From: Pseudomonadota bacterium
Lineage (GTDB): Bacteria; Pseudomonadota; Gammaproteobacteria; Burkholderiales; JBEEJL01
Reading direction: 5' to 3'
DNA: 64,000 nucleotides
Assembly (NCBI GenBank): GCA_043744215.1
Contig: JAYTVC010000050.1
Location: 94 to 64,093 of the forward strand
Part shown: in pieces, positions 1 to 64,000 of the stretch
Layout of the letters: each line of letters starts with the position of its first letter
How positions within the stretch are numbered: position 1 is the first letter of the stretch
The notes under the pieces: generated by a model
What the model was told of the DNA's origin: nothing
Database searches by the model: none
The model's input: only the letters and a program-made list of their open reading frames with translations
Position numbers and translations under genes: made by a program

Positions 1-34
1 GCCGGGCGCAAGATCGGTTGATGAAACAAAAGTG

Positions 35-57
35 AGCCCGCGCATGCGGGCTTTTTG
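35..57 (+). terminator. Rho-independent terminator of an upstream off-window gene
   Basis: AGCCCGC-GCAT-GCGGGCT stem-loop followed by a T-run. Confidence 0.7.
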
Positions 58-163
58 TTGTCTGCCACCTTTTTTTGCGCGCCGTCTGTGGCATTTTTTT
101 GCTACAGCGAAACGGCTAGTGGTAAGGCGATAGTTAAAGCGATAGTATTTTCGGGGTCATTCC

Positions 164-1006
164 ATGACACGATCTGATCAGCAAGTCTTGGTAGCAGGCG
201 GCGGCATAGGCGGCATTGCGGCGGCGCTGGCGCTGACGCGGCAGGGTTTTGTCGTCAAAGTGCTGGAGCAAGCGCCGCAGCTGGGCGAGATTGGCGCGGG
301 TATTCAGCTTGGCCCGAATGGTTTCGCGGCGTTTGATGCGCTGGGCATAGGCGAGCGGGCCCGCGGCCGCGCGGTGTATACGGTGAGATGGTGATGCACG
401 ATGCGCTGGACGAATCCCTCGTCGGGCGCATTCCCGTGGGCGAGGCGTTTCGCCAGCATTTCGGCAATCCTTATGCGGTGATTCACCGCGCCGATGTGCA
501 TAAATCATTGCTCGAAGGCGCGCAAGAGACGGGGCGGATCGAGGTGCTGACTTCGACTGCGGTAACGCACGTTGAGCAGGATGATGCGAGCGCGACAGCT
601 CATCGATTTGCCGAAAGACTGGAAGCGTTGGGCCACCGCCGACCGCGAACCGATTGCACAATGGAATTATGGTCGGGTAACATTGCTAGGCGATGCCGCG
701 CACCCGATGCTGCAATATCTCGCGCAAGGCGCGTGCATGGCGATGGAAGACGCGGTGACGCTGGGCGAAGCGTTGCGCGTGCATGAAAATAATTTCGCCA
801 ATGCTTTCGATCATTACCAACGTTCGCCCGTGGCGCGCACCGCGCGCGTGTTGTTGTCGGCGCGGGAGATGGGGCGCATATTTCGCGCGAAAGGCGTGGA
901 GCGTTTGGTGCGAAACGATTTATGGAAAGGGCGCACCCCGGAAAAATTTTACGATGCGCTCGAATGGTTGTATGGTTGGAAGGTCGAAAACTGCCTCGCC
1001 GACTGA
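164..1006 (+). pseudogene. FAD-dependent aromatic hydroxylase (3-hydroxybenzoate 6-hydroxylase / salicylate hydroxylase-like), disrupted
   Basis: Homologous pieces lie in three frames. 164-394 has the GGGIGG Rossmann N-terminus, 388-~580 has IPVGEAFRQHFGNPYAVIHRADVH, and ~600-1006 has GDAAHPMLQYLAQGACMAMEDA. The span is 281 codons against ~400 expected, so there are frameshifts plus an internal deletion. Confidence 0.8.
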
Positions 1007-1019
1007 TGCTTTTTATCCA

Positions 1020-1047
1020 ATTAAACTGAGTATAATCAATGAGTTAC
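1020..1047 (-). repeat. 28-bp IHF-core interspersed element, copy 1
   Basis: Plus strand reads ..GAGTATAATCAATGAGTTAC. The AATCAA-TGAG-TTA core overlaps the ATG of the FAH-family gene. Confidence 0.6.
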
Positions 1048-1734
1048 ATATTTGAGCCAGAAGCACAAATTTCCGTCCCCGTTATCGGTAGTGACGCGCA
1101 ATTCCCTGTGCGTCGCGTGTATTGCGTAGGCCGCAACTACGCGGCGCACGCGCGCGAAATGGGGTTCGATGATCGCGAGCTGCCGTTTTTTTTCTGCAAG
1201 CCCGACAACAGCATTGTCGTTGTGCCGACCGGCAAAACCGTCGAGATCGCCTATCCGCCGCAGAGCAAAGATTTTCAGCACGAGATTGAAATGGTTGTGG
1301 CGATAGGCAAAGCCGGGCGCGACATCGCCATTGAAAACGCCAACGAACACGTGTTCGGCTACGCCGTTGGCCTCGATATGACGCGGCGCGATTTGCAATT
1401 GCAAGCGCGCGACAAAGGCAGGCCGTGGGAATTGGGCAAGGCGTTTGATCAGTCCGCCCCCATTGGGCCGTTGCAACCGGCGTTGAAAATCGGCCATCCG
1501 ACAAAGGCCGCGTTGTGGGTGCAAGTGGACGGCGTGGATAAGCAGCGCAGCGACATTGAGAAATTAACCTGGTCGGTGCCGGAAATCATTGCTTATCTTT
1601 CAAAATATTTTGAATTGCGGCCCGGTGATTTAATTTACACCGGCACACCCGAAGGCGTGGGCAAAGTTGAGCGCGGGCAGAGCATGCGCGGCGGCATCGA
1701 TGGCCTTGGTGAAATCAACGTGCGCGTGGTGTAA
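1039..1734 (+). CDS. Fumarylacetoacetate hydrolase family protein (fumaryl/maleylpyruvate hydrolase-like)
   Basis: 231 aa with an FAH-fold C-terminal domain pattern (VGRNYAAHAREMG, GTPEGVG). Adjacent to gentisate dioxygenase. Confidence 0.85.
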   Translation: MSYIFEPEAQISVPVIGSDAQFPVRRVYCVGRNYAAHAREMGFDDRELPFFFCKPDNSIVVVPTGKTVEIAYPPQSKDFQHEIEMVVAIGKAGRDIAIENANEHVFGYAVGLDMTRRDLQLQARDKGRPWELGKAFDQSAPIGPLQPALKIGHPTKAALWVQVDGVDKQRSDIEKLTWSVPEIIAYLSKYFELRPGDLIYTGTPEGVGKVERGQSMRGGIDGLGEINVRVV

Positions 1735-1747
1735 CGCGGGAGTGTTT

Positions 1748-2785
1748 ATGAACAAGGCCGCCGACATTCAAATCCAGCGCGAAGCGTTTTACGGTCGCGC
1801 CGATACGCAGCATCTTGCGCCGTTATGGACGCGGTTGAAGTCTCTCGTGCCCGAAGCGCCGACGCCCATCGGTGTGGCGCACTGCTGGAAATACGCCGAC
1901 GTGCGGCCGTATGTGATGGAGTCGGCCGAGCACATCAGCGCGAAGGAAGCAGAGCGGCGCGTGCTGATTCTGGAAAACCCCGGCCTCAAAGGCAGCTCAC
2001 AAATCACCCATTCGCTTTACGCCGGTTTGCAGCTCATCATGCCGGGCGAAGTGGCACCGGCTCATCGCCACACGCAATCGGCGCTGCGTTTTATTGTCGA
2101 AGGCAGCGGCGCTTATACGGCAGTCGATGGCGAAAAAACCATTATGCATCCCGGCGATTTTGTCATCACACCGTCGTGGACATTCCACCATCACGGCCAG
2201 GAATCGAGCGGGCCGATGATCTGGCTCGACGGTTTAGACATTCCCATCACCGCGTTTTTCAACTGCACCTTCCGCGAAGACCATTGCGATGACGAAGCGG
2301 ACATCACGCGGCCAATCGGTGACGCGCTGGCGCGTTTCGGCTCGGGCTTGTTGCCGGTGGGTTACACGCGCAAGTCGTTAAACTCGCCCGTTTTCAATTA
2401 CCCCTACGCGCGCACGCGCGAGGCGTTGCATGCGCTGGCCCGCGCAGGCGCGCCCGATGCGCACCACGGTTATCTGATGCGCTACGTCAATCCCCTCGAT
2501 GGCGGTTGGGCCATGCCGACCATGGCGACGATGATCCGTTTGCTACCGAAAAATTTTACAACACAGGCTTATCGCAGCACCGACAGCATGGTGCACATTG
2601 TGGTCGAAGGCACCGGTACGATTACCGTCGAAGGCACACGCTTCGACGTGTCCCCTCACGATATTGTTGTCGTGCCGGGCTGGATGCGCCAGACGTTAGC
2701 CGCAACGAGCGAACTTGTTTTGTTTTCGTATTCTGACCGGGTCGCGCAAGAGAAATTGGGTTTTTTCCGCGAGCAGCGTGGCTGA
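1748..2785 (+). CDS. Gentisate 1,2-dioxygenase (bicupin)
   Basis: Internal ATG of ORF 1667-2785 (MNKAADIQ...). Cupin metal motif HRHTQSALRFIVEGSG...HPGDFVITPSWTFHHHG. Confidence 0.85.
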   Translation: MNKAADIQIQREAFYGRADTQHLAPLWTRLKSLVPEAPTPIGVAHCWKYADVRPYVMESAEHISAKEAERRVLILENPGLKGSSQITHSLYAGLQLIMPGEVAPAHRHTQSALRFIVEGSGAYTAVDGEKTIMHPGDFVITPSWTFHHHGQESSGPMIWLDGLDIPITAFFNCTFREDHCDDEADITRPIGDALARFGSGLLPVGYTRKSLNSPVFNYPYARTREALHALARAGAPDAHHGYLMRYVNPLDGGWAMPTMATMIRLLPKNFTTQAYRSTDSMVHIVVEGTGTITVEGTRFDVSPHDIVVVPGWMRQTLAATSELVLFSYSDRVAQEKLGFFREQRG

Positions 2786-2840
2786 AATGAAAACGCTCAG
2801 CCGGTAAACCCGATACGATTTTGTTTCGCCGATGTAATAG

Positions 2841-4040
<1,200 letters not shown>

Positions 4041-4075
4041 AAAATCATGATAAATAAAATTTTCATTTCAATATC

Positions 4076-4309
4076 GCAGCCTGCGCCGCAGTACGCGATA
4101 TGGATCAAGGCGAAAGCATCGCCAACATTCGAGCGCAGACCTTAGTGATCGCAGGTACGCACGACGTTGCCACGCCGCCCGCCGACGGAAAATTTCTTGC
4201 AGACCACATCAAAGGCGCGCGCTATGTTGAATTGCCCGCCGCGCATATTTCCAACATCGAAGCGAGTGAAGCGTTTACACAAAACGTGTTGCAATTTCTT
4301 GCCACTTAA
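4076..4309 (+). pseudogene. pcaD: 3-oxoadipate enol-lactonase (alpha/beta hydrolase), C-terminal remnant only
   Basis: Only the last ~75 residues are present (..IRAQTLVIAGTHDVATPP...AAHISNIE..). The frame is closed by a stop at 4055-4057 and the ~190-aa N-terminus with the nucleophile is absent. Sits directly upstream of pcaC. Confidence 0.75.
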
Positions 4310-4346
4310 CATTTTTAGAAAAATTATTTTTCACATCGAGGCCAAC

Positions 4347-4733
4347 ATGGACGAACAGGAACGCTACAACAAAGGAATGGAAACGCGCCGCGCCGTGCTG
4401 GGCGACGCGTATGTCGACAAAACCATGAGCAAGCGCAACGCGTTCAACGAAGCATTCCAAGAGATGATCACCCGCCACGCATGGGGCGACATCTGGACAC
4501 GCCCCGGCCTGCCCAAACATTCGCGCAGCCTCATCACCGTCGCCATGCTCATCGCCCTCAATCGCGGCGACGAATTGAAATTGCATTTGCGCGGCGCAAT
4601 CACCAACGGCGTAACGCGCGACGAAATTAAAGAAGTGATGATGCAATCTGCCATCTACTGCGGCGTGCCTGCGGCCAACGCAGCGTTTCATATTGCCGAA
4701 GCATTGTTCACGGAGATGGATGCGGGGCGATAA
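4347..4733 (+). CDS. pcaC: 4-carboxymuconolactone decarboxylase
   Basis: 128 aa from the internal ATG (MDEQERYNKGMETRRAVLGD...). Carboxymuconolactone decarboxylase family pattern. Confidence 0.85.
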   Translation: MDEQERYNKGMETRRAVLGDAYVDKTMSKRNAFNEAFQEMITRHAWGDIWTRPGLPKHSRSLITVAMLIALNRGDELKLHLRGAITNGVTRDEIKEVMMQSAIYCGVPAANAAFHIAEALFTEMDAGR

Positions 4734-4744
4734 TGTAGTGCGAT

Positions 4745-4969
4745 CAAGCTGAAATATTTTTTGCTTTAGTTTTGTTTGAGAATTTTTCGAAATTATTTTA
4801 AGTGAAGTCGTTCGAAAATCAGCGAAAAATCATGCCCTAAAAATGGAGATCAGCAAATTTGATTCCGTAGCCCGCAAGTATGTGATGTAAAAAAAACCAA
4901 ACTGAAATAATATTCGGCAAGCTCAAAACAAAAAACCCTCTGGCGTGTTTTTTGTTGAGTGAATATTTT
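4745..4969 (+). repeat. Tandem ~200-bp units U1 (4745-4843) and truncated U2 (4844-4969), related to 5676-5900
   Basis: Shared blocks with 5676-5900: AGCGAAAAATCA(T/C)GCCCTAAAAA, TGGAGATCAGCAAATT(T/C)GATT, ACCAA(A/G)CTGAAATAA, TTTGTT(T)GA..AATTTTTC. Confidence 0.75.
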
Positions 4970-5058
4970 GTAGCTATAGCATCGCGGCCTGCTTCCAGAG
5001 CATGTGACTTTGATCGACAGCCCGACTGGTTGTAACTGTAGCACGCATGTGCTACAAT
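4968..5058 (+). promoter_or_regulatory. Putative parDE promoter/operator made of CRISPR-repeat-terminus-like hexamers
   Basis: TTGTAGCT 4968-4975; GTTGTAAC 5029-5036; palindrome TGTAGCAC-GCAT-GTGCTACA 5037-5056; extended -10 TGCTACAAT 5050-5058. GGAG at 5072-5075 and ATG at 5083. Confidence 0.5.
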
Positions 5059-5082
5059 TTAATTTTTGATCGGAGCGCAGCC

Positions 5083-5367
5083 ATGTCCACAACCACCATC
5101 CGTTTGCCGGAAGCACTCAAATCGCGTGTGGCTATCGCTGCCGAGAAGGCAGGCACGACTGCGCATAATTTTATTCTGGAGGCCATCTCAGAAAAGGCCG
5201 CCCAAGCTGAACAGCAGGCCGATTTTCATGAAGACGCCAACCGGCGCTACGCTAATCTGGTCGCGTCGGGCAAAACAATTTCCTGGGAAAAAATGCGCGG
5301 CTATCTCGAAGGAAAAGTCGTGGGCAAAACCGTTGCCCGCCCCGCAGCTAAAAAACTGGCTCGCTGA
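5083..5367 (+). CDS. Ribbon-helix-helix (CopG/ParD-like) type II antitoxin
   Basis: 94 aa from the internal ATG (MSTTTIRLPEALKSRVAIAAEKAGTTAHNFILEAI = RHH motif). Its stop lies 2 nt before the toxin start. Confidence 0.8.
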   Translation: MSTTTIRLPEALKSRVAIAAEKAGTTAHNFILEAISEKAAQAEQQADFHEDANRRYANLVASGKTISWEKMRGYLEGKVVGKTVARPAAKKLAR

Positions 5368-5369
5368 GC

Positions 5370-5666
5370 ATGGCCAGAATCGAACTGGCACCCGAAACTC
5401 AAAAAGACTTTGATCGCATACTTAACCATCTCGCACAATATGCTGTTGAGGACGCAACGGATCGAATCACAGAAATTATCCATGCCATAGAAGTATTGCA
5501 GCACAATCCACTAATCTGCAGACCAATCACCGTAGACATGCGCGAACTGGTCGTCGGGCGCAGCAGTCAAGGTTATGTCGCACTTTATCGTTATATCGGA
5601 CAGATCGATACAGTCTTTGTCTTGGCGATACGTAGCCAGCGTGAGGCGGGTTACAGCAAAAATTAA
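5370..5666 (+). CDS. ParE/RelE-family type II toxin
   Basis: 98 aa with a ParE-like pattern (..ILNHLAQY...YVALYRY...TVFVLAIRSQREAGY). Tightly coupled to the upstream RHH gene. Confidence 0.8.
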   Translation: MARIELAPETQKDFDRILNHLAQYAVEDATDRITEIIHAIEVLQHNPLICRPITVDMRELVVGRSSQGYVALYRYIGQIDTVFVLAIRSQREAGYSKN

Positions 5667-5675
5667 TCTTCTGTC

Positions 5676-5900
5676 ACCGGCAAAAAAATAATGCCCGAAA
5701 AAATGGAGATCAGCAAATTCGATTTTGTCGGCAGCAAACATGTAATAGTTAAAGAAACCAAGCTGAAATAATTTTTTGCTAGGTTGTTGAAGAAATTTAA
5801 AAGCCCGCAATGCGCGGGCTTTTTGTTTGAAGGAAATTTTTCTGCAAAATTATATTTGGAGAAGTAACTCAGAAATTAGCGAAAAATCACGCCCTAAAAA
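5676..5900 (+). repeat. Unit tail plus full tandem unit U3, related to 4745-4969
   Basis: Direct repeat of the blocks listed for 4745-4969. Contains an intact terminator and the candidate promoter TTGAAG-N18-TATATT (5827-5856) facing the array. Confidence 0.75.
5801..5825 (+). terminator. Rho-independent terminator downstream of parDE
   Basis: AAGCCCGC-AATGC-GCGGGCTT stem-loop followed by TTTTTG. Confidence 0.7.
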
Positions 5901-5917
5901 CGCGCGCGGGGCGCGCC

Positions 5918-5959
5918 GATTTAATTTTGACGGGGGTTTTTCCCCGTCGAAATTAAATC
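5918..5959 (+). other. 18-bp-stem hairpin abutting the first CRISPR repeat
   Basis: GATTTAATTTTGACGGGG / 6-nt loop / CCCCGTCGAAATTAAATC gives 17 Watson-Crick pairs plus one T.G. The stem ends at 5959 and repeat 1 starts at 5960. Preceded by the GC hairpin GCGCGC-GGG-GCGCGC (5902-5916). Confidence 0.8.
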
Positions 5960-6589
5960 GTTGTAGCTCCCTCTCTCACCCCGGACTGCTACAATGTCCA
6001 CGCTGCAATATTGTCGTAGTCGGCGGTTGTAGCTCCCTCTCTCACCCCGGACTGCTACAATAAGGACGGTGAAGAAAAAGCCGTCCCGTAGGTTGTAGCT
6101 CCCTCTCTCACCCCGGACTGCTACAATTGCTTGTCATATAAATCACCACCATCGTCAGTTGTAGCTCCCTCTCTCACCCCGGACTGCTACAATTCCCTTG
6201 ATCCCCGTAGTGCTCTTGTATCGGTTGTAGCTCCCTCTCTCACCCCGGACTGCTACAATTGGCGGGGTTTGCGGGTATGGTGTGCATTTGTTGTAGCTCC
6301 CTCTCTCACCCCGGACTGCTACAATATGTAATGTGCCAAAACCGCAACTCTGTTGGTTGTAGCTCCCTCTCTCACCCCGGACTGCTACAATTATTGCCGT
6401 CGCTGCCCGTAGTCCCGGTGCGTTGTAGCTCCCTCTCTCACCCCGGACTGCTACAATAAAATTTGCAACGAGAGTTTTTGGTAGCGGGTTGTAGCTCCCT
6501 CTCTCACCCCGGACTGCTACAATCCAACCCCTCAGCAACCGCGCGTATATCCGGTTGTAGCTCCCTCTCTCACCCCGGACTGCTACAAT
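5960..6589 (+). CRISPR. Type II-C CRISPR array, 10 repeats and 9 spacers
   Basis: Ten identical 36-bp repeats GTTGTAGCTCCCTCTCTCACCCCGGACTGCTACAAT start at 5960 with a 66-bp period, separated by 30-bp unique spacers. Each repeat ends in the TGCTACAAT extended -10, so the crRNA sense is the + strand. Confidence 0.97.
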
Positions 6590-6608
6590 ATACTTGCCGT
6601 AAGTCATT

Positions 6609-6640
6609 GCCCCGAAGACGTTTTCGGGGCTTTGTCTTTT
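6609..6640. terminator. Hairpin terminator between the array and cas2 (convergent transcription)
   Basis: GCCCCGAA-GACGTT-TTCGGGGC followed by TTTGTCTTTT. Confidence 0.65.
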
Positions 6641-6651
6641 AAAAATCTGCT

Positions 6652-6984
6652 TCAAAACAGCAGCATTTGATTCGCTTTGATGGCTTTTTCCTGAAACAGC
6701 GGCAACCCCACCAACAGTTTCATGCCGGCAAATTGTTTTTCTGTTACCGACAGGCAGCGCACTGACCCGGCAGGCGGCAGGTTATCGACCAAGCGTTTCA
6801 TGTGTTTTTTTTCGGCGTCGATGCCGTTGAGTATGCGTCCATAGATTGAAAATTGAATCATGTCGTAACCGTCGTTAATTAGAAAACGGCGGAATACGGT
6901 GTACGCCCGGCGCTCAGCGCGGGTGACAACAGGCAGATCAAACAACACGATGAGTCGCATATAACGTCGTGTTTCAGCGCCCAT
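6652..6984 (-). CDS. cas2: CRISPR-associated endoribonuclease Cas2
   Basis: 110 aa with MRLIVLFDLPV.. beta1 motif. Immediately downstream of cas1. An alternative start at 6960 is possible. Confidence 0.9.
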   Translation of the reverse strand: MGAETRRYMRLIVLFDLPVVTRAERRAYTVFRRFLINDGYDMIQFSIYGRILNGIDAEKKHMKRLVDNLPPAGSVRCLSVTEKQFAGMKLLVGLPLFQEKAIKANQMLLF

Positions 6985-6986
6985 GA

Positions 6987-7892
6987 CTACATATCGCGTT
7001 GATGCGCGCGCAGGCCTATCAACGTGGGCAGTTCGAGGGTGCCTTCCGCGCCGCTTTCGTAAATGCGCGCGAGGCTTTCAACGGCGGTTTCGATGGCATT
7101 GAGCGCGGATGTTGCGCCACTCGGCATGCCCACATCCACATTCAGCAGCGCGATGAGTTCTGCCTTGTCGCTGGGCAGCAGGTCGGCACTATCCGGGATG
7201 CGATGCTTGACGACATGCAGATCAACCAACGGACGGAAGGGTTCAATCAAATCATCCGCAAGATTAAATGCGTTTTGTTCGCTCGAGTGAAACAGCCCCA
7301 ATGAGGGCAATAAACCATGCGCGACCAACCCTCTCGCAATAGTGCCGCGAAGCACGGCGTAACCGTAATCGAGGGCCGAGTTGATCCAGCATTCTTTCCC
7401 TCGATGAAAATCCTTGCCGAATAGTTTGGCAAAATAAAAAGCCGCAGCTTGGCCCTCAACATGGCCGCTGTCGCCAGAGCGCACGCGAGCGGTGTAATCA
7501 GCGAGGCGGTCAGCGCCGTCGATTCCTGCTAATTTCAAACAGGCCGATTGATTGGCAATTTTTTTTCTGACTATGGCCGCCCAGGTTTGCTTCGCCACCG
7601 GGCGCGGCATGCCAAGTTGAAAACGCAACCAGCGTGTGGCGCGTGAGTGGCTGAGAAACGGCAAAAACACCCCGCTGGGGTGATGGGTATCACCCGTGGC
7701 AAAAAGGCTGATGCCATATTCGCCGCAGGCCGACAGCACGGGGTGCGTCAGCGAAATCTCGCGATGATTGAGCATGATGACCGCGATGTCCTCAAAGGGA
7801 ACGAACGCGGTCTGCTCCTGCTCAATCGCAAGGGAATAATGTTCGCGCCGCAGCTTGGCTGGGCGCGAGATCATGACGCTACGCCAAGTCAC
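6987..7892 (-). CDS. cas1: CRISPR-associated endonuclease Cas1 (type II)
   Basis: 301 aa with a Cas1 pattern (..ALDYGYAVLRGTIARGLVAHGLLPSLGLFH..NAFNLADDLIEPFRP). Overlaps the cas9 stop by 14 nt. Confidence 0.95.
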   Translation of the reverse strand: MTWRSVMISRPAKLRREHYSLAIEQEQTAFVPFEDIAVIMLNHREISLTHPVLSACGEYGISLFATGDTHHPSGVFLPFLSHSRATRWLRFQLGMPRPVAKQTWAAIVRKKIANQSACLKLAGIDGADRLADYTARVRSGDSGHVEGQAAAFYFAKLFGKDFHRGKECWINSALDYGYAVLRGTIARGLVAHGLLPSLGLFHSSEQNAFNLADDLIEPFRPLVDLHVVKHRIPDSADLLPSDKAELIALLNVDVGMPSGATSALNAIETAVESLARIYESGAEGTLELPTLIGLRAHQRDM

Positions 7893-10800
7893 GACGTGTC
7901 TCAGGCGGTGCGGGATAGATGTTGCCTAATGTATCGACGTTAAATTTCTCGACCGAAAGCGCCGTTTTCACACCAATGCCTCGAATAAGCCCGTCTTTAC
8001 CAATTTGCATATTGCGATCATGTGCCCAAAGGTTGATAGCCCCAGTTGAGCGGTCACATCCAGCGTAGTAACCCATGTGGGCTTCTTTTTTCAAATTTAC
8101 TTTTACGAGATCATTTGGATATATTGAAAAGTAGAATTGAAAGCTCTGATCTATAAGTGTCCATTCATTTTCGTCCTTCAATGCAACAATGGCTTGATTC
8201 GGCAGTCCTGTTACCCCATGGTGCACATAGACTGGCACAAGAAAAAATTTACCTGTTTTGGCAAACACGTCTACACGTAACATCGAATCATTCTTCGCAA
8301 TCCCCCCGCGCACAGAAATTCCCGACAATTTGTCGATCACCATGGTGACGGTACGAACGATGGGGCCGGTGGGGTTGCCTTCACCATCAGGCTTGCGCAG
8401 AGGGTTATCAGGTGGAAACGCTTTGTCGCTTTTTCCACCATGAGCTTCAAGGCGCGTACGAATTGCCGCGTAAAGTTTTTCATTACGATGCGGATCGATC
8501 AATTGATCAAGGTCTTTCAATGTCAGGCTTGAGAGCCGCACCTTTTGTGTCACGCCGCCTTGCTCCGCCAAACGCGCTGGCTGCCCATAAACCGTATCTT
8601 TATGCGCCGCGCCACCATTACGCCGCTGCGGCGCTCGCGATACGAACAGCGGGCGCAATGCCGTTATGGCCTCTGGCGAATAGGTGGCGAATTCCGCAAC
8701 TGTCGTGCGCAGTATCGCCAGGTCATCAATTTTTAACCGCGCTTTGAGTTCGTCGCGGAAGTGCGGCCATGGGTCGGGAAAGTGCTCGCGTAACTGTTGA
8801 AACATGCTCGGATTTACAATCTCGCCGGTTTCCATATCAACAAAGCCGTCATACACATTTTTTAATTCTTTTCTGCGAGCGTAGTCCGACATGCGTTTGA
8901 CCATACCGTGGCTGCAAGCTGCTACCACCGCGGCATCAAGCGCGTGGTGACGGTCGCTATCGCCGCGCATTTTTACCAAACCCCATCTTGCGCGTAACAT
9001 TGAAGTCAGTTGTCCGCTCACCACCACGCATCGCTTTGATTCGCTTTCATCAGCCAGTTTCAAAAATTGTTCGACATAATTCTTGAAAAAGCGACAGATG
9101 TAGCGCGTGTCGTTCAGATTGCGTTCCCTGAATTCTTCCGCTTCTTTGTTGCCAAAGTCTTTGCGCAACAGCCGGCTGCGTTTTGCCATACGGTAGGCTT
9201 TGGTTGATTCAACAAAGCCGACATATTGCCGCCAGCGCGGACCATTCTCGGCACCATCAAGGCGAAGTAAATATTCGTATGGCGTTTGATTGCCTTTGTT
9301 GCGGTTTTCCTTGGCCAGTACCAGCACTTTATTATTTTTGCTGTCATCAAAGCTGCGTGAGTAGGGCAGGGCGTGATCGATTTCAACATACCCCAATTCA
9401 AGCAAGCGATTGATATCTATGGGTTCAACCGAGTATGCGCACTTACCTTGCTGTTCGCGATAGAGCCGCCATTTTTCAAAGTCTCTGCCTTTCGCCTCGC
9501 CGGAAATATGGAATTGGCTGACGAATTCGGTTTTGTCCTTGTCGTTGCGGTCACGGAATTCTTTTTGTTCTTTTTCGATCGTTCTCCGTTCATCCAAGGG
9601 ACGTGATAAGTCGCGCGCCATTTCGATATGCACGGCGTGAGGTGAGCCGTATTCACGAACAATGGCATTGACCACTTTGCGCGCCTGATTGAGCGCGCGC
9701 AACACGACTGGGTTACGTGGAATGTCCATATCTTTGTTGAACACCATACGACCATCTTTGTCGCGCCCATCGTAGAGCGGCGGTAAATATTTGTGCTCAC
9801 CTTCGCCCACCTTGTGCAGTTGGCTGTGGTGGTAACCGGCTTTTTCGCAGGCTTCGTCGTAGCGAAATCCCGCTTCCATGTGCGGCACGATTTTGCGCAG
9901 CGCCTTGAGCGACAGCGCGTGGAATTTATCAAAGCGAATGTCGAGTAAGGTGTCGATCAATTTTTCTGCGCTGGGCAAATTTAGTTTTTGCAGTTCAGCG
10001 GAGACTTCATCATCTTCCTTGAACACGCTTAACACCCACGCGATCTGGTCGAGCAGTTCAGGCTTGCCTTCCAGTGCGGCGACGGACATTTGCTGCCATT
10101 CCGTTTCAAGGTCTTTCTTTTTGAGGGTTAGACGCAATTCGTGCCAAGCGGGTAATTTCACCAGACTATCTGCTTCTGGTTCTTTGACCTTCTCTTCCGC
10201 TTTTTGCCTTGCGCTGGGGTAATTGAGCCCAGCAAAGCGGAATGCATCGGTCAGGCTAGCCTTAACCAATGCGGTTCGCAGGTGCTTATAGGTAAATTTT
10301 TCGCCTGATTCGTAAGGCAATGGCAAGGCAATTTGCCGTTCGGCTTCGGTTAACGGGCGAGTATTGCCGTCCACCACAATACGCAGATTATTCAGGCGCG
10401 TCAGCCAGACGTGGCGTTCTGCAGTGAAGCTCGCTTTGGGTGCGCGATATTCCGCTTTTTCAAACGTGCATCGTCCCAGCATTTTCAAAAGGTCTTTGCC
10501 AGCCAGCGCAGGTTTTTGCGCCCAGAAAATGCCGCTCTTGCGATCACCTGTTCCCAGGATTTCTGCTTCCAGTATTTCGTTTGCATGGGGGTTTTTGAAT
10601 AGGCGTTGTTTGCTGAATAATTCGGACAATTCCGCTGCGAGAAGTTTGCGGGACAAGGCCTTGCCGTAATCACCGTGCTTGTTGCGTTGCGCATCGGGGA
10701 ATTCCGCCAGTACCATTTCGGCCGCAGTGCGGTAGTCTTTTTCTTGCATGAGCTTTGCTGTGCCTGCTAATCCTTGTTTGACTTTGCCCCCTTCACTTTT

Positions 10801-11235
10801 ACTGTCGCCTTCGGCTTGTCTTTCTTCGGCGCGGCTGACCCAGTGAAAACCACGGTGTTTACAAATGTGATAAATAACGCGAGCCCATTCCTCGGGTTGC
10901 AGCGGACGTGTAAGCGCGTCGACACGCAGCTTCCACAGTGATAGATGAAACGGCTTTTGTGCGGTAAAGAGATGAACGTCGTTTATGACACCATGTCGTT
11001 TGAGCAAGCGCGCCAGTTTGGTGAGGCGCCAGGCGCGGCGGCGCAGGCGGCGCCGCATGAGGCGGGCAGTACGTCGCACGAGGTTGAGCGAGTCACCTTC
11101 CTTGGCGGTTTCCGCTTTGTCGAAAGCGCGTACGCCAAGTGCGATGATTCGTTCCGGAGCCAACACTGCCCAACCCACTGAAGCGATGCCGATGTCGAGG
11201 CCAATAGTCAGCGGTACATTTTTGTTGACAGTCAT
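7879..11235 (-). CDS. cas9: Cas9, type II-C (Neisseria-like)
   Basis: 1118 aa. RuvC-I IGLDIGIASVGWAV (D14), Arg-rich bridge helix RRTARLMRRRLRRRAWRL, HNH YVEIDHALPYSRSFDDSKNNKVLV, RuvC-III DRHHALDAAVVA. Collinear with NmeCas9 as I recall it. No csn2 or cas4 nearby. Confidence 0.97.
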   Translation of the reverse strand: MTVNKNVPLTIGLDIGIASVGWAVLAPERIIALGVRAFDKAETAKEGDSLNLVRRTARLMRRRLRRRAWRLTKLARLLKRHGVINDVHLFTAQKPFHLSLWKLRVDALTRPLQPEEWARVIYHICKHRGFHWVSRAEERQAEGDSKSEGGKVKQGLAGTAKLMQEKDYRTAAEMVLAEFPDAQRNKHGDYGKALSRKLLAAELSELFSKQRLFKNPHANEILEAEILGTGDRKSGIFWAQKPALAGKDLLKMLGRCTFEKAEYRAPKASFTAERHVWLTRLNNLRIVVDGNTRPLTEAERQIALPLPYESGEKFTYKHLRTALVKASLTDAFRFAGLNYPSARQKAEEKVKEPEADSLVKLPAWHELRLTLKKKDLETEWQQMSVAALEGKPELLDQIAWVLSVFKEDDEVSAELQKLNLPSAEKLIDTLLDIRFDKFHALSLKALRKIVPHMEAGFRYDEACEKAGYHHSQLHKVGEGEHKYLPPLYDGRDKDGRMVFNKDMDIPRNPVVLRALNQARKVVNAIVREYGSPHAVHIEMARDLSRPLDERRTIEKEQKEFRDRNDKDKTEFVSQFHISGEAKGRDFEKWRLYREQQGKCAYSVEPIDINRLLELGYVEIDHALPYSRSFDDSKNNKVLVLAKENRNKGNQTPYEYLLRLDGAENGPRWRQYVGFVESTKAYRMAKRSRLLRKDFGNKEAEEFRERNLNDTRYICRFFKNYVEQFLKLADESESKRCVVVSGQLTSMLRARWGLVKMRGDSDRHHALDAAVVAACSHGMVKRMSDYARRKELKNVYDGFVDMETGEIVNPSMFQQLREHFPDPWPHFRDELKARLKIDDLAILRTTVAEFATYSPEAITALRPLFVSRAPQRRNGGAAHKDTVYGQPARLAEQGGVTQKVRLSSLTLKDLDQLIDPHRNEKLYAAIRTRLEAHGGKSDKAFPPDNPLRKPDGEGNPTGPIVRTVTMVIDKLSGISVRGGIAKNDSMLRVDVFAKTGKFFLVPVYVHHGVTGLPNQAIVALKDENEWTLIDQSFQFYFSIYPNDLVKVNLKKEAHMGYYAGCDRSTGAINLWAHDRNMQIGKDGLIRGIGVKTALSVEKFNVDTLGNIYPAPPETRRDLA

Positions 11236-11253
11236 ATTATTCTCCCTGATACT
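11225..11253 (+). promoter_or_regulatory. Putative sigma70 promoter of the tracrRNA
   Basis: TTGACA (11225-11230), 17-nt spacer, GATACT (11248-11253). It lies inside and just upstream of the cas9 start codon on the opposite strand. Confidence 0.5.
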
Positions 11254-11257
11254 TCGT

Positions 11258-11350
11258 TTTGTTGTGGCAGTCCGGGGTGAGAGCCGTTGTTACAATAAAG
11301 AATCGAAAGATTCTGTATCCAAACCCAGTGGAGAAATCCACTGGGTTTTT
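11258..11350 (+). ncRNA. tracrRNA
   Basis: The anti-repeat TTGTGGCAGTCCGGGGTGAGAG-CCGTTGTTACAAT is complementary to the CRISPR repeat with an Nme-like bulge. It is followed by the hairpin AGAATC-GAAA-GATTCT and the terminator AACCCAGTGGA-GAAA-TCCACTGGGTT + TTT. The 5' end is estimated. Confidence 0.85.
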
Positions 11351-11481
11351 CATTTTGGGCGGGCAAAGCAATTCAGGCAAGCAAAGTATCTGCTTATTTT
11401 TATTGTATTTTATTTTGTGTGATTGTGCGAGATGAGTGAAGGATAGGCGGACTTTCGTTGTCACACCATTACGGCAGAAAT

Positions 11482-11510
11482 AAAAAAGCCCGCATCAGCG
11501 GGCTTTTTTT
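11482..11510. terminator. Bidirectional hairpin terminator (right edge of the CRISPR-Cas island, 3' of the desaturase gene)
   Basis: AAAAAA-GCCCGC-ATCA-GCGGGC-TTTTTTT. Confidence 0.7.
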
Positions 11511-11527
11511 GTGATGCGGTTTTGAAT

Positions 11528-12703
11528 TTACGCGTAAGCGCGCAAGCGTTTTGAGAACTGCCCCAACGCTTCGATGCCGCTGGCTTCGGCGCGGTGGCAC
11601 CAGTCTTCCAGTTGTTTCACCAGTTGTTCTTTGTTGAGGTTAGAGCGGCCCCAGAGGGCGGTGAGTTCCTGGCGCATGTTGTAGATGGTGTCGAGCACTT
11701 TGCTGGATTTTAATACTTCGCTTAGTGCAGCGCGGTCTTTTTCTTTCAGGTTGACGGCGTCGCTGTGCATGGAGCGTTGCAGTTTCTTTGCGGCGCGCTC
11801 GTCTTGCACGGCGGCGCTGGGGTGCATCAGGCGCTGGATTTCATCGGCGCAGGTTTGCTTAAGTGTGTGCGCATATTTCGCCAGCACGTCGTAACGGTGG
11901 GTGATGACGGCTTGCAAGGTGTCGGCGTCGCAGGCGGTTTTGCTGTCGTCGAAGCGGATTTTTTTCGCTTCGTTTTTCACTTTGGCGAGGCTGAGCATTT
12001 CGAGGCCGCGGATGTACATCCAGCCGATGTCGAATTCATACCAGCGGTTGGAAAATTTTGCCGAGGTGCCGTAAGCATGGTGGTTGTTGTGCAATTCTTC
12101 GCCGCCGATGAGGATGCCCCATGGCACGACGTTGCGCGATGCGTCGGCTGCTTCGAAGTTGCGATAGCCCCAGTAGTGGCCAATGCCGTTGATCACGCCA
12201 GTGGCCATGACGGGAATCCACGCCATTTGTATCGCCCAGATTGTCGCGCCGATGGGGCCGAACAATGCGAGGTCGATGATGGCCATGATTACCACGCCCC
12301 ACACGCTGCGTTTGGTGTAGATGTGGCGTTCCAGCCAGTCGTCCGGTGTGCCGTGGCCGTATTTTTCCATCGTCTCGGGAATTTTGGATTCGACGCGATA
12401 GAGTTCGGCGCCTTCGAGCAATAATTTTTTGATGCCCCAGATTTGCGGGCTGTGGGGGTCGTCTACCGTTTCCACTTTCGCGTGATGCTTGCGGTGGATG
12501 GCGGCAAATTCTTTGGTGACCATGCCGGTAGTGAGCCACAACCAAAAGCGGAAAAAGTGGCTGGGGATGGCGTGCAATTCGAGAGCGCGATGTGACTGGC
12601 AGCGGTGCAAAAATACGGTGACGGAAACAATGGTGATGTGCGTGAGCACGAGGGTGACTAAAACATAACCCCACCATGGCATATCAATCAGGCCTAATTG
12701 CAT
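11528..12703 (-). CDS. Acyl-CoA/acyl-lipid fatty acid desaturase (membrane di-iron)
   Basis: 391 aa with His boxes HRCQSH, HRKHH, HNNHH, and N-terminal TM helices. Confidence 0.85.
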   Translation of the reverse strand: MQLGLIDMPWWGYVLVTLVLTHITIVSVTVFLHRCQSHRALELHAIPSHFFRFWLWLTTGMVTKEFAAIHRKHHAKVETVDDPHSPQIWGIKKLLLEGAELYRVESKIPETMEKYGHGTPDDWLERHIYTKRSVWGVVIMAIIDLALFGPIGATIWAIQMAWIPVMATGVINGIGHYWGYRNFEAADASRNVVPWGILIGGEELHNNHHAYGTSAKFSNRWYEFDIGWMYIRGLEMLSLAKVKNEAKKIRFDDSKTACDADTLQAVITHRYDVLAKYAHTLKQTCADEIQRLMHPSAAVQDERAAKKLQRSMHSDAVNLKEKDRAALSEVLKSSKVLDTIYNMRQELTALWGRSNLNKEQLVKQLEDWCHRAEASGIEALGQFSKRLRAYA

Positions 12704-12811
12704 GTAATTCCTCCAGAGAAAACGGGTTGTTTAAAACTGCATAACGCTGATTTTACTTGAAGCCGGGTGTCGCGCAAGGAAATAATTGTGTCGATAAAAT
12801 TGAACTAGGTC

Positions 12812-14098
12812 TTAATTGGGCGTGCGCTGCGGATGTTCTGTAACTTGTTGTTTTATAACAATTTCTTTCTGTGGATACGGCGTCACGATATCAAGCGTTT
12901 GAAATTTGTGCCAGATGTCGAGATAAATCGACGACTTTACCGGCTGCAAACCGTTTTGCGGATCAGCCACCCAGAAGGCCAATTCCAGTTCGATACCGTT
13001 GTCGCCAAAATTTTTGATAAAGGTTTCTGCTGGCGGATCTTTCAACACGCGCGGATGTTTTTCTGCGCAGGCTGTCGTGGCTTGCAGCACCTCATCGAGA
13101 TTGCAAGCGTAGCTCACACTCAAAGGCAAACGCACTAAAACTTTTGGATCGGTATACGAATGATTGATGACCGTGTTGGTTACAAATGTTTCGTTGGGAA
13201 TAATCGCTTCGGTGCCGTCGCTGGTTTTTACTACGGTGTAACGCGTATGCAATTGCGTGACCACGCCGACGCGGTTTTCAAGGGTGATGAGATCGCCGAT
13301 GCGCACTGAGCGATCGAGCAAAATGATAAAGCCACTGATGTAATTGCTGGCGATTTTTTGCAAGCCGATTCCGAGGCCGACACCGAGCGCGCCGCTGAAC
13401 ACCGACAACAAAGTGAGGTCGATGCCGACCAGCGGCAACACGATGAGCACGGCAATGACCAGCAATACAGCGCGCGCAATTTTGGTGAACACTACGCGCA
13501 GGCTGAGGTCGAGGCCTTCGGAACGCATCAGCCGGTTTTCTGACAGGCGTGCGAGCCACAAGGCAATCAGTAAAGTGATGACGACGGATACCACCGCGAG
13601 CAAAATTTGCAGCACGGAAATTTCCTGCTTGCCGACTTTGAACGAGAGCTCGCGCAAAAATTCTGTTAGCGGTTCGGCAAGGCCCGTGACATACAGCGCT
13701 ACGCCGATCCACATCGTGTAGGCGATGACGCGCTCCCATGCTTTTAATAATGCGCTGGGCGGAAACACATGACGCAGCACGTAAATAAAAAAACGTATCA
13801 GCGCAAATGACAGCAGCAGCGCGAGCGCGATTTTCATCGTCTGCACCGAGCCTGATTTCGTCATGACATTTTTGCTGATCCACACCAGAGTCAGCGCGAG
13901 CAGCGGAAACAACAGGCGATTTGCGCTGCCCGCGCCGAATTTCCATGTCGGCACAGGCGCTGACAAGCGCGGACGGATGGCGCGCGCCAGCAACCACGCC
14001 ACCGCGAGGCAGGCGGCGATAACGCCGAGCTGCATTTGCACGCGGGCAGTTTTCAGAGAAGTGAAAACGATATCAAAAAATTCGGTAAATTCGTTCAC
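12812..14098 (-). CDS. Mechanosensitive ion channel family protein (MscS-like)
   Basis: 428 aa with multiple TM helices and an MscS core (..GLQKIASNYISGFIILLDRSVRIGDLITL..). Confidence 0.85.
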   Translation of the reverse strand: MNEFTEFFDIVFTSLKTARVQMQLGVIAACLAVAWLLARAIRPRLSAPVPTWKFGAGSANRLLFPLLALTLVWISKNVMTKSGSVQTMKIALALLLSFALIRFFIYVLRHVFPPSALLKAWERVIAYTMWIGVALYVTGLAEPLTEFLRELSFKVGKQEISVLQILLAVVSVVITLLIALWLARLSENRLMRSEGLDLSLRVVFTKIARAVLLVIAVLIVLPLVGIDLTLLSVFSGALGVGLGIGLQKIASNYISGFIILLDRSVRIGDLITLENRVGVVTQLHTRYTVVKTSDGTEAIIPNETFVTNTVINHSYTDPKVLVRLPLSVSYACNLDEVLQATTACAEKHPRVLKDPPAETFIKNFGDNGIELELAFWVADPQNGLQPVKSSIYLDIWHKFQTLDIVTPYPQKEIVIKQQVTEHPQRTPN

Positions 14099-14114
14099 GG
14101 TTGTGTGCCCGCTC

Positions 14115-14696
14115 TCAAGGCAATAACGTGGAGTGGCTCAAATGTTTTTGCCAGTTGGCAAGATAACTTGCGGCCAGCGCGCCGTTGCCGCTGATAAGCA
14201 ATACATTTTCCGCGTTATTGTTTTCTGCCGCCTGGGTAAAATTATAGCTGCCGGTAATCACCACGGGCTTGCTGTCTTTAGCATCAATGATCATGACTTT
14301 ATTGTGGGCAATGGCGTGGTCGCCATCGATATAAATTTTTGCGCCCGCCGCTTTTATGCCGTCGAGTTTGAGTTTGGTGAAGCCGTTGAGGTTGGCGTAT
14401 TCGCCGTCGTCTTCGATCAATTGCACCGCTACGCCGCGCTGCGCTGCTGCGGCCAGCGCCTTGGCGATGGCCGTGTTGGTGAATCCGTAGGCTTGTATCT
14501 TGATGTCTTTTTTTGCCTCGCCGATTGCGCTGACAATGCGCTTGGCGATCTTGTCGCCGGGTGTGAATAGCGATTCGATGGTGCCGCTTTCGGTCGCTGC
14601 ATCGGCCAAGGGCGCGCGGGCGGCCGCTTCATGGGCGCAAGCGCCGAGTAAAAACGGTATGCCCAATACGAGGAAACGCAGCGTTGAACGCATCAT
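14115..14696 (-). CDS. Secreted phospholipase D-family (Nuc-like) endonuclease
   Basis: 193 aa with a signal peptide (..FLLGACAHE) and a single HKD motif HNKVMIID..GSYNFT. Confidence 0.8.
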   Translation of the reverse strand: MMRSTLRFLVLGIPFLLGACAHEAAARAPLADAATESGTIESLFTPGDKIAKRIVSAIGEAKKDIKIQAYGFTNTAIAKALAAAAQRGVAVQLIEDDGEYANLNGFTKLKLDGIKAAGAKIYIDGDHAIAHNKVMIIDAKDSKPVVITGSYNFTQAAENNNAENVLLISGNGALAASYLANWQKHLSHSTLLP

Positions 14697-14724
14697 AAAT
14701 TATTGTTAATAATCAAATAGTTAC
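14697..14724 (-). repeat. 28-bp IHF-core element, copy 2
   Basis: AAATTATTGTTAATAATCAAATAGTTAC. It fills the gap between the rsmB-like stop and the PLD-nuclease ATG. Confidence 0.65.
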
Positions 14725-15983
14725 AAAGATGCACGGCGTTCCAGCACGGCGGCAAAAAAACCGTCGGTGGCATGCATGTGTGGAAATAATTTCAACGTCA
14801 CGCCGGTATCGAGCGCGATTTTTTGTCGCGCCAAAATTTCCGCTACGTTCATTTGTTTGAAGTCGTGGTTCGCTGCCAGAAAATTTGCCACAATCATTTC
14901 GTTTTCTTCGGCCAATAAACTGCACGTTGCATAAACCAAACGGCCGCCGGGTTTTACCAGACGCGCTGCGGCGACAAGTATGGCGAATTGTTTTTGCGTC
15001 AATTCATCAATCGCATCAGGAGACTGGCGCCATTTCAAATCCGGATTACGGCGCAGCGTGCCAAGGCCGCTGCACGGCGCATCAACCAGCACGCGATCCA
15101 TTTTCCCTGCAAGCCGCTTGATGCGCAAATCGTTTTCGTTGTCGATGCGCGCGGGGTGCACATTGCTGAGGCCAGAACGTTTGAGGCGTGGCTTCAGATT
15201 GGTCAAACGTTTTTCCGATACATCAAACGCGTACAGCCGGCCCTGGCTTTGCATCATCGCGCCCAGTGCGAGGGTTTTGCCGCCGGCCCCGGCGCAAAAA
15301 TCCGCCACCATGTCATTGCGTTTGGGTTCCATAATTATGGCCAGCAGCTGGCTGCCTTCATCCTGGATTTCGATCTTGCCATCGAGAAATAATGCATGCT
15401 TGTTCAGCGCCGGTTTGCCTTTGACGCGAATGCCAACGGGCGAGTAGGGCGTTGGCGTTGCCTCGATGCCGCTTTGTTTCAACGCCAACAACACATCGTG
15501 GCGATTGGTGCGCAAAGTATTGACGCGCAGATCCAACGGCGCGGGGTTTTGCAAACTGCGTGCGATGGCGAGCAAGTCGTCATCGCTCATTTGCGCACGC
15601 AGGGATGCCACCATCCAGTCGGGCATGTCGGCTTGCACGGCCAACGGCAAATTATCGGTGGGTTGGCTTTTCAATTCGATGATAAATTTTTCTTCTTCGT
15701 CGCGCAGTAGCGGTGCCAGTTCTTTCATGCCGATGCCTTGGAGTTTTACCAACGCGCCGAGGGCCATTTGGCGTGGCGTGGCATGGGGCATCAGGTGTTC
15801 AAGCAGGCGACGGCGGCGCAATACGGCGTAAGTGGTTTCGGCGATGAAGGCGCGGTCACCCTGGCCCAACTCAGGTTGGTCGCGGAAAAAAAATTTCAGC
15901 GATACATCCGCCGGCGCGCGCAGCGGCAGGATAATGTGAAGGGCATGAGATAAATGGCTGAGTTGCGTGGAGGTGATAGGCAT
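14721..15983 (-). CDS. RsmB/NOP2/Sun-family RNA cytosine-C5 methyltransferase
   Basis: 420 aa. SAM motif DFCAGAGGKT and catalytic DAPCSG..TCS motifs. Confidence 0.85.
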   Translation of the reverse strand: MPITSTQLSHLSHALHIILPLRAPADVSLKFFFRDQPELGQGDRAFIAETTYAVLRRRRLLEHLMPHATPRQMALGALVKLQGIGMKELAPLLRDEEEKFIIELKSQPTDNLPLAVQADMPDWMVASLRAQMSDDDLLAIARSLQNPAPLDLRVNTLRTNRHDVLLALKQSGIEATPTPYSPVGIRVKGKPALNKHALFLDGKIEIQDEGSQLLAIIMEPKRNDMVADFCAGAGGKTLALGAMMQSQGRLYAFDVSEKRLTNLKPRLKRSGLSNVHPARIDNENDLRIKRLAGKMDRVLVDAPCSGLGTLRRNPDLKWRQSPDAIDELTQKQFAILVAAARLVKPGGRLVYATCSLLAEENEMIVANFLAANHDFKQMNVAEILARQKIALDTGVTLKLFPHMHATDGFFAAVLERRASL

Positions 15984-16086
15984 GCGGTCAATCTATAAGG
16001 GGTGAGGGCGGCTAAAAGTGTGCAGCCCTCACTTTACCGCATCTTGCCCTCAGGCCGTGGTTTGATTGAGGGCAGCCATGGTTTTG

Positions 16087-16785
16087 TTATTCCAGCGTGA
16101 AGCCCGTGAGCAGGCGTTCGGTTTTATCGCCACTGGGTTCAATCACGACCACGCGCACGGGCAAATAATTTTTGTCTTTTGCCAGCCACACGTCGGTTTT
16201 GGTTTCGCCCGGTTGCGACACGCGGGCAACATGCACGGTATCGAAAGTGCCGGCCGGCGTATCGATGCTCACGTCTTCCACTTTGCGGAATTCGTATTGC
16301 TCAATCTGTTTGCCATTGGTCATAAAAATTTTTGACGTGCCTTCTTTCAACGGGGCGAACATGAATTGGTAAATGATTGACAACGCATCTTGTGCGCCCG
16401 GTTGCAGATCGGCTTTTTCGTTGCCGCCGTCAAATTTCATGTCGATGCTGTTGGCTTTCCAGTCGAAATTGGCGATGCGCGTTTTCGACGCGTCTTTGCC
16501 GCGATGCTGTTCAAAACGCGACGGGCGCAAACCATCTTTGGTGACCGTGCCGGCGCTAAGAAAACTGATTTTGTCGCGGAACACGGCCTTCAACAAGCCG
16601 CGCGCTTCGGATACGGATTCGAGTTTGTATTGGCTACCGGTTTGTATAAACGATTCCCTGGTTTCGCCGACGGTAAAACCTTTGTACGAAAGTTCGTAGG
16701 TCAGGCGCGCGTCGCCCGGCTGCGCGAACGCAGTGGCGGCAGAAAACAAAATAATGAAACCAACAATACGTTGAATAGTTTTCAT
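16087..16785 (-). CDS. DUF3108-like secreted protein
   Basis: Internal start MKTIQRIVGFIILFSAATAFA (signal peptide). The longer ORF start would overlap purN. Confidence 0.65.
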   Translation of the reverse strand: MKTIQRIVGFIILFSAATAFAQPGDARLTYELSYKGFTVGETRESFIQTGSQYKLESVSEARGLLKAVFRDKISFLSAGTVTKDGLRPSRFEQHRGKDASKTRIANFDWKANSIDMKFDGGNEKADLQPGAQDALSIIYQFMFAPLKEGTSKIFMTNGKQIEQYEFRKVEDVSIDTPAGTFDTVHVARVSQPGETKTDVWLAKDKNYLPVRVVVIEPSGDKTERLLTGFTLE

Positions 16786-16816
16786 AGCATTCCTTTTCAG
16801 CGGACAACCGAAAAAA

Positions 16817-17449
16817 TCAGTTGGGTGAAAACAGCGACGCGACATTTTCTGCGCCGACAGGGGACATAACGCAGTGGCCGCTTTGCAGGCTGACGCGGCC
16901 ATCAAGCAGCCAGTTTACCGCTTGTGGATAAATCACGTGTTCGGCCTCGAGCACGCGGGCGGCCAGGGAGGCTTCGTTGTCACTCGCCCACACCGGCACA
17001 GCGGCCTGAATAATAATCGGCCCATGATCGAGTTGCGGCGTGACGAAGTGCACCGTGCAACCGTGAATCTTCACGCCTGCTTCCAGCGCCCGCCGATGGG
17101 TGTGCAGACCGGTAAATGCAGGCAACAAAGATGGGTGAATGTTAATTATTAACCCATTGAATTTATTGATAAATTTATCACCCAGCACACGCATGAAACC
17201 GGCCAGCACTATATAGTCAGGCGCGAGCGCTTCAATGGTTTGAGCGAGGGCTTCATCAAATAATTCCCGCTGCGAAAATTGCGTGTGATCCACCACGCGG
17301 GTTTCGATGCCTAGATCTTTTGCTTTTTGTAATCCTTTGGCGTCGGGCCGGTTGCTGATAACCGCGGCAATGCGGCAGGGAAGATTGGCGCGGGCCAGCG
17401 CCTGCATATTGCTGCCAGAGCCAGAAATTAAAATGACAACGGTTTTCAA
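16817..17449 (-). CDS. purN: Phosphoribosylglycinamide formyltransferase
   Basis: 210 aa with ISGSGSNMQAL and NIHPSLLP motifs. Confidence 0.95.
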   Translation of the reverse strand: MKTVVILISGSGSNMQALARANLPCRIAAVISNRPDAKGLQKAKDLGIETRVVDHTQFSQRELFDEALAQTIEALAPDYIVLAGFMRVLGDKFINKFNGLIINIHPSLLPAFTGLHTHRRALEAGVKIHGCTVHFVTPQLDHGPIIIQAAVPVWASDNEASLAARVLEAEHVIYPQAVNWLLDGRVSLQSGHCVMSPVGAENVASLFSPN

Positions 17450-17457
17450 ACCGCTTC

Positions 17458-18495
17458 TCAGACGACTACTGTTTGCGCTTGATCGGCTACGCGCTTTTGC
17501 ACGCTGCCGATTTGCATGACGGTTTCGCCTGCGTCGCGCAAAAGTTTCATGGCGGCGTCAGCATTTTCTTTGGCTACGACTACCACCATGCCAATGCCGC
17601 AATTGAATACGCGATGCATTTCCTTGTCTTCCACTTTGCCGTGCAGTTGCAGCCAGGCGAAAATCGGCGGCAGCGTCCAGGATGTTTTATCGAGCACGGC
17701 CGTGAGATCGTCGGCCAGCACACGGGGAATATTTTCCAGCAAGCCACCGCCAGTGATGTGGGCCATGCCTTTGACGGGTAAGGCTTGCATGAGTTGCAGC
17801 AGCGGTTTGACGTAAATGCGTGTGGGTTGCATCAACTGCTCGGCGAGTTTTTTATTTTCTGCGCGGGTGAAATCAATTTTTTCGCGCTCGATAATTTTAC
17901 GAATCAGCGAATAGCCGTTCGAGTGCGGGCCGCTCGACGCGAGGCCAAGCACCGCATCGCCCGGCTTGATGGTGCTGCCGTTGATGATGTTTTCTTTTTC
18001 CACTACGCCCACGGCGAATCCGGCGAGATCGTATTCGCCGGCGGGATACATGCTCGGCATTTCGGCCGTCTCGCCGCCAATCAAGGCACAGCCGGACATT
18101 TCGCAACCCTGCGCAATGCCTTTAATGACGCGTGTGGCTGTCGGCACATCGAGCTTGCCGCAGGCGAAGTAGTCGAGAAAAAACAGCGGCTCGGCACCTT
18201 GCACGAGGATGTCGTTCACACTCATGGCGACAAGATCGATGCCGACGGTATCGTGGCCGTTCAATTCAAAAGCCAGTTTCAGTTTGGTACCCACGCCGTC
18301 GGTGCCCGCTACCAGTACCGGATTTTTATATTTTTTTGAAATTTCCACCAGCGCGCCAAAGCCGCCGATGCCGGTGAGCACTTCCGGGCGCATGGTGCGT
18401 TTGGCGAAGGGTTTGATGTTTTCAACGAGGTTATCGCCGGCGTCGATATCGACACCCGCGTCGCGATATGAAAGTGGCGTGAGGTTTGAGGTCAT
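17458..18495 (-). CDS. purM: Phosphoribosylformylglycinamidine cyclo-ligase
   Basis: Internal start [23 protein letters not shown] synthase pattern throughout. Confidence 0.95.
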
Positions 18496-18562
18496 GTTGA
18501 GTTGGGGCGTGCTTATAGGTAGAGTGCGGAGAACCAAATTACGAAAACGGATTTTACTCCAA

Positions 18563-19627
18563 ATGAACAGCGAACGCTCTCACGACCTGCATTACCTCTG
18601 GGTGCTCGGCGCGGCCTGCGTCGGCGCGTTGCTGATTTATTTGCTCAGCCCCATTCTCGCCCCGTTTTTATTTTCAGCCATTCTCGCTTACATTTGCGAC
18701 CCGATTGCCGATTGGCTGGAGCGTAAACGCATTCCGCGCGGCTTGGCGACGGTGCTGGTGATGTTGTTATTGCTGGCGGTGTTTGCCGCGTTGTTGCTGG
18801 TATTGATTCCCTTATTTTATAAAGAGATTTCCCAGCTTGCGGAAAAATTACCCGGCTATTTATTGCAGTTGAAAGATCAGCTTGCGCCGTGGCTGAAGGC
18901 TCATCTCAACATTGAACTGCAACTGGATTTTGAAACCATGAAACAAACGCTGTCTGAAAATTGGAAAAGTGCCGGTGGCGTGGCAGGCAATCTGCTCTCC
19001 GGTTTGAAAGTCGGCGGGCTGGCGGTGGTGGGCTTCGCGGTCAATATGTTGCTGGTGCCGGTCGTGCTGTTTTATCTGCTGCGCGACTGGGACAAACTGG
19101 TCGCGCAAATCGACGCCATCATCCCGCGTCGTTACCACGAGCGCGTAACGGTGCTGGCGCGCGAAGTCGATCAAGTGCTGGCGCAATTTCTGCGCGGACA
19201 GATCTCCGTCATGCTGCTCATGTCGGCGGTGTATGTCATCGGCCTGTGGATTGCCGGCCTCGAATTCGCGCTGCCCATCGGCATCATCACCGGCATGCTG
19301 GTGTTCATTCCGTATCTGGGTATGTTGACCGGTTTGTTACTTGCGACCTTGGCGGCGTTCATGCAGTTTCAATCCATCGGTGGCGTCATTCCCGTGTGGA
19401 TTGTCATCGCTATCGGCCAAGGTCTCGAAGGTATGCTGATTACACCCAAGCTCGTCGGCGAGCGCATCGGCTTGCATCCTGTAGCGGTGATTTTTGCGTT
19501 GCTGGCATTCGGCCAACTGTTCGGATTTTTCGGCGTACTACTCGCCTTGCCTGCCAGTGCCGCGCTCTTGGTGTGGTTGCGCCATGTGCAAAAAAACTAT
19601 TTGAACAGCACGGTCTATAACGATTGA
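18563..19627 (+). CDS. AI-2E family transporter (PerM-like permease)
   Basis: Internal start MNSERSHDL of ORF 18209-19627. Polytopic membrane protein with an AI-2E pattern. Confidence 0.8.
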
Positions 19628-19746
19628 GCGAAGCGTTTCTGCAAAATGTATGTTCGTGTCACGCAGCAAGAAATGTGCTGCGAGCCGGCATGATGCGGGG
19701 ACCAGGCGAGAGGAAGCAGGCAGCCAAGTGCTTGAAGGTTATTTGT

Positions 19747-19774
19747 GTAACTTATTGATTATATTGAATTTTAT
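19747..19774 (+). repeat. 28-bp IHF-core element, copy 3 (orphan, no adjacent start codon)
   Basis: GTAACTTATTGATTATATTGAATTTTAT. Confidence 0.7.
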
Positions 19775-19781
19775 TAAAAAT

Positions 19782-19809
19782 AAAAAAGACGCATTAAGCG
19801 TCTTTTTTT
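19782..19809. terminator. Bidirectional hairpin terminator
   Basis: AAAAAA-AGACGC-ATTAA-GCGTCT-TTTTTT between convergent genes. Confidence 0.7.
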
Positions 19810-19840
19810 GTTTGGCCGATCAGTAACGCGTCATTTCATT

Positions 19841-20113
19841 TCATTTCATTTCTGATGCGCAACCCTGGTCGTCGCGCTGTCGCACTTGTACGGCCTTGAA
19901 AATGCTATGCATCGAAATGGTCAGTAGCATCATGCCCAGCACCACGAATGTCCAGGCGATCAACTCGTTCATGGCAATCGGCACGGCACCCTTGCTGAAT
20001 ACGGCACTGAAGCCGACCAGCAGGCAAATCATGCTGAGCGCATTAAGAGCCACAAAAGTAGCCAGCGATTTGCTCGAAGCGCGATGGTAATCCACATTGG
20101 GTAGGCTCGACAT
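19841..20113 (-). CDS. Hypothetical small membrane protein (2 predicted TM helices)
   Basis: 90-aa ORF with two hydrophobic stretches, 8 nt downstream of ORF 20122-20373. No family recognised. Confidence 0.5.
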   Translation of the reverse strand: MSSLPNVDYHRASSKSLATFVALNALSMICLLVGFSAVFSKGAVPIAMNELIAWTFVVLGMMLLTISMHSIFKAVQVRQRDDQGCASEMK

Positions 20114-20121
20114 GATGAGAT

Positions 20122-20373
20122 TCAGTCCTTATTGTTCAGGCCATTGATACCGGCGATGTCCGATAAATCTGACATGTCATCGGTATCGTCCAGGTCGTCG
20201 AGCACCGGGTCTGGCGGCCGCCCATTGCGGCGAACTGCACCTTTGGCGGTGACGCCGCCAGGATGGCCAGCGAACATCACCTGGGTGTCGTAATAATTCG
20301 GATACGCCGGGCTCGTCACGAGAGTGTCCGTGCCGTCGTCAGCTTGTGTTTTGTTTTGAGATTTGATTGCCAT
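20122..20373 (-). CDS. Hypothetical small acidic protein
   Basis: 83-aa ORF with an Asp-rich C-terminus (DDLDDTDDMSDLSD), apparently co-transcribed with 19841-20113. No family recognised. Confidence 0.45.
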   Translation of the reverse strand: MAIKSQNKTQADDGTDTLVTSPAYPNYYDTQVMFAGHPGGVTAKGAVRRNGRPPDPVLDDLDDTDDMSDLSDIAGINGLNNKD

Positions 20374-20535
20374 GTTGGCTCCCGTTATCTAAAGGTACGC
20401 TTGCAGAGTATTCCAACGGAGCAACGGGGAATATGGCATACGTCACAACGCACAAAATGTTTTATGCTTTGTGATGTAGTTCACATTTTTTTGATGGGCC
20501 GAATTTGATGGGCCGGATAGGCACAGAAAACAAAT

Positions 20536-21657
20536 TTAAGCCGGCCCGATGCCTTTTTTCCAGGCGACATCGGTAGATTGAACTGTAGCAGGGGTGGTGA
20601 GATCGAGCGTTTTCGCGAAGTCGAGCATGCGCTGGATGGAGGTTTTTGCCCGGCGTGCGATATCGGCATCGACGTGGATTTCGTTGCTGCCGCGCTCAAG
20701 AGCATCGGCCAGATTTTGCAAGCCGTTCATCGCCATCCAGGGGCAATGGGCGCAGCTTTTGCAAGTGGCGCTGTTGCCTGCCGTTGGCGCTTCAATAAAT
20801 TTTTTTGTCGGCGACAAATTTTTCATTTTGTGCAGAATGCCGTTGTCCGTCGCCACAATAAATTCGTGAGCATCAAGTGTTTGCGAAGCTTTGATAATTT
20901 GTGTTGTCGAGCCGACCACATCGGCCAGTTGCACCACGGCTTCGGGCGATTCCGGATGCACCAGCACTTTCGCGTTCGGATGCAGTTTTTTCAGCTCGCT
21001 CAACTCAAATGCCTTGAACTCGTCATGTACCAGACACGAGCCTTGCCACGACAGCATATCGGCACCGGTTTGTTTTTGGATGAAATTGCCCAGATGCCGA
21101 TCGGGCGCCCAAAGAATTTTTTTGCCCTGCGCGTGCAAATGCTCGACAATTTTGAGGCCGATGCTGGATGTCACCATCCAATCGGCGCGGGCTTTGACGG
21201 CGGCGCTGGTGTTGGCATACACCACCACCGTGCGGTCGGGGTGCGCATCGCAAAATTTCGAAAATTCATCGGCAGGGCAGCCTAAATCGAGCGAGCATTC
21301 CGCTTCGAGATCGGGCATCAAAATGCGTTTTTCCGGATTGAGAATTTTCGCCGTCTCGCCCATAAAGCGCACGCCCGCGACGACGATGGTTTGTTCGGGC
21401 CGCGCTGCGCCGAAGCGTGCCATTTCCAAAGAGTCCGACACGCAGCCGCCGGTTTCTTCGGCCAAATCTTGAATGTCGGGGTTGACGTAGTAGTGCGCCA
21501 CCAGCACGGCGTTGTGCTGTTTGAGCAATTTTTTTATGCGCGCTTTGAGGGCCGGTTTGTCTTGGGGCAAGGGTTCGTTCGGCACCTTGGCCCAGGCTTC
21601 GCCCGTGGCGCGGCCGGGGTAATCGAATAACACTTTAATGGGGGCGCTGGCATTCAT
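20536..21657 (-). CDS. nadA: Quinolinate synthase
   Basis: Internal start MNASAPIKV. NadA pattern including Cys ligands (..CSLD.., ..GSCLVH.., [10 protein letters not shown]). Confidence 0.95.
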
Positions 21658-21871
21658 GATGTGCTCCGTGCATTGCTCAGAAAGACTGCTGCCTTGATTA
21701 TCCCACAAATGGCGCTGGGGCCGAGGAGCAAGCCTGTGATGATTCTTTACATTTAGCGGCCATTTTCCCTATGGTGCAGGCCAGGCTGGCAAATACTTCG
21801 TGCTACACTGATTTTGTAGTTTGCGATAAAAATAATATCCCTTCCAGTAGATTTTTTTCACGACGTTTTTC

Positions 21872-22549
21872 ATGCGCCAACTGATACTCGACATCAATCC
21901 TGGTGTGACGCCAACCCTCGACAATTTTGTCGTCGGCCGCAATGCGGAAACCCTGGAGGCTTTGCACGTCTTCGCGGCAGAGGCGGGATCCGAACGTTTT
22001 TTCTACCTGTGGGGCGATGCGGGTGCCGGCAAAACCCATTTGCTGCGTGCCATCACCAATGCATTTACCGGCGGAAAAGCGGTCTATCGCAACTGTGAAC
22101 CCGGCATGGGGTTGGGCGCGGTGCTGGGCTGCGACCTGCTTGCGATTGACAATGTGCAACACTTAACTGACAGCGCGCAGATAACATTGTTTAATGCGTA
22201 CAACGAAATACGCGAAGCAAATGGCCGCTTGCTGGTGAGCGGCGATGTGCCACCGGCACAACTCACCTTGCGCGATGACCTGAAGACCCGCCTCGCCTGG
22301 GGGCTGGCTTATCAAATTCATGCTTTGACCGACAATGAAATCGTCGGCGCGCTGCAACGACATGCGATGGAGCGCGGCTTGCGTCTGACGCCCGAAGTGA
22401 TTGATTTTTTATTTCATCACCAACCGAGAGATTTGCCTTCGTTGCTGATGTCGCTGGACAAACTGGACCGTTATTCGCTGGAGACCAAGCGCGCGGTGTC
22501 AGTGCCCTTGCTCAAGCAGGCGCTAAAGCTGGACGATACGGCACCATGA
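21872..22549 (+). CDS. hda: DnaA regulatory inactivator Hda
   Basis: 225 aa, short DnaA-homolog AAA+ protein with Walker A GDAGAGKTHLL. Confidence 0.85.
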   Translation: MRQLILDINPGVTPTLDNFVVGRNAETLEALHVFAAEAGSERFFYLWGDAGAGKTHLLRAITNAFTGGKAVYRNCEPGMGLGAVLGCDLLAIDNVQHLTDSAQITLFNAYNEIREANGRLLVSGDVPPAQLTLRDDLKTRLAWGLAYQIHALTDNEIVGALQRHAMERGLRLTPEVIDFLFHHQPRDLPSLLMSLDKLDRYSLETKRAVSVPLLKQALKLDDTAP

Positions 22550-23208
22550 AGTTGGCGCTGTTCGATCTCGACAACACGCTGTTGGCCGGCGATAGCGATT
22601 TTGAATGGGCGCAATTTCTTATCGAGCAAGGCGTGCTCGACCGCGAAGTGTATGAGGCGCGCAACGCCTGGTTTTACGAGCAATACAAGTTGGGCACGCT
22701 CGACATCCATGCCTTTCTCGACTTTCAGCTCAAGCCCTTGTCGAGGCACAAGCGGGTTGAACTGGATCGGTGGCATGCCGAGTTTATGCGCAAAAAAATT
22801 GTGCCGATGATGACGCAAAAATCACGCGCATTGGTGGCGAAACATAAAAGCGAAGGCGATCTGCTGGTGATTGTGACGGCCACCAACAGTTTTGTGACCG
22901 CGCCGATTGCGCAGGCATTCGGGGTAGAAAATCTCGTCGCTACCGAACCGGAAATACGCGATGGCGAATTTACCGGCGGTGTGATGGGCACGCCGAGTTT
23001 TCGTGAGGGCAAGATTACCCGACTGGAACAATGGCTGGAACAACGGAGCCTGCGACTGGCAGATTTTTCCGCTTGTTATTTTTACAGCGACTCGCGCAAT
23101 GATTTGCCGCTGTTGGAAATAGTTTCTCATCCGGTCGCAGTGGATCCGGATCCTTTGCTGGCCGAAGTGGCAAAGAAGCGCGGCTGGCCTGTGTTGTCGC
23201 TTAGATAA
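22546..23208 (+). CDS. HAD-IB family hydrolase
   Basis: 220 aa with the FDLDNTL nucleophile motif. Overlaps the hda stop. Confidence 0.8.
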   Translation: MKLALFDLDNTLLAGDSDFEWAQFLIEQGVLDREVYEARNAWFYEQYKLGTLDIHAFLDFQLKPLSRHKRVELDRWHAEFMRKKIVPMMTQKSRALVAKHKSEGDLLVIVTATNSFVTAPIAQAFGVENLVATEPEIRDGEFTGGVMGTPSFREGKITRLEQWLEQRSLRLADFSACYFYSDSRNDLPLLEIVSHPVAVDPDPLLAEVAKKRGWPVLSLR

Positions 23209-23234
23209 ATTATTCAATATAATCAAATAGTTAC
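23207..23234 (-). repeat. 28-bp IHF-core element, copy 4
   Basis: AAATTATTCAATATAATCAAATAGTTAC, overlapping the stop of the HAD gene. Confidence 0.75.
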
Positions 23235-23270
23235 GTAATACACGGTTTTGAAATATAGGGGCGATCAAAA

Positions 23271-24227
23271 ATGGAAAACATCAGTAAAGAAGTGCTGACA
23301 CAAATTTCCAACAGCGGCATTTTCAAAAGTGTCAGTCTCGAATCCATAGAAGCGTTGCTGGAGCAGTGCGAGGTTCGCCGCATTCCTGCGAACGAAGTAT
23401 TGCTCTCGCCGGGCGAAGAAGGCGACAAAATTTATGTCGTGCTCGAAGGCGAGTTGCGCGTGCACTTGGGCAACCTCAGCAATCCGGCCCATCTCACCGT
23501 CGCCCAGGGCGAATGCGTGGGCGAAATGTCTATCATCGATGGCAAAAAAGTGTCGGCCTATGTTATCGCTTCCCACGCGACGACATTGCTTGCCATGCCG
23601 GAAGTGATTGTGTGGTCGATGATCAATTCCTGCCACGCCGTGGCGCGCAATTTTCTGTATGTTTTGTCGGGACGCATGCGGCACGACAACAGCGCGCTGA
23701 TCGACAGCATGAACCTGATGCGCGAATTTGAATACGCCGCCAGCGTCGACGGCCTCACCGGCATGCACAACCGCCGCTGGCTGCATGATGCGTTCGCGCG
23801 CCAATTGTCCCGCTGCGCCAAAGACGGCCGCGATATGTCGCTGATCATGATGGACGTGGACAATTTCAAAATCATCAACGATCAGTACGGCCATCTCACT
23901 GGCGATCAGGTGTTGTGCACGGTCGCGCGCATCGTGGCGCACCAGTTGCGCCCGGGCGATTTGCTGGCGCGTTTCGGCGGCGATGAGTTTTCGCTGCTGT
24001 TGCCCGGCACCAGTGCCAGCCAGGCGGTGCAAGTGGCCGAGCGTTTGCGCTCGGCGGTTTCCACCGCGTCGATTCCGGTTCATGGCGACCGGCAGATGAT
24101 TAATGTCACCATTTCTCTCGGCGTTGCCCAGGCAAAACCGGGCGACACGTTGGATAATCTCATCGCCAATTCCGACGCGGCCCTCTACAGTGCCAAGCGC
24201 GGCGGCCGCGACAAGGTGTCGTTCTAA
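23271..24227 (+). CDS. Diguanylate cyclase with N-terminal cyclic-nucleotide-binding-like domain
   Basis: 318 aa. cNMP-like GECVGEMSIIDG, and a GGDEF domain with RFGGDEFSLLL. Confidence 0.85.
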   Translation: MENISKEVLTQISNSGIFKSVSLESIEALLEQCEVRRIPANEVLLSPGEEGDKIYVVLEGELRVHLGNLSNPAHLTVAQGECVGEMSIIDGKKVSAYVIASHATTLLAMPEVIVWSMINSCHAVARNFLYVLSGRMRHDNSALIDSMNLMREFEYAASVDGLTGMHNRRWLHDAFARQLSRCAKDGRDMSLIMMDVDNFKIINDQYGHLTGDQVLCTVARIVAHQLRPGDLLARFGGDEFSLLLPGTSASQAVQVAERLRSAVSTASIPVHGDRQMINVTISLGVAQAKPGDTLDNLIANSDAALYSAKRGGRDKVSF

Positions 24228-24316
24228 AGTGTCGTTCTAAAGCCTGTCCCAAAGCGGCCGTCACCGGCGTGAAGTAGCCTGCTACACTGGCGGCTATTTA
24301 TCGCCATACTTTTTCC

Positions 24317-25309
24317 ATGCCCGCTTTTTCCAAGTTTGAAATTTCCATTTCGCGGCGTTTATTTGCCGGCCTGGCAGCGCTGTCTCTCGCCAGTCTATTT
24401 TTCGGCCTCTGCGCCGGCAGCGTGCCGCTGTCTATCAATGAAATTTTTAATGTCATGGCAGGTCGGGACATCGGGCTCAAAGCCGATATTGTGCTGGGCC
24501 TGCGACTGCCTCGGGTGTTGGCCGGATTTTTTTGCGGCGGGTTGCTGGCGCTGGCGGGCCTGTTGTTGCAGGCGTTATTGCGCAACCCGCTGGCTGATCC
24601 ATATATTTTAGGCGTGTCGGGTGGTGCATCGCTGGCCGGTTTGATGGCCGTAGCGCTGGGGGCAACGTGGGGCGCGGTGAACGGCGCAGCATTTGCCGGT
24701 GCATTACTGGCCATCGCACTGGTATTTTTTCTGAGCTACCGCACTGCAGGTTGGCGCATGGAGAGTTTGTTGCTGACTGGCGTGGTGATTTCCGCCGGGT
24801 TTGGCGCATTGATTACCTTGATCATGACCCTCGCACCGGCCAATGATGTGCGCGGCATGTTGTTCTGGCTGATGGGCGATTTATCGCATGCGGATTCGCC
24901 TTTGCTCGCCGGCGCGGCACTGGCAATATGTGCAGGTATCGCACTCATTGCAGGACGCAGCATTGACGTGTTGAGTCTGGGCCAAAGCAAAGCACGCTCC
25001 CTCGGAGTGCGAGTTGAAACTTTGCAGGCGGTGCTGTATTTTTGTGCCGCTGCCGCCTGCGCCGCAGCCGTGATGACCGCGGGTGCCATCGGTTTTGTCG
25101 GGCTCATTGCGCCCCATGCGGCGCGTTTGCTGGGCGCTACTTCCCATCGCGTGTTAACGCTGGCTGCCATTTTTTTAGGTGGCAGTCTGGTCACCTTGGC
25201 TGATGCGCTGGCGCGCTCGGTGATTGCGCCCCAACAATTGCCGGTCGGCGTGATTCTTGCGCTGCTGGGTGTGCCGGCCATGCTGGTTTTGCTCACCAGG
25301 CCGCGCTGA
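24317..25309 (+). CDS. FecCD/BtuC-family ABC permease (iron-siderophore or cobalamin type)
   Basis: 330-aa polytopic protein with a FecCD pattern. Confidence 0.85.
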   Translation: MPAFSKFEISISRRLFAGLAALSLASLFFGLCAGSVPLSINEIFNVMAGRDIGLKADIVLGLRLPRVLAGFFCGGLLALAGLLLQALLRNPLADPYILGVSGGASLAGLMAVALGATWGAVNGAAFAGALLAIALVFFLSYRTAGWRMESLLLTGVVISAGFGALITLIMTLAPANDVRGMLFWLMGDLSHADSPLLAGAALAICAGIALIAGRSIDVLSLGQSKARSLGVRVETLQAVLYFCAAAACAAAVMTAGAIGFVGLIAPHAARLLGATSHRVLTLAAIFLGGSLVTLADALARSVIAPQQLPVGVILALLGVPAMLVLLTRPR

Positions 25310-26034
25310 TGCTGCGTGCTGAAAACATCACGCTCACCGTGCCAGACAAAATCCTTGTGAAAAATTTCACTGGCGAATTCAAGCCGGGCGAATTCTGGGC
25401 CGTGTTGGGTAAAAACGGCAGCGGCAAATCCACTTTATTGCAGGTACTCAGCGGCGTCGCGCCGGCTCAAATTGGCCGTGTTGTACTCGACGCAAAACCG
25501 CTCGCGCAATTTTCACCGCGCGCGCGCGCGCAGCGAATCGGCCTGCTTTTGCAGGAAGAGTCGGCACATTTTTGGGGCAGTGTGGCGGAATACATTTCGT
25601 TGGGCCGCTTTGCCCATGGCGACCACGATGCGGGCCTGGCACAGAGCGCCATGGCGCACATGGCGCTTGCACCGTTTAGTCAGCGCACATTGAGCAGCCT
25701 CTCGGGCGGTGAACGGCAGCGTGCCCGTATTGCGCAATTGCTGTGCCAATCGCCAGATGTCTATTGTCTCGACGAGCCGCTGATGCATCTGGACGTGGCG
25801 CATCAGTTTGATTTGATGCAACGCATGGCCGGCCTTGCCAAAAACCACAGCAAAACCATCATCATGGTGATGCACGAGCCCCTGTGGACCATGCGTTACT
25901 GTAGCCATGCGCTGCTGCTGGCCGAAGGCGGCGAAACCTCGTGCGGGCCGGTTGCCATCCAGCTTACCCGAGAAAAATTGCAAAAATTATATGCCTGCGA
26001 AGGGGAAGCCCTCGCCGGTTTTGGTATCCTATGA
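25309..26034 (+). CDS. ABC transporter ATP-binding protein (FecE/BtuD-like)
   Basis: 241 aa. Walker A GKNGSGKST, signature LSGGERQR, Walker B YCLDEP. Confidence 0.9.
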   Translation: MLRAENITLTVPDKILVKNFTGEFKPGEFWAVLGKNGSGKSTLLQVLSGVAPAQIGRVVLDAKPLAQFSPRARAQRIGLLLQEESAHFWGSVAEYISLGRFAHGDHDAGLAQSAMAHMALAPFSQRTLSSLSGGERQRARIAQLLCQSPDVYCLDEPLMHLDVAHQFDLMQRMAGLAKNHSKTIIMVMHEPLWTMRYCSHALLLAEGGETSCGPVAIQLTREKLQKLYACEGEALAGFGIL

Positions 26035-26062
26035 CTATTCGATTTCCATCACTGATCGCTTC

Positions 26063-27469
26063 ATGATAAAAAAACTGATTAGCCGCGTGTTCGGCAAATC
26101 CAAAGCCAAAGCCGATAAAGGCAACAGCGGCGAGCCGATCATTATTCCGCTGAAAAAGCACGGCATCCGCCGCGATCAGATCAGCCCGTGTGCATTGCGC
26201 GTAACCGACGGTTTGCAACAGGCCGGTTTTGCTGCCTTTGTGGTGGGCGGTGCAGTACGAGACTTATTATTGGGCCGCGAGCCGAAAGATTTCGACGTGG
26301 CTACCGACGCCACGCCTGACGAGGTGCGCGCACAATTCCGCCGCTCGCGCATCATCGGCCGGCGATTTCAGATTGTGCATGTCATCTGCGGCAATGAAAC
26401 GGTGGAGGTTTCCACCTTCCGCGCGCCGCAGGCCAACGGGGAAGACGACGACCAGCACGCCGACGAACACGGCCGCCTGTTGCGCGACAATGTGTGGGGC
26501 AACATGGTAGATGATGCGATCCGCCGCGACTTCACCATGAACGCGTTGTTCTATGACCCGACCAAACAGGAAGTGTGGGATTACCAGGATGGCGTGGCCG
26601 ACATCCGCAAAAAAACCTTGCGCATGATTGGCGACCCGGCCACGCGCTACCGCGAAGACCCGGTGCGTATGTTGCGTGCTGCCCGCCTCGCCGCCAAACT
26701 CGGCTTCACCATCGACCAGGCCACGCGCAAACCCATCGCCGAGATGGCTGACCTGTTACAAAACGTGCCCAGCGCGCGCATGTTCGACGAAATGCTCAAG
26801 CTGTTGCTGTCGGGTTACTCCGTCGCCTGCATCAAACAATTGCGTGCCGAAGGTTTGCATCACGGCATGTTGCCCATGCTCGATGTGATTCTCGAACAAC
26901 CCTTGGGTGAAAAATTCGTCAACCTTGCGCTGGCTAATACTGACGCGCGCGTGCTCGCCGACCAACCCGTATCGCCTGGTTTTTTATTCGCCGCATTGCT
27001 CTGGCATGAAGTGCTGGCCACTACACAAAAACACGAAGCCGCCGGCATGAAGCCTGCACCTGCGCTGATGACTGCGATGGATGATGTACTCGACGCGCAA
27101 CGCAAAGAGTTGGCGATTCCGCGCCGCTTTGATGCTATTACTAAAGAACTGTGGCTGTTGCAGCCGCGCTTTTTACAGCGCGGGCCGGGGCGGCCATATC
27201 GCCTGCTGGCCCATCCGCGCTTCCGCGCCGCCTATGATTTTTTCCTGTTGCGGTGTGAGAGCGGTGAAGTCGATGCCGGCATCGGCGACTGGTGGACCCG
27301 CTTTCAGGATGCTACCGACGATGAACGTGCCGGCATGTTGCTGGCGACAGACGAGGCACCGAAGAAAAAACGCCGCCGTCGCAAACCGCGATCAAAAACC
27401 GGCTTGGCTGGCGAAGCGCAAAGCACTGACGGCTCTACCGGCCATAATCATGATGATGACGCCGAATGA
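26063..27469 (+). CDS. pcnB: Poly(A) polymerase I
   Basis: Internal start MIKKLISRVF. Has FVVGGAVRDLLLGREPKDFDVAT and a basic C-terminal tail. Confidence 0.9.
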   Translation: MIKKLISRVFGKSKAKADKGNSGEPIIIPLKKHGIRRDQISPCALRVTDGLQQAGFAAFVVGGAVRDLLLGREPKDFDVATDATPDEVRAQFRRSRIIGRRFQIVHVICGNETVEVSTFRAPQANGEDDDQHADEHGRLLRDNVWGNMVDDAIRRDFTMNALFYDPTKQEVWDYQDGVADIRKKTLRMIGDPATRYREDPVRMLRAARLAAKLGFTIDQATRKPIAEMADLLQNVPSARMFDEMLKLLLSGYSVACIKQLRAEGLHHGMLPMLDVILEQPLGEKFVNLALANTDARVLADQPVSPGFLFAALLWHEVLATTQKHEAAGMKPAPALMTAMDDVLDAQRKELAIPRRFDAITKELWLLQPRFLQRGPGRPYRLLAHPRFRAAYDFFLLRCESGEVDAGIGDWWTRFQDATDDERAGMLLATDEAPKKKRRRRKPRSKTGLAGEAQSTDGSTGHNHDDDAE

Positions 27470-27954
27470 AAATGAACCATGTCGCCTACGTCGCCTTGGG
27501 CAGCAACCTGGACAACCCGCAGCAGCAGGTGCGCAGCGCGATGGATGAACTGGACAAGCTGCACGGCGTGCGGATCATGGCACGCTCGTCGCTCTACCGC
27601 ACCGCGCCGGTGGGTTACGCTGATCAACCGGATTTCATCAACGCCTGTGTCAAACTGCAAACCGCGCTGACCCCGCTCGATTTGCTGGCCGGACTGCAGG
27701 CGCTGGAAAAACGACATGGCCGCGAAAGAAAAATGGCAAACGGTCCACGTACACTTGATCTGGATATTTTGCTTTATGATGAAATGCGGCATCATGATCA
27801 CCAGCTTACGTTGCCCCATCCGCGTATGCATGAGCGCGCATTTGTGTTGCTGCCATTGGCGGAAATTGCACCAGAACTTTTAATTGCCCAAGGTAAAACG
27901 GTGCAAGAATGGCTTGCGCAGCGCACCGAGCAAATTATAGAAAAATTCAATTAA
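27466..27954 (+). CDS. folK: 2-amino-4-hydroxy-6-hydroxymethyldihydropteridine pyrophosphokinase
   Basis: 162 aa with an HPPK pattern (ALGSNL.., RTLDLDILLY, LPHPRMHERAFVL). Confidence 0.9.
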   Translation: MKMNHVAYVALGSNLDNPQQQVRSAMDELDKLHGVRIMARSSLYRTAPVGYADQPDFINACVKLQTALTPLDLLAGLQALEKRHGRERKMANGPRTLDLDILLYDEMRHHDHQLTLPHPRMHERAFVLLPLAEIAPELLIAQGKTVQEWLAQRTEQIIEKFN

Positions 27955-27970
27955 ATCAATAACTTATATC

Positions 27971-28606
27971 TTGAAAAATAAATATCATTATGTGGTCATT
28001 GAAGGCCCGATTGGCGCAGGCAAAACCAGCCTGGCGAAATTGCTTGCGCAACGCATGCGCGCCGATACCTTGCTCGAAGATCCGGAGGCGAATCCGTTTC
28101 TGCCCGCGTTTTACCGCGACATGCAGCGCCACGCGCTGGCGACGCAATTGTTTTTTTTGTTCCAGCGCATGAACCAGGTGGCCGAACTCAAACAACATTC
28201 GCTGTTTGAGCGGGCGACAGTGTCAGATTTTTTGCTCGACAAAGATCCGCTGTTCGCGCGGCTGACCCTCAACGATACCGAATACGCGCTCTACAACCAG
28301 ATTTTCAATCACCTCAAACCGCAGGCTGTCACACCCGACCTGGTGATATATTTGCAGGCACCGGCGGAGTTGCTGGTGGAGCGCGTGAAGCGCCGTGGCC
28401 ATAAAATGGAACGGGGCATTTCCGAAGATTACCTGCGCAGCCTGGCCGAAAGTTACACCGGCTTTTTCCATCATTACAATGCGTCGCCCTTGCTGATTGT
28501 GAATAGCGCGCGCATCAATTTTGTCGATAGCCCGCAGGATTTTGATTTACTATTCGAACAAATCAGCAACATGCGCGGCGGGCGCGAATATTTTAATCGG
28601 GGCTAA
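27971..28606 (+). CDS. Deoxynucleoside kinase family protein
   Basis: 211 aa with P-loop [11 protein letters not shown]. Non-ATG (TTG) start as given by the ORF track. Confidence 0.75.
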
Positions 28607-28608
28607 CG

Positions 28609-29400
28609 ATGCGACATACAATTTCCCATTTCCAGAAAATGAAACAGGCAGGCGAAAAAATCGTCATGCTCACCAGCTATGACTCCAGCTTCGCGCAGAT
28701 TTCCGAAGTGGCCGGCGTGGAGATTTTGCTGGTTGGCGATTCGCTTGGCATGGTGGTGCAGGGCCATGATTCCACATTACCAGTTTCAATGAGCGCGATG
28801 GAATATCACGTCGCCTGCGTTGCGCGCGGTTCCAAGCAAGCATTGGTGCTGGCCGATATGCCCTTCGGCAGCTATCAGGAATCCCCCGAGCAAGCCCTGC
28901 GCAACGCCGCGCAACTCATGGCGGCCGGTGCGCAAATGGTCAAGCTCGAAGGCGGCAGCGTGATGCTGCACACCATAGAATTTTTAGTGAAGCGCGGCAT
29001 CCCCGTGTGCGGCCATGTCGGGCTCACGCCGCAATCGGTCAACCAATTGGGCGGCTATAAAGTGCAAGGCAAAACCGCCGACACCGCGCGGCTGGTGCTG
29101 GAAGATGCGCTGTCTGTCGAAAAGGCAGGCGCCGCCATGGTCGTACTGGAAGCCATGCCAGCGATGTTAGGCAAGGAAATCACGCTGGCGTTGAACATTC
29201 CCACCATCGGCATCGGCGCAGGCGTCGATTGCGGCGGGCAGGTGTTGGTGGTGCACGATATGCTGAATATTTATCCTGGCCGCAAGGCGCGCTTTGTGAA
29301 AGACTTCATGCAAAGTCAGCCGACCATCGCTGCTGCGTTGGAGGCGTATGTGAAGGAAGTCAAAGCCAAAACGTTTCCTGCTGCAGAACATACTTTTTAA
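28609..29400 (+). CDS. panB: 3-methyl-2-oxobutanoate hydroxymethyltransferase
   Basis: 263 aa with a PanB pattern (MLTSYD.., [15 protein letters not shown]). Confidence 0.95.
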
Positions 29401-29415
29401 TGGCTCAATAAAATC

Positions 29416-30249
<834 letters not shown>

Positions 30250-30265
30250 TATTTTGCCGTAACCC

Positions 30266-30295
30266 AAAAAAAACAGCCCTCGGGCTGTTTTTTTT
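30266..30295. terminator. Bidirectional hairpin terminator after panC
   Basis: AAAAAAAA-CAGCCC-TC-GGGCTG-TTTTTTTT. Confidence 0.8.
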
Positions 30296-30439
30296 ACATC
30301 ATTTTCATGTGTGGTAATTCATAGCCGATTGGCGTAATTATTGTTACGCTGAGAGCAGTTAATATCACTTGCCAGCACAAAGGAATATTTCTTTGCAAGT
30401 TATTCCGTGAGGTGGCAAATCGAACAACGAAAAGCTTGA

Positions 30440-30898
30440 GTGATAACAATGAGAACAATATTCGGGATTGTCGCGATCTGCCAGCTTGTGTTTGTTACGA
30501 ATGTGTTTGGTGCAAATTTGGAGCCGCTGATTGGCGGATATGCGGCCTCCACAATAAAAGACACGCCAAATTGCAAACCCTACAAAGACTTAATTATTGA
30601 GATTGAAAAACCTGGCAATTCTCTTGGGGTTGAAAGTATTCAGAGACGAATTAATACGCTAGTTGCGGCCGACAAAGCAGGCTGTCGATTCGTCCAGCCT
30701 GCCCAAACCGGTGTGATGGATTTCCCCAAACAATATGCTGCGGCTATCACAACAAAATACCGGGTTGGCGAGCCAATGTGCCAATATTATAAAACTCGCA
30801 TATTTGAAGTGGCATCTGCCCGCTATCAGGAATACGACAAAATTCACCGAATAGACAAGTTGAATCAAAGCGCGAAAAAACAGGCTTGTGATAAGTAA
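30440..30898 (+). CDS. Hypothetical secreted protein (ORFan, lower GC than flanks by eye)
   Basis: 152 aa with N-terminal signal-like MRTIFGIVAICQLVFVTNVFG and several Cys. No family recognised. Confidence 0.5.
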   Translation: MITMRTIFGIVAICQLVFVTNVFGANLEPLIGGYAASTIKDTPNCKPYKDLIIEIEKPGNSLGVESIQRRINTLVAADKAGCRFVQPAQTGVMDFPKQYAAAITTKYRVGEPMCQYYKTRIFEVASARYQEYDKIHRIDKLNQSAKKQACDK

Positions 30899-30922
30899 CC
30901 CTTCGAAACAAGCAATGTCAAT

Positions 30923-32119
30923 TTATGCAGCCCGCAACGAATCCACAATTTTCATTCGCGCCGCGCGCACGGCGGGCAGAAAGCCGCCGAAAAACCCCAT
31001 GACCAGCGCGAAAATAATCGAGTAAACCATAATCGCCGGGTTGAGTTTGAAGCTGAACGCGAGTTCGGCGAACGATTGGACATTGGTGGTGGAAAAATTC
31101 ACGAACTGCATCAGCGACGCGAACGCCAAACCGATGATGCCACCTACCAGCGCCAACAATAATGCTTCGGTGAGAAACGCGATAAGAATACTGGAGCGGC
31201 GAAAGCCCAGGGCGCGCAAGGTGCCGATTTCGCCGATACGATTCGCCACCGATGAATACATGGTAATCATGGCGCCGATCATCGCCCCGACGGAAAATAT
31301 GAAGGAGAGTACGAAGCCGATTACGCTGAGAAATAGCGACAGGCCGCGCGATTGATCGGCATAAAATTGCCGCTCGGGCTTGGTTTCAACAGTGAGGCGC
31401 TGGTCAGATTCGATATTTTTTTTGAAGACGTCGAACTGATTTGCATCGTTGAGTTTAACTATAACGGACGAAAACACCGGTCGGCAGAATGCCTGCATGA
31501 GTTGCTCGCCGTCGCCCCATACTTCGGAATCAAAGCCGGTACCGCCTGCGTCGAAGGTGCCAACAATCACCCAATCGCGTTGGCCGAAGCGCAATTTCTC
31601 TCCCAGCCCCGCGCCGATAAATTGCCGCGCGATGGCCGAGCCGGCGACAATTTCCGACGAGCCGGGCGCAAACATTCTGCCGGCGGTCAGTTTGATTTGC
31701 GGCCGCATGACGAGGCCGGTGGGCGACACGCCACGAATCACCACATTGGAAGGCTTGTCGTTGCCGCGTTTGTTGAGTGACATCAACACCACGGTTTCTT
31801 TCGACGCGAGACGCAATCCTTCTTTACTGAACGCGATTTGCGGTTGGCTTTCCACGATGGAGGCTTGATTGCGATCGACGCCACTTTGTACTTCGTTATC
31901 GGCGCCGCGACGGATGACGACCGCATTGTCTTCCGTGCCCGTATCCACCAGCGTTTGGCGCAGGCCTTCGTTCAACATGAGCACCGTCGCAAACACAAAC
32001 ACGACCAGCGCGAGACCGCCGGCGGTGAGTATCGTGGTGAGTTTGCGCGTCCACAAATTGCGTGCGATGTACGAAAACGGAATGCTGAAACGGCGCGACA
32101 AAGCAGTAAAAATGTTCAT
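30923..32119 (-). CDS. ABC transporter permease, FtsX/MacB-like
   Basis: 398 aa. N-terminal TM, large periplasmic domain, C-terminal FtsX 3-TM bundle. Confidence 0.85.
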   Translation of the reverse strand: MNIFTALSRRFSIPFSYIARNLWTRKLTTILTAGGLALVVFVFATVLMLNEGLRQTLVDTGTEDNAVVIRRGADNEVQSGVDRNQASIVESQPQIAFSKEGLRLASKETVVLMSLNKRGNDKPSNVVIRGVSPTGLVMRPQIKLTAGRMFAPGSSEIVAGSAIARQFIGAGLGEKLRFGQRDWVIVGTFDAGGTGFDSEVWGDGEQLMQAFCRPVFSSVIVKLNDANQFDVFKKNIESDQRLTVETKPERQFYADQSRGLSLFLSVIGFVLSFIFSVGAMIGAMITMYSSVANRIGEIGTLRALGFRRSSILIAFLTEALLLALVGGIIGLAFASLMQFVNFSTTNVQSFAELAFSFKLNPAIMVYSIIFALVMGFFGGFLPAVRAARMKIVDSLRAA

Positions 32120-32132
32120 TTGAGGATTTTTT

Positions 32133-32160
32133 ATAAGTATTTGATTATAATCAGTTATTT
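32133..32160 (+). repeat. 28-bp IHF-core element, copy 5 (degenerate)
   Basis: ATAAGTATTTGATTATAATCAGTTATTT between the two permease genes. Confidence 0.45.
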
Positions 32161-32161
32161 G

Positions 32162-33319
32162 TTACGCAATGCTGCGCAGTCCGTCAACAATTTTCACCGT
32201 GGCCGCGCGTCGCGCGGGCAACAGCGCTGCTACCACGCCGACCACGAGGGCACAAATAATTTGCAACTTGATGGTCTCCGGCATCACGGTGAACGCGGGG
32301 AACATCGTGCCGACAGCCGCGCCCACGGCGCGCGCCATCGGAAAGGTGAGCGCGATGCCGAGCGCGCAACCCATGAAGGCAATGGCTAACGATTCACCCA
32401 ATATCAACGACGCCACATACCAGGGCCCGAAGCCCAACGCTTTTAATGTGGCGTATTCCGACAAGCGTTCACGTGCCGTCATGGCCATGGTGTTGGCGAC
32501 GACGGAGAGAATAATTAGTATTACCACATATGACACCACGCGAATCGCGGCCACAATGCTGTCGGACATCGAGACAAAGCCCAGTTGAAACGCTTTTTCG
32601 GTTTCCGTTAATGTTTCAGCGATGGAGTTGCGAAATTCTGCATCCACGGCGCGGCTGATTTCTGCCGCGCGGTCGCCACTATTGATGCCGACCACAAATA
32701 CGCCGGTAAAGTTGGCGCGACGGGCGATGGTTTTGAGCAAGGTTTCGTTAAGATAATCCCAATGGAATAACATTTGCGACGTGTTGGTGGCTTCTTCCGC
32801 GCCTTCGAAAATGCCGCGCACTACAAAATTCCAATTGCCGGGAAAGATGGTGCCCTTGATCGGAATGACATCGCCGATCTTGAAGCCGAACGAGTTGGCC
32901 AGCTTGCGTCCCACAATGCAGCCACGCCGGTCACGTAGAAAATTGCTGCGTTCTGTTTCTGTCAATTTATATTCAGGATACAAATCCAGATAGGTTGCGC
33001 CGTCGATGGCGAACTGCGGAAAGAAATTTTTCGGCTCCTGATAAATGCCGCCGAACCAGTTGGCATAGCCCACACTGGTCACGCCATCCACTGCCTTAAT
33101 GCGGTTGCGATAGGAAATCGGCAATGAGAAAGTGAGCGAGATCGCATTGCGCGTGACGAGGCGCGTTGAAGAGGCAGCGTTGGCATTGGCATAAAACGCA
33201 TCGACCATGGTGCGCAACAAACCGAATGCCATGATCGCGACGACAATGCCAAACAAAGTCAGCAGCGTGCGCAGCTTGTGGCGAAAGGCGTTGCGGAAAA
33301 TGAGTTTGAGGAAGTTCAT
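32162..33319 (-). CDS. ABC transporter permease, FtsX/MacB-like (second copy)
   Basis: Internal start MNFLKLIFRNAFRHKLRT. Same architecture as the 30923-32119 product. Confidence 0.85.
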   Translation of the reverse strand: MNFLKLIFRNAFRHKLRTLLTLFGIVVAIMAFGLLRTMVDAFYANANAASSTRLVTRNAISLTFSLPISYRNRIKAVDGVTSVGYANWFGGIYQEPKNFFPQFAIDGATYLDLYPEYKLTETERSNFLRDRRGCIVGRKLANSFGFKIGDVIPIKGTIFPGNWNFVVRGIFEGAEEATNTSQMLFHWDYLNETLLKTIARRANFTGVFVVGINSGDRAAEISRAVDAEFRNSIAETLTETEKAFQLGFVSMSDSIVAAIRVVSYVVILIILSVVANTMAMTARERLSEYATLKALGFGPWYVASLILGESLAIAFMGCALGIALTFPMARAVGAAVGTMFPAFTVMPETIKLQIICALVVGVVAALLPARRAATVKIVDGLRSIA

Positions 33320-33411
33320 GTAAATTTCTGAATAAATATATCTGTTCGTGTAAGCATGTCGAAACATGTTCATGCTTCAACGGGCTCGGCACAAGCGGCC
33401 ATTTTTGTTTA

Positions 33412-34128
33412 TCACCCCGGCGACGACACCAAATGATCATCGTTCAGCGAATCGATCAACACGCCTTTTTCCAAATGCTGTACACGGTGTGCGCGCTGCG
33501 CGGCGCGTGGATCGTGCGTCACCATAATAATCGTCTTGCGCAATTCGCTCGTCAGCCGATCCAGCAAATTCATAATATCAGCGGCGGAAGCATGGTCGAG
33601 GTCGCCCGTCGGTTCGTCGGCCACAATCAGTGTCGGGTCGGTGATGATGGAGCGGGCGATGGCCACGCGCTGTTGCTGCCCGCCGGATAATTCATTCGGA
33701 AAGTGGGTCATGCGGTCGGCGAGACCCACCATGTCGAGCGCCAGTTCGGCCCGCTCGCGCCGCTCGCGCCGATTAAGGCTGGTAAGTGTGAGTGGCAATT
33801 CGACATTTTCAAATGCGGTGAGTACCGGCATGAGATTGTAAAACTGAAAAATGAAACCGACATTGCCTGCGCGCCAATCGGCCAACTCGCCTTCGCCCAA
33901 TTGTGTGATGTCCACGCCTTCGACCAGCAGTTCGCCGCTGTCGGGTTTATCAATACCGGCGATGAGATTGAGCAACGTGCTTTTACCCGAACCGGACGGG
34001 CCCATCAGCGCAAGAAAATCTCCTTGATGAATACTGAGGGAAATGTCGCGCAGCACTGGCACGATTTGCCCACCGCGCTGATACGACTTCACCACATGGC
34101 GGATATCGACGACAGGCTGCTGCGCCAT
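33412..34128 (-). CDS. ABC transporter ATP-binding protein (MacB/LolD-type)
   Basis: 238 aa. Walker A GPSGSGKST, signature LSGGQQQR, Walker B IVADEPTGDLD. Confidence 0.9.
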   Translation of the reverse strand: MAQQPVVDIRHVVKSYQRGGQIVPVLRDISLSIHQGDFLALMGPSGSGKSTLLNLIAGIDKPDSGELLVEGVDITQLGEGELADWRAGNVGFIFQFYNLMPVLTAFENVELPLTLTSLNRRERRERAELALDMVGLADRMTHFPNELSGGQQQRVAIARSIITDPTLIVADEPTGDLDHASAADIMNLLDRLTSELRKTIIMVTHDPRAAQRAHRVQHLEKGVLIDSLNDDHLVSSPG

Positions 34129-35339
34129 TATTTTTTCACCACTTTCACAACGCCACCATCGATGAGCTTTTCCGGTGGGTTGAGAATGAGTTTGTCGCCA
34201 ACGGCCAAACCTTTTACTTCCACCAGATCGCCGATAGCATTGCCTTTTTCCAGCGCGACCTGCTTGGCTTTTTCGCCGTTCAACACAAATACGACGGACT
34301 TTCCGTCGCGCTGAGTCATCGTTTCTTTACGCGCTACGGTCACCGGTTTTTTCTCATCAGCCTTCACTTCGCGCGACAGGAAGGCAACCTTGGCGCTCAT
34401 CTCCGGCAGGATGCGCGCATCAGGGTCGTTGAATTTCACTTTGACCAACACCGTGGCTTTGGAGCGATCCACCGTCGGCACTTTGCGCACCACCGTGCCG
34501 GCAAAACGCTGGTCGGGAAATGCTTCCAGTTGGATTTCGCACGGCGCGCCCTCGGCGATTTTGCCAAGATTGGATTCCGATACATCGGCTTCGACTTCCA
34601 GTGTTGTCATGTCTGCCATTGTGACCACCGCGCCGGTGGTGCCCGCAGCGGATGAGAAGGGCGTCACAATGTCGCCCACGTTGGCGTTTTTGGTGAGCAC
34701 CACGCCGTCGAACGGCGCGCGGATCAGCGTTTGTTCCACCGACACGCGCGCAACACGGTCGCCTGCGCTGGTGGCGGCCACTGCTGCTTTTAAGCTGTTA
34801 ATCGTGGCGCGGGCTTTGTTCAAACGCGCGACGGCGCTGTCGTGTGAAGCGGCGGAAATAAAATTTTTGTCGAGTAAATCCTGCGAGCGCTTAAATGCCT
34901 GCTCGGCGTCTTTCAATTCTGCCATGCCCTGTTCGAGATTTGCTTTGGCGACATTGATGTTCGCCGCCGCCTGCTCTTGCGTGGCGCTCACGTCCTTGTT
35001 TTCCAACCGCGCAATAATTTCGCCCGCTTTCACCACGCTGCCTTCGCGCACGCCCAGCCATTCGAGGCGGCCGGTGGCTTTCGATGCGACGGAGGCTTTG
35101 CGTTGCGCGACGACATAACCCGTCGCGTTCAACAGCGTGAAACCTTGCGAGGGATAAGTAGAAGACACCGCTGCGGTTTCCACGTCCAGCGCGCCGCCTT
35201 TTGATCGCGCAAACAACAGCCCGCCGCCCATCAGCGCGAGCGCAATTACAATGGGTAAGGGTCGTTTGTACCAGGCACGCCGCTTCGCCGCAGGCCCGTT
35301 ACGATTGATGCTGAGTTTGGATAAATCTGAAGTCGCCAC
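34128..35339 (-). CDS. Efflux periplasmic adaptor (HlyD/MacA family)
   Basis: 403 aa with an N-terminal TM, coiled-coil hairpin and beta-barrel pattern. First gene of the 4-gene ABC operon. Confidence 0.85.
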   Translation of the reverse strand: MATSDLSKLSINRNGPAAKRRAWYKRPLPIVIALALMGGGLLFARSKGGALDVETAAVSSTYPSQGFTLLNATGYVVAQRKASVASKATGRLEWLGVREGSVVKAGEIIARLENKDVSATQEQAAANINVAKANLEQGMAELKDAEQAFKRSQDLLDKNFISAASHDSAVARLNKARATINSLKAAVAATSAGDRVARVSVEQTLIRAPFDGVVLTKNANVGDIVTPFSSAAGTTGAVVTMADMTTLEVEADVSESNLGKIAEGAPCEIQLEAFPDQRFAGTVVRKVPTVDRSKATVLVKVKFNDPDARILPEMSAKVAFLSREVKADEKKPVTVARKETMTQRDGKSVVFVLNGEKAKQVALEKGNAIGDLVEVKGLAVGDKLILNPPEKLIDGGVVKVVKK

Positions 35340-35695
35340 GATGTTGTTGCCTTTTGTTATGTAGGTTGCTCAGCAAGCGCTGATGAAGCCCGATTTTGCA
35401 AGCCGCCGCTACGAAGCTTGCCAGCGAAAAGCGCTAGTCGCCATACGACGTTGCTCACAAAAAATAGCGCCTCACCTATCAACCCTGTGTCGCGTCGCTA
35501 TTTTTTGTTCGCGCTGGGTTTCTCTTAAAATTCGAAGTGAATCAAAACGTCCTGACTATTATATGCGTTGTGCTGCTGCTATGCTCACGGTGAACGCGAG
35601 TTCGTTGAGGAGATAGACGCGACGTTTCATTGACTGCATAACCAGCCACACGTTCAACGAAAAAATATCTTCGCAGGGCGATTTTTATAAATATT

Positions 35696-35723
35696 GTAAC
35701 TAATTGATTATATTGAATAATCA
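35696..35723 (+). repeat. 28-bp IHF-core element, copy 6
   Basis: GTAACTAATTGATTATATTGAATAATCA, ending 2 nt before the hyi ATG. Confidence 0.75.
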
Positions 35724-35725
35724 CT

Positions 35726-36502
35726 ATGCCTAAATTTGCCGCTAATCTCTCCATGATGTTCAACGAAGTCAGTTTTCCTGATCGCTTCTCCGCTGCTGCG
35801 CAAGCGGGATTCAAAGGGGTGGAATATTTATTTCCCTACGAGTTTGATGCAAAAGAAATTGAGACGCGCTTGAAACAAAATAGTTTGCAAAACATTTTGT
35901 TTAATATGCCGCCAGGAAATTGGGCGGCGGGCGAGCGCGGCATCGCCTCATTGCCAAGACGCGAAAAAGAATTTGCCGATGGCGTGCATCAGGCGATTGA
36001 CTATGCAAACGCATTAGGCTGCAAACAAATCCATGCGATGGCGGGACTTTTGCCGACGGATGCGGATAAAGCTGCGTATCGAAAAGTATATCTCGGTAAC
36101 TTGCAATACGCGGCCGCAGAATTGGCGAAACATGATGTGCTGTTGTTGATTGAACCCATAAACACCCGCGACATCCCCGGCTATTTTCTCAACACCCAGG
36201 CGGAAGCCTTTGCCATTCTGGAAGAAATCGCCGCGCCGAATTTGAAAATGCAAATGGATATCTACCACATGCAAATTATGGAAGGTGATATCGAAACCAA
36301 ACTGCGCAAATATTTACCCCATGTGGCGCACATACAAATCGCCCGTGTGCCTGGTCGCAACGAGCCTGTTAATGGCGAAATCAATTACGATTATTTGTTC
36401 GCACTGCTGGATGAATTGAAATACGACGGTTGGATTGGATGCGAATACCGGCCAGCGAAGGGAACGCTCGAAGGTTTGAAATGGTTTGAGAAATACCGCT
36501 GA
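35726..36502 (+). CDS. hyi: Hydroxypyruvate isomerase family protein (TIM-barrel sugar-phosphate isomerase/epimerase)
   Basis: 258 aa. MPKFAANLSMMFNE.. N-terminus and overall pattern typical of Hyi. Confidence 0.85.
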   Translation: MPKFAANLSMMFNEVSFPDRFSAAAQAGFKGVEYLFPYEFDAKEIETRLKQNSLQNILFNMPPGNWAAGERGIASLPRREKEFADGVHQAIDYANALGCKQIHAMAGLLPTDADKAAYRKVYLGNLQYAAAELAKHDVLLLIEPINTRDIPGYFLNTQAEAFAILEEIAAPNLKMQMDIYHMQIMEGDIETKLRKYLPHVAHIQIARVPGRNEPVNGEINYDYLFALLDELKYDGWIGCEYRPAKGTLEGLKWFEKYR

Positions 36503-36508
36503 GAAAAC

Positions 36509-36595
36509 TGGTGCCGGGAGGGAGACTCGAACTCCCACAGTGTTACCACCGGCGGATTTTGAGTCCGCTGCGTCTACCGATTCCGCCATCCCGGC
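36509..36595 (-). tRNA. tRNA-Leu (anticodon CAA)
   Basis: Reverse complement GCCGGGATGGCGGAATCGGTAGACGCAGCGGACTCAAAATCCGC...GGAGTTCGAGTCTCCCTCCCGGCACCA. Has a 7-bp acceptor stem, CUCAAAA anticodon loop, long variable arm and encoded CCA. Confidence 0.93.
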
Positions 36596-36682
36596 AAAGA
36601 GAGTTGGTTCAGGTGAGGAGCGGATTATCCGCGAATTATGGCATTTCAGCAAGATTGCCAGTGATATGATTGCGCACTAAAA

Positions 36683-37753
36683 ATGTCAGCGATATCTATG
36701 CGCATCAGCGACTTTGATTATTTTCTTCCGCCCGAACTCATCGCCCAGTTTCCACCAGCCGTGCGGGGCGCAAGCCGCTTGCTGCATCTCGAAGGTGTGA
36801 GCGGCACTATTCAACACAAACAGTTCCGCGATTTGCTTGATCTGGCGCAAGCCGGTGACGTGATGGTGTTCAACGACACCCGCGTCATCAAAGCGCGCTT
36901 GCACGGACAAAAATCCAGCGGCGGTAAAATTGAGGTAATGGTCGAGCGGGTAATGGGCGAACATGAAGTGCTCGCGCTCATCCGTGCCAGCCATGCGCCT
37001 TTGCCCGGCAGCACATTACGTTTGGCGGACGCATTGGATGTCACTGTCATTGAACGCAACGAAGATTTATTCCGCCTGCGTTTTGAAAACAGCGAAAATG
37101 TTTTCTCGGTACTGGAAAAATACGGCGCATTACCATTGCCGCCGTATATCACCCACGACCCCGATCAAACCGACGAGACGCGTTACCAAACCGTGTTCGC
37201 GCGCGCGCCTGGTGCGGTTGCTGCGCCAACAGCGGGTTTGCATTTTGATGAGGCGATGATGCAGGCACTGAAACAAAAAGGCGTCGCCATCGCGTATGTC
37301 ACGCTGCATGTCGGCGCGGGAACCTTTCAGCCGGTACGTGTAGAAAATATTTCAGAGCACACCATGCACAACGAATGGTACGACATTCCGCAAGCGACGG
37401 TTGATAAAATTATTCAATGTAATCAAATAGATAGAAAAGTCATCGCCGTGGGCACGACCAGCCTGCGCGCGCTCGAAGGCTGCACGAAAAAGCATGGCGA
37501 ATTACAAGCGGGGTTTGGCGAGACGAAAATTTTTATCACGCCAGGTTTTCAATTCAAAGTCGTTGATCGGCTGCTGACGAATTTTCATTTACCTAAATCG
37601 ACTTTGCTCATGCTCGTATCGGCGTTTGCTGGCGTGGAAAATATCCGGCGTGCGTATCAAGAGGCGATTGCACAGCGCTATCGTTTTTTTAGTTATGGCG
37701 ATGCGATGTTGATTGAGTGGGAAAATAACCGGATGAAGACTGACGCGGCGTAA
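36683..37753 (+). CDS. queA: S-adenosylmethionine:tRNA ribosyltransferase-isomerase
   Basis: 356 aa, collinear with E. coli QueA as recalled (..PLPPYI.., [30 protein letters not shown]). An alternative start at 36698 is possible. Confidence 0.95.
37407..37434 (-). repeat. 28-bp IHF-core-like element, copy 7, inside the queA coding sequence
   Basis: AAATTATTCAATGTAATCAAATAGATAG matches the copy at 23207-23234 at 25 of 28 positions. It encodes [10 protein letters not shown] of QueA. Confidence 0.55.
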
Positions 37754-37932
37754 AGCAGATCCTTCGCTTTCGCTCAGGATGACATATTTTTTTGCTGGTT
37801 CAGTGAGCCATCGCCAAAAGAATTTACTTTTGCAGTCGGAACAGTGTCATGCGATGTTGATTGAGCGCGGAATTAACCAGATGAAGGTTGACGCGGCGTA
37901 AAAGCAGATCCTTCGCTCCGCTCAGGATGACA
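37701..37932 (+). repeat. Direct duplication of the queA 3' end (84-bp copies at 37701-37784 and 37849-37932)
   Basis: The copies share ~89% identity by hand alignment. Each includes the last 16 codons, the stop, and AGCAGATCCTTCGCT(N)CGCTCAGGATGACA. Confidence 0.85.
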
Positions 37933-38028
37933 ACAGTCCCGAATGCATAGCCGGTGTAACTTGCTTTTTCATTCGTAAATGTAACGATGCTTTTGGTATG
38001 ATATGCACTAAATAATTCTGAGCATGTC

Positions 38029-39566
<1,538 letters not shown>

Positions 39567-39611
39567 TAGAATACGCGGCTTATTTCATCAGTCATGCACG
39601 CCGGAGAAAAC

Positions 39612-39929
39612 ATGTTTATTAGTGAAGCCTTTGCCCAAGCCGCCACACCGCAGGCGGCAGATTTATTTCAACCCATCACATTGGCGATTATGTTCGGCGC
39701 AATGTTTTTTTTCATGGTGCGGCCACAAATGAAACGCGCCAAGGAGCAAGCCAATATGCTCAAGGCGCTGCAAAAAGGCGATGAAGTCATCGCCGGCGGC
39801 ATGCTCGGCAAAGTTACCAAAGTGGGCGACAATTATGTGAGCCTAGAGATTGCCGACAACGTTGTCATTCAGGTGCAAAAAAACATTATCACCATGCCTT
39901 TGCCCAAAGGCACGATTAAAAACGCGTAA
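39612..39929 (+). CDS. yajC: Preprotein translocase subunit YajC
   Basis: Internal start MFISEAFAQ. Single TM, then RPQMKRAKE...GDEVIAGGMLGKV. Confidence 0.9.
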   Translation: MFISEAFAQAATPQAADLFQPITLAIMFGAMFFFMVRPQMKRAKEQANMLKALQKGDEVIAGGMLGKVTKVGDNYVSLEIADNVVIQVQKNIITMPLPKGTIKNA

Positions 39930-39975
39930 GCCAAATCTGCAACCGAGTTTTTTGAAATAATATTGTGAGCCGTCC

Positions 39976-41829
39976 ATGAATCGTTACCCGCTTTGGAAAA
40001 ACCTCTTAATCGTGTTGGCGCTGGTGCTGGGCTTGCTCTATACCGCACCGAATTTTTTTGGTGAAGCGCCCGCCGTGCAAGTGGCGCTGGTTCGTGCATC
40101 TGCCAAGGCCGATGTCAGTATGTTGAGCCGCGTGCAGGATGCGCTGAAAAACGCGAAGATCGATTCCACCGGCGCGAGCTTTCAAGATAACAGCGTGCGT
40201 GTGCAGTTTGCCGATACCGATACGCAATTAAAAGCGCGCGACCTGCTCGACAAGCTGTTCAATCTCGACGAAAAAAATCCTTCCCATGTCATTGCGCTCT
40301 ATCTTGAGCCGAAGTCTCCTGCGTGGCTGGCGAAAATTAGCGCCTTGCCCATGTACCTCGGCCTGGATTTGCGCGGTGGCGTGCACTTGCTGATGCAGGT
40401 GGACATGAAAGCGGCGCTGGACAAAAAAATCGAAAGCTATGCCAGTGAAGCGCGTTTCCTGCAGCGCGAGAAAAAAGTCTACGACACCATTGTGGTGCGC
40501 GAAGGGCAAAAAGTAGTGGTGCGCATGAAGGATGAAGCCAAGCGACAGACCGTAATGAAATTACTGGCCAGCGAAATTCCCGGTCTCAGCCTGAAAGAAG
40601 AAGGCGCTGGCGACAACCTTTCCGTCGTTGGCACCATCAGCCCGGTAGCTACGGCAGAAATCCAAAAAGCCGCTGTCGGCCAGAACATCCTCACACTGCG
40701 CAACCGTATCAATGAGATGGGCACCAAGGAACCGATCATCCAGCAACAAGGCGCTGATCGCATCATTGTGCAATTACCAGGCGTGCAGGACCCGGCCAAG
40801 GTCAAGGAAATTATCGGCCGTACCGCCACGCTGGAGATTCGCCTCGTCGATGAAGAAAATGATCCGAATCAGGCAGTCGTGCCGTTCGGCTCCGAGCGCG
40901 TGTTCGAACGCAACGGCCAGCCCGTGCTGGTAAAAAAACAAGTGGTGCTGACGGGTGAAGTCATCACCGATGCGGCGTCGGGCTTTGAGCAGGAAAATAA
41001 TCGTCCGCTGGTCAGGATTGGCATGGATGCAAAAGGTGCCAAGGTAATCAAACAAGTATCGCGCGACAATATTAAAAAGCGTATGGCGATTTTACTGATA
41101 GAGAAAAATAAAACCGAAGCCATCAGCGTCGCAACCATCCAAAGCGAATTGGGTTCAAATTTCCAGATCACCGGCTTGCCCAGCCTGCAGGAAGCCAATG
41201 ACCTTGCACTGCTCTTGCGTGCCGGCGCGCTGGCGGCTCCGATGGAGTTTGCGGAAGAGCGCACCGTAGGGCCGAGTCTCGGTGCGGAAAATATCGCCAA
41301 GGGCTTTCATTCCACCTGGATCGGCTTTACGTTAATTGCGGTATTCATGACGGTGTATTACTTGCTGTTCGGTTTTGTTTCAGTTGTCGCGCTGGCCATT
41401 AACGTGCTGTTTCTGGTGGGCCTGTTGTCGGCCATGCAGGCCACGCTTACCTTGCCCGGCATGGCCGGTATTGCGCTCACGGTCGGTATGGCCATCGATG
41501 CCAACGTATTGATCAACGAACGTATCCGCGAAGAATTGCGTAACGGCGTCACGCCGCAAAAAGCGATTGAGGCCGGTTACGCGCGCGCGTTCGGCACCAT
41601 TATCGATTCCAACGTCACGACTTTAATAGCGGGGTTGGCTTTGCTGATATTCGGTTCCGGCCCCATCAAAGGCTTCGCCGTCGTGTTATGTCTCGGCATT
41701 CTGACTTCCATGTTCAGCTCCGTGGTGGTTTCGCGTGGCTTGGTGAACTTGATTTACGGTGGCCGCCGCAAGTTGGAAAAACTGTCCATCGGCAATGTTG
41801 GGTGGCACAAGCAGGTAACGGATAAATAA
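39976..41829 (+). CDS. secD: Protein translocase subunit SecD
   Basis: 617 aa with a SecD pattern and C-terminal 6-TM domain. Confidence 0.95.
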   Translation: MNRYPLWKNLLIVLALVLGLLYTAPNFFGEAPAVQVALVRASAKADVSMLSRVQDALKNAKIDSTGASFQDNSVRVQFADTDTQLKARDLLDKLFNLDEKNPSHVIALYLEPKSPAWLAKISALPMYLGLDLRGGVHLLMQVDMKAALDKKIESYASEARFLQREKKVYDTIVVREGQKVVVRMKDEAKRQTVMKLLASEIPGLSLKEEGAGDNLSVVGTISPVATAEIQKAAVGQNILTLRNRINEMGTKEPIIQQQGADRIIVQLPGVQDPAKVKEIIGRTATLEIRLVDEENDPNQAVVPFGSERVFERNGQPVLVKKQVVLTGEVITDAASGFEQENNRPLVRIGMDAKGAKVIKQVSRDNIKKRMAILLIEKNKTEAISVATIQSELGSNFQITGLPSLQEANDLALLLRAGALAAPMEFAEERTVGPSLGAENIAKGFHSTWIGFTLIAVFMTVYYLLFGFVSVVALAINVLFLVGLLSAMQATLTLPGMAGIALTVGMAIDANVLINERIREELRNGVTPQKAIEAGYARAFGTIIDSNVTTLIAGLALLIFGSGPIKGFAVVLCLGILTSMFSSVVVSRGLVNLIYGGRRKLEKLSIGNVGWHKQVTDK

Positions 41830-41902
41830 TATTTTTAATGAAGCTGCTAAAGCATTTGATTAATTTTGGTGTGCATACGTACACGGGATAGAGCGGAAGA
41901 AA

Positions 41903-42868
41903 ATGGAATTTTTCAGAATTAAAAAAGACATCCCCTTCATGAGCTGGGGAAGAGTCACGACTACCATTTCATTAGTGACATTTTTGCTGGCGGTATTTTT
42001 CCTGTTTAAAAACGGTTTGAATTTTTCCGTGGATTTCACTGGCGGCACGGTAATGGAAGTGAGTTATGACAAGGCCGCAGACTTGGCCAAAGTGCGCGAG
42101 GCAATTGGCAAGCTGGGGTTCATTGATGCCAGCGTACAAAACTTTGGTACATCGCGCGATGTGCTTATCCGCCTGCCGCTGAAAGGCGAAGCCAGCAGTG
42201 CGGCGCTGTCAGAAAAAGTTTTCGGCGCGCTATGTGAGGGCGGGCAGGTGAAAGAGAGCCGCTGCATCAGCAGCGGTGCGACGGTAGCGGAACTCAAGCG
42301 GGTCGAATTCGTCGGTGGCCAGGTAGGCGCGGAATTATGGCGCGACGGCGGTATGGCACTGTTATTTGTAATTATCGGCATCGTGCTCTATTTATGGGTC
42401 CGCTTTGAATGGCGCCTCGCGGTCGCCACCATTATCGCCAACCTGCATGACGTGGTGATTATTCTCGGTTGCTTTGCGCTGTTTAAGTGGGAGTTTTCCC
42501 TCTCGGTATTGGCAGCGGTGCTGGCCATTCTCGGTTACTCGGTCAATGAATCGGTCGTCGTGTTCGACCGGGTGCGCGAAAATTTCCGCAAAATGCGCGG
42601 TGCCAGTGTCGCACAAGTGATCGACAACGCCATCACGCGCACCATGTCGCGCACCGTTATTACCCACGGTTGTACGCAATTGATGGTGACATCAATGTTA
42701 TTTTTCGGCGGCGAAACGCTGCACTATTTTGCGTTGGCGCTGACCATCGGTATTCTATTCGGCATTTATTCTTCCGTGCTGGTGGCATCACCTATCGCCA
42801 TGTGGTTGGGCGTGAAGCGGGAGGATTTTATCAAGCCGGAGAAAAAACCGGCTGAGGCCCAGGTTTAA
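41903..42868 (+). CDS. secF: Protein translocase subunit SecF
   Basis: 321 aa with GLNFSVDFTGGT and a SecF TM pattern. Confidence 0.95.
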   Translation: MEFFRIKKDIPFMSWGRVTTTISLVTFLLAVFFLFKNGLNFSVDFTGGTVMEVSYDKAADLAKVREAIGKLGFIDASVQNFGTSRDVLIRLPLKGEASSAALSEKVFGALCEGGQVKESRCISSGATVAELKRVEFVGGQVGAELWRDGGMALLFVIIGIVLYLWVRFEWRLAVATIIANLHDVVIILGCFALFKWEFSLSVLAAVLAILGYSVNESVVVFDRVRENFRKMRGASVAQVIDNAITRTMSRTVITHGCTQLMVTSMLFFGGETLHYFALALTIGILFGIYSSVLVASPIAMWLGVKREDFIKPEKKPAEAQV

Positions 42869-42928
42869 CGGACACAAATATCATTGGCGGCCCTGCCGCT
42901 ATCGATGTATCAGGGATGGCATAACTGA

Positions 42929-43582
42929 ATGGAACTGATTACCCACTTGTTTCAACTGGTGCTGCATCTCGACCAGTCCCTCAATGACTTGGCGCAGAAT
43001 TATGGCGTCTGGATCTACGCGATTTTATTTGCGATTATTTTTTGCGAAACCGGCCTGGTAATAACGCCGTTTTTGCCTGGAGATTCGCTGTTGTTTGTTG
43101 CCGGCAGTTTGGCCGCTGTGGGTGATAATGTGTTGAATGTGCACCTGCTGTTCATACTGGTCGCCGTTGCCGCATTTCTGGGCAATCTTTGCAATTACCA
43201 GATCGGCCGTTACCTAGGCCCCAAAATTTTCAGCAAACCGCGCGATTCCATTTTTTTGAAACAGGAATATCTTGACCGCACCCACGCGTTTTATGAAAAG
43301 CACGGCGGCAAGGCCATTATCCTTTCGCGTTTTATCCCCATCATCCGTACCTATGCGCCGTTCGTGGCCGGCATCGGCAAGATGCCTCAGGCGAGCTTCA
43401 CTTTTTTCAATGCGGTCAGTGCTATCGCATGGTCTGGCTCGCTGATTTATGCCGGATATTTCTTCGGCCAATTGCCATGGATAAAAAACAATCTTTCCAT
43501 GGTAATTATCGGCATTGTGGTTTTGTCCGTACTGCCTGCAGTGGCAGAATTTATTCGCGCCAAAATGCGGGCCGCTGATTAA
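42929..43582 (+). CDS. DedA family membrane protein
   Basis: 217 aa with the DedA signature (..PFLPGDSLLF.., HGGKAIILSRFIPIIRTYAPFVAG). Confidence 0.85.
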   Translation: MELITHLFQLVLHLDQSLNDLAQNYGVWIYAILFAIIFCETGLVITPFLPGDSLLFVAGSLAAVGDNVLNVHLLFILVAVAAFLGNLCNYQIGRYLGPKIFSKPRDSIFLKQEYLDRTHAFYEKHGGKAIILSRFIPIIRTYAPFVAGIGKMPQASFTFFNAVSAIAWSGSLIYAGYFFGQLPWIKNNLSMVIIGIVVLSVLPAVAEFIRAKMRAAD

Positions 43583-43631
43583 GTGTGCGCCCTGTATAGA
43601 TTACTAGCCGAGGTTTGGGTTAACGTAAATC

Positions 43632-44453
43632 ATGGATGAGTTTTTTCAAAATCCCATTTTTCAAAGCGTCATCGCGCCGTTTGTGGTCGCTTTGGTCGTG
43701 GCTGAATTGTTTCAGCGTATGCGCCTGTCGGGCCTCGCTGTCATCGCTGCGTTTTGTTGCGTGTTGATCCTCGCTAATGATTTTGTGCTGTGGCCGCTCA
43801 CGGCCGCAAGAAAATTGATTCTTGTTTCATTGGTTGTTGCAGCACTGGGCATTGCTTTTGATTCTGCGCTGCGCAGTGCGCGTTACACCGTCGCCATTTC
43901 CACTCTGGTGGCTGCTCTCGCGGCAGCCTGGGTGCTGTGGTCCCCGCTGTCCCAACTCCCGCATGAGAACAGGCTGCAACTGGGCGGCGGCGTCATTTTG
44001 TTTGTCATATGGATTGTTGCAGCCTCCGACGGTTTGCGCAGTGATTCCGTTCGCGCCTCCGCCGCTGGCTGGGGGCTTGGCTTGGGTGCCGGCGTTGCCG
44101 CGTGGTTGGCCGCATCGGATTTACTGGGAAAGTTTGGTGTGGCCATCGGTTGCGCATCCGCCGCTTATTTGTTCATCCAGAGTGTGAGCGGTTTGCGTCT
44201 ACCGTCCGGCAGAACTTACGTGTTGCCGATGGGGCTGATTTCGAGCCTGGTTGCGGCAACGGCTGTGATGGTTGGCCATCTGACGTGGGTGGTTTTGCCT
44301 TTGCTGGCGCTCATTCCTTTGCTGGTGCGCTTGGCACCGGAAAAAAATAATTCGGTGCGCTTGCAAACAGGTATTGCTTTTGCCATCGCAACACTACCCG
44401 CTGCGGCAGCGGTGTTACTTGCCTGGCGCAGTAACGGCTTGTCGCCGGTATAA
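43632..44453 (+). CDS. Hypothetical polytopic membrane protein
   Basis: 273 aa with ~8 hydrophobic segments. No family recognised. Confidence 0.55.
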   Translation: MDEFFQNPIFQSVIAPFVVALVVAELFQRMRLSGLAVIAAFCCVLILANDFVLWPLTAARKLILVSLVVAALGIAFDSALRSARYTVAISTLVAALAAAWVLWSPLSQLPHENRLQLGGGVILFVIWIVAASDGLRSDSVRASAAGWGLGLGAGVAAWLAASDLLGKFGVAIGCASAAYLFIQSVSGLRLPSGRTYVLPMGLISSLVAATAVMVGHLTWVVLPLLALIPLLVRLAPEKNNSVRLQTGIAFAIATLPAAAAVLLAWRSNGLSPV

Positions 44454-44486
44454 ATTTCCAGGCCGAATCCTTGCTTTAATATTCAT

Positions 44487-45035
44487 ATGAAGCCTGATGC
44501 CCTTCGCTATACAACTGTCGCTATCGTTTTGCATTGGTTCAGCGCTGTGCTGATTCTCATCTCGTTTACCCTCGGGCTCAGTATGGTTGATCTGCCTTTG
44601 AGTCCGAAAAAACTGCAATGGTACGCATGGCACAAGTGGATGGGCGTGACTATTTTCATGCTGCTCGCATTACGACTTTTATGGAGGGTCAGGCATGTTC
44701 CGCCACCATTGCCGGCAACCACATTGCTTTGGCAGCGGCGGGCGGCTCATGTTACCCATTGGGCGATCTATGCGTTATTGATTTTGATACCGATCAGCGG
44801 CTGGTTTCGCAGTGCGGCGGCAGGTGTGCAAGTGGTGTATCTGGGCGTACTGCCCCTGCCCAACCCAATAGCGGTGGATAAGCCCCTCGGCGAAGTATTG
44901 CAGATCGTGCACAGGCTATTGAACTACGCCTTGGTTGCGCTTGTCGTAGCGCATGTTGCCGCAGCGATTAAACATCACTTTGTCGATAAGGATACGGTGT
45001 TGATGCGCATGTTGCCTTTTCTACGTCAACGATAA
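44487..45035 (+). CDS. Cytochrome b561 family protein
   Basis: 182 aa, 4 TM, with conserved His (VLHW.., ..HKWMG.., ..HR..NY.., ..H..A). Confidence 0.85.
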   Translation: MKPDALRYTTVAIVLHWFSAVLILISFTLGLSMVDLPLSPKKLQWYAWHKWMGVTIFMLLALRLLWRVRHVPPPLPATTLLWQRRAAHVTHWAIYALLILIPISGWFRSAAAGVQVVYLGVLPLPNPIAVDKPLGEVLQIVHRLLNYALVALVVAHVAAAIKHHFVDKDTVLMRMLPFLRQR

Positions 45036-45040
45036 GTGGT

Positions 45041-45068
45041 GTAACTATATGATTATATTCAATAATTT
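45041..45068 (+). repeat. 28-bp IHF-core element, copy 8
   Basis: GTAACTATATGATTATATTCAATAATTT. The yceI-like ATG (45049) lies inside the element. Confidence 0.7.
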
Positions 45069-45642
45069 TACATATGTCGGATTGCTGTTGTGGGCTGTAA
45101 CGAATTTCGCTTTCGCGCAATCAGCCAACGGAGAAAAAATCAAAATTGATTTTATCTCCAAACAAATGGGTGTGCCGGTCGAAGGGCATTTCAAAAAAGC
45201 GATGGCGTCGGTTAATTTCGACAAGACAAAACCTGCACAGAGCAAGGCTGAAATTGAAATCGAACTGGCCAGCATCGACACCGGCAGCGACGAAGCCAAC
45301 ACCGAAGTCAAACGCGAAGGCTGGTTTAACGTGCAGAAATTTCCGACGGCGAAATTTGTTTCGAGCGCCGTGCGCGACTTGGGTGGCGGCCGTTACGAGG
45401 CAACCGGCACACTCACCATTAAAGGCAAAGCCCGCGATATCATGGCACCGTTTGTGGTCAAATCTGCGGCAAATGGTCTATCGGTGGCAGAGGGCAAATT
45501 CACCATCAAGCGTTCGCAGTTTGCCATCGGCGAAGGCGTATGGGCCGACCCGGACACAGTGGCCGATGAGGTCGATGTGAAATTTAATGTGCCATTGGTT
45601 ACCGCCGCAGTTAAGCCCGCTGCAAACGCCGGCAAAAACTGA
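45049..45642 (+). CDS. YceI family periplasmic protein
   Basis: 197 aa with a signal peptide and YceI lipocalin-like pattern (..LTIKGKARDI..). Confidence 0.8.
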   Translation: MIIFNNFTYVGLLLWAVTNFAFAQSANGEKIKIDFISKQMGVPVEGHFKKAMASVNFDKTKPAQSKAEIEIELASIDTGSDEANTEVKREGWFNVQKFPTAKFVSSAVRDLGGGRYEATGTLTIKGKARDIMAPFVVKSAANGLSVAEGKFTIKRSQFAIGEGVWADPDTVADEVDVKFNVPLVTAAVKPAANAGKN

Positions 45643-45731
45643 GCGTGGTGGGGAAAAGTTTATTTTTACGAATAAGAAGTAAGCGAAGTTGTATTTTTAT
45701 ATCAGCATCATTTTTACCCATAGGAGAATCC

Positions 45732-46307
45732 ATGAAGACCAGACTCACTGCATTGACCCTCGCCGCTATCGTTGGCCTTGCCGCATTGCCTGCCACTGCG
45801 GAAACCCTGTCCATCGACCCGACCCATACCTGGCCTTCATTTGAAGTGAACCATCTGGGCTTTACTACCCAGCGTGGTCGCTTCAACAAGACGGATGGCA
45901 AAATTGTGATTGATGCCGCTGCCAAAAGCGGCAGCATTGATATCAAAATCGATACGGCATCTATCGATATGGGTATGGAAAAATGGAACAACCACATGAA
46001 GAGCCCGGATTTTTTCAACGTGGAAAAATTCCCGGCCATGTATTTCAAATCCAGCAAATTGAAATTTGACGGCGACAAGCTGGTGGGTGCCGAAGGCGAA
46101 TTGACGCTGCTCGGTGTAACCAAGCCGGTGGCGCTGAATATTTCAGGCTATCGTTGCGGCAATCATCCCATGACCAAAAAAGCCATGTGCGGTGCAGACG
46201 TAACGACCTCAATCAAGCGCACGGATTTTGGCATGGCCTACGGCGTTCCTAACGTGGGTGAAGAAATCAAAATCAGCATACCCGTCGAAGCCTTCAAGGA
46301 CGCGTAA
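45732..46307 (+). CDS. YceI family periplasmic protein (second copy)
   Basis: Internal start MKTRLTALTLAAIVGLAALPATA. Has IDPTHTWPSFEVNHLGFTTQRGRF and LTLLGVTKPV. Confidence 0.85.
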   Translation: MKTRLTALTLAAIVGLAALPATAETLSIDPTHTWPSFEVNHLGFTTQRGRFNKTDGKIVIDAAAKSGSIDIKIDTASIDMGMEKWNNHMKSPDFFNVEKFPAMYFKSSKLKFDGDKLVGAEGELTLLGVTKPVALNISGYRCGNHPMTKKAMCGADVTTSIKRTDFGMAYGVPNVGEEIKISIPVEAFKDA

Positions 46308-46333
46308 CGCGGTAACCATTTTTTGAATCAGGC

Positions 46334-46368
46334 AAAAAGCCCGTCACGAAGGTGTAACGGGCTTTTTT
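46334..46368. terminator. Bidirectional hairpin terminator between convergent genes
   Basis: AAAAA-GCCCGT..ACGGGC-TTTTTT, overlapping the last codons of the DUF2069-like gene. Confidence 0.6.
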
Positions 46369-46715
46369 ATCGCATTGCTGCGGGTGAGCTTGGCATAAAA
46401 AATAGTCGCGAAGAAAAAAATAACCGATAGTAGCGCTTCTGCCAGTGCCAGCTTGGCCGACAAGCCCTTGTCGCTCCAGGCGCGTACCGCGCCTTCCGTA
46501 AAATAAAATAAAATTCCCAGCGAAGCCCATTGGAAGGTGTAACGGTTGCCGCGCAGGATTCCCCTTAGCGGCAACAGCAACGGTAGCACCTTGAACATCA
46601 ACACCGAGCCGCCCGGATGCAACGGCGCGGCGATTGTCTCCCACGCCAGGCATAAGATGATCAGCGCTATCAGGCTGACGCTTGAAATCAGGTGCAAAAA
46701 AAATTTAGCGGTCAC
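46344..46715 (-). CDS. DUF2069-like small membrane protein
   Basis: 123 aa, 4 TM. Placement downstream of wrbA is typical as I recall. Confidence 0.6.
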   Translation of the reverse strand: MTAKFFLHLISSVSLIALIILCLAWETIAAPLHPGGSVLMFKVLPLLLPLRGILRGNRYTFQWASLGILFYFTEGAVRAWSDKGLSAKLALAEALLSVIFFFATIFYAKLTRSNAIKKPVTPS

Positions 46716-46719
46716 GAAA

Positions 46720-47340
<621 letters not shown>

Positions 47341-47384
47341 TCAAAGTTTGGATGATATTATAACGCCATTGATCGCCAGGCCCG

Positions 47385-48701
47385 ATGCCCGAATTGAATA
47401 CTACGACCACACTCTCTACCCGCACCCAAACTGCGTGGGGATTTTCCCGCTTTGTCATTAACCGGTTTCGGCAGGACCGCTGCAGCCAGGTGGCCGCCAG
47501 CCTGACCTTCACCACATTGCTGGCGCTGGTGCCGTTGATCACCATCGCACTTAATTTCATCAGCCGCTTTCCACTGTTCGGGAGTTTTATCGGGAAAATT
47601 CGGGAATTTATTCTTGCCAATTTTCTGCCGGAATCTGCCACCAAAATCATTTCGGTATATATGCAGCAGTTCGCCGATAATGCCTCGCGTCTGACGGCAG
47701 TGGGCCTGATTTTTCTGGCGGTGACTGCCGTGATGCTGATGGTAACCATCGATCGGATTTTTAACCAGATATGGCGCGTTGCGCGACCCCGGCCATTGCC
47801 GCGTCGCCTGATGGGTTATGCAACGGTGTTGATCGTGTGGCCGGTATTTATCGGCATGAGCCTCACTTTGACTTCTTATCTGGTGAGTTTTTCGTTAGGG
47901 CTGGCCAAGGGATTGCCGACGGCAAGCATGCTGCTGCTTCGTGTGACACCGGTGTTGTTGACCACGTTAGCGTTCGCACTGCTTTATTACAAGGTTCCCA
48001 ACCGGCGCGTGAAACCCCGACACGCATTGCTAGGTGGCTTGGTTGCGGCCGTGCTATTCGAGTTGATGAAGCGGGGCTTCGGTGCTTACGTAGCGCATTT
48101 TCCCAGCTACAAGCTGATTTATGGCGCGTTCTCAAGCTTGCCGATTTTTTTGTTATGGATGTATTTTTCGTGGGTGGTGATTTTACTGGGCGCTGAAATC
48201 ACCGCATCGATGCAATATCTGGCGGGACAGGCGTGGAAATCCCGCGATAACCCTGCGCAACGTTTATACGATGCGCTGCGACTGTTGCGCGCGATGATGC
48301 TGGCCCATGATGGCGGACGGCGTTATTTTTCACCGGCGGACGTGCAGGCCATGGTGTCGTTGGGAGAAGACCGGGTGGAGGCGTTGCTGAGAGAATTGGC
48401 CCTGGCCGGCGTGGTGCGCCGCTTGCCCGGTAGCAGGCACTTCGAATTTACGCGGGCACATGAGACAACCCTGGCCGACATTTACCGGTTGTTTTTGTTT
48501 GGGCAGTTGGGGACGCACGAGGCTTTTACGCCGCCGGATGACGATCTGGCACCGGTGATGCAACGCATGGCGAGCGGCGTTGATGCCAAACTCGATCAAA
48601 CGCTCGCGCAACTATTTGCGCATAACGGTGACGTGAATCCGCCCGACTTAAATCCGCTGCAGTCGAATCCGGCTATTTCAAACGTCCACGAATTCAAATA
48701 A
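47385..48701 (+). CDS. YihY/BrkB family membrane protein with C-terminal extension
   Basis: 438 aa. YihY core (..AASLTFTTLLALVPL.., YGAFSSLPIFLLWMYFSW) plus a ~150-aa soluble tail. Confidence 0.8.
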   Translation: MPELNTTTTLSTRTQTAWGFSRFVINRFRQDRCSQVAASLTFTTLLALVPLITIALNFISRFPLFGSFIGKIREFILANFLPESATKIISVYMQQFADNASRLTAVGLIFLAVTAVMLMVTIDRIFNQIWRVARPRPLPRRLMGYATVLIVWPVFIGMSLTLTSYLVSFSLGLAKGLPTASMLLLRVTPVLLTTLAFALLYYKVPNRRVKPRHALLGGLVAAVLFELMKRGFGAYVAHFPSYKLIYGAFSSLPIFLLWMYFSWVVILLGAEITASMQYLAGQAWKSRDNPAQRLYDALRLLRAMMLAHDGGRRYFSPADVQAMVSLGEDRVEALLRELALAGVVRRLPGSRHFEFTRAHETTLADIYRLFLFGQLGTHEAFTPPDDDLAPVMQRMASGVDAKLDQTLAQLFAHNGDVNPPDLNPLQSNPAISNVHEFK

Positions 48702-50261
48702 CTCGAAGCGCAGGGTTTGCTGCTGCAATTTGGTGGCGCGCACGCGGCGAGAGCGTTTGCCGTCGTTAATCGTAAACTCGCCCGCTTCGGCATACATGCC
48801 CGGCGGTGTCACCAGAGATTCGGATTGCTGTAAGGCGGGGATGGCAGGCAACAGCATCGCTCCTTGCGTTTTGCCGTGAATATCAATGGCCGAAGCGAGA
48901 GATACAGCGTCGGCTTTCGGAGCCAGCATTTGAATGCCGAACTCCATGCTTTCATCATCATCGTCAGACTGCACCCATCGCACGCTGCCCACCGATACGC
49001 CCAACGATTGGCCGCCGAAAGACGATTGGCGCACACCAACGATTTCACCGACGCCGAGGTCCGGCGTGTTGGTGCCATCGCGGCGCAATTTCAAACCGCC
49101 CGCACTCTGGTTGATCAAGTCGCATTCGTAAAAGGTGAACGTCTCCCAACTGCTGGACAATTGCAGCGCCGCCATTTTCATCGTATCCAGCAGCGATTCG
49201 TTCGATGCAGGCAAGGCATCGCGCACCTTGGTTTCGGCACCGACAAAATAATGAGTGGCTTTGAGTCCGAAACAAATTTGCACCGAGGCCTGCGTTGCCG
49301 AGCGGCGGAAAATACGCTTGGGCGGTGCGCTCCATAATTGCGACAGGCGACGCAGGTGTCCGGAGTCGCGCGGCCTGACCACGCCGCTGCGCGTGGCCAA
49401 ATCAGCCTGAGCAGCAAGCTGGTCAATGCGCTGTACCAGGCCGAAAGTTTGCAGCACCAGATCATGGGTGCGGTCGCGTTCAGCTTGTTGCAGGGCGACG
49501 GGCCTGGGCGGCATATCACTTAAAGAGTTAACGGAAAACAATCCTGGCATCGCCGCATCGGGGACATAATTTTGCAACACGAGGTGAGTGGCGTTGTCAT
49601 GCACGACGCGTTGCACAGAGTCTTGCGCATCGTGCACCAGATGGTAAGGGTCGGCCAATGCCAGCAGCAAAGCCTTTTTGTAAACCAGATGGGGGGTGTC
49701 GGAATTACTGTCTGGCGGCGTATCAAGCAAACCTTCTTGCGACGCATGGCGGTAGAGCTGGTGGATTTCATACCACACGCCTGCCGGCGTCGGGTTGTAA
49801 GAGCGATAACTGGTAGTGAGAATTTCGCTCAATATGAATATCGCCCTGCCGATGGGTAAGGCCGCAGAGGAGCGTTTGGCGCTGAACAGACCGCCCTTGA
49901 CGCTTTTATCAAGCAAAGCAAGCTTGTATGCGTAGCTGGTTTCGATTAGCATTTCACGCGCCAGCGCAGCCGCTTCGCGCGCCTTGGCAGGCAGGGGCAG
50001 GGAGGCACCGGTAAACTCGTGGCCCAATTCCTCCAGCAGCGTTTTAATGCTGGGGTAATAAATTTCGATCAGGCGCAAGCGGTCTTCGTCTGACAGGCGC
50101 GAACGATTGAGTTCCGTCAATGCGCGGTTGATGGATCGGGTGGATTCAAACACCTGAGTCAACGGCAGGGTTTCTACCCAGGCTTGCACTTGCTTGGGCC
50201 GCACCTCAGGTGTGGCACTGGCGGAAGGGTCGGTGGCGGGTACGGAAAGTCTTAGCGTCAT
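48678..50261 (-). CDS. Hypothetical 527-aa protein with a possible atypical C-terminal PilZ-like domain
   Basis: RIFRR (RxxxR) and a downstream LINQSAGG (N-x-S-x-x-G) resemble PilZ c-di-GMP motifs but with unusually long spacing. The N-terminal ~350 aa are unrecognised. Confidence 0.45.
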   Translation of the reverse strand: MTLRLSVPATDPSASATPEVRPKQVQAWVETLPLTQVFESTRSINRALTELNRSRLSDEDRLRLIEIYYPSIKTLLEELGHEFTGASLPLPAKAREAAALAREMLIETSYAYKLALLDKSVKGGLFSAKRSSAALPIGRAIFILSEILTTSYRSYNPTPAGVWYEIHQLYRHASQEGLLDTPPDSNSDTPHLVYKKALLLALADPYHLVHDAQDSVQRVVHDNATHLVLQNYVPDAAMPGLFSVNSLSDMPPRPVALQQAERDRTHDLVLQTFGLVQRIDQLAAQADLATRSGVVRPRDSGHLRRLSQLWSAPPKRIFRRSATQASVQICFGLKATHYFVGAETKVRDALPASNESLLDTMKMAALQLSSSWETFTFYECDLINQSAGGLKLRRDGTNTPDLGVGEIVGVRQSSFGGQSLGVSVGSVRWVQSDDDDESMEFGIQMLAPKADAVSLASAIDIHGKTQGAMLLPAIPALQQSESLVTPPGMYAEAGEFTINDGKRSRRVRATKLQQQTLRFELFEFVDV

Positions 50262-50461
50262 GGGTGGCAGGATGCTTAGTGTTATAAAGGCGGGAAGAAA
50301 TCTTCGTGTATTAAACGGTTAGAAATGCCCGGTACATCATAATACGAAATGAAAAGTTTACCCTTATAGTTCAAAATGCCCTATGGAATGGTACACAATC
50401 GTGGCAATTGTTGACAATCGGCCGCTCGGGCGGCCTTTGAATCGGAGATGAAGAGGTGGTG

Positions 50462-50923
50462 ATGAAAAAATGGATGCTGATGTTTTTGATGGCCTTGTTC
50501 GTAGGGCAGGCTCCGGCTTTCGAGCTCATGGACGTGCAGGGGAAAAAACTTGATTTGCCGCTCTACAAAGGGCGCTGGGTCGCGGTGAATTTCTGGGCTC
50601 CCTGGTGCGCGCCGTGCCTAGAAGAAATTCCCGACTTGAGCGCGCTCTATGAATCGCGCAAGAAAAAAGATCTGGTGATTTTGGGCGTAGCCATGTATTA
50701 CAAAGACGCACGCCAGGCCATGGATTTTGCGCAGGTCCACAAAATGACCTATCCATTGGTCTTGGGCATGGAAGCGGGGCAGGGTGAGCGTGAGTTTGGC
50801 AGCATGGATTCCATGCCGGTCACGCTGTTGTATAACCCTGAAGGAAAGATGGTGCATCGGCGTCGCGGGCTGATTCGCGGCGAAGAACTGATCAAACTGA
50901 TTGAAACCGGTTCGCTCGATTAG
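50462..50923 (+). CDS. TlpA/ResA-family periplasmic thiol:disulfide oxidoreductase
   Basis: Signal peptide and thioredoxin motif WAPWCAPC. ATG at 50462 is preceded by GAGGTGG. Confidence 0.85.
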   Translation: MKKWMLMFLMALFVGQAPAFELMDVQGKKLDLPLYKGRWVAVNFWAPWCAPCLEEIPDLSALYESRKKKDLVILGVAMYYKDARQAMDFAQVHKMTYPLVLGMEAGQGEREFGSMDSMPVTLLYNPEGKMVHRRRGLIRGEELIKLIETGSLD

Positions 50924-50928
50924 GTTTT

Positions 50929-51570
50929 TTACCCCGGACTTTTTTCGCCTGCCAGCGCGGTGCGTGCAAGCGGCGCATCCCACACGCGCTTCCAGGCGGC
51001 CAGCACCATGTTCGGATACTCTGGCCGGCCCAGGCTGCCGTTATAGCGGCCCAGTGCGCGGAACAGGTTGCCGTTCTCGATGTCTAGATAATGCCGCATG
51101 ATGGTGCAACCAAAACGCAGGTTCGTGCGCAGATTGAACAAACTCATATCGGGCGTGCCGATGTCTTTCACCCAGAACGGCATCACCTGCATATAGCCGC
51201 GCGCACTCGCGCTTGAAACGGCGTATTTACGAAAGCCGCTCTCCACCTGAATTAAACCCAATACCATTTGCGGGTCCAAACCGGCGCGCTTGGCTTCGTA
51301 ATGCACCGTGCGCAAAAAATCATCGCGTTCCGATTTCACCGGAAATTGCCTCAGCAATCGTATGCCCATGGTGTCGAGCCAAAGGCGTTCTTCCGTGGCA
51401 GATTCAAACGCACTTTTTTTCACGCCCTGGTCGCTCACCGCGCGGGAAAGGTTCGCCCGCACCGTGGCCGACAACATTTCCTGCGTTTGCTTTCCCGCAT
51501 AGGCAAAAGGCGCGGAAGCGGCAAGCGCGAAAATTACTAAGCATTTGATTATATTGAATATTTTGTGCAT
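50929..51570 (-). CDS. Lytic transglycosylase (SLT domain)
   Basis: Signal peptide and catalytic region GLIQVESGFRKYAVSSASARGYMQVMP. Confidence 0.85.
   Translation of the reverse strand: MHKIFNIIKCLVIFALAASAPFAYAGKQTQEMLSATVRANLSRAVSDQGVKKSAFESATEERLWLDTMGIRLLRQFPVKSERDDFLRTVHYEAKRAGLDPQMVLGLIQVESGFRKYAVSSASARGYMQVMPFWVKDIGTPDMSLFNLRTNLRFGCTIMRHYLDIENGNLFRALGRYNGSLGRPEYPNMVLAAWKRVWDAPLARTALAGEKSPG
51537..51564 (+). repeat. 28-bp IHF-core element, copy 9, inside the first codons of the SLT gene
   Basis: CTAAGCATTTGATTATATTGAATATTTT. Its reverse strand encodes KIFNIIKCL. Confidence 0.7.
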
Positions 51571-51579
51571 CACAAACTT

Positions 51580-53289
51580 TTATTGATGGGCCAATTTTGA
51601 TTGTAGATGACTCACAGCATTTTGCAGTGAGACAGTTAACATTTTTCCTTCGCGGCGCGATTGGTACTCCACTTCGTTCTTTTCCAGGCCGCGCTCGCCG
51701 ACGACCAGGCGATGGGGAATGCCCATCAGTTCATGATCCGCAAACATCACGCCGGGGCGCTCGTCCCTATCATCGAGCAGTACGTCTATGCCGGCAATAC
51801 GCAGTTCACTGTAAATTTTTTCTACGGCCTCTTTGACTGCCGCGCTTTTTTTCATACCGATAGCGAGCAGGCTGACTTGAAATGGCGCCATCGCTTGCGG
51901 CCAGATGATGCCGCGTTCGTCGTGGTTTTGTTCGATGGCGGCGGCGACAATGCGCGACACGCCAATGCCGTAGCAACCCATTTCCGTCACTTGTGTCTTG
52001 CCGCCTTCGTCGAGGAAAGTCACCTTCATCGCTTCGGAATATTTTGTGCGCAGTTGGAAAATATGCCCGACTTCGACGCCGCGACAGAGTTCCAGCGTGC
52101 CTTTGCCATCGGGCGATGCGTCGCCGCTGACTACGTTGCGGATGTCGGCAATCTGTGACGGCTCCGGCAAATCACGGCCGAAATTCACGCCGGTTAAATG
52201 GAAGCCTTCGTCATTCGCGCCGCAGACAAAGTCGCTCATGGCCGCGACCGTGCGGTCGGCGATGATCGGCAATTTCAAACCGACCGGGCCGAGATAACCA
52301 GGCGCAGTGTTCAGCGCTGCGCGGATTTCCACTTCGGTCGCCAGACGGAATCCATCCGAAAATAATTTAGCCGCCTTGATTTCGTTCAGTTGATGGTCGC
52401 CGCGAATCAACAACATCGAAAGCTGATTGTCGCCGCCCATCACGACCAAAGCCTTCACCGTTTGTTGCAACGGTAGTTTGAGAAATTCGCTCACGTCTTC
52501 GCAGGTTTTTTTATTCGGCGTCGCTATTTTTTGCAGCGTTTGTGTTGCCGCCGCGCGCGGATTTTTCGGCATCACGCCTTCGGCTAATTCCACGTTCGCC
52601 GCATAATCAGAAGTCGGGCAATACGCAATCGCGTCCTCGCCTGAATCGGCCAGCACATGAAACTCGTGTGAACCCGAACCGCCAATCGCGCCCGTGTCCG
52701 CCGCGACAGGTCGGAATTTCAAACCGAGGCGGGTGAAAATGCGCGAATACGCGCTGTGCATATCATGGTAAGTTTTTTCCAGCGACGCATAATCAGCGTG
52801 GAATGAATACGCGTCTTTCATCATAAACTCGCGCGCGCGCATCACGCCAAAACGCGGGCGGATTTCGTCGCGAAATTTCATTTGAATCTGGTAAAAATTC
52901 AGCGGCAACTGACGATAGCTTTTGATCTCGCGCCGCGCGATATCGCTGATCACTTCTTCATGCGTCGGCCCGTAACAAAAATCGCGCTCGTGCCTATCCT
53001 TGATGCGTAACATCTGCGGGCCGAACGCAGCCCAACGCCCGCTCTCCTGCCACAACTCGGCTGGCTGAATCGTCGGCATCAATAATTCCACCGCGCCCGC
53101 CGCGTCCATTTCCTCGCGCACAATATTTTCCACCTTGCGCAACACGCGCAAGCCAAGCGGCATCCACGTATAAAGCCCGCTACCGAGTTTTTTGATCAGC
53201 CCAGCGCGCAACATAAGCTTATGGCTGATCAATTCCGCCTCGGTTGGCGCTTCTTTGAGCGTGGAAATAAAAAATTGCGAAACGCGCAT
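51580..53289 (-). CDS. proS: Proline--tRNA ligase
   Basis: 569 aa, bacterial-type ProRS with an editing-domain insertion. Confidence 0.95.
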
Positions 53290-53408
53290 GACAAATTCCA
53301 GAAAAACGAAAGCGCCATTTTACATCGGCGGCTGGTGAAACCCTAATTCATCATCGGTGGTTGCAACCGCTAAACGGTTTAGTGCCTGACCTGACAAGGT
53401 ATGCTTAC

Positions 53409-53438
53409 TTGACATACTATAAATAGTATATACATAAT
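53409..53438 (+). promoter_or_regulatory. Putative higBA-like promoter with palindromic operator
   Basis: TTGACA (53409-53414), CATAAT (53433-53438), and the palindrome ATACTAT-AA-ATAGTAT (53414-53429) in the spacer. No Shine-Dalgarno before ATG 53444, so the mRNA may be leaderless. Confidence 0.45.
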
Positions 53439-53443
53439 ATGAC

Positions 53444-53728
53444 ATGTGGCAAATCTATGAGCACCGGCGTGTGGACAAGCAGCTTTCAGGCTCTGTACCT
53501 ATCGAGATTCTCAAGCGTTACGAAAAATGGAAAGACATCGCCAGGCTTTCCGGGCCGCAAGGTTTACGCGCTATCAAAGGGTTTCACGACGAAGCGCTTT
53601 TGGGCGAGTGGAAGGGCCATCGTTCTTCCCGCCTCGGGCTTCAATGGAGGGTGATTTGCCGGGTTGTAGCCAACGTGCTGCATATCGAGGTTGTACATGT
53701 CACCGCCCACGATTACAGGAGGCCATAA
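53444..53728 (+). CDS. RelE/HigB-like type II toxin (mRNA interferase family)
   Basis: 94 aa with a pattern (..GFHDEALLGEWKGHRSSRL..RVI..V....VHVTAHDY) typical of the RelE superfamily. The toxin precedes an XRE antitoxin. Confidence 0.7.
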   Translation: MWQIYEHRRVDKQLSGSVPIEILKRYEKWKDIARLSGPQGLRAIKGFHDEALLGEWKGHRSSRLGLQWRVICRVVANVLHIEVVHVTAHDYRRP

Positions 53729-53729
53729 A

Positions 53730-53990
53730 ATGAAAGAGTTTCGAGTTGCAAAAAAACGAGTTGAAGTCTCGGTGGGCGAGTCGGTACGCATCCTGCGCGA
53801 ACTTCAACAACTCAGCCAAAGCCAACTTTCTGAGCTTAGCGGAATTCCGCAAGCTACCATTTCCGCCATCGAGAACGGCCGCGTAAATTTAGGCATCGAG
53901 CGTGCCAAAACTCTTGCTCTCGCCCTCAATTGCCATCCTGCCGTACTGGTATTTCCCGGCTGGGAAATACCGCTTGAGCGGGCTGCGTAG
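53730..53990 (+). CDS. XRE-family HTH antitoxin (HigA-like)
   Basis: 86 aa from the internal ATG, HTH LSQSQLSELSGIPQATISAIENGR. Starts 2 nt after the toxin stop. Confidence 0.75.
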   Translation: MKEFRVAKKRVEVSVGESVRILRELQQLSQSQLSELSGIPQATISAIENGRVNLGIERAKTLALALNCHPAVLVFPGWEIPLERAA

Positions 53991-54008
53991 TTTAATATTT
54001 CCAGCAAG

Positions 54009-54044
54009 CGTAGGTTGGGGTGAGGTACGAACCCCAACATTTTT
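54009..54044. repeat. REP-like palindromic element
   Basis: CGTAGGTTGGGG-TGAGGTACGAA-CCCCAACATTTT. A related half-element ACATTGTTGGGTTAGTGCTTCACC lies at 54116-54139. Confidence 0.55.
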
Positions 54045-54168
54045 AACGTCAATCACTATAATGTAGGCGATTGGCCGTATTCAAACATTCATTAATGCAC
54101 GAGAGGCAGTGAATGACATTGTTGGGTTAGTGCTTCACCGCAAGCTGCGCTGGCTAGAGAGTACTCAC

Positions 54169-54609
54169 ATGTTCACCTATGTCTGTCTCGGTTCTTCCGA
54201 TCTTCAGCGGTCTGCCAAATTCTATGACGCTGCGCTTGCGCCGTTAGGGTTGCGTCGGTGCGCCTCGGGTGACGAGTCCGATTGGGATGGCTGGATCGGA
54301 TGGGGAACTTATGAAGACAATGGGCGTAAGCAGATTGCGCTATGGCTATGTAAGCCCTTTAACGAGCAGCCTGCAAGTTCAGGCAATGGCACGATGATCG
54401 CGCTTGCAGCGCGCACTTGGGGTCAAGTCGATGCCTTCTATCAAGTGGCTCTTCAGTTTGGTGGCAGTGCCGAAGGTGCGCCCGGGCTTAGGCCGCAGTA
54501 TAACGACGACTTCTATGCCGCCTACGTCCGCGATCCTGACGGGAACAAACTTGCAGTGGTGTGCAGAGGATTTATAACTCGAGCACAGAGTGATGCTGTA
54601 GAAAAATAG
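54169..54609 (+). CDS. VOC (glyoxalase/bleomycin-resistance/dioxygenase) family protein
   Basis: 146 aa from the internal ATG (MFTYVCLGSSDLQRSAKFYDAAL..., ...AYVRDPDGNKLAVV). Confidence 0.75.
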   Translation: MFTYVCLGSSDLQRSAKFYDAALAPLGLRRCASGDESDWDGWIGWGTYEDNGRKQIALWLCKPFNEQPASSGNGTMIALAARTWGQVDAFYQVALQFGGSAEGAPGLRPQYNDDFYAAYVRDPDGNKLAVVCRGFITRAQSDAVEK

Positions 54610-54647
54610 GTTCAGACACTAAAAACTGAATTGTCCGCGCAAGAGAT

Positions 54648-54815
54648 CTAGAAATTTCCGATTAAACTAATGCGCAGATTACGCGGCTCAACCGGATGGA
54701 AGTGAAAGTCATCGACCGGCGTGGTTTCGATTTTGAGTTGTGAGGCGTAAAAATAATCGATGTCGCTGGCCTGGCGGTTGAATAAATTGAATACGTCGAG
54801 GCAGGCTTTCCACAT
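54648..54815 (-). pseudogene. TonB-dependent receptor, C-terminal remnant (~55 codons)
   Basis: Minus-strand translation MWKACLDVFNLFNRQASDIDYFYASQLKIETTPVDDFHFHPVEPRNLRISLIGNF* is the last beta-strands with the terminal aromatic residue of a TBDR. No upstream barrel or plug is present. Confidence 0.7.
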
Positions 54816-54895
54816 TGGTGAATTTTGGTAGTCGCCGCCACCGCTATGCTAAACGACCCGATGCGCCAACACGGCGCATCGGGCGCGCAGAATAT

Positions 54896-55465
54896 TTACA
54901 TCGCTTTATAGAATATATAGTCGGCCTGATAATTCACTATTTGCTTGCTGCCGACCACACTGGCGTTGCACGGCGCGGCGGGTGCGACACCGCCTTTGGT
55001 GGCGACGCGCTGAATGTAGGTGACGCCGGACATCGCGCCGCTGCCCATTGCGGCATTGGCTTTCACCAATTGCAGCGGGATATTTCCGGCGCTGCTCGGC
55101 GACACGGCGACTTGCGCGCCGGTGAGCTTGGAGCCGTCGTTGCTTTCCCAGGTAGCGGGCGGGCCGTAATATTTACCGATGGCTTTGCCGCTACGGTCTT
55201 GCAATGCGGCGTCGGGCCCAGCGAACACCCATTCAAATTGATCCGCCATATCTTTTTTCGCATTGCATTGATACGTGATGTTGCCCACGCCGACAGTTTC
55301 CAGCGCGACTTTATTGCCCGCCGGCACCTGCACGCTTGCGGGTAAATTGGCTTGCGAAAACATTTCGCTGGCCGACATGGTTTTCATCGGCGTCATGCTG
55401 CTGCAAGCGGCGATGCCGCTGGTTGCTACGATTATCAAGCTGGCGCGGAATAGTGATTGAGTCAT
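54896..55465 (-). CDS. DUF3455-like lipoprotein
   Basis: Internal start MTQSLFRASLIIVATSGIAACSS (lipobox). Remainder matches my recollection of DUF3455. Confidence 0.6.
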   Translation of the reverse strand: MTQSLFRASLIIVATSGIAACSSMTPMKTMSASEMFSQANLPASVQVPAGNKVALETVGVGNITYQCNAKKDMADQFEWVFAGPDAALQDRSGKAIGKYYGPPATWESNDGSKLTGAQVAVSPSSAGNIPLQLVKANAAMGSGAMSGVTYIQRVATKGGVAPAAPCNASVVGSKQIVNYQADYIFYKAM

Positions 55466-55655
55466 TTTTTTCTCCAATGTGTGTGAGGAATATTTAAGTT
55501 TATTCAAGCCAGGCATCACATGGTTCGGACATGCATGCATGCTATTTAGTTGTACGCACCGTGTGTGGGATTGGATGCAAATGCGTTACGACAAATGTTT
55601 TTTTGGTCAAATAGATAAATAAAAATATTCAATTAAATCATATGCTTATATAGTT

Positions 55656-56834
55656 TCATCGCGATGATATTTTTTGCGCATTATTTGCCGCCAGTGTTTT
55701 GGTCAGATCAACATCCTGTAATTTATTTTGCGCCAGCCATTCGCGCACTTGTTCAATAGTTTTCGTATCTTTCGCGGCGATGGCCGCTTCGAGCAGGATG
55801 CGTAAGTCAGCCGGTTCTTTTTGTTCGCGCCAATTTTCTTGCGCGAGTTGCAGCGCGGCGCTTGCGTCGTTGAGCAAATGTAAATTGAAGCGCGCGTGTT
55901 CGCGTTGATGCGTGCGGTCGCCGCGCAAGGTTGCAGAGGCGAAACGCTGTTGCAAAATGGCAATATGTTGTTTGGCTTGCGCATCGCCCGCTTGCTGTAA
56001 AGCTTCGGCGTAACGCAACAGCAAACCATCAGCACGGGTTTTATCTTTTAACAAAATGATGACTTCAGCTTCACGTTTTTGCGCCAGCAAAAAATCCGCA
56101 TAAGCGGCGAGCAGATAACTATCGTCTGCATCGCTTTGTAACGCTGCGCGAAAATGTTTTTCCGCTTCTTTCGTTTTCCCCAGGCGCTCCGCCATTTCCG
56201 CCAGTTGTGTCTGCACCCAGCCATTTAATTCCGGCTCGGCTTTAATGTAAGTTTCGTAGGCTTCGGTCAGTTGCTGATAGCTCGGCTGCGCGTAGCCGCT
56301 GACGCTGCCGATACCTGTCATGCACATATGCGCAATCAGCGGCGAAGTCATGCGCGTTAACGCCTGGCAGGATTTCATCGCCTCCGCATAACGGCCTTGC
56401 ACTTGCAAAATCGATGCACGCGTCAGCCATGCCTGCGGCTGGGCTTTGTCCATTTTAATGACGTCATTTAATTCCGTCAGCGCGGCGTCAAACTGATGTG
56501 TGCTTTGCGCCAGCGTAGCGCGCAGGATGCGTATTTCGATCGGCGCATCGACGCGCTTCCACCAAGGCGCGAGTGCCGCTTGCGCGTAACCGGCGTAACG
56601 CGGATCGGATTCCTTGCGGCCTGTTTCGATATACAGTCGCGCGGTTTTTAGCGCGAGGCCCAGGTCGTCGGGGTTTTGCGCAAGCGCAGATTTTAATAAG
56701 CGCAGTTGATTGTCGCTCGCGCTGTTTTTCGTCGGCAGTTGTTGCAGGATTTGTGTGTCCGACGCCGGAATAAAAGGTGCTGCAGAAAGTGGCAGTGCAA
56801 TGGCGAATAGGGAAAGCAGGGAAAAAATTTTCAT
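55656..56834 (-). CDS. Secreted tetratricopeptide-repeat protein
   Basis: 392 aa with a signal peptide and repeated A/Y/L-rich TPR-like helices. Last gene of the DUF4331 operon. Confidence 0.7.
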   Translation of the reverse strand: MKIFSLLSLFAIALPLSAAPFIPASDTQILQQLPTKNSASDNQLRLLKSALAQNPDDLGLALKTARLYIETGRKESDPRYAGYAQAALAPWWKRVDAPIEIRILRATLAQSTHQFDAALTELNDVIKMDKAQPQAWLTRASILQVQGRYAEAMKSCQALTRMTSPLIAHMCMTGIGSVSGYAQPSYQQLTEAYETYIKAEPELNGWVQTQLAEMAERLGKTKEAEKHFRAALQSDADDSYLLAAYADFLLAQKREAEVIILLKDKTRADGLLLRYAEALQQAGDAQAKQHIAILQQRFASATLRGDRTHQREHARFNLHLLNDASAALQLAQENWREQKEPADLRILLEAAIAAKDTKTIEQVREWLAQNKLQDVDLTKTLAANNAQKISSR

Positions 56835-56917
56835 GATCTTTCTCTCGGCACAATAGCAACCTGCAACTGGCTGACAAACTATTTTCGTTTGCCAGCCAGC
56901 GCCGATTGCACGGCAGT

Positions 56918-57136
56918 TTAACTAAGCGGTGAAGGCTCGGTATCTTCAGGTTGCGTCGCGACCATGCCGCTGATATCGAGCGATTCAGCTGCATCGCTTT
57001 CGACCTTGGCTACGTCACTGACCTGATTGATAAAAGCATCACCTGTTGCAATGGGCGTAACAGTCGTGCTGCCGCCGCCACACGCGCTCAATACCGCGCT
57101 TATACATAACATATTGATTATATTGAAGTATTTCAT
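56918..57136 (-). CDS. Small acidic lipoprotein
   Basis: Start MKYFNIINMLCISAVLSACGG (lipobox LSAC), 72 aa. Confidence 0.6.
   Translation of the reverse strand: MKYFNIINMLCISAVLSACGGGSTTVTPIATGDAFINQVSDVAKVESDAAESLDISGMVATQPEDTEPSPLS
57106..57133 (+). repeat. 28-bp IHF-core element, copy 10, inside the first codons of the lipoprotein gene
   Basis: ATAACATATTGATTATATTGAAGTATTT. Its reverse strand encodes KYFNIINML. Confidence 0.7.
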
Positions 57137-57144
57137 AATCGGCC

Positions 57145-58659
57145 TCACTGAGTAGCAGCCGGCGTGCCGTTGGGCGAGCCGGGTATCGGTGTTTTGATAT
57201 AAGGAAATGCGGCGTCAAAGAAACTGTCATCGACAAACGCGCCGTCGGTAAAACGTATGCCGCCCGATGGAGCATCAGCCGGAGCGCAGCCCAGATTGAT
57301 GGTGCACAATAATCCCATCGCGACACGCAGTTCGATATCCACCACGTCATCGCCGGGACGGCGACCGTTCGGGAAACCTGCAGCATCACCAGCGACGACA
57401 CCGAGGCGTTTTTGCGAACCTTTAGCCACCGGCGCAATGCCGGTATTCAGGCGTAACATTTCCGAAGGTGTGACTTTGGCTTGTTGATTCAAGCCCGGCA
57501 CGCCGGTCAAAAATGCCGCGACTAAATCATTACGCGGAAAATTCGTCGGTGCTTTTACGCCTGCTGCACCAAACAAAATTTCCACCAGCGCAGGCAATGT
57601 CGGGTTGGTGACATAGTCGGCGAACTGCGCATCGTTTTCAGGTTTGCTGTGGTTGAATTTGTCTTTATCTTTAAGACCGATCACGACTTCATTCACCAAC
57701 GGCGCACCAAGACGCGACACTTGCACCCACGGCCCGCCTTCTTTGCTGGCGCTTAAACCTTTAGGCGTTGGGTCGAGCAAACGCCCTTGCCGCAGGCTCG
57801 CCGTAGTCCACGCGCCGACGACAGGATCAGCACCGCGCGTTAAACAACTAATCGGCACTTCCATAATCAAGCTAGTGACATTGGCGTCCGCCAGATCGTC
57901 TTTCTCCAGTTTTTCCGCGTTGGCATTAAATTCCACCGCTGGCGCGGCGATGTTGACCAAGTCGAAAGTTTCGCCCAGGTTCACTACGAACGGATCTTTG
58001 CGCTGGCCGACAAACACGCGTCCATCGCCGCATTGCGGAATCGCGACGTTGTACACATGTTGCGCCGCGTAAGCCGGATAATCGGCGATGGTTTTATTGC
58101 CGATGTTATCCACCGGCTTATCAAACGTGCCAGAGCCATTGGCTTTATTGGTGATCGCCGTGCGCGTGCCGCTGCGACGATTACCACGCATGACATCGAC
58201 CGTGAAAGTCTCGCGCACGTTAAGTGTCGCCGGGTTGACGCCGCTGATTGCGCCAGCCTGCGTCAGCGGGATGGAAATATTTTTTCCGCCGACTGGCAGG
58301 GTAATATCTTTCAAAGTATTTTTGAAACGAAATTGAAACGTCAAATCTTCTTTGGCGTCGCCGTCGTTATCGACATGGATTTCATACAGCGCGTCTGAAT
58401 CCATAGTGAAATAATTCGGCCCGCCGTAGGGCGCCTGCAGCGGCTGGTAATTCGCTACCAGCGTGACATAATCCTGACGTCCGGTTTCGTAACTGCGGAA
58501 CATATAAAAGTCGGTACCATCGACCTTGGGTTGTTTGGTAATGAACGGCGCTTCACGATGGCTTGAAGCGTGGCTGGGCGCAACCAACAGCGCGTTAGCC
58601 AGCAGCGAGAGGGCGATAAACCCGGTATTGCGTAAAATAGACTGCGTTCTGATTTGCAT
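57145..58659 (-). CDS. DUF4331 domain-containing secreted protein
   Basis: Internal start MQIRTQSIL.. with a signal peptide followed by the SSHREAPFI hallmark I associate with DUF4331. Confidence 0.75.
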   Translation of the reverse strand: MQIRTQSILRNTGFIALSLLANALLVAPSHASSHREAPFITKQPKVDGTDFYMFRSYETGRQDYVTLVANYQPLQAPYGGPNYFTMDSDALYEIHVDNDGDAKEDLTFQFRFKNTLKDITLPVGGKNISIPLTQAGAISGVNPATLNVRETFTVDVMRGNRRSGTRTAITNKANGSGTFDKPVDNIGNKTIADYPAYAAQHVYNVAIPQCGDGRVFVGQRKDPFVVNLGETFDLVNIAAPAVEFNANAEKLEKDDLADANVTSLIMEVPISCLTRGADPVVGAWTTASLRQGRLLDPTPKGLSASKEGGPWVQVSRLGAPLVNEVVIGLKDKDKFNHSKPENDAQFADYVTNPTLPALVEILFGAAGVKAPTNFPRNDLVAAFLTGVPGLNQQAKVTPSEMLRLNTGIAPVAKGSQKRLGVVAGDAAGFPNGRRPGDDVVDIELRVAMGLLCTINLGCAPADAPSGGIRFTDGAFVDDSFFDAAFPYIKTPIPGSPNGTPAATQ

Positions 58660-58830
58660 GATGCTCTCCTTGATATAAAGTTTGCAGATTGATTGCACTG
58701 CATCGAGAGATACGCACCAGAAAATAGAATGGATGCAATTAGATTAAAAATAATTTTTTAAAGCCGTTTGAAAGTTGTCAGACTTTTATTCGACTACCCC
58801 TAACTTAAGTCCAGATTTCTAAAGCAAAAA

Positions 58831-59397
58831 ATGATGGCTAACCCAGACCAACTCAAACAACTTCTTTTGTCAGCTGGCAAAAACGACCAAAGCGCCTTCC
58901 AGCAATTATATGAATTGACTTCGGCGAATCTGTTTGCCGTCGCGCTGCGTATATTACGCAGACAGGACTGGGCGGAAGATGTGTTGCAGGAATGTTATGT
59001 GCGCATCTGGCATAACGCTGCCGATTATGACGCGAGCAAAAGCGCGCCGCTGACCTGGATGATTTCCATTGTGCGCAATAGTTGTATTGATAATTTACGC
59101 CGCGCGGGTGTGCGACCACAACAACTCGGCGGCGAAGAGATAGAGGAAAGTTTGGAAAATATTATCGAGCCCGCCTTGGGCCCGCAGGAATTGGCGCAGC
59201 AACATCAAACTGCCGGGCAAATTGAAAAATGCCTGGAGCAGCTCGCTGCGCCAGCGCGCAAGAATATCGAGCTGGCGTTTTTTTACGGCTATAGCCACAG
59301 CGAATTAGCCGAGCTGCAAAAGCAAGCGGTCGGCACGGTGAAATCGCTGATCCGGCGCGGCCTCGCCAGTTTGAAAAATTGTTTGGGTGTGGCATGA
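58831..59397 (+). CDS. ECF-type RNA polymerase sigma-70 factor
   Basis: 188 aa with region 2 (..DVLQECYVRIWHNA..) and region 4 HTH (YSHSELAELQKQAVGTVKSLIRRG). Confidence 0.9.
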   Translation: MMANPDQLKQLLLSAGKNDQSAFQQLYELTSANLFAVALRILRRQDWAEDVLQECYVRIWHNAADYDASKSAPLTWMISIVRNSCIDNLRRAGVRPQQLGGEEIEESLENIIEPALGPQELAQQHQTAGQIEKCLEQLAAPARKNIELAFFYGYSHSELAELQKQAVGTVKSLIRRGLASLKNCLGVA

Positions 59398-60104
59398 ATA
59401 TTAATCATCCCGAATTACGTCACGCCTTGGCGGCGGAATATGTGCTCGGCACTTTGCAAGGCGCGGCGCGCAAACGCTTTGAAACGCTATTGGTGAACGA
59501 CGCGGAATTGCAGCACAGCGTCGCGCAATGGCAGGATGCCATGTCGGTGCTGGCCTTAAAATTAACGCCAGTCGCGCCGCCGCGCCGAGTGTGGAATCGC
59601 GTGCGCGCGCAACTGTTTATGCAGAACACCGCGCGCAGCACAAAAAATATTTCCGGCGAAAGCTGGTGGAGCAATCTGACTTTCTGGCGCGGCTGGGGTG
59701 TGGCAGCGACGGCAGCTGCGATTGCATTATCGGTTTTAATGAACACCGCGCAACCGCCGGAAGCCAAACCGGCTTACGTTGTCGTGTTGAGCAATCAACA
59801 AGCGCAACCGGTGATGTCGGTCGCCAGCGACAGCCGGCAAAAACAATTGCGCATTAAAATTATCGGCCAGCAAAAAATCGATTCCGATAAAGACTATCAA
59901 TTATGGGCGTTGCCACCGGGTGATAAGCCGCGCTCGCTTGGCTTGGTGTCGGAGCAGGGCGAAACCGTCTTGCTCGTGCCGAACACTATGCAAGGGCTGA
60001 CTAACATTCCGGCGCTGGCGATCAGCCTAGAGCCGAAAGGCGGCTCGCCGACTGGCCAGCCCACCGGCCCGATACTATTTACCGGCCCAGTAATTAAACT
60101 TTGA
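59394..60104 (+). CDS. Anti-sigma factor (RskA-like)
   Basis: ATGA overlap with the sigma gene. N-terminal anti-sigma helix, one TM (WRGWGVAATAAAIALSVL), C-terminal YQLWALPPGDKPRSLG motif. Confidence 0.8.
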   Translation: MNINHPELRHALAAEYVLGTLQGAARKRFETLLVNDAELQHSVAQWQDAMSVLALKLTPVAPPRRVWNRVRAQLFMQNTARSTKNISGESWWSNLTFWRGWGVAATAAAIALSVLMNTAQPPEAKPAYVVVLSNQQAQPVMSVASDSRQKQLRIKIIGQQKIDSDKDYQLWALPPGDKPRSLGLVSEQGETVLLVPNTMQGLTNIPALAISLEPKGGSPTGQPTGPILFTGPVIKL

Positions 60105-60111
60105 GCAGAAT

Positions 60112-60139
60112 AAAAAATTCAATATAATCAATTAGTTAC
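60112..60139 (-). repeat. 28-bp IHF-core element, copy 11
   Basis: AAAAAATTCAATATAATCAATTAGTTAC, just after the anti-sigma stop. Confidence 0.75.
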
Positions 60140-60264
60140 AAAAATAGATGATTTATATCCTTCATTTCATTGGTTTTAATTGGCCGGACGCTTGCTTCAT
60201 GTCTTTTATTAGCTCCCGAAATGTGAAAAAATTGGGGTAACTCACTAGATTAGGTAGTGCGACC

Positions 60265-60855
60265 ATGATTGACCGGGACGGATATCGCCCCAACGTTGGC
60301 ATTGTCTTATGCAACGCCAAGAACGAAGTTTTTTGGGGCAAGCGCGTTAAAGAGCACTCGTGGCAGTTCCCTCAAGGTGGCATCAAATACGGGGAATCGC
60401 CCGAGCAGGCCATGTTCCGCGAGTTGGAAGAAGAAACCGGCTTGCTGCCTCAGCACGTACAAATTCTCGGGCGCACGCGCTCTTGGCTGCATTATGACGT
60501 GCCCGCCCACTGGGTTCGGCGCGAGTTTCGCGGTAGTTATCGCGGGCAAAAGCAAATCTGGTATTTACTGCGCCTCGTGGGCCGTGATTGCGATGTGAAG
60601 TTGCGCGCCAGCACCCATCCCGAATTCGACGCCTGGCGCTGGCATGAGTATTGGATTCCTCTGGAAAATGTCATTGACTTCAAACGCGATGTGTATCGCC
60701 AGGCGCTGAACGAATTATTCGTTTATCTGCGTGGTCATGGTCAGCGATCCCATCGTGTGCGCACCGACAGACCCGAGCGTCAGCCCAATGAGGCGCAAGC
60801 CGACGAGAAGACGAATCTCGAAAGCACCCTACCCAAAGCCCCCATGACGGGTTGA
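60265..60855 (+). CDS. rppH: RNA pyrophosphohydrolase (Nudix)
   Basis: 196 aa. [15 protein letters not shown].. and Nudix box [23 protein letters not shown]. Confidence 0.9.
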
Positions 60856-60967
60856 GATTCTAACGAGTCTGTCCTATACTGAACTTATTGGTTAGACGTT
60901 GTCTAGACTAATTCCAGTTAAGATAATATTTACAGAAGCTGGAAATTTAAGGTTAGCGCATTTATTG

Positions 60968-60995
60968 CTAACGCATTGATTATATTCAATAATTT
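60968..60995 (+). repeat. 28-bp IHF-core element, copy 12
   Basis: CTAACGCATTGATTATATTCAATAATTT, just upstream of AAGGAG and the rubrerythrin ATG. Confidence 0.7.
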
Positions 60996-61010
60996 TTAAG
61001 GAGACGCATC

Positions 61011-61430
61011 ATGCAACTCAAAGGCTCAAAAACCCACGACAATCTGAAAGCGGCATTTGCCGGTGAATCCCAAGCCAACCGCCGTTATCTTTACTTTGCA
61101 GCCAAGGCTGACGTAGAAGGCCAAAACGATGTGGCCGCCGTATTCCGCTCTACCGCTGAAGGCGAGACGGGCCATGCGCACGGCCATTTGGAATACATGG
61201 AATCCGTCGGCGATCCCGCGACAGATTTGCCCATTGGTTCCAGCCGCAACAATTTGAAAGCGGCCATCGCCGGCGAGACGCATGAATATACCGATATGTA
61301 TCCCGGTATGGCAAAACAGGCTCGCACTGAAGGCTTCGAAGAAATCGCCGACTGGTTTGAGACCCTGGCAAAAGCCGAACGCTCCCACGCCAACCGTTTT
61401 CAAAAAGCGCTGGATGCTTTAGCTGACTAA
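61011..61430 (+). CDS. Rubrerythrin-family (ferritin-like di-iron) protein lacking a rubredoxin domain
   Basis: 139 aa with two E..ExxH motifs ([10 protein letters not shown], ..AGETHEY.., [10 protein letters not shown]). Confidence 0.85.
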
Positions 61431-61454
61431 CATATCGCCGCAAACCTGGCTGTT

Positions 61455-61493
61455 AAAAAAAAGGCGAAGACAAAAATCTTCGCCTTTGTTTTT
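61455..61493 (+). terminator. Rho-independent terminator (possible attenuation point within the cluster)
   Basis: AGGCGAAGA-CAAAAA-TCTTCGCCT followed by TTGTTTTT. Confidence 0.7.
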
Positions 61494-61522
61494 CAAAACA
61501 ACTGTGTAAATGAGGAAAAACC

Positions 61523-62857
61523 ATGACCCGCGAAGGCAGTCTCGACGCGCCAAAACGTCATCCGCTTGATTGGAACAACCCCGACTTCTACAACGAAGCG
61601 TCGTTGCTGCACGAGCTTGAACGCGTATACGATATTTGCCACGGCTGCCGCCGCTGCTTTAATTTATGCAACGCGTTTCCGCTGCTGTTTGATGCCATCG
61701 ACGGGAGCGAGTCGATGGAACTCGACAGCGTGCCGAAAAAAGTTTTTTGGGACGTGGTCGATCAATGCTATCTGTGCGACATGTGCTTCATGACCAAATG
61801 TCCCTATGTGCCGCCGCATCAGTTTAACGTCGATTTTCCCCATCTGATGCTGCGCGCCAAAGCGGTAAAATACAAAGCGGGCAAAACCAGCTTCCGCGAC
61901 AAATTACTCACCAGCACCGACCTGATGGGCAAGCTCGCCAGCATTCCGGTCGTGGTGCAAGTAGTCAACAAGGCCAACAAAACCCCGGCCACGCGCAAAA
62001 TTCTGGAAGGCGTTTTGCAAGTGCATAAAGATCGGCAACTGCCCGAATACGACAGCAAAAAATTCCGCAGCCATGCGAAACCGAACGAGGCATGGCCAGT
62101 GCGAGAGGGCAAAAACACGCCTGGCAAAGTGGCGATTTATGCGACTTGTTACGTGAACTACAACGAGCCGGGCATCGGCCATGATTTGATCAAGATTCTC
62201 AATCACAACGAAATTCCTCACCGGCTGGTGGAAAAAGAATCCTGCTGCGGCATGCCGAAATTGGAACTGGGCGATCTGGACGCGGTAAAAGCATTGAAAG
62301 AAAAAAATATTCCGCACCTGGTTAAATTGGCGAAAGACGGTTACGCGATTATCACGTCCGTGCCTTCGTGCACGCTCATGTACAAGCAGGAATTGCCGCT
62401 GATGTTCCCCAACGATGCCGACGTCAAGGCGGTGGCCGAAGCGATGTTCGATCCGTTCGAATATTTTATGTTGCGCAAAACTGATGGCCTGTTGAAGACC
62501 GATTTCAAAAAACCGCTGGGCAAAGTGTCGTATCACATTCCCTGCCACTTACGCGTACAAAATATGGGACAAAAAACACGCGAGATGCTGCAACTCGTCC
62601 CCGATACCACGGTCAATACGGTGGAGAGATGCTCGGGCCACGACGGCACTTGGGGCGTGAAAAAAGAATACTTTGACCTGTCGATGAAAATCGGCAAGCC
62701 GGTTTTCAAAGCCATGGCCGGTACGCAACCGGATTACGTCAGTTCCGATTGCGCCATTGCCGGACGCCACATCATGCAAGGCATAGATGGCGGGCCCGAA
62801 ACCGCCACTGAAAAACAGCACCCGCTTACGCTTATACGCATTGCTTACGGACTTTAA
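61523..62857 (+). CDS. (Fe-S)-binding oxidoreductase with CCG domains (HdrD/GlpC-like)
   Basis: 444 aa. Ferredoxin-type Cys clusters CHGCRRCFNLC and CYLCDMCFMTKCP, plus C-terminal Cys-rich CCG motifs. Confidence 0.8.
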   Translation: MTREGSLDAPKRHPLDWNNPDFYNEASLLHELERVYDICHGCRRCFNLCNAFPLLFDAIDGSESMELDSVPKKVFWDVVDQCYLCDMCFMTKCPYVPPHQFNVDFPHLMLRAKAVKYKAGKTSFRDKLLTSTDLMGKLASIPVVVQVVNKANKTPATRKILEGVLQVHKDRQLPEYDSKKFRSHAKPNEAWPVREGKNTPGKVAIYATCYVNYNEPGIGHDLIKILNHNEIPHRLVEKESCCGMPKLELGDLDAVKALKEKNIPHLVKLAKDGYAIITSVPSCTLMYKQELPLMFPNDADVKAVAEAMFDPFEYFMLRKTDGLLKTDFKKPLGKVSYHIPCHLRVQNMGQKTREMLQLVPDTTVNTVERCSGHDGTWGVKKEYFDLSMKIGKPVFKAMAGTQPDYVSSDCAIAGRHIMQGIDGGPETATEKQHPLTLIRIAYGL

Positions 62858-62872
62858 TTGACAGGAAGAATC

Positions 62873-63457
62873 ATGGCCATTACCCGCGACAGTTTGATGA
62901 CCCTCGAAGCCTATGCCAAAGCGCGTAAAGATTTTCGCGCCAAAGTCATCGCGCACAAAAAAAATCGCACTTTGCATTTAGGCGAGCATGTCACGCTGCT
63001 GTTTGAAGACGAGCTGACCATCCGCTATCAAGTGCAGGAAATGCTGCGCATCGAAAAAATATTCGAAGAAGATGGCATTGAAGAGGAACTCAGTGCCTAC
63101 AATCCGCTGATTCCCGAAGGCACCAACTGGAAGGCGACCATGCTGATCGAATACACCGACATCGAAGAGCGCAAAGTCGCGCTGTCGAAACTGGTCGGCG
63201 TGGAAGACAAAGTATGGGTGCGCGCGTTCGGTTTCAATCGCGTCTATGCGATTGCAGACGAAGACATGGAGCGTGACCGCGAAGGCAAAACCTCGTCCGT
63301 GCATTTTTTGCGTTTTGAACTCACGCGCGAAATGGTCGCTGCGCTCAAGGCCGGTGCCGATGTGGGCATGGGCGTCGATCATCCCCATTGCCAGATCATG
63401 ATCTCGGAAATCGATCCGGTCTCGCGCGAAGCGCTGGTTGCAGACCTGAAAGGATGA
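62873..63457 (+). CDS. DUF3501 family protein
   Basis: Internal start MAITRDSLMTLEAYAK. Conserved partner of the rubrerythrin and Fe-S oxidoreductase genes, as I recall. Confidence 0.65.
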   Translation: MAITRDSLMTLEAYAKARKDFRAKVIAHKKNRTLHLGEHVTLLFEDELTIRYQVQEMLRIEKIFEEDGIEEELSAYNPLIPEGTNWKATMLIEYTDIEERKVALSKLVGVEDKVWVRAFGFNRVYAIADEDMERDREGKTSSVHFLRFELTREMVAALKAGADVGMGVDHPHCQIMISEIDPVSREALVADLKG

Positions 63458-63544
63458 TGTTTTTCGCTAACGGTTGATCTGGCGCAAACACGGTTTCTTT
63501 GATTGAAGCTAATGTATTCATCATTGCTTCGAGCAGGAGATGAT

Positions 63545-64000
63545 ATGTTTAGCGCCAAACTCAATTTGGTCGATCACATTACGGACGCTTTGCAACAGCG
63601 CTTGCGGCGCGCCCATCTCCCCGTTGCCATTAGGCTTTGGAACAACCAGATCTTGGTCGGCGATACGCCGCCGTGCATCATTATCTCGCTCAAATCACCG
63701 CAAGCCCTCAGCCTGTTCGCGCGGCCCGACATCAGCCAATTCGCCGAATATTACGTGCAAAAAAAAATCGACCTCGAAGGCAATGTGAAAGACATTGTGC
63801 GCTTGGTCGCGCCGTTGCTGGATATCAACGGCAGCGTGCAAACCACCATCGGCCATGCCGCCAAATTGTGGCGTCACACGCGCAGTCGCGACAAACAGGC
63901 CATCCGGTTTCATTACGATGTCAGCGATGATTTTTATGCGCTGTGGCTGGATAAAAACCGCGTGTATTCCTGCGCCTATTTCAAAACCGAAACGGATTCA
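63545..64000 (+). CDS. Cyclopropane-fatty-acyl-phospholipid synthase family protein (5' partial, runs off the window)
   Basis: My translation runs MFSAKLNLVDHI... to ...IRFHYDVSDDFYALWLDKNRVYSCAYF, the characteristic CFA-synthase N-terminal motif. The frame is open to the window end. Confidence 0.8.
   Translation, partial: MFSAKLNLVDHITDALQQRLRRAHLPVAIRLWNNQILVGDTPPCIIISLKSPQALSLFARPDISQFAEYYVQKKIDLEGNVKDIVRLVAPLLDINGSVQTTIGHAAKLWRHTRSRDKQAIRFHYDVSDDFYALWLDKNRVYSCAYFKTETDS

Follow-up and report, generated by a model that had tools for sequence, protein, structure and literature searches.

The region between positions 5030 and 5666 of the analysed stretch of DNA (64,000 nt, hereafter the window) is, very probably, a self-contained type II toxin-antitoxin (TA) cassette with its own promoter-operator, whose likeness to the repeats of the neighbouring CRISPR array is coincidental. 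We read the resemblance to the repeat ends as coincidence because a nearly unchanged operator precedes about 80 related gene pairs for which the fetched surrounding DNA contains no CRISPR array. The cassette brought its control region along, and it adjoins the cas-distal end of the array either by chance or through the usual clustering of defence genes.

At the site itself, GTTGTAAC occupies 5029-5036 and GTGCTACAAT occupies 5049-5058, and the palindrome TGTAGCAC-GCAT-GTGCTACA at 5037-5056 has two perfect 8-nt arms. A consensus promoter scan found TTGTAA, a 17-nt spacer, and TACAAT (5053-5058) preceded by TG. A sequence-only reading of the same DNA had reported these strings with their coordinates and match counts, all of which were correct when the sequence was re-read (the GGAG and the parD ATG at 5083 included), and the promoter geometry that it proposed (a TGnTACAAT extended -10 ending at 5058, then GGAG, then ATG) is supported by the consensus scan. 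From its conservation and position, the palindrome is predicted to be an RHH-antitoxin operator that overlaps the extended -10 (Table 1).

Table 1 Features of the parDE cassette, its flanking host repeats and the adjoining CRISPR-cas locus (window positions).
Feature	Position	Strand	Evidence or remark
Y-tail fragment	4745-4782		
X1, of a second imperfect direct-repeat pair	4783-4843		
Host-specific repeat Y1, bracketing the cassette on its left	4825-4970	+	~75-80% identical to Y2
Stray 8-mer TTGTAGCT, equal to repeat positions 2-9, in the tail of Y1	4968-4975	+	judged a chance match
-35 hexamer TTGTAA, core of GTTGTAAC	5030-5035	+	consensus scan; TTGnnn at the same offset in the closest cassettes
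Operator palindrome, inferred ParD (RHH) binding site	5037-5056	.	family conservation; matrix score 33.2 bits
Extended -10 TGCTACAAT, overlapping the right operator half	5050-5058	+	scan and family -10 hexamers
Shine-Dalgarno GGAG, 7 nt 5' of the ATG	5072-5075	+	sequence; kept there in most homologues
parD-like RHH antitoxin, 94 aa	5083-5367	+	family profile, AF2 model
ParE/RelE-superfamily toxin, 98 aa	5370-5666	+	Pfam PF05016
Host-specific repeat Y2, paralogue of Y1	5685-5845		
Intrinsic-terminator-like hairpin and T run, between parDE and the array, inside Y2	5799-5830	+	putative
X3, partner of X1	5840-5900		
Type II-C array, ten identical 36-nt repeats, 66-bp period	5960-6589	+	Rfam CRISPR-DR34
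cas2	6652-6984	-	
cas1	6987-7892	-	
cas9, 1118 aa	7879-11235	-	TIGR01865, E=3.9e-230
tracrRNA-type anti-repeat	11261-11296		

The two genes of the cassette are co-directional, with the antitoxin first and 2 nt between the parD stop and the parE ATG. Homologues of the antitoxin numbered 2105 proteins at E<=1e-3, many of them 65-78% identical, and together they form a large, uncharacterised and unnamed family that is ParD/CopG-like. The N-terminal MSTTTIR, presumed to be the DNA-reading beta-strand, is invariant in this family, and the family profile matches the CopG-family CopASO structures 7etr (E=3e-6) and 6iya (E=3.5e-4). The AF2 model (mean pLDDT 81) shows an extended N-terminus and helices at residues 10-23, 27-61, and 68-80. 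Over the N-terminal ~40 residues, the Foldseek matches of top probability were Arc (0.98), VapB26 (0.97), and AtaR (0.97), with E-values that were not significant. Pfam returned no hit for the antitoxin, RHH included, and an NCBIfam RelB-like match fell below its cut-off. The family profile and the AF2 model together assign an N-terminal RHH DNA-binding domain to the antitoxin.

The toxin matched Pfam ParE_toxin PF05016 (E=6.6e-10; 39.9 bits against a cut-off of 23), and its score to TIGR02385 RelE_StbE (22.3) was under the cut-off of 27.9. A ParE homologue lies directly 3' of parD in 79 of the 80 related loci described below, and the contig ends in the 80th. The features found are those of a type II TA system, namely an RHH antitoxin, a ParE/RelE toxin, and a dyad operator overlapping the promoter, for which autoregulation would be predicted.

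To place the control region among its relatives, we drew on 555 loci encoding ParD relatives that were recovered from a one-genome-per-species scan, and the best 80 of the 555 (59-77% identity) were examined. Their sources include Xanthomonas, Rhodanobacter, Luteimonas, Methylibium, Thiobacillus, Gallionellaceae, Rhodocyclales, and others across diverse Beta- and Gammaproteobacteria. Upstream regions were compared for the 78 loci that had at least 120 nt of upstream sequence. The sequence-only reading had suggested looking for the same palindrome in front of homologous parDE cassettes, and TGTAGCAC-N4-GTGCTACA(t)T was indeed present (at least 13 of 16 positions) in 76 of the 78. Twenty-eight of these matches were perfect, 32 had 15/16, 13 had 14/16, and three had 13/16 positions. 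The core positions of the homologous sites are 80-100% conserved, and the central N4 and both flanks are variable. The distance from operator to ATG ranges from 21 to 45 nt among homologues, compared with 26 nt in the window. The two closest relatives, P0002 (78% identical; L084) and P0003 (77%; L085-L088), carry the same operator.

The promoter elements follow the operator in the same way. In all family members with the site, the two bases 3' of the palindrome complete a -10 hexamer, most often TACATT (35 of 76 sites), with TACAGT (11), TACCAT (7), TACACT (5), and the TACAAT of the window (5) also represented; the hexamer is always preceded by GTGC, which supplies the TGn of an extended -10. 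At the -35, the closest relatives carry TTGnnn at -7 to -2 from the palindrome, namely TTGTTA in L030, TTGCTG in L007 and L084, TTGTCG in L009, and TTGCCG in L023 and L014. A 22-nt family operator matrix built from the 76 homologous sites scored 33.2 bits at position 5037; within the family the scores have a median of 30.7 and go down to 15.2. The second-best position anywhere in the window reached 12.7 bits (87-108), and the matrix found no second full operator site in the 64 kb. A distant-mode blastn search of the cassette against the plasmid collection gave no match, and a literature search on the two operator half-sites returned unrelated papers only. Separately, protein-DNA covariation gave no evidence on ParD binding; it could not be used in this way because the beta-strand and the operator core are both nearly invariant.

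The limits of the mobile unit can be read from the same alignments. DNA homology among the cassettes starts at 5036-5038 in most loci (at 5026 in the earliest) and ends at ~5654-5667, at the parE stop; the window flanks beyond these limits had no match in any of the 80 ParD loci. With homology beginning at ~5037, the palindrome and the -10 (5037-5058) therefore belong to the mobile cassette, and not to the host or to the array. We also searched the DNA fetched around the 80 loci and L001, in which the window's own region recurs (547 kb in total, 4-8 kb per locus). No CRISPR-like array, no sequence within 12 mismatches of the CRISPR repeat, and no homologue of the window's cas9, cas1, or cas2 was found in these 547 kb, and arrays were likewise absent from the fetched loci of the closest relatives, L084-L088. 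Homologous cassettes thus carry the upstream sequence with no array nearby. The sequence-only reading had itself named this outcome as one that would make the resemblance a coincidence, and the CRISPR origin that it had entertained for the sequence falls away.

The immediate surroundings of the cassette are specific to the host. It is bracketed by imperfect direct repeats, the paralogues Y1 and Y2, and X1 and X3 form a second pair. The Y and X repeats had no match in any of the 80 ParD loci or in any Rfam family, and they are not CRISPR repeats. This arrangement suggests that, upstream of the array, parDE either entered a small tandem unit or was duplicated along with one. Within Y2, the scan placed an 11-pair stem at 5823..5799 on the minus strand, and by reading the same stem is followed by TTTTTGTTT on the plus strand.

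The neighbouring CRISPR-cas locus has the layout of type II-C. Its repeat is GTTGTAGCTCCCTCTCTCACCCCGGACTGCTACAAT, of the form GTTGTAGC...GCTACAAT, and all ten copies match Rfam CRISPR-DR34 on the plus strand with 38 bits each. The 3' end of each of the ten repeats, on the plus strand, is TGCTACAAT, an extended -10 that faces the next spacer. Repeat-embedded crRNA promoters are known in the II-C arrays of Neisseria meningitidis, N. lactamica, and Campylobacter jejuni (Zhang 2013 and Dugar 2013, summarised in PMC8616872). The exact 36-nt repeat was recovered in the metagenome scan from two overlapping contigs only (L082 and L083), which belong to another, GC-rich host. On the cas-distal side their sequence is unrelated to that of the window; in L082 an MNT-HepT module lies there, and no ParD operator was found near this array.

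With regard to the origin of the upstream sequence, the enrichment of repeat-derived words over the genome background is real. Of the 120 upstream bases, 30 fall within exact 6-mers of the repeat; 5000 random 120-mers from the window averaged 3.25 +/- 4.4 such bases, and none of them (0/5000) reached 30. TGTAGC occurs 33 times in the 64-kb window, of which 20 are in the repeats, three in 4969-5056, and ten elsewhere. This strong enrichment is what favours the first of two interpretations in the sequence-only reading, in which decayed repeats from the array end, at 4968-5058, were co-opted as the promoter of the TA operon; it also pointed to two repeat-like starts spaced 62 bp apart, close to the 66-bp period of the array, and for repeat-likeness the window does rank among the top 1-4% of its family. 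We nevertheless consider this origin almost certainly wrong. The palindrome and the -10 accompany the cassette in 76 of 78 CRISPR-less loci, with a -35 that is positionally homologous in close relatives, so that the same upstream sequence is found in homologous cassettes where no array, cas gene, or repeat-like sequence is nearby. Rfam CRISPR-DR34 finds nothing at 4968-5058 even at E<=1, which does not support the idea that 5029-5058 is a 30-nt repeat whose centre was replaced, and no ungapped match to the repeat with 14 or fewer mismatches exists at 4968-5058. The cas-distal end, which had been taken as the old end of the array, is the upstream end of crRNA transcription, and all ten repeats there are identical; there is therefore no decay toward the parDE end, where the nearest repeat is the same as the other nine. 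In addition, the site and the array lie 900 bp apart, with the cassette and host repeats in between.

The 62-bp spacing, which had been offered as a trace of the array, dissolves in a similar way. One partner, GTTGTAAC, is the -35 of the cassette and the other, TTGTAGCT, lies outside the cassette in an unrelated host repeat, and the spacing therefore joins unrelated things. Y2 differs from TTGTAGCT at the aligned place, where it has TTTCTGCA. Outside the array and the tracrRNA region, 29 repeat-derived 8-mers occur in the window, which corresponds to ~0.03-0.06 expected in the ~65 non-cassette bases, and we judged TTGTAGCT at 4968 to be a mild coincidence that was found post hoc. The same 8-mer also stands beside the -10 of the CRISPR-less L085-L088. 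Among the 78 CRISPR-less upstream regions, matches of at least 7/8 to GTTGTAGC occur in 27 (seven of them exact) and exact GTGCTACAAT in five. The repeat-likeness of the window was reached by 3/78 loci at k=6, 1/78 at k=7, and 3/78 at k=8, and by 1/78 in local alignment. The window lies in this upper tail because of its TACAAT variant (5 of 76 sites) and the stray TTGTAGCT, and such a rank is what one expects of a case chosen for looking repeat-like. The palindrome could also be read as an RNA or DNA hairpin, acting as a terminator for upstream transcription or as a 5'-UTR structure instead of as a protein operator; a terminator scan does flag 5037-5056 (8-bp stem, 4-nt loop) followed by ATTTAATTTT. 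We give this reading next to no credence, considering that the arms are kept in sequence, more than mere pairing would need, and that the right arm is the -10 in all members, which places the hairpin upstream of the likely transcription start. The role of terminator was rejected because the T-rich tail is unconserved in homologues.

The second interpretation in the sequence-only reading held up in part. The reading as an RHH operator built of TGTAGC-type half-sites is supported by conservation in the family (76 of 78 cassettes, overlapping the -10 in all of them); the further proposal, that the antitoxin contacts the repeats, did not fare as well, with a maximum matrix score of -0.9 bits in the array and half-sites at a spacing of 16 nt. 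It is highly improbable, in our view, that the TGTAGC/GCTACA termini of the ten repeats are further binding sites of ParD, through which it tunes the repeat-embedded crRNA promoters. The termini do match the operator half-sites at 7/8 positions, and the right one overlaps the extended -10 of the repeat; moreover, CopASO, an RHH antitoxin of a ParE toxin, cross-represses the pemK/pemI promoter, which has a highly similar motif (PMC8706911). Against this, the best full-site score in the array compares poorly with 33.2 at 5037 and with the family minimum of 15.2. Of a possible 15.2 bits, the repeat half-sites reach 6.9, and 35 other 8-mer sites in the window rank above them, down to TGTTGCAC with 7.0. 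The half-site TGTAGCtC mismatches a position where 98% of half-sites have A, and the other terminus, cTGCTACA, mismatches a 99% position. The two repeat half-sites are 16 nt apart, whereas those of the operator are 4 nt apart, and the repeats therefore hold no full operator; binding by CopASO needs both inverted repeats (PMC8706911). None of the 80 fetched family members (0/80) is near such an array, and where the identical repeat recurs, in L082, the array adjoins another neighbour and lacks the operator. A further candidate, GTTGTAAC/TGTAAC as a third half-site, was rejected: it has three mismatches to the operator, two of them at 98-99% positions, and it coincides with the -35.

A weaker form of contact can be imagined, in which ParD may bind the 7/8 half-sites at the repeat termini weakly, as single dimers, and damp or time crRNA transcription, or, in a softer variant, in which cas-distal TA modules (parDE here; MNT-HepT in L082) may stabilise II-C loci by addiction; we regard this as extremely improbable. 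If true, ParD on the repeats would be an accidental but selectable regulatory link from a protein TA system to CRISPR.

We infer that the resemblance between operator and repeat is a convergence on TGnTAnnnT and on dyad symmetry. The 3' end of the repeat and the right half of the operator would both serve as extended -10 elements, and TGnTAnnnT would by itself fix five of the nine positions that they share. Each element would have its own grounds for dyad symmetry: the operator would be read by a repressor that is itself symmetric, and the two termini of the II-C repeat are complementary. With both elements dyad-symmetric, a coincidence in one half would be seen twice. The TTGnnn of the -35 would contribute the 'GTTGTA' likeness, and the lone 8-mer at 4968 would be a further source.

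With the preferred reading of an autonomous TA cassette, a simple mechanism can be proposed. Antitoxin dimers would place their N-terminal beta-ribbon (the invariant T3-T4-T5-I6-R7) on both halves of TGTAGCAC-N4-GTGCTACA. The right half of the operator would double as the TGn-extended -10 (TGCTACAAT) and the left half would fill the spacer beside the -35 TTGTAA. An operator that spans the promoter spacer and the -10 would, when occupied, therefore block RNA polymerase; ParD occupancy would in this way exclude the polymerase, and the operon would repress itself. ParE may be expected to modulate DNA binding by ParD, as in ParESO-CopASO. We infer the binding of ParD, the repression, and the position of the transcription start from the conserved arrangement of these elements.

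With regard to significance, the control region is of the ordinary type II TA kind, and the operator of this family is apparently undescribed. A link between a protein TA system and II-C repeat promoters, as had been proposed, is unsupported, and the case is of little import for CRISPR biology. For the antitoxin family (more than 2000 proteins, 555 loci), the consensus TGTAGCAC-N4-GTGCTACAtT will be useful for annotation and for the choice of EMSA probes. The case also shows that an extended -10 within a dyad-symmetric site can look like the termini of CRISPR repeats, and short repeat-like words near arrays should be interpreted with this in mind.

Among known systems, the sequence profile places ParESO-CopASO (7etr, 6iya; E=3e-6) nearest of the solved relatives, although it is a distant one. 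CopASO, from prophage CP4So of Shewanella oneidensis, represses its own operon through two inverted repeats in the promoter, both of which are required (PMC8706911). Destroying the palindromic repeats abolished its binding, and it is documented to cross-regulate a second TA promoter, that of pemK/pemI (PMC8706911). The operators differ, with GTANTAC-N3-GTANTAC in CopASO and TGTAGCAC-N4-GTGCTACA in the window, and so do the settings, CopASO being prophage-borne whereas the window cassette is chromosomal and intergenic, beside a CRISPR array. The N-terminal fold of the window antitoxin is consistent with the classical RHH proteins (Arc, CopG, FitA, AtaR, VapB26, and RK2 ParD), a comparison to be read with the non-significant Foldseek E-values and the missing Pfam RHH hit. 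Dimers of RHH proteins read short sub-sites, in dyad or tandem arrangement, which overlap the promoter.

The comparison with II-C repeat promoters is closer at the level of letters, in that the parDE promoter uses the same 9-mer, TGCTACAAT, as the ten repeats. The Neisseria repeat likewise ends in an extended -10 similar to the TGCTACAAT of the window repeats. Unlike these promoters, the parDE -10 is part of a conventional promoter that has a -35 and an operator, is passed on with the cassette, and lies outside any 36-nt repeat. CreTA modules are RNA TA systems that safeguard CRISPR-Cas loci and depend mechanistically on the Cas effector. In CreTA and in the window alike, a TA module adjoins a CRISPR-cas locus; unlike CreTA, the window module has no sequence-level dependence on the array and is a protein TA system with an autonomous operator.

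Imperfect direct repeats (X and Y), specific to this host and laid out like tandem units, lie on both sides of the parDE cassette (window 4745-4970 and 5685-5900). The Y copies share ~75-80% identity, and each of them ends in a hairpin resembling an intrinsic terminator. Neither the 80 loci with homologous ParD nor Rfam contained a match to these bracketing repeats. The arrangement may have arisen when parDE was inserted into a short intergenic element preceding the array, or through duplication of such an element.

Both Y copies also carry a mini-ORF (4843-4890 and 5703-5771; 15 and 22 codons, respectively) that starts with ATGGAGATCAGCAAATT(T/C)GAT and would encode MEISKFD..., the TTT/TTC difference within this common start being synonymous. 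No obvious Shine-Dalgarno sequence was seen for these mini-ORFs, which could represent a short peptide or the gene of a small RNA, or could be without any function. Further left, a 69-aa ORF (4100-4309) aligned with alpha/beta-hydrolase models (Abhydrolase_4/1) in the C-terminal part of the models only, and looks like what is left of the 3' part of a truncated hydrolase gene.

Features around parDE and the CRISPR array (window coordinates)
Feature	Position	Strand	Remark
CMD-family gene	~4349-4733		PF02627, carboxymuconolactone decarboxylase family; directly after the 69-aa ORF
Y0 tail	4745-4782		left of parDE
X1	4783-4843		left of parDE
Y1	4839-4970		left of parDE
Y2	5685-5845		right of parDE
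X3	5840-5900		right of parDE
GC-only hairpin	5902-5916		GCGCGCGGGGCGCGC
Inverted repeat	5917-5935 / 5942-5960		19-bp, 95% complementary
tracrRNA-type anti-repeat	11261-11296	+	GTTGTGGCAGTCCGGGGTGAGAGCCGTTGTTACAAT; 8 mismatches vs reverse complement of repeat

Two strong hairpins were observed immediately 5' of CRISPR repeat 1 (5902-5960), and the last base of the longer inverted repeat is the first base of repeat 1 itself. These hairpins might stop read-through from parDE or serve as a leader element. At the other end of the locus, the anti-repeat lies 26 nt past the start of cas9 and is directed away from it.

Only one other operator-like site was detected in the window (TGTGGCATTTTTTTGCTACAGC, 87-108). 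It scores 12.7 bits, less than the weakest operator of the family (15.2), has 3 mismatches among the 16 core positions, and is probably a chance occurrence.

The neighbourhood of the closest ParD relative (78%; locus L084) resembles a defence island without CRISPR, and a protein with an nSTAND3 domain and an AAA_15/AAA_21 ATPase are encoded there ~3.5 kb downstream of parDE (11880-15770 of that locus). The identical 36-nt repeat was found in an array of a different, GC-rich host (metagenome contig Ga0079301_1000046, L082 880-1660), and the overlapping contig L083 holds the same sequence. In this array, the 5' end of repeat 1 pairs with an inverted copy located just upstream (GGGAGCTACAACGGTTGC / GCAACCGTTGTAGCTCCC), forming a leader-repeat hairpin. 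Its cas-distal end carries a different TA pair, in which an MNT nucleotidyltransferase (PF01909) is combined with a HepT/HEPN RNase (PF01934). Two arrays with one common repeat are thus flanked at this end by TA modules that are unrelated to each other.
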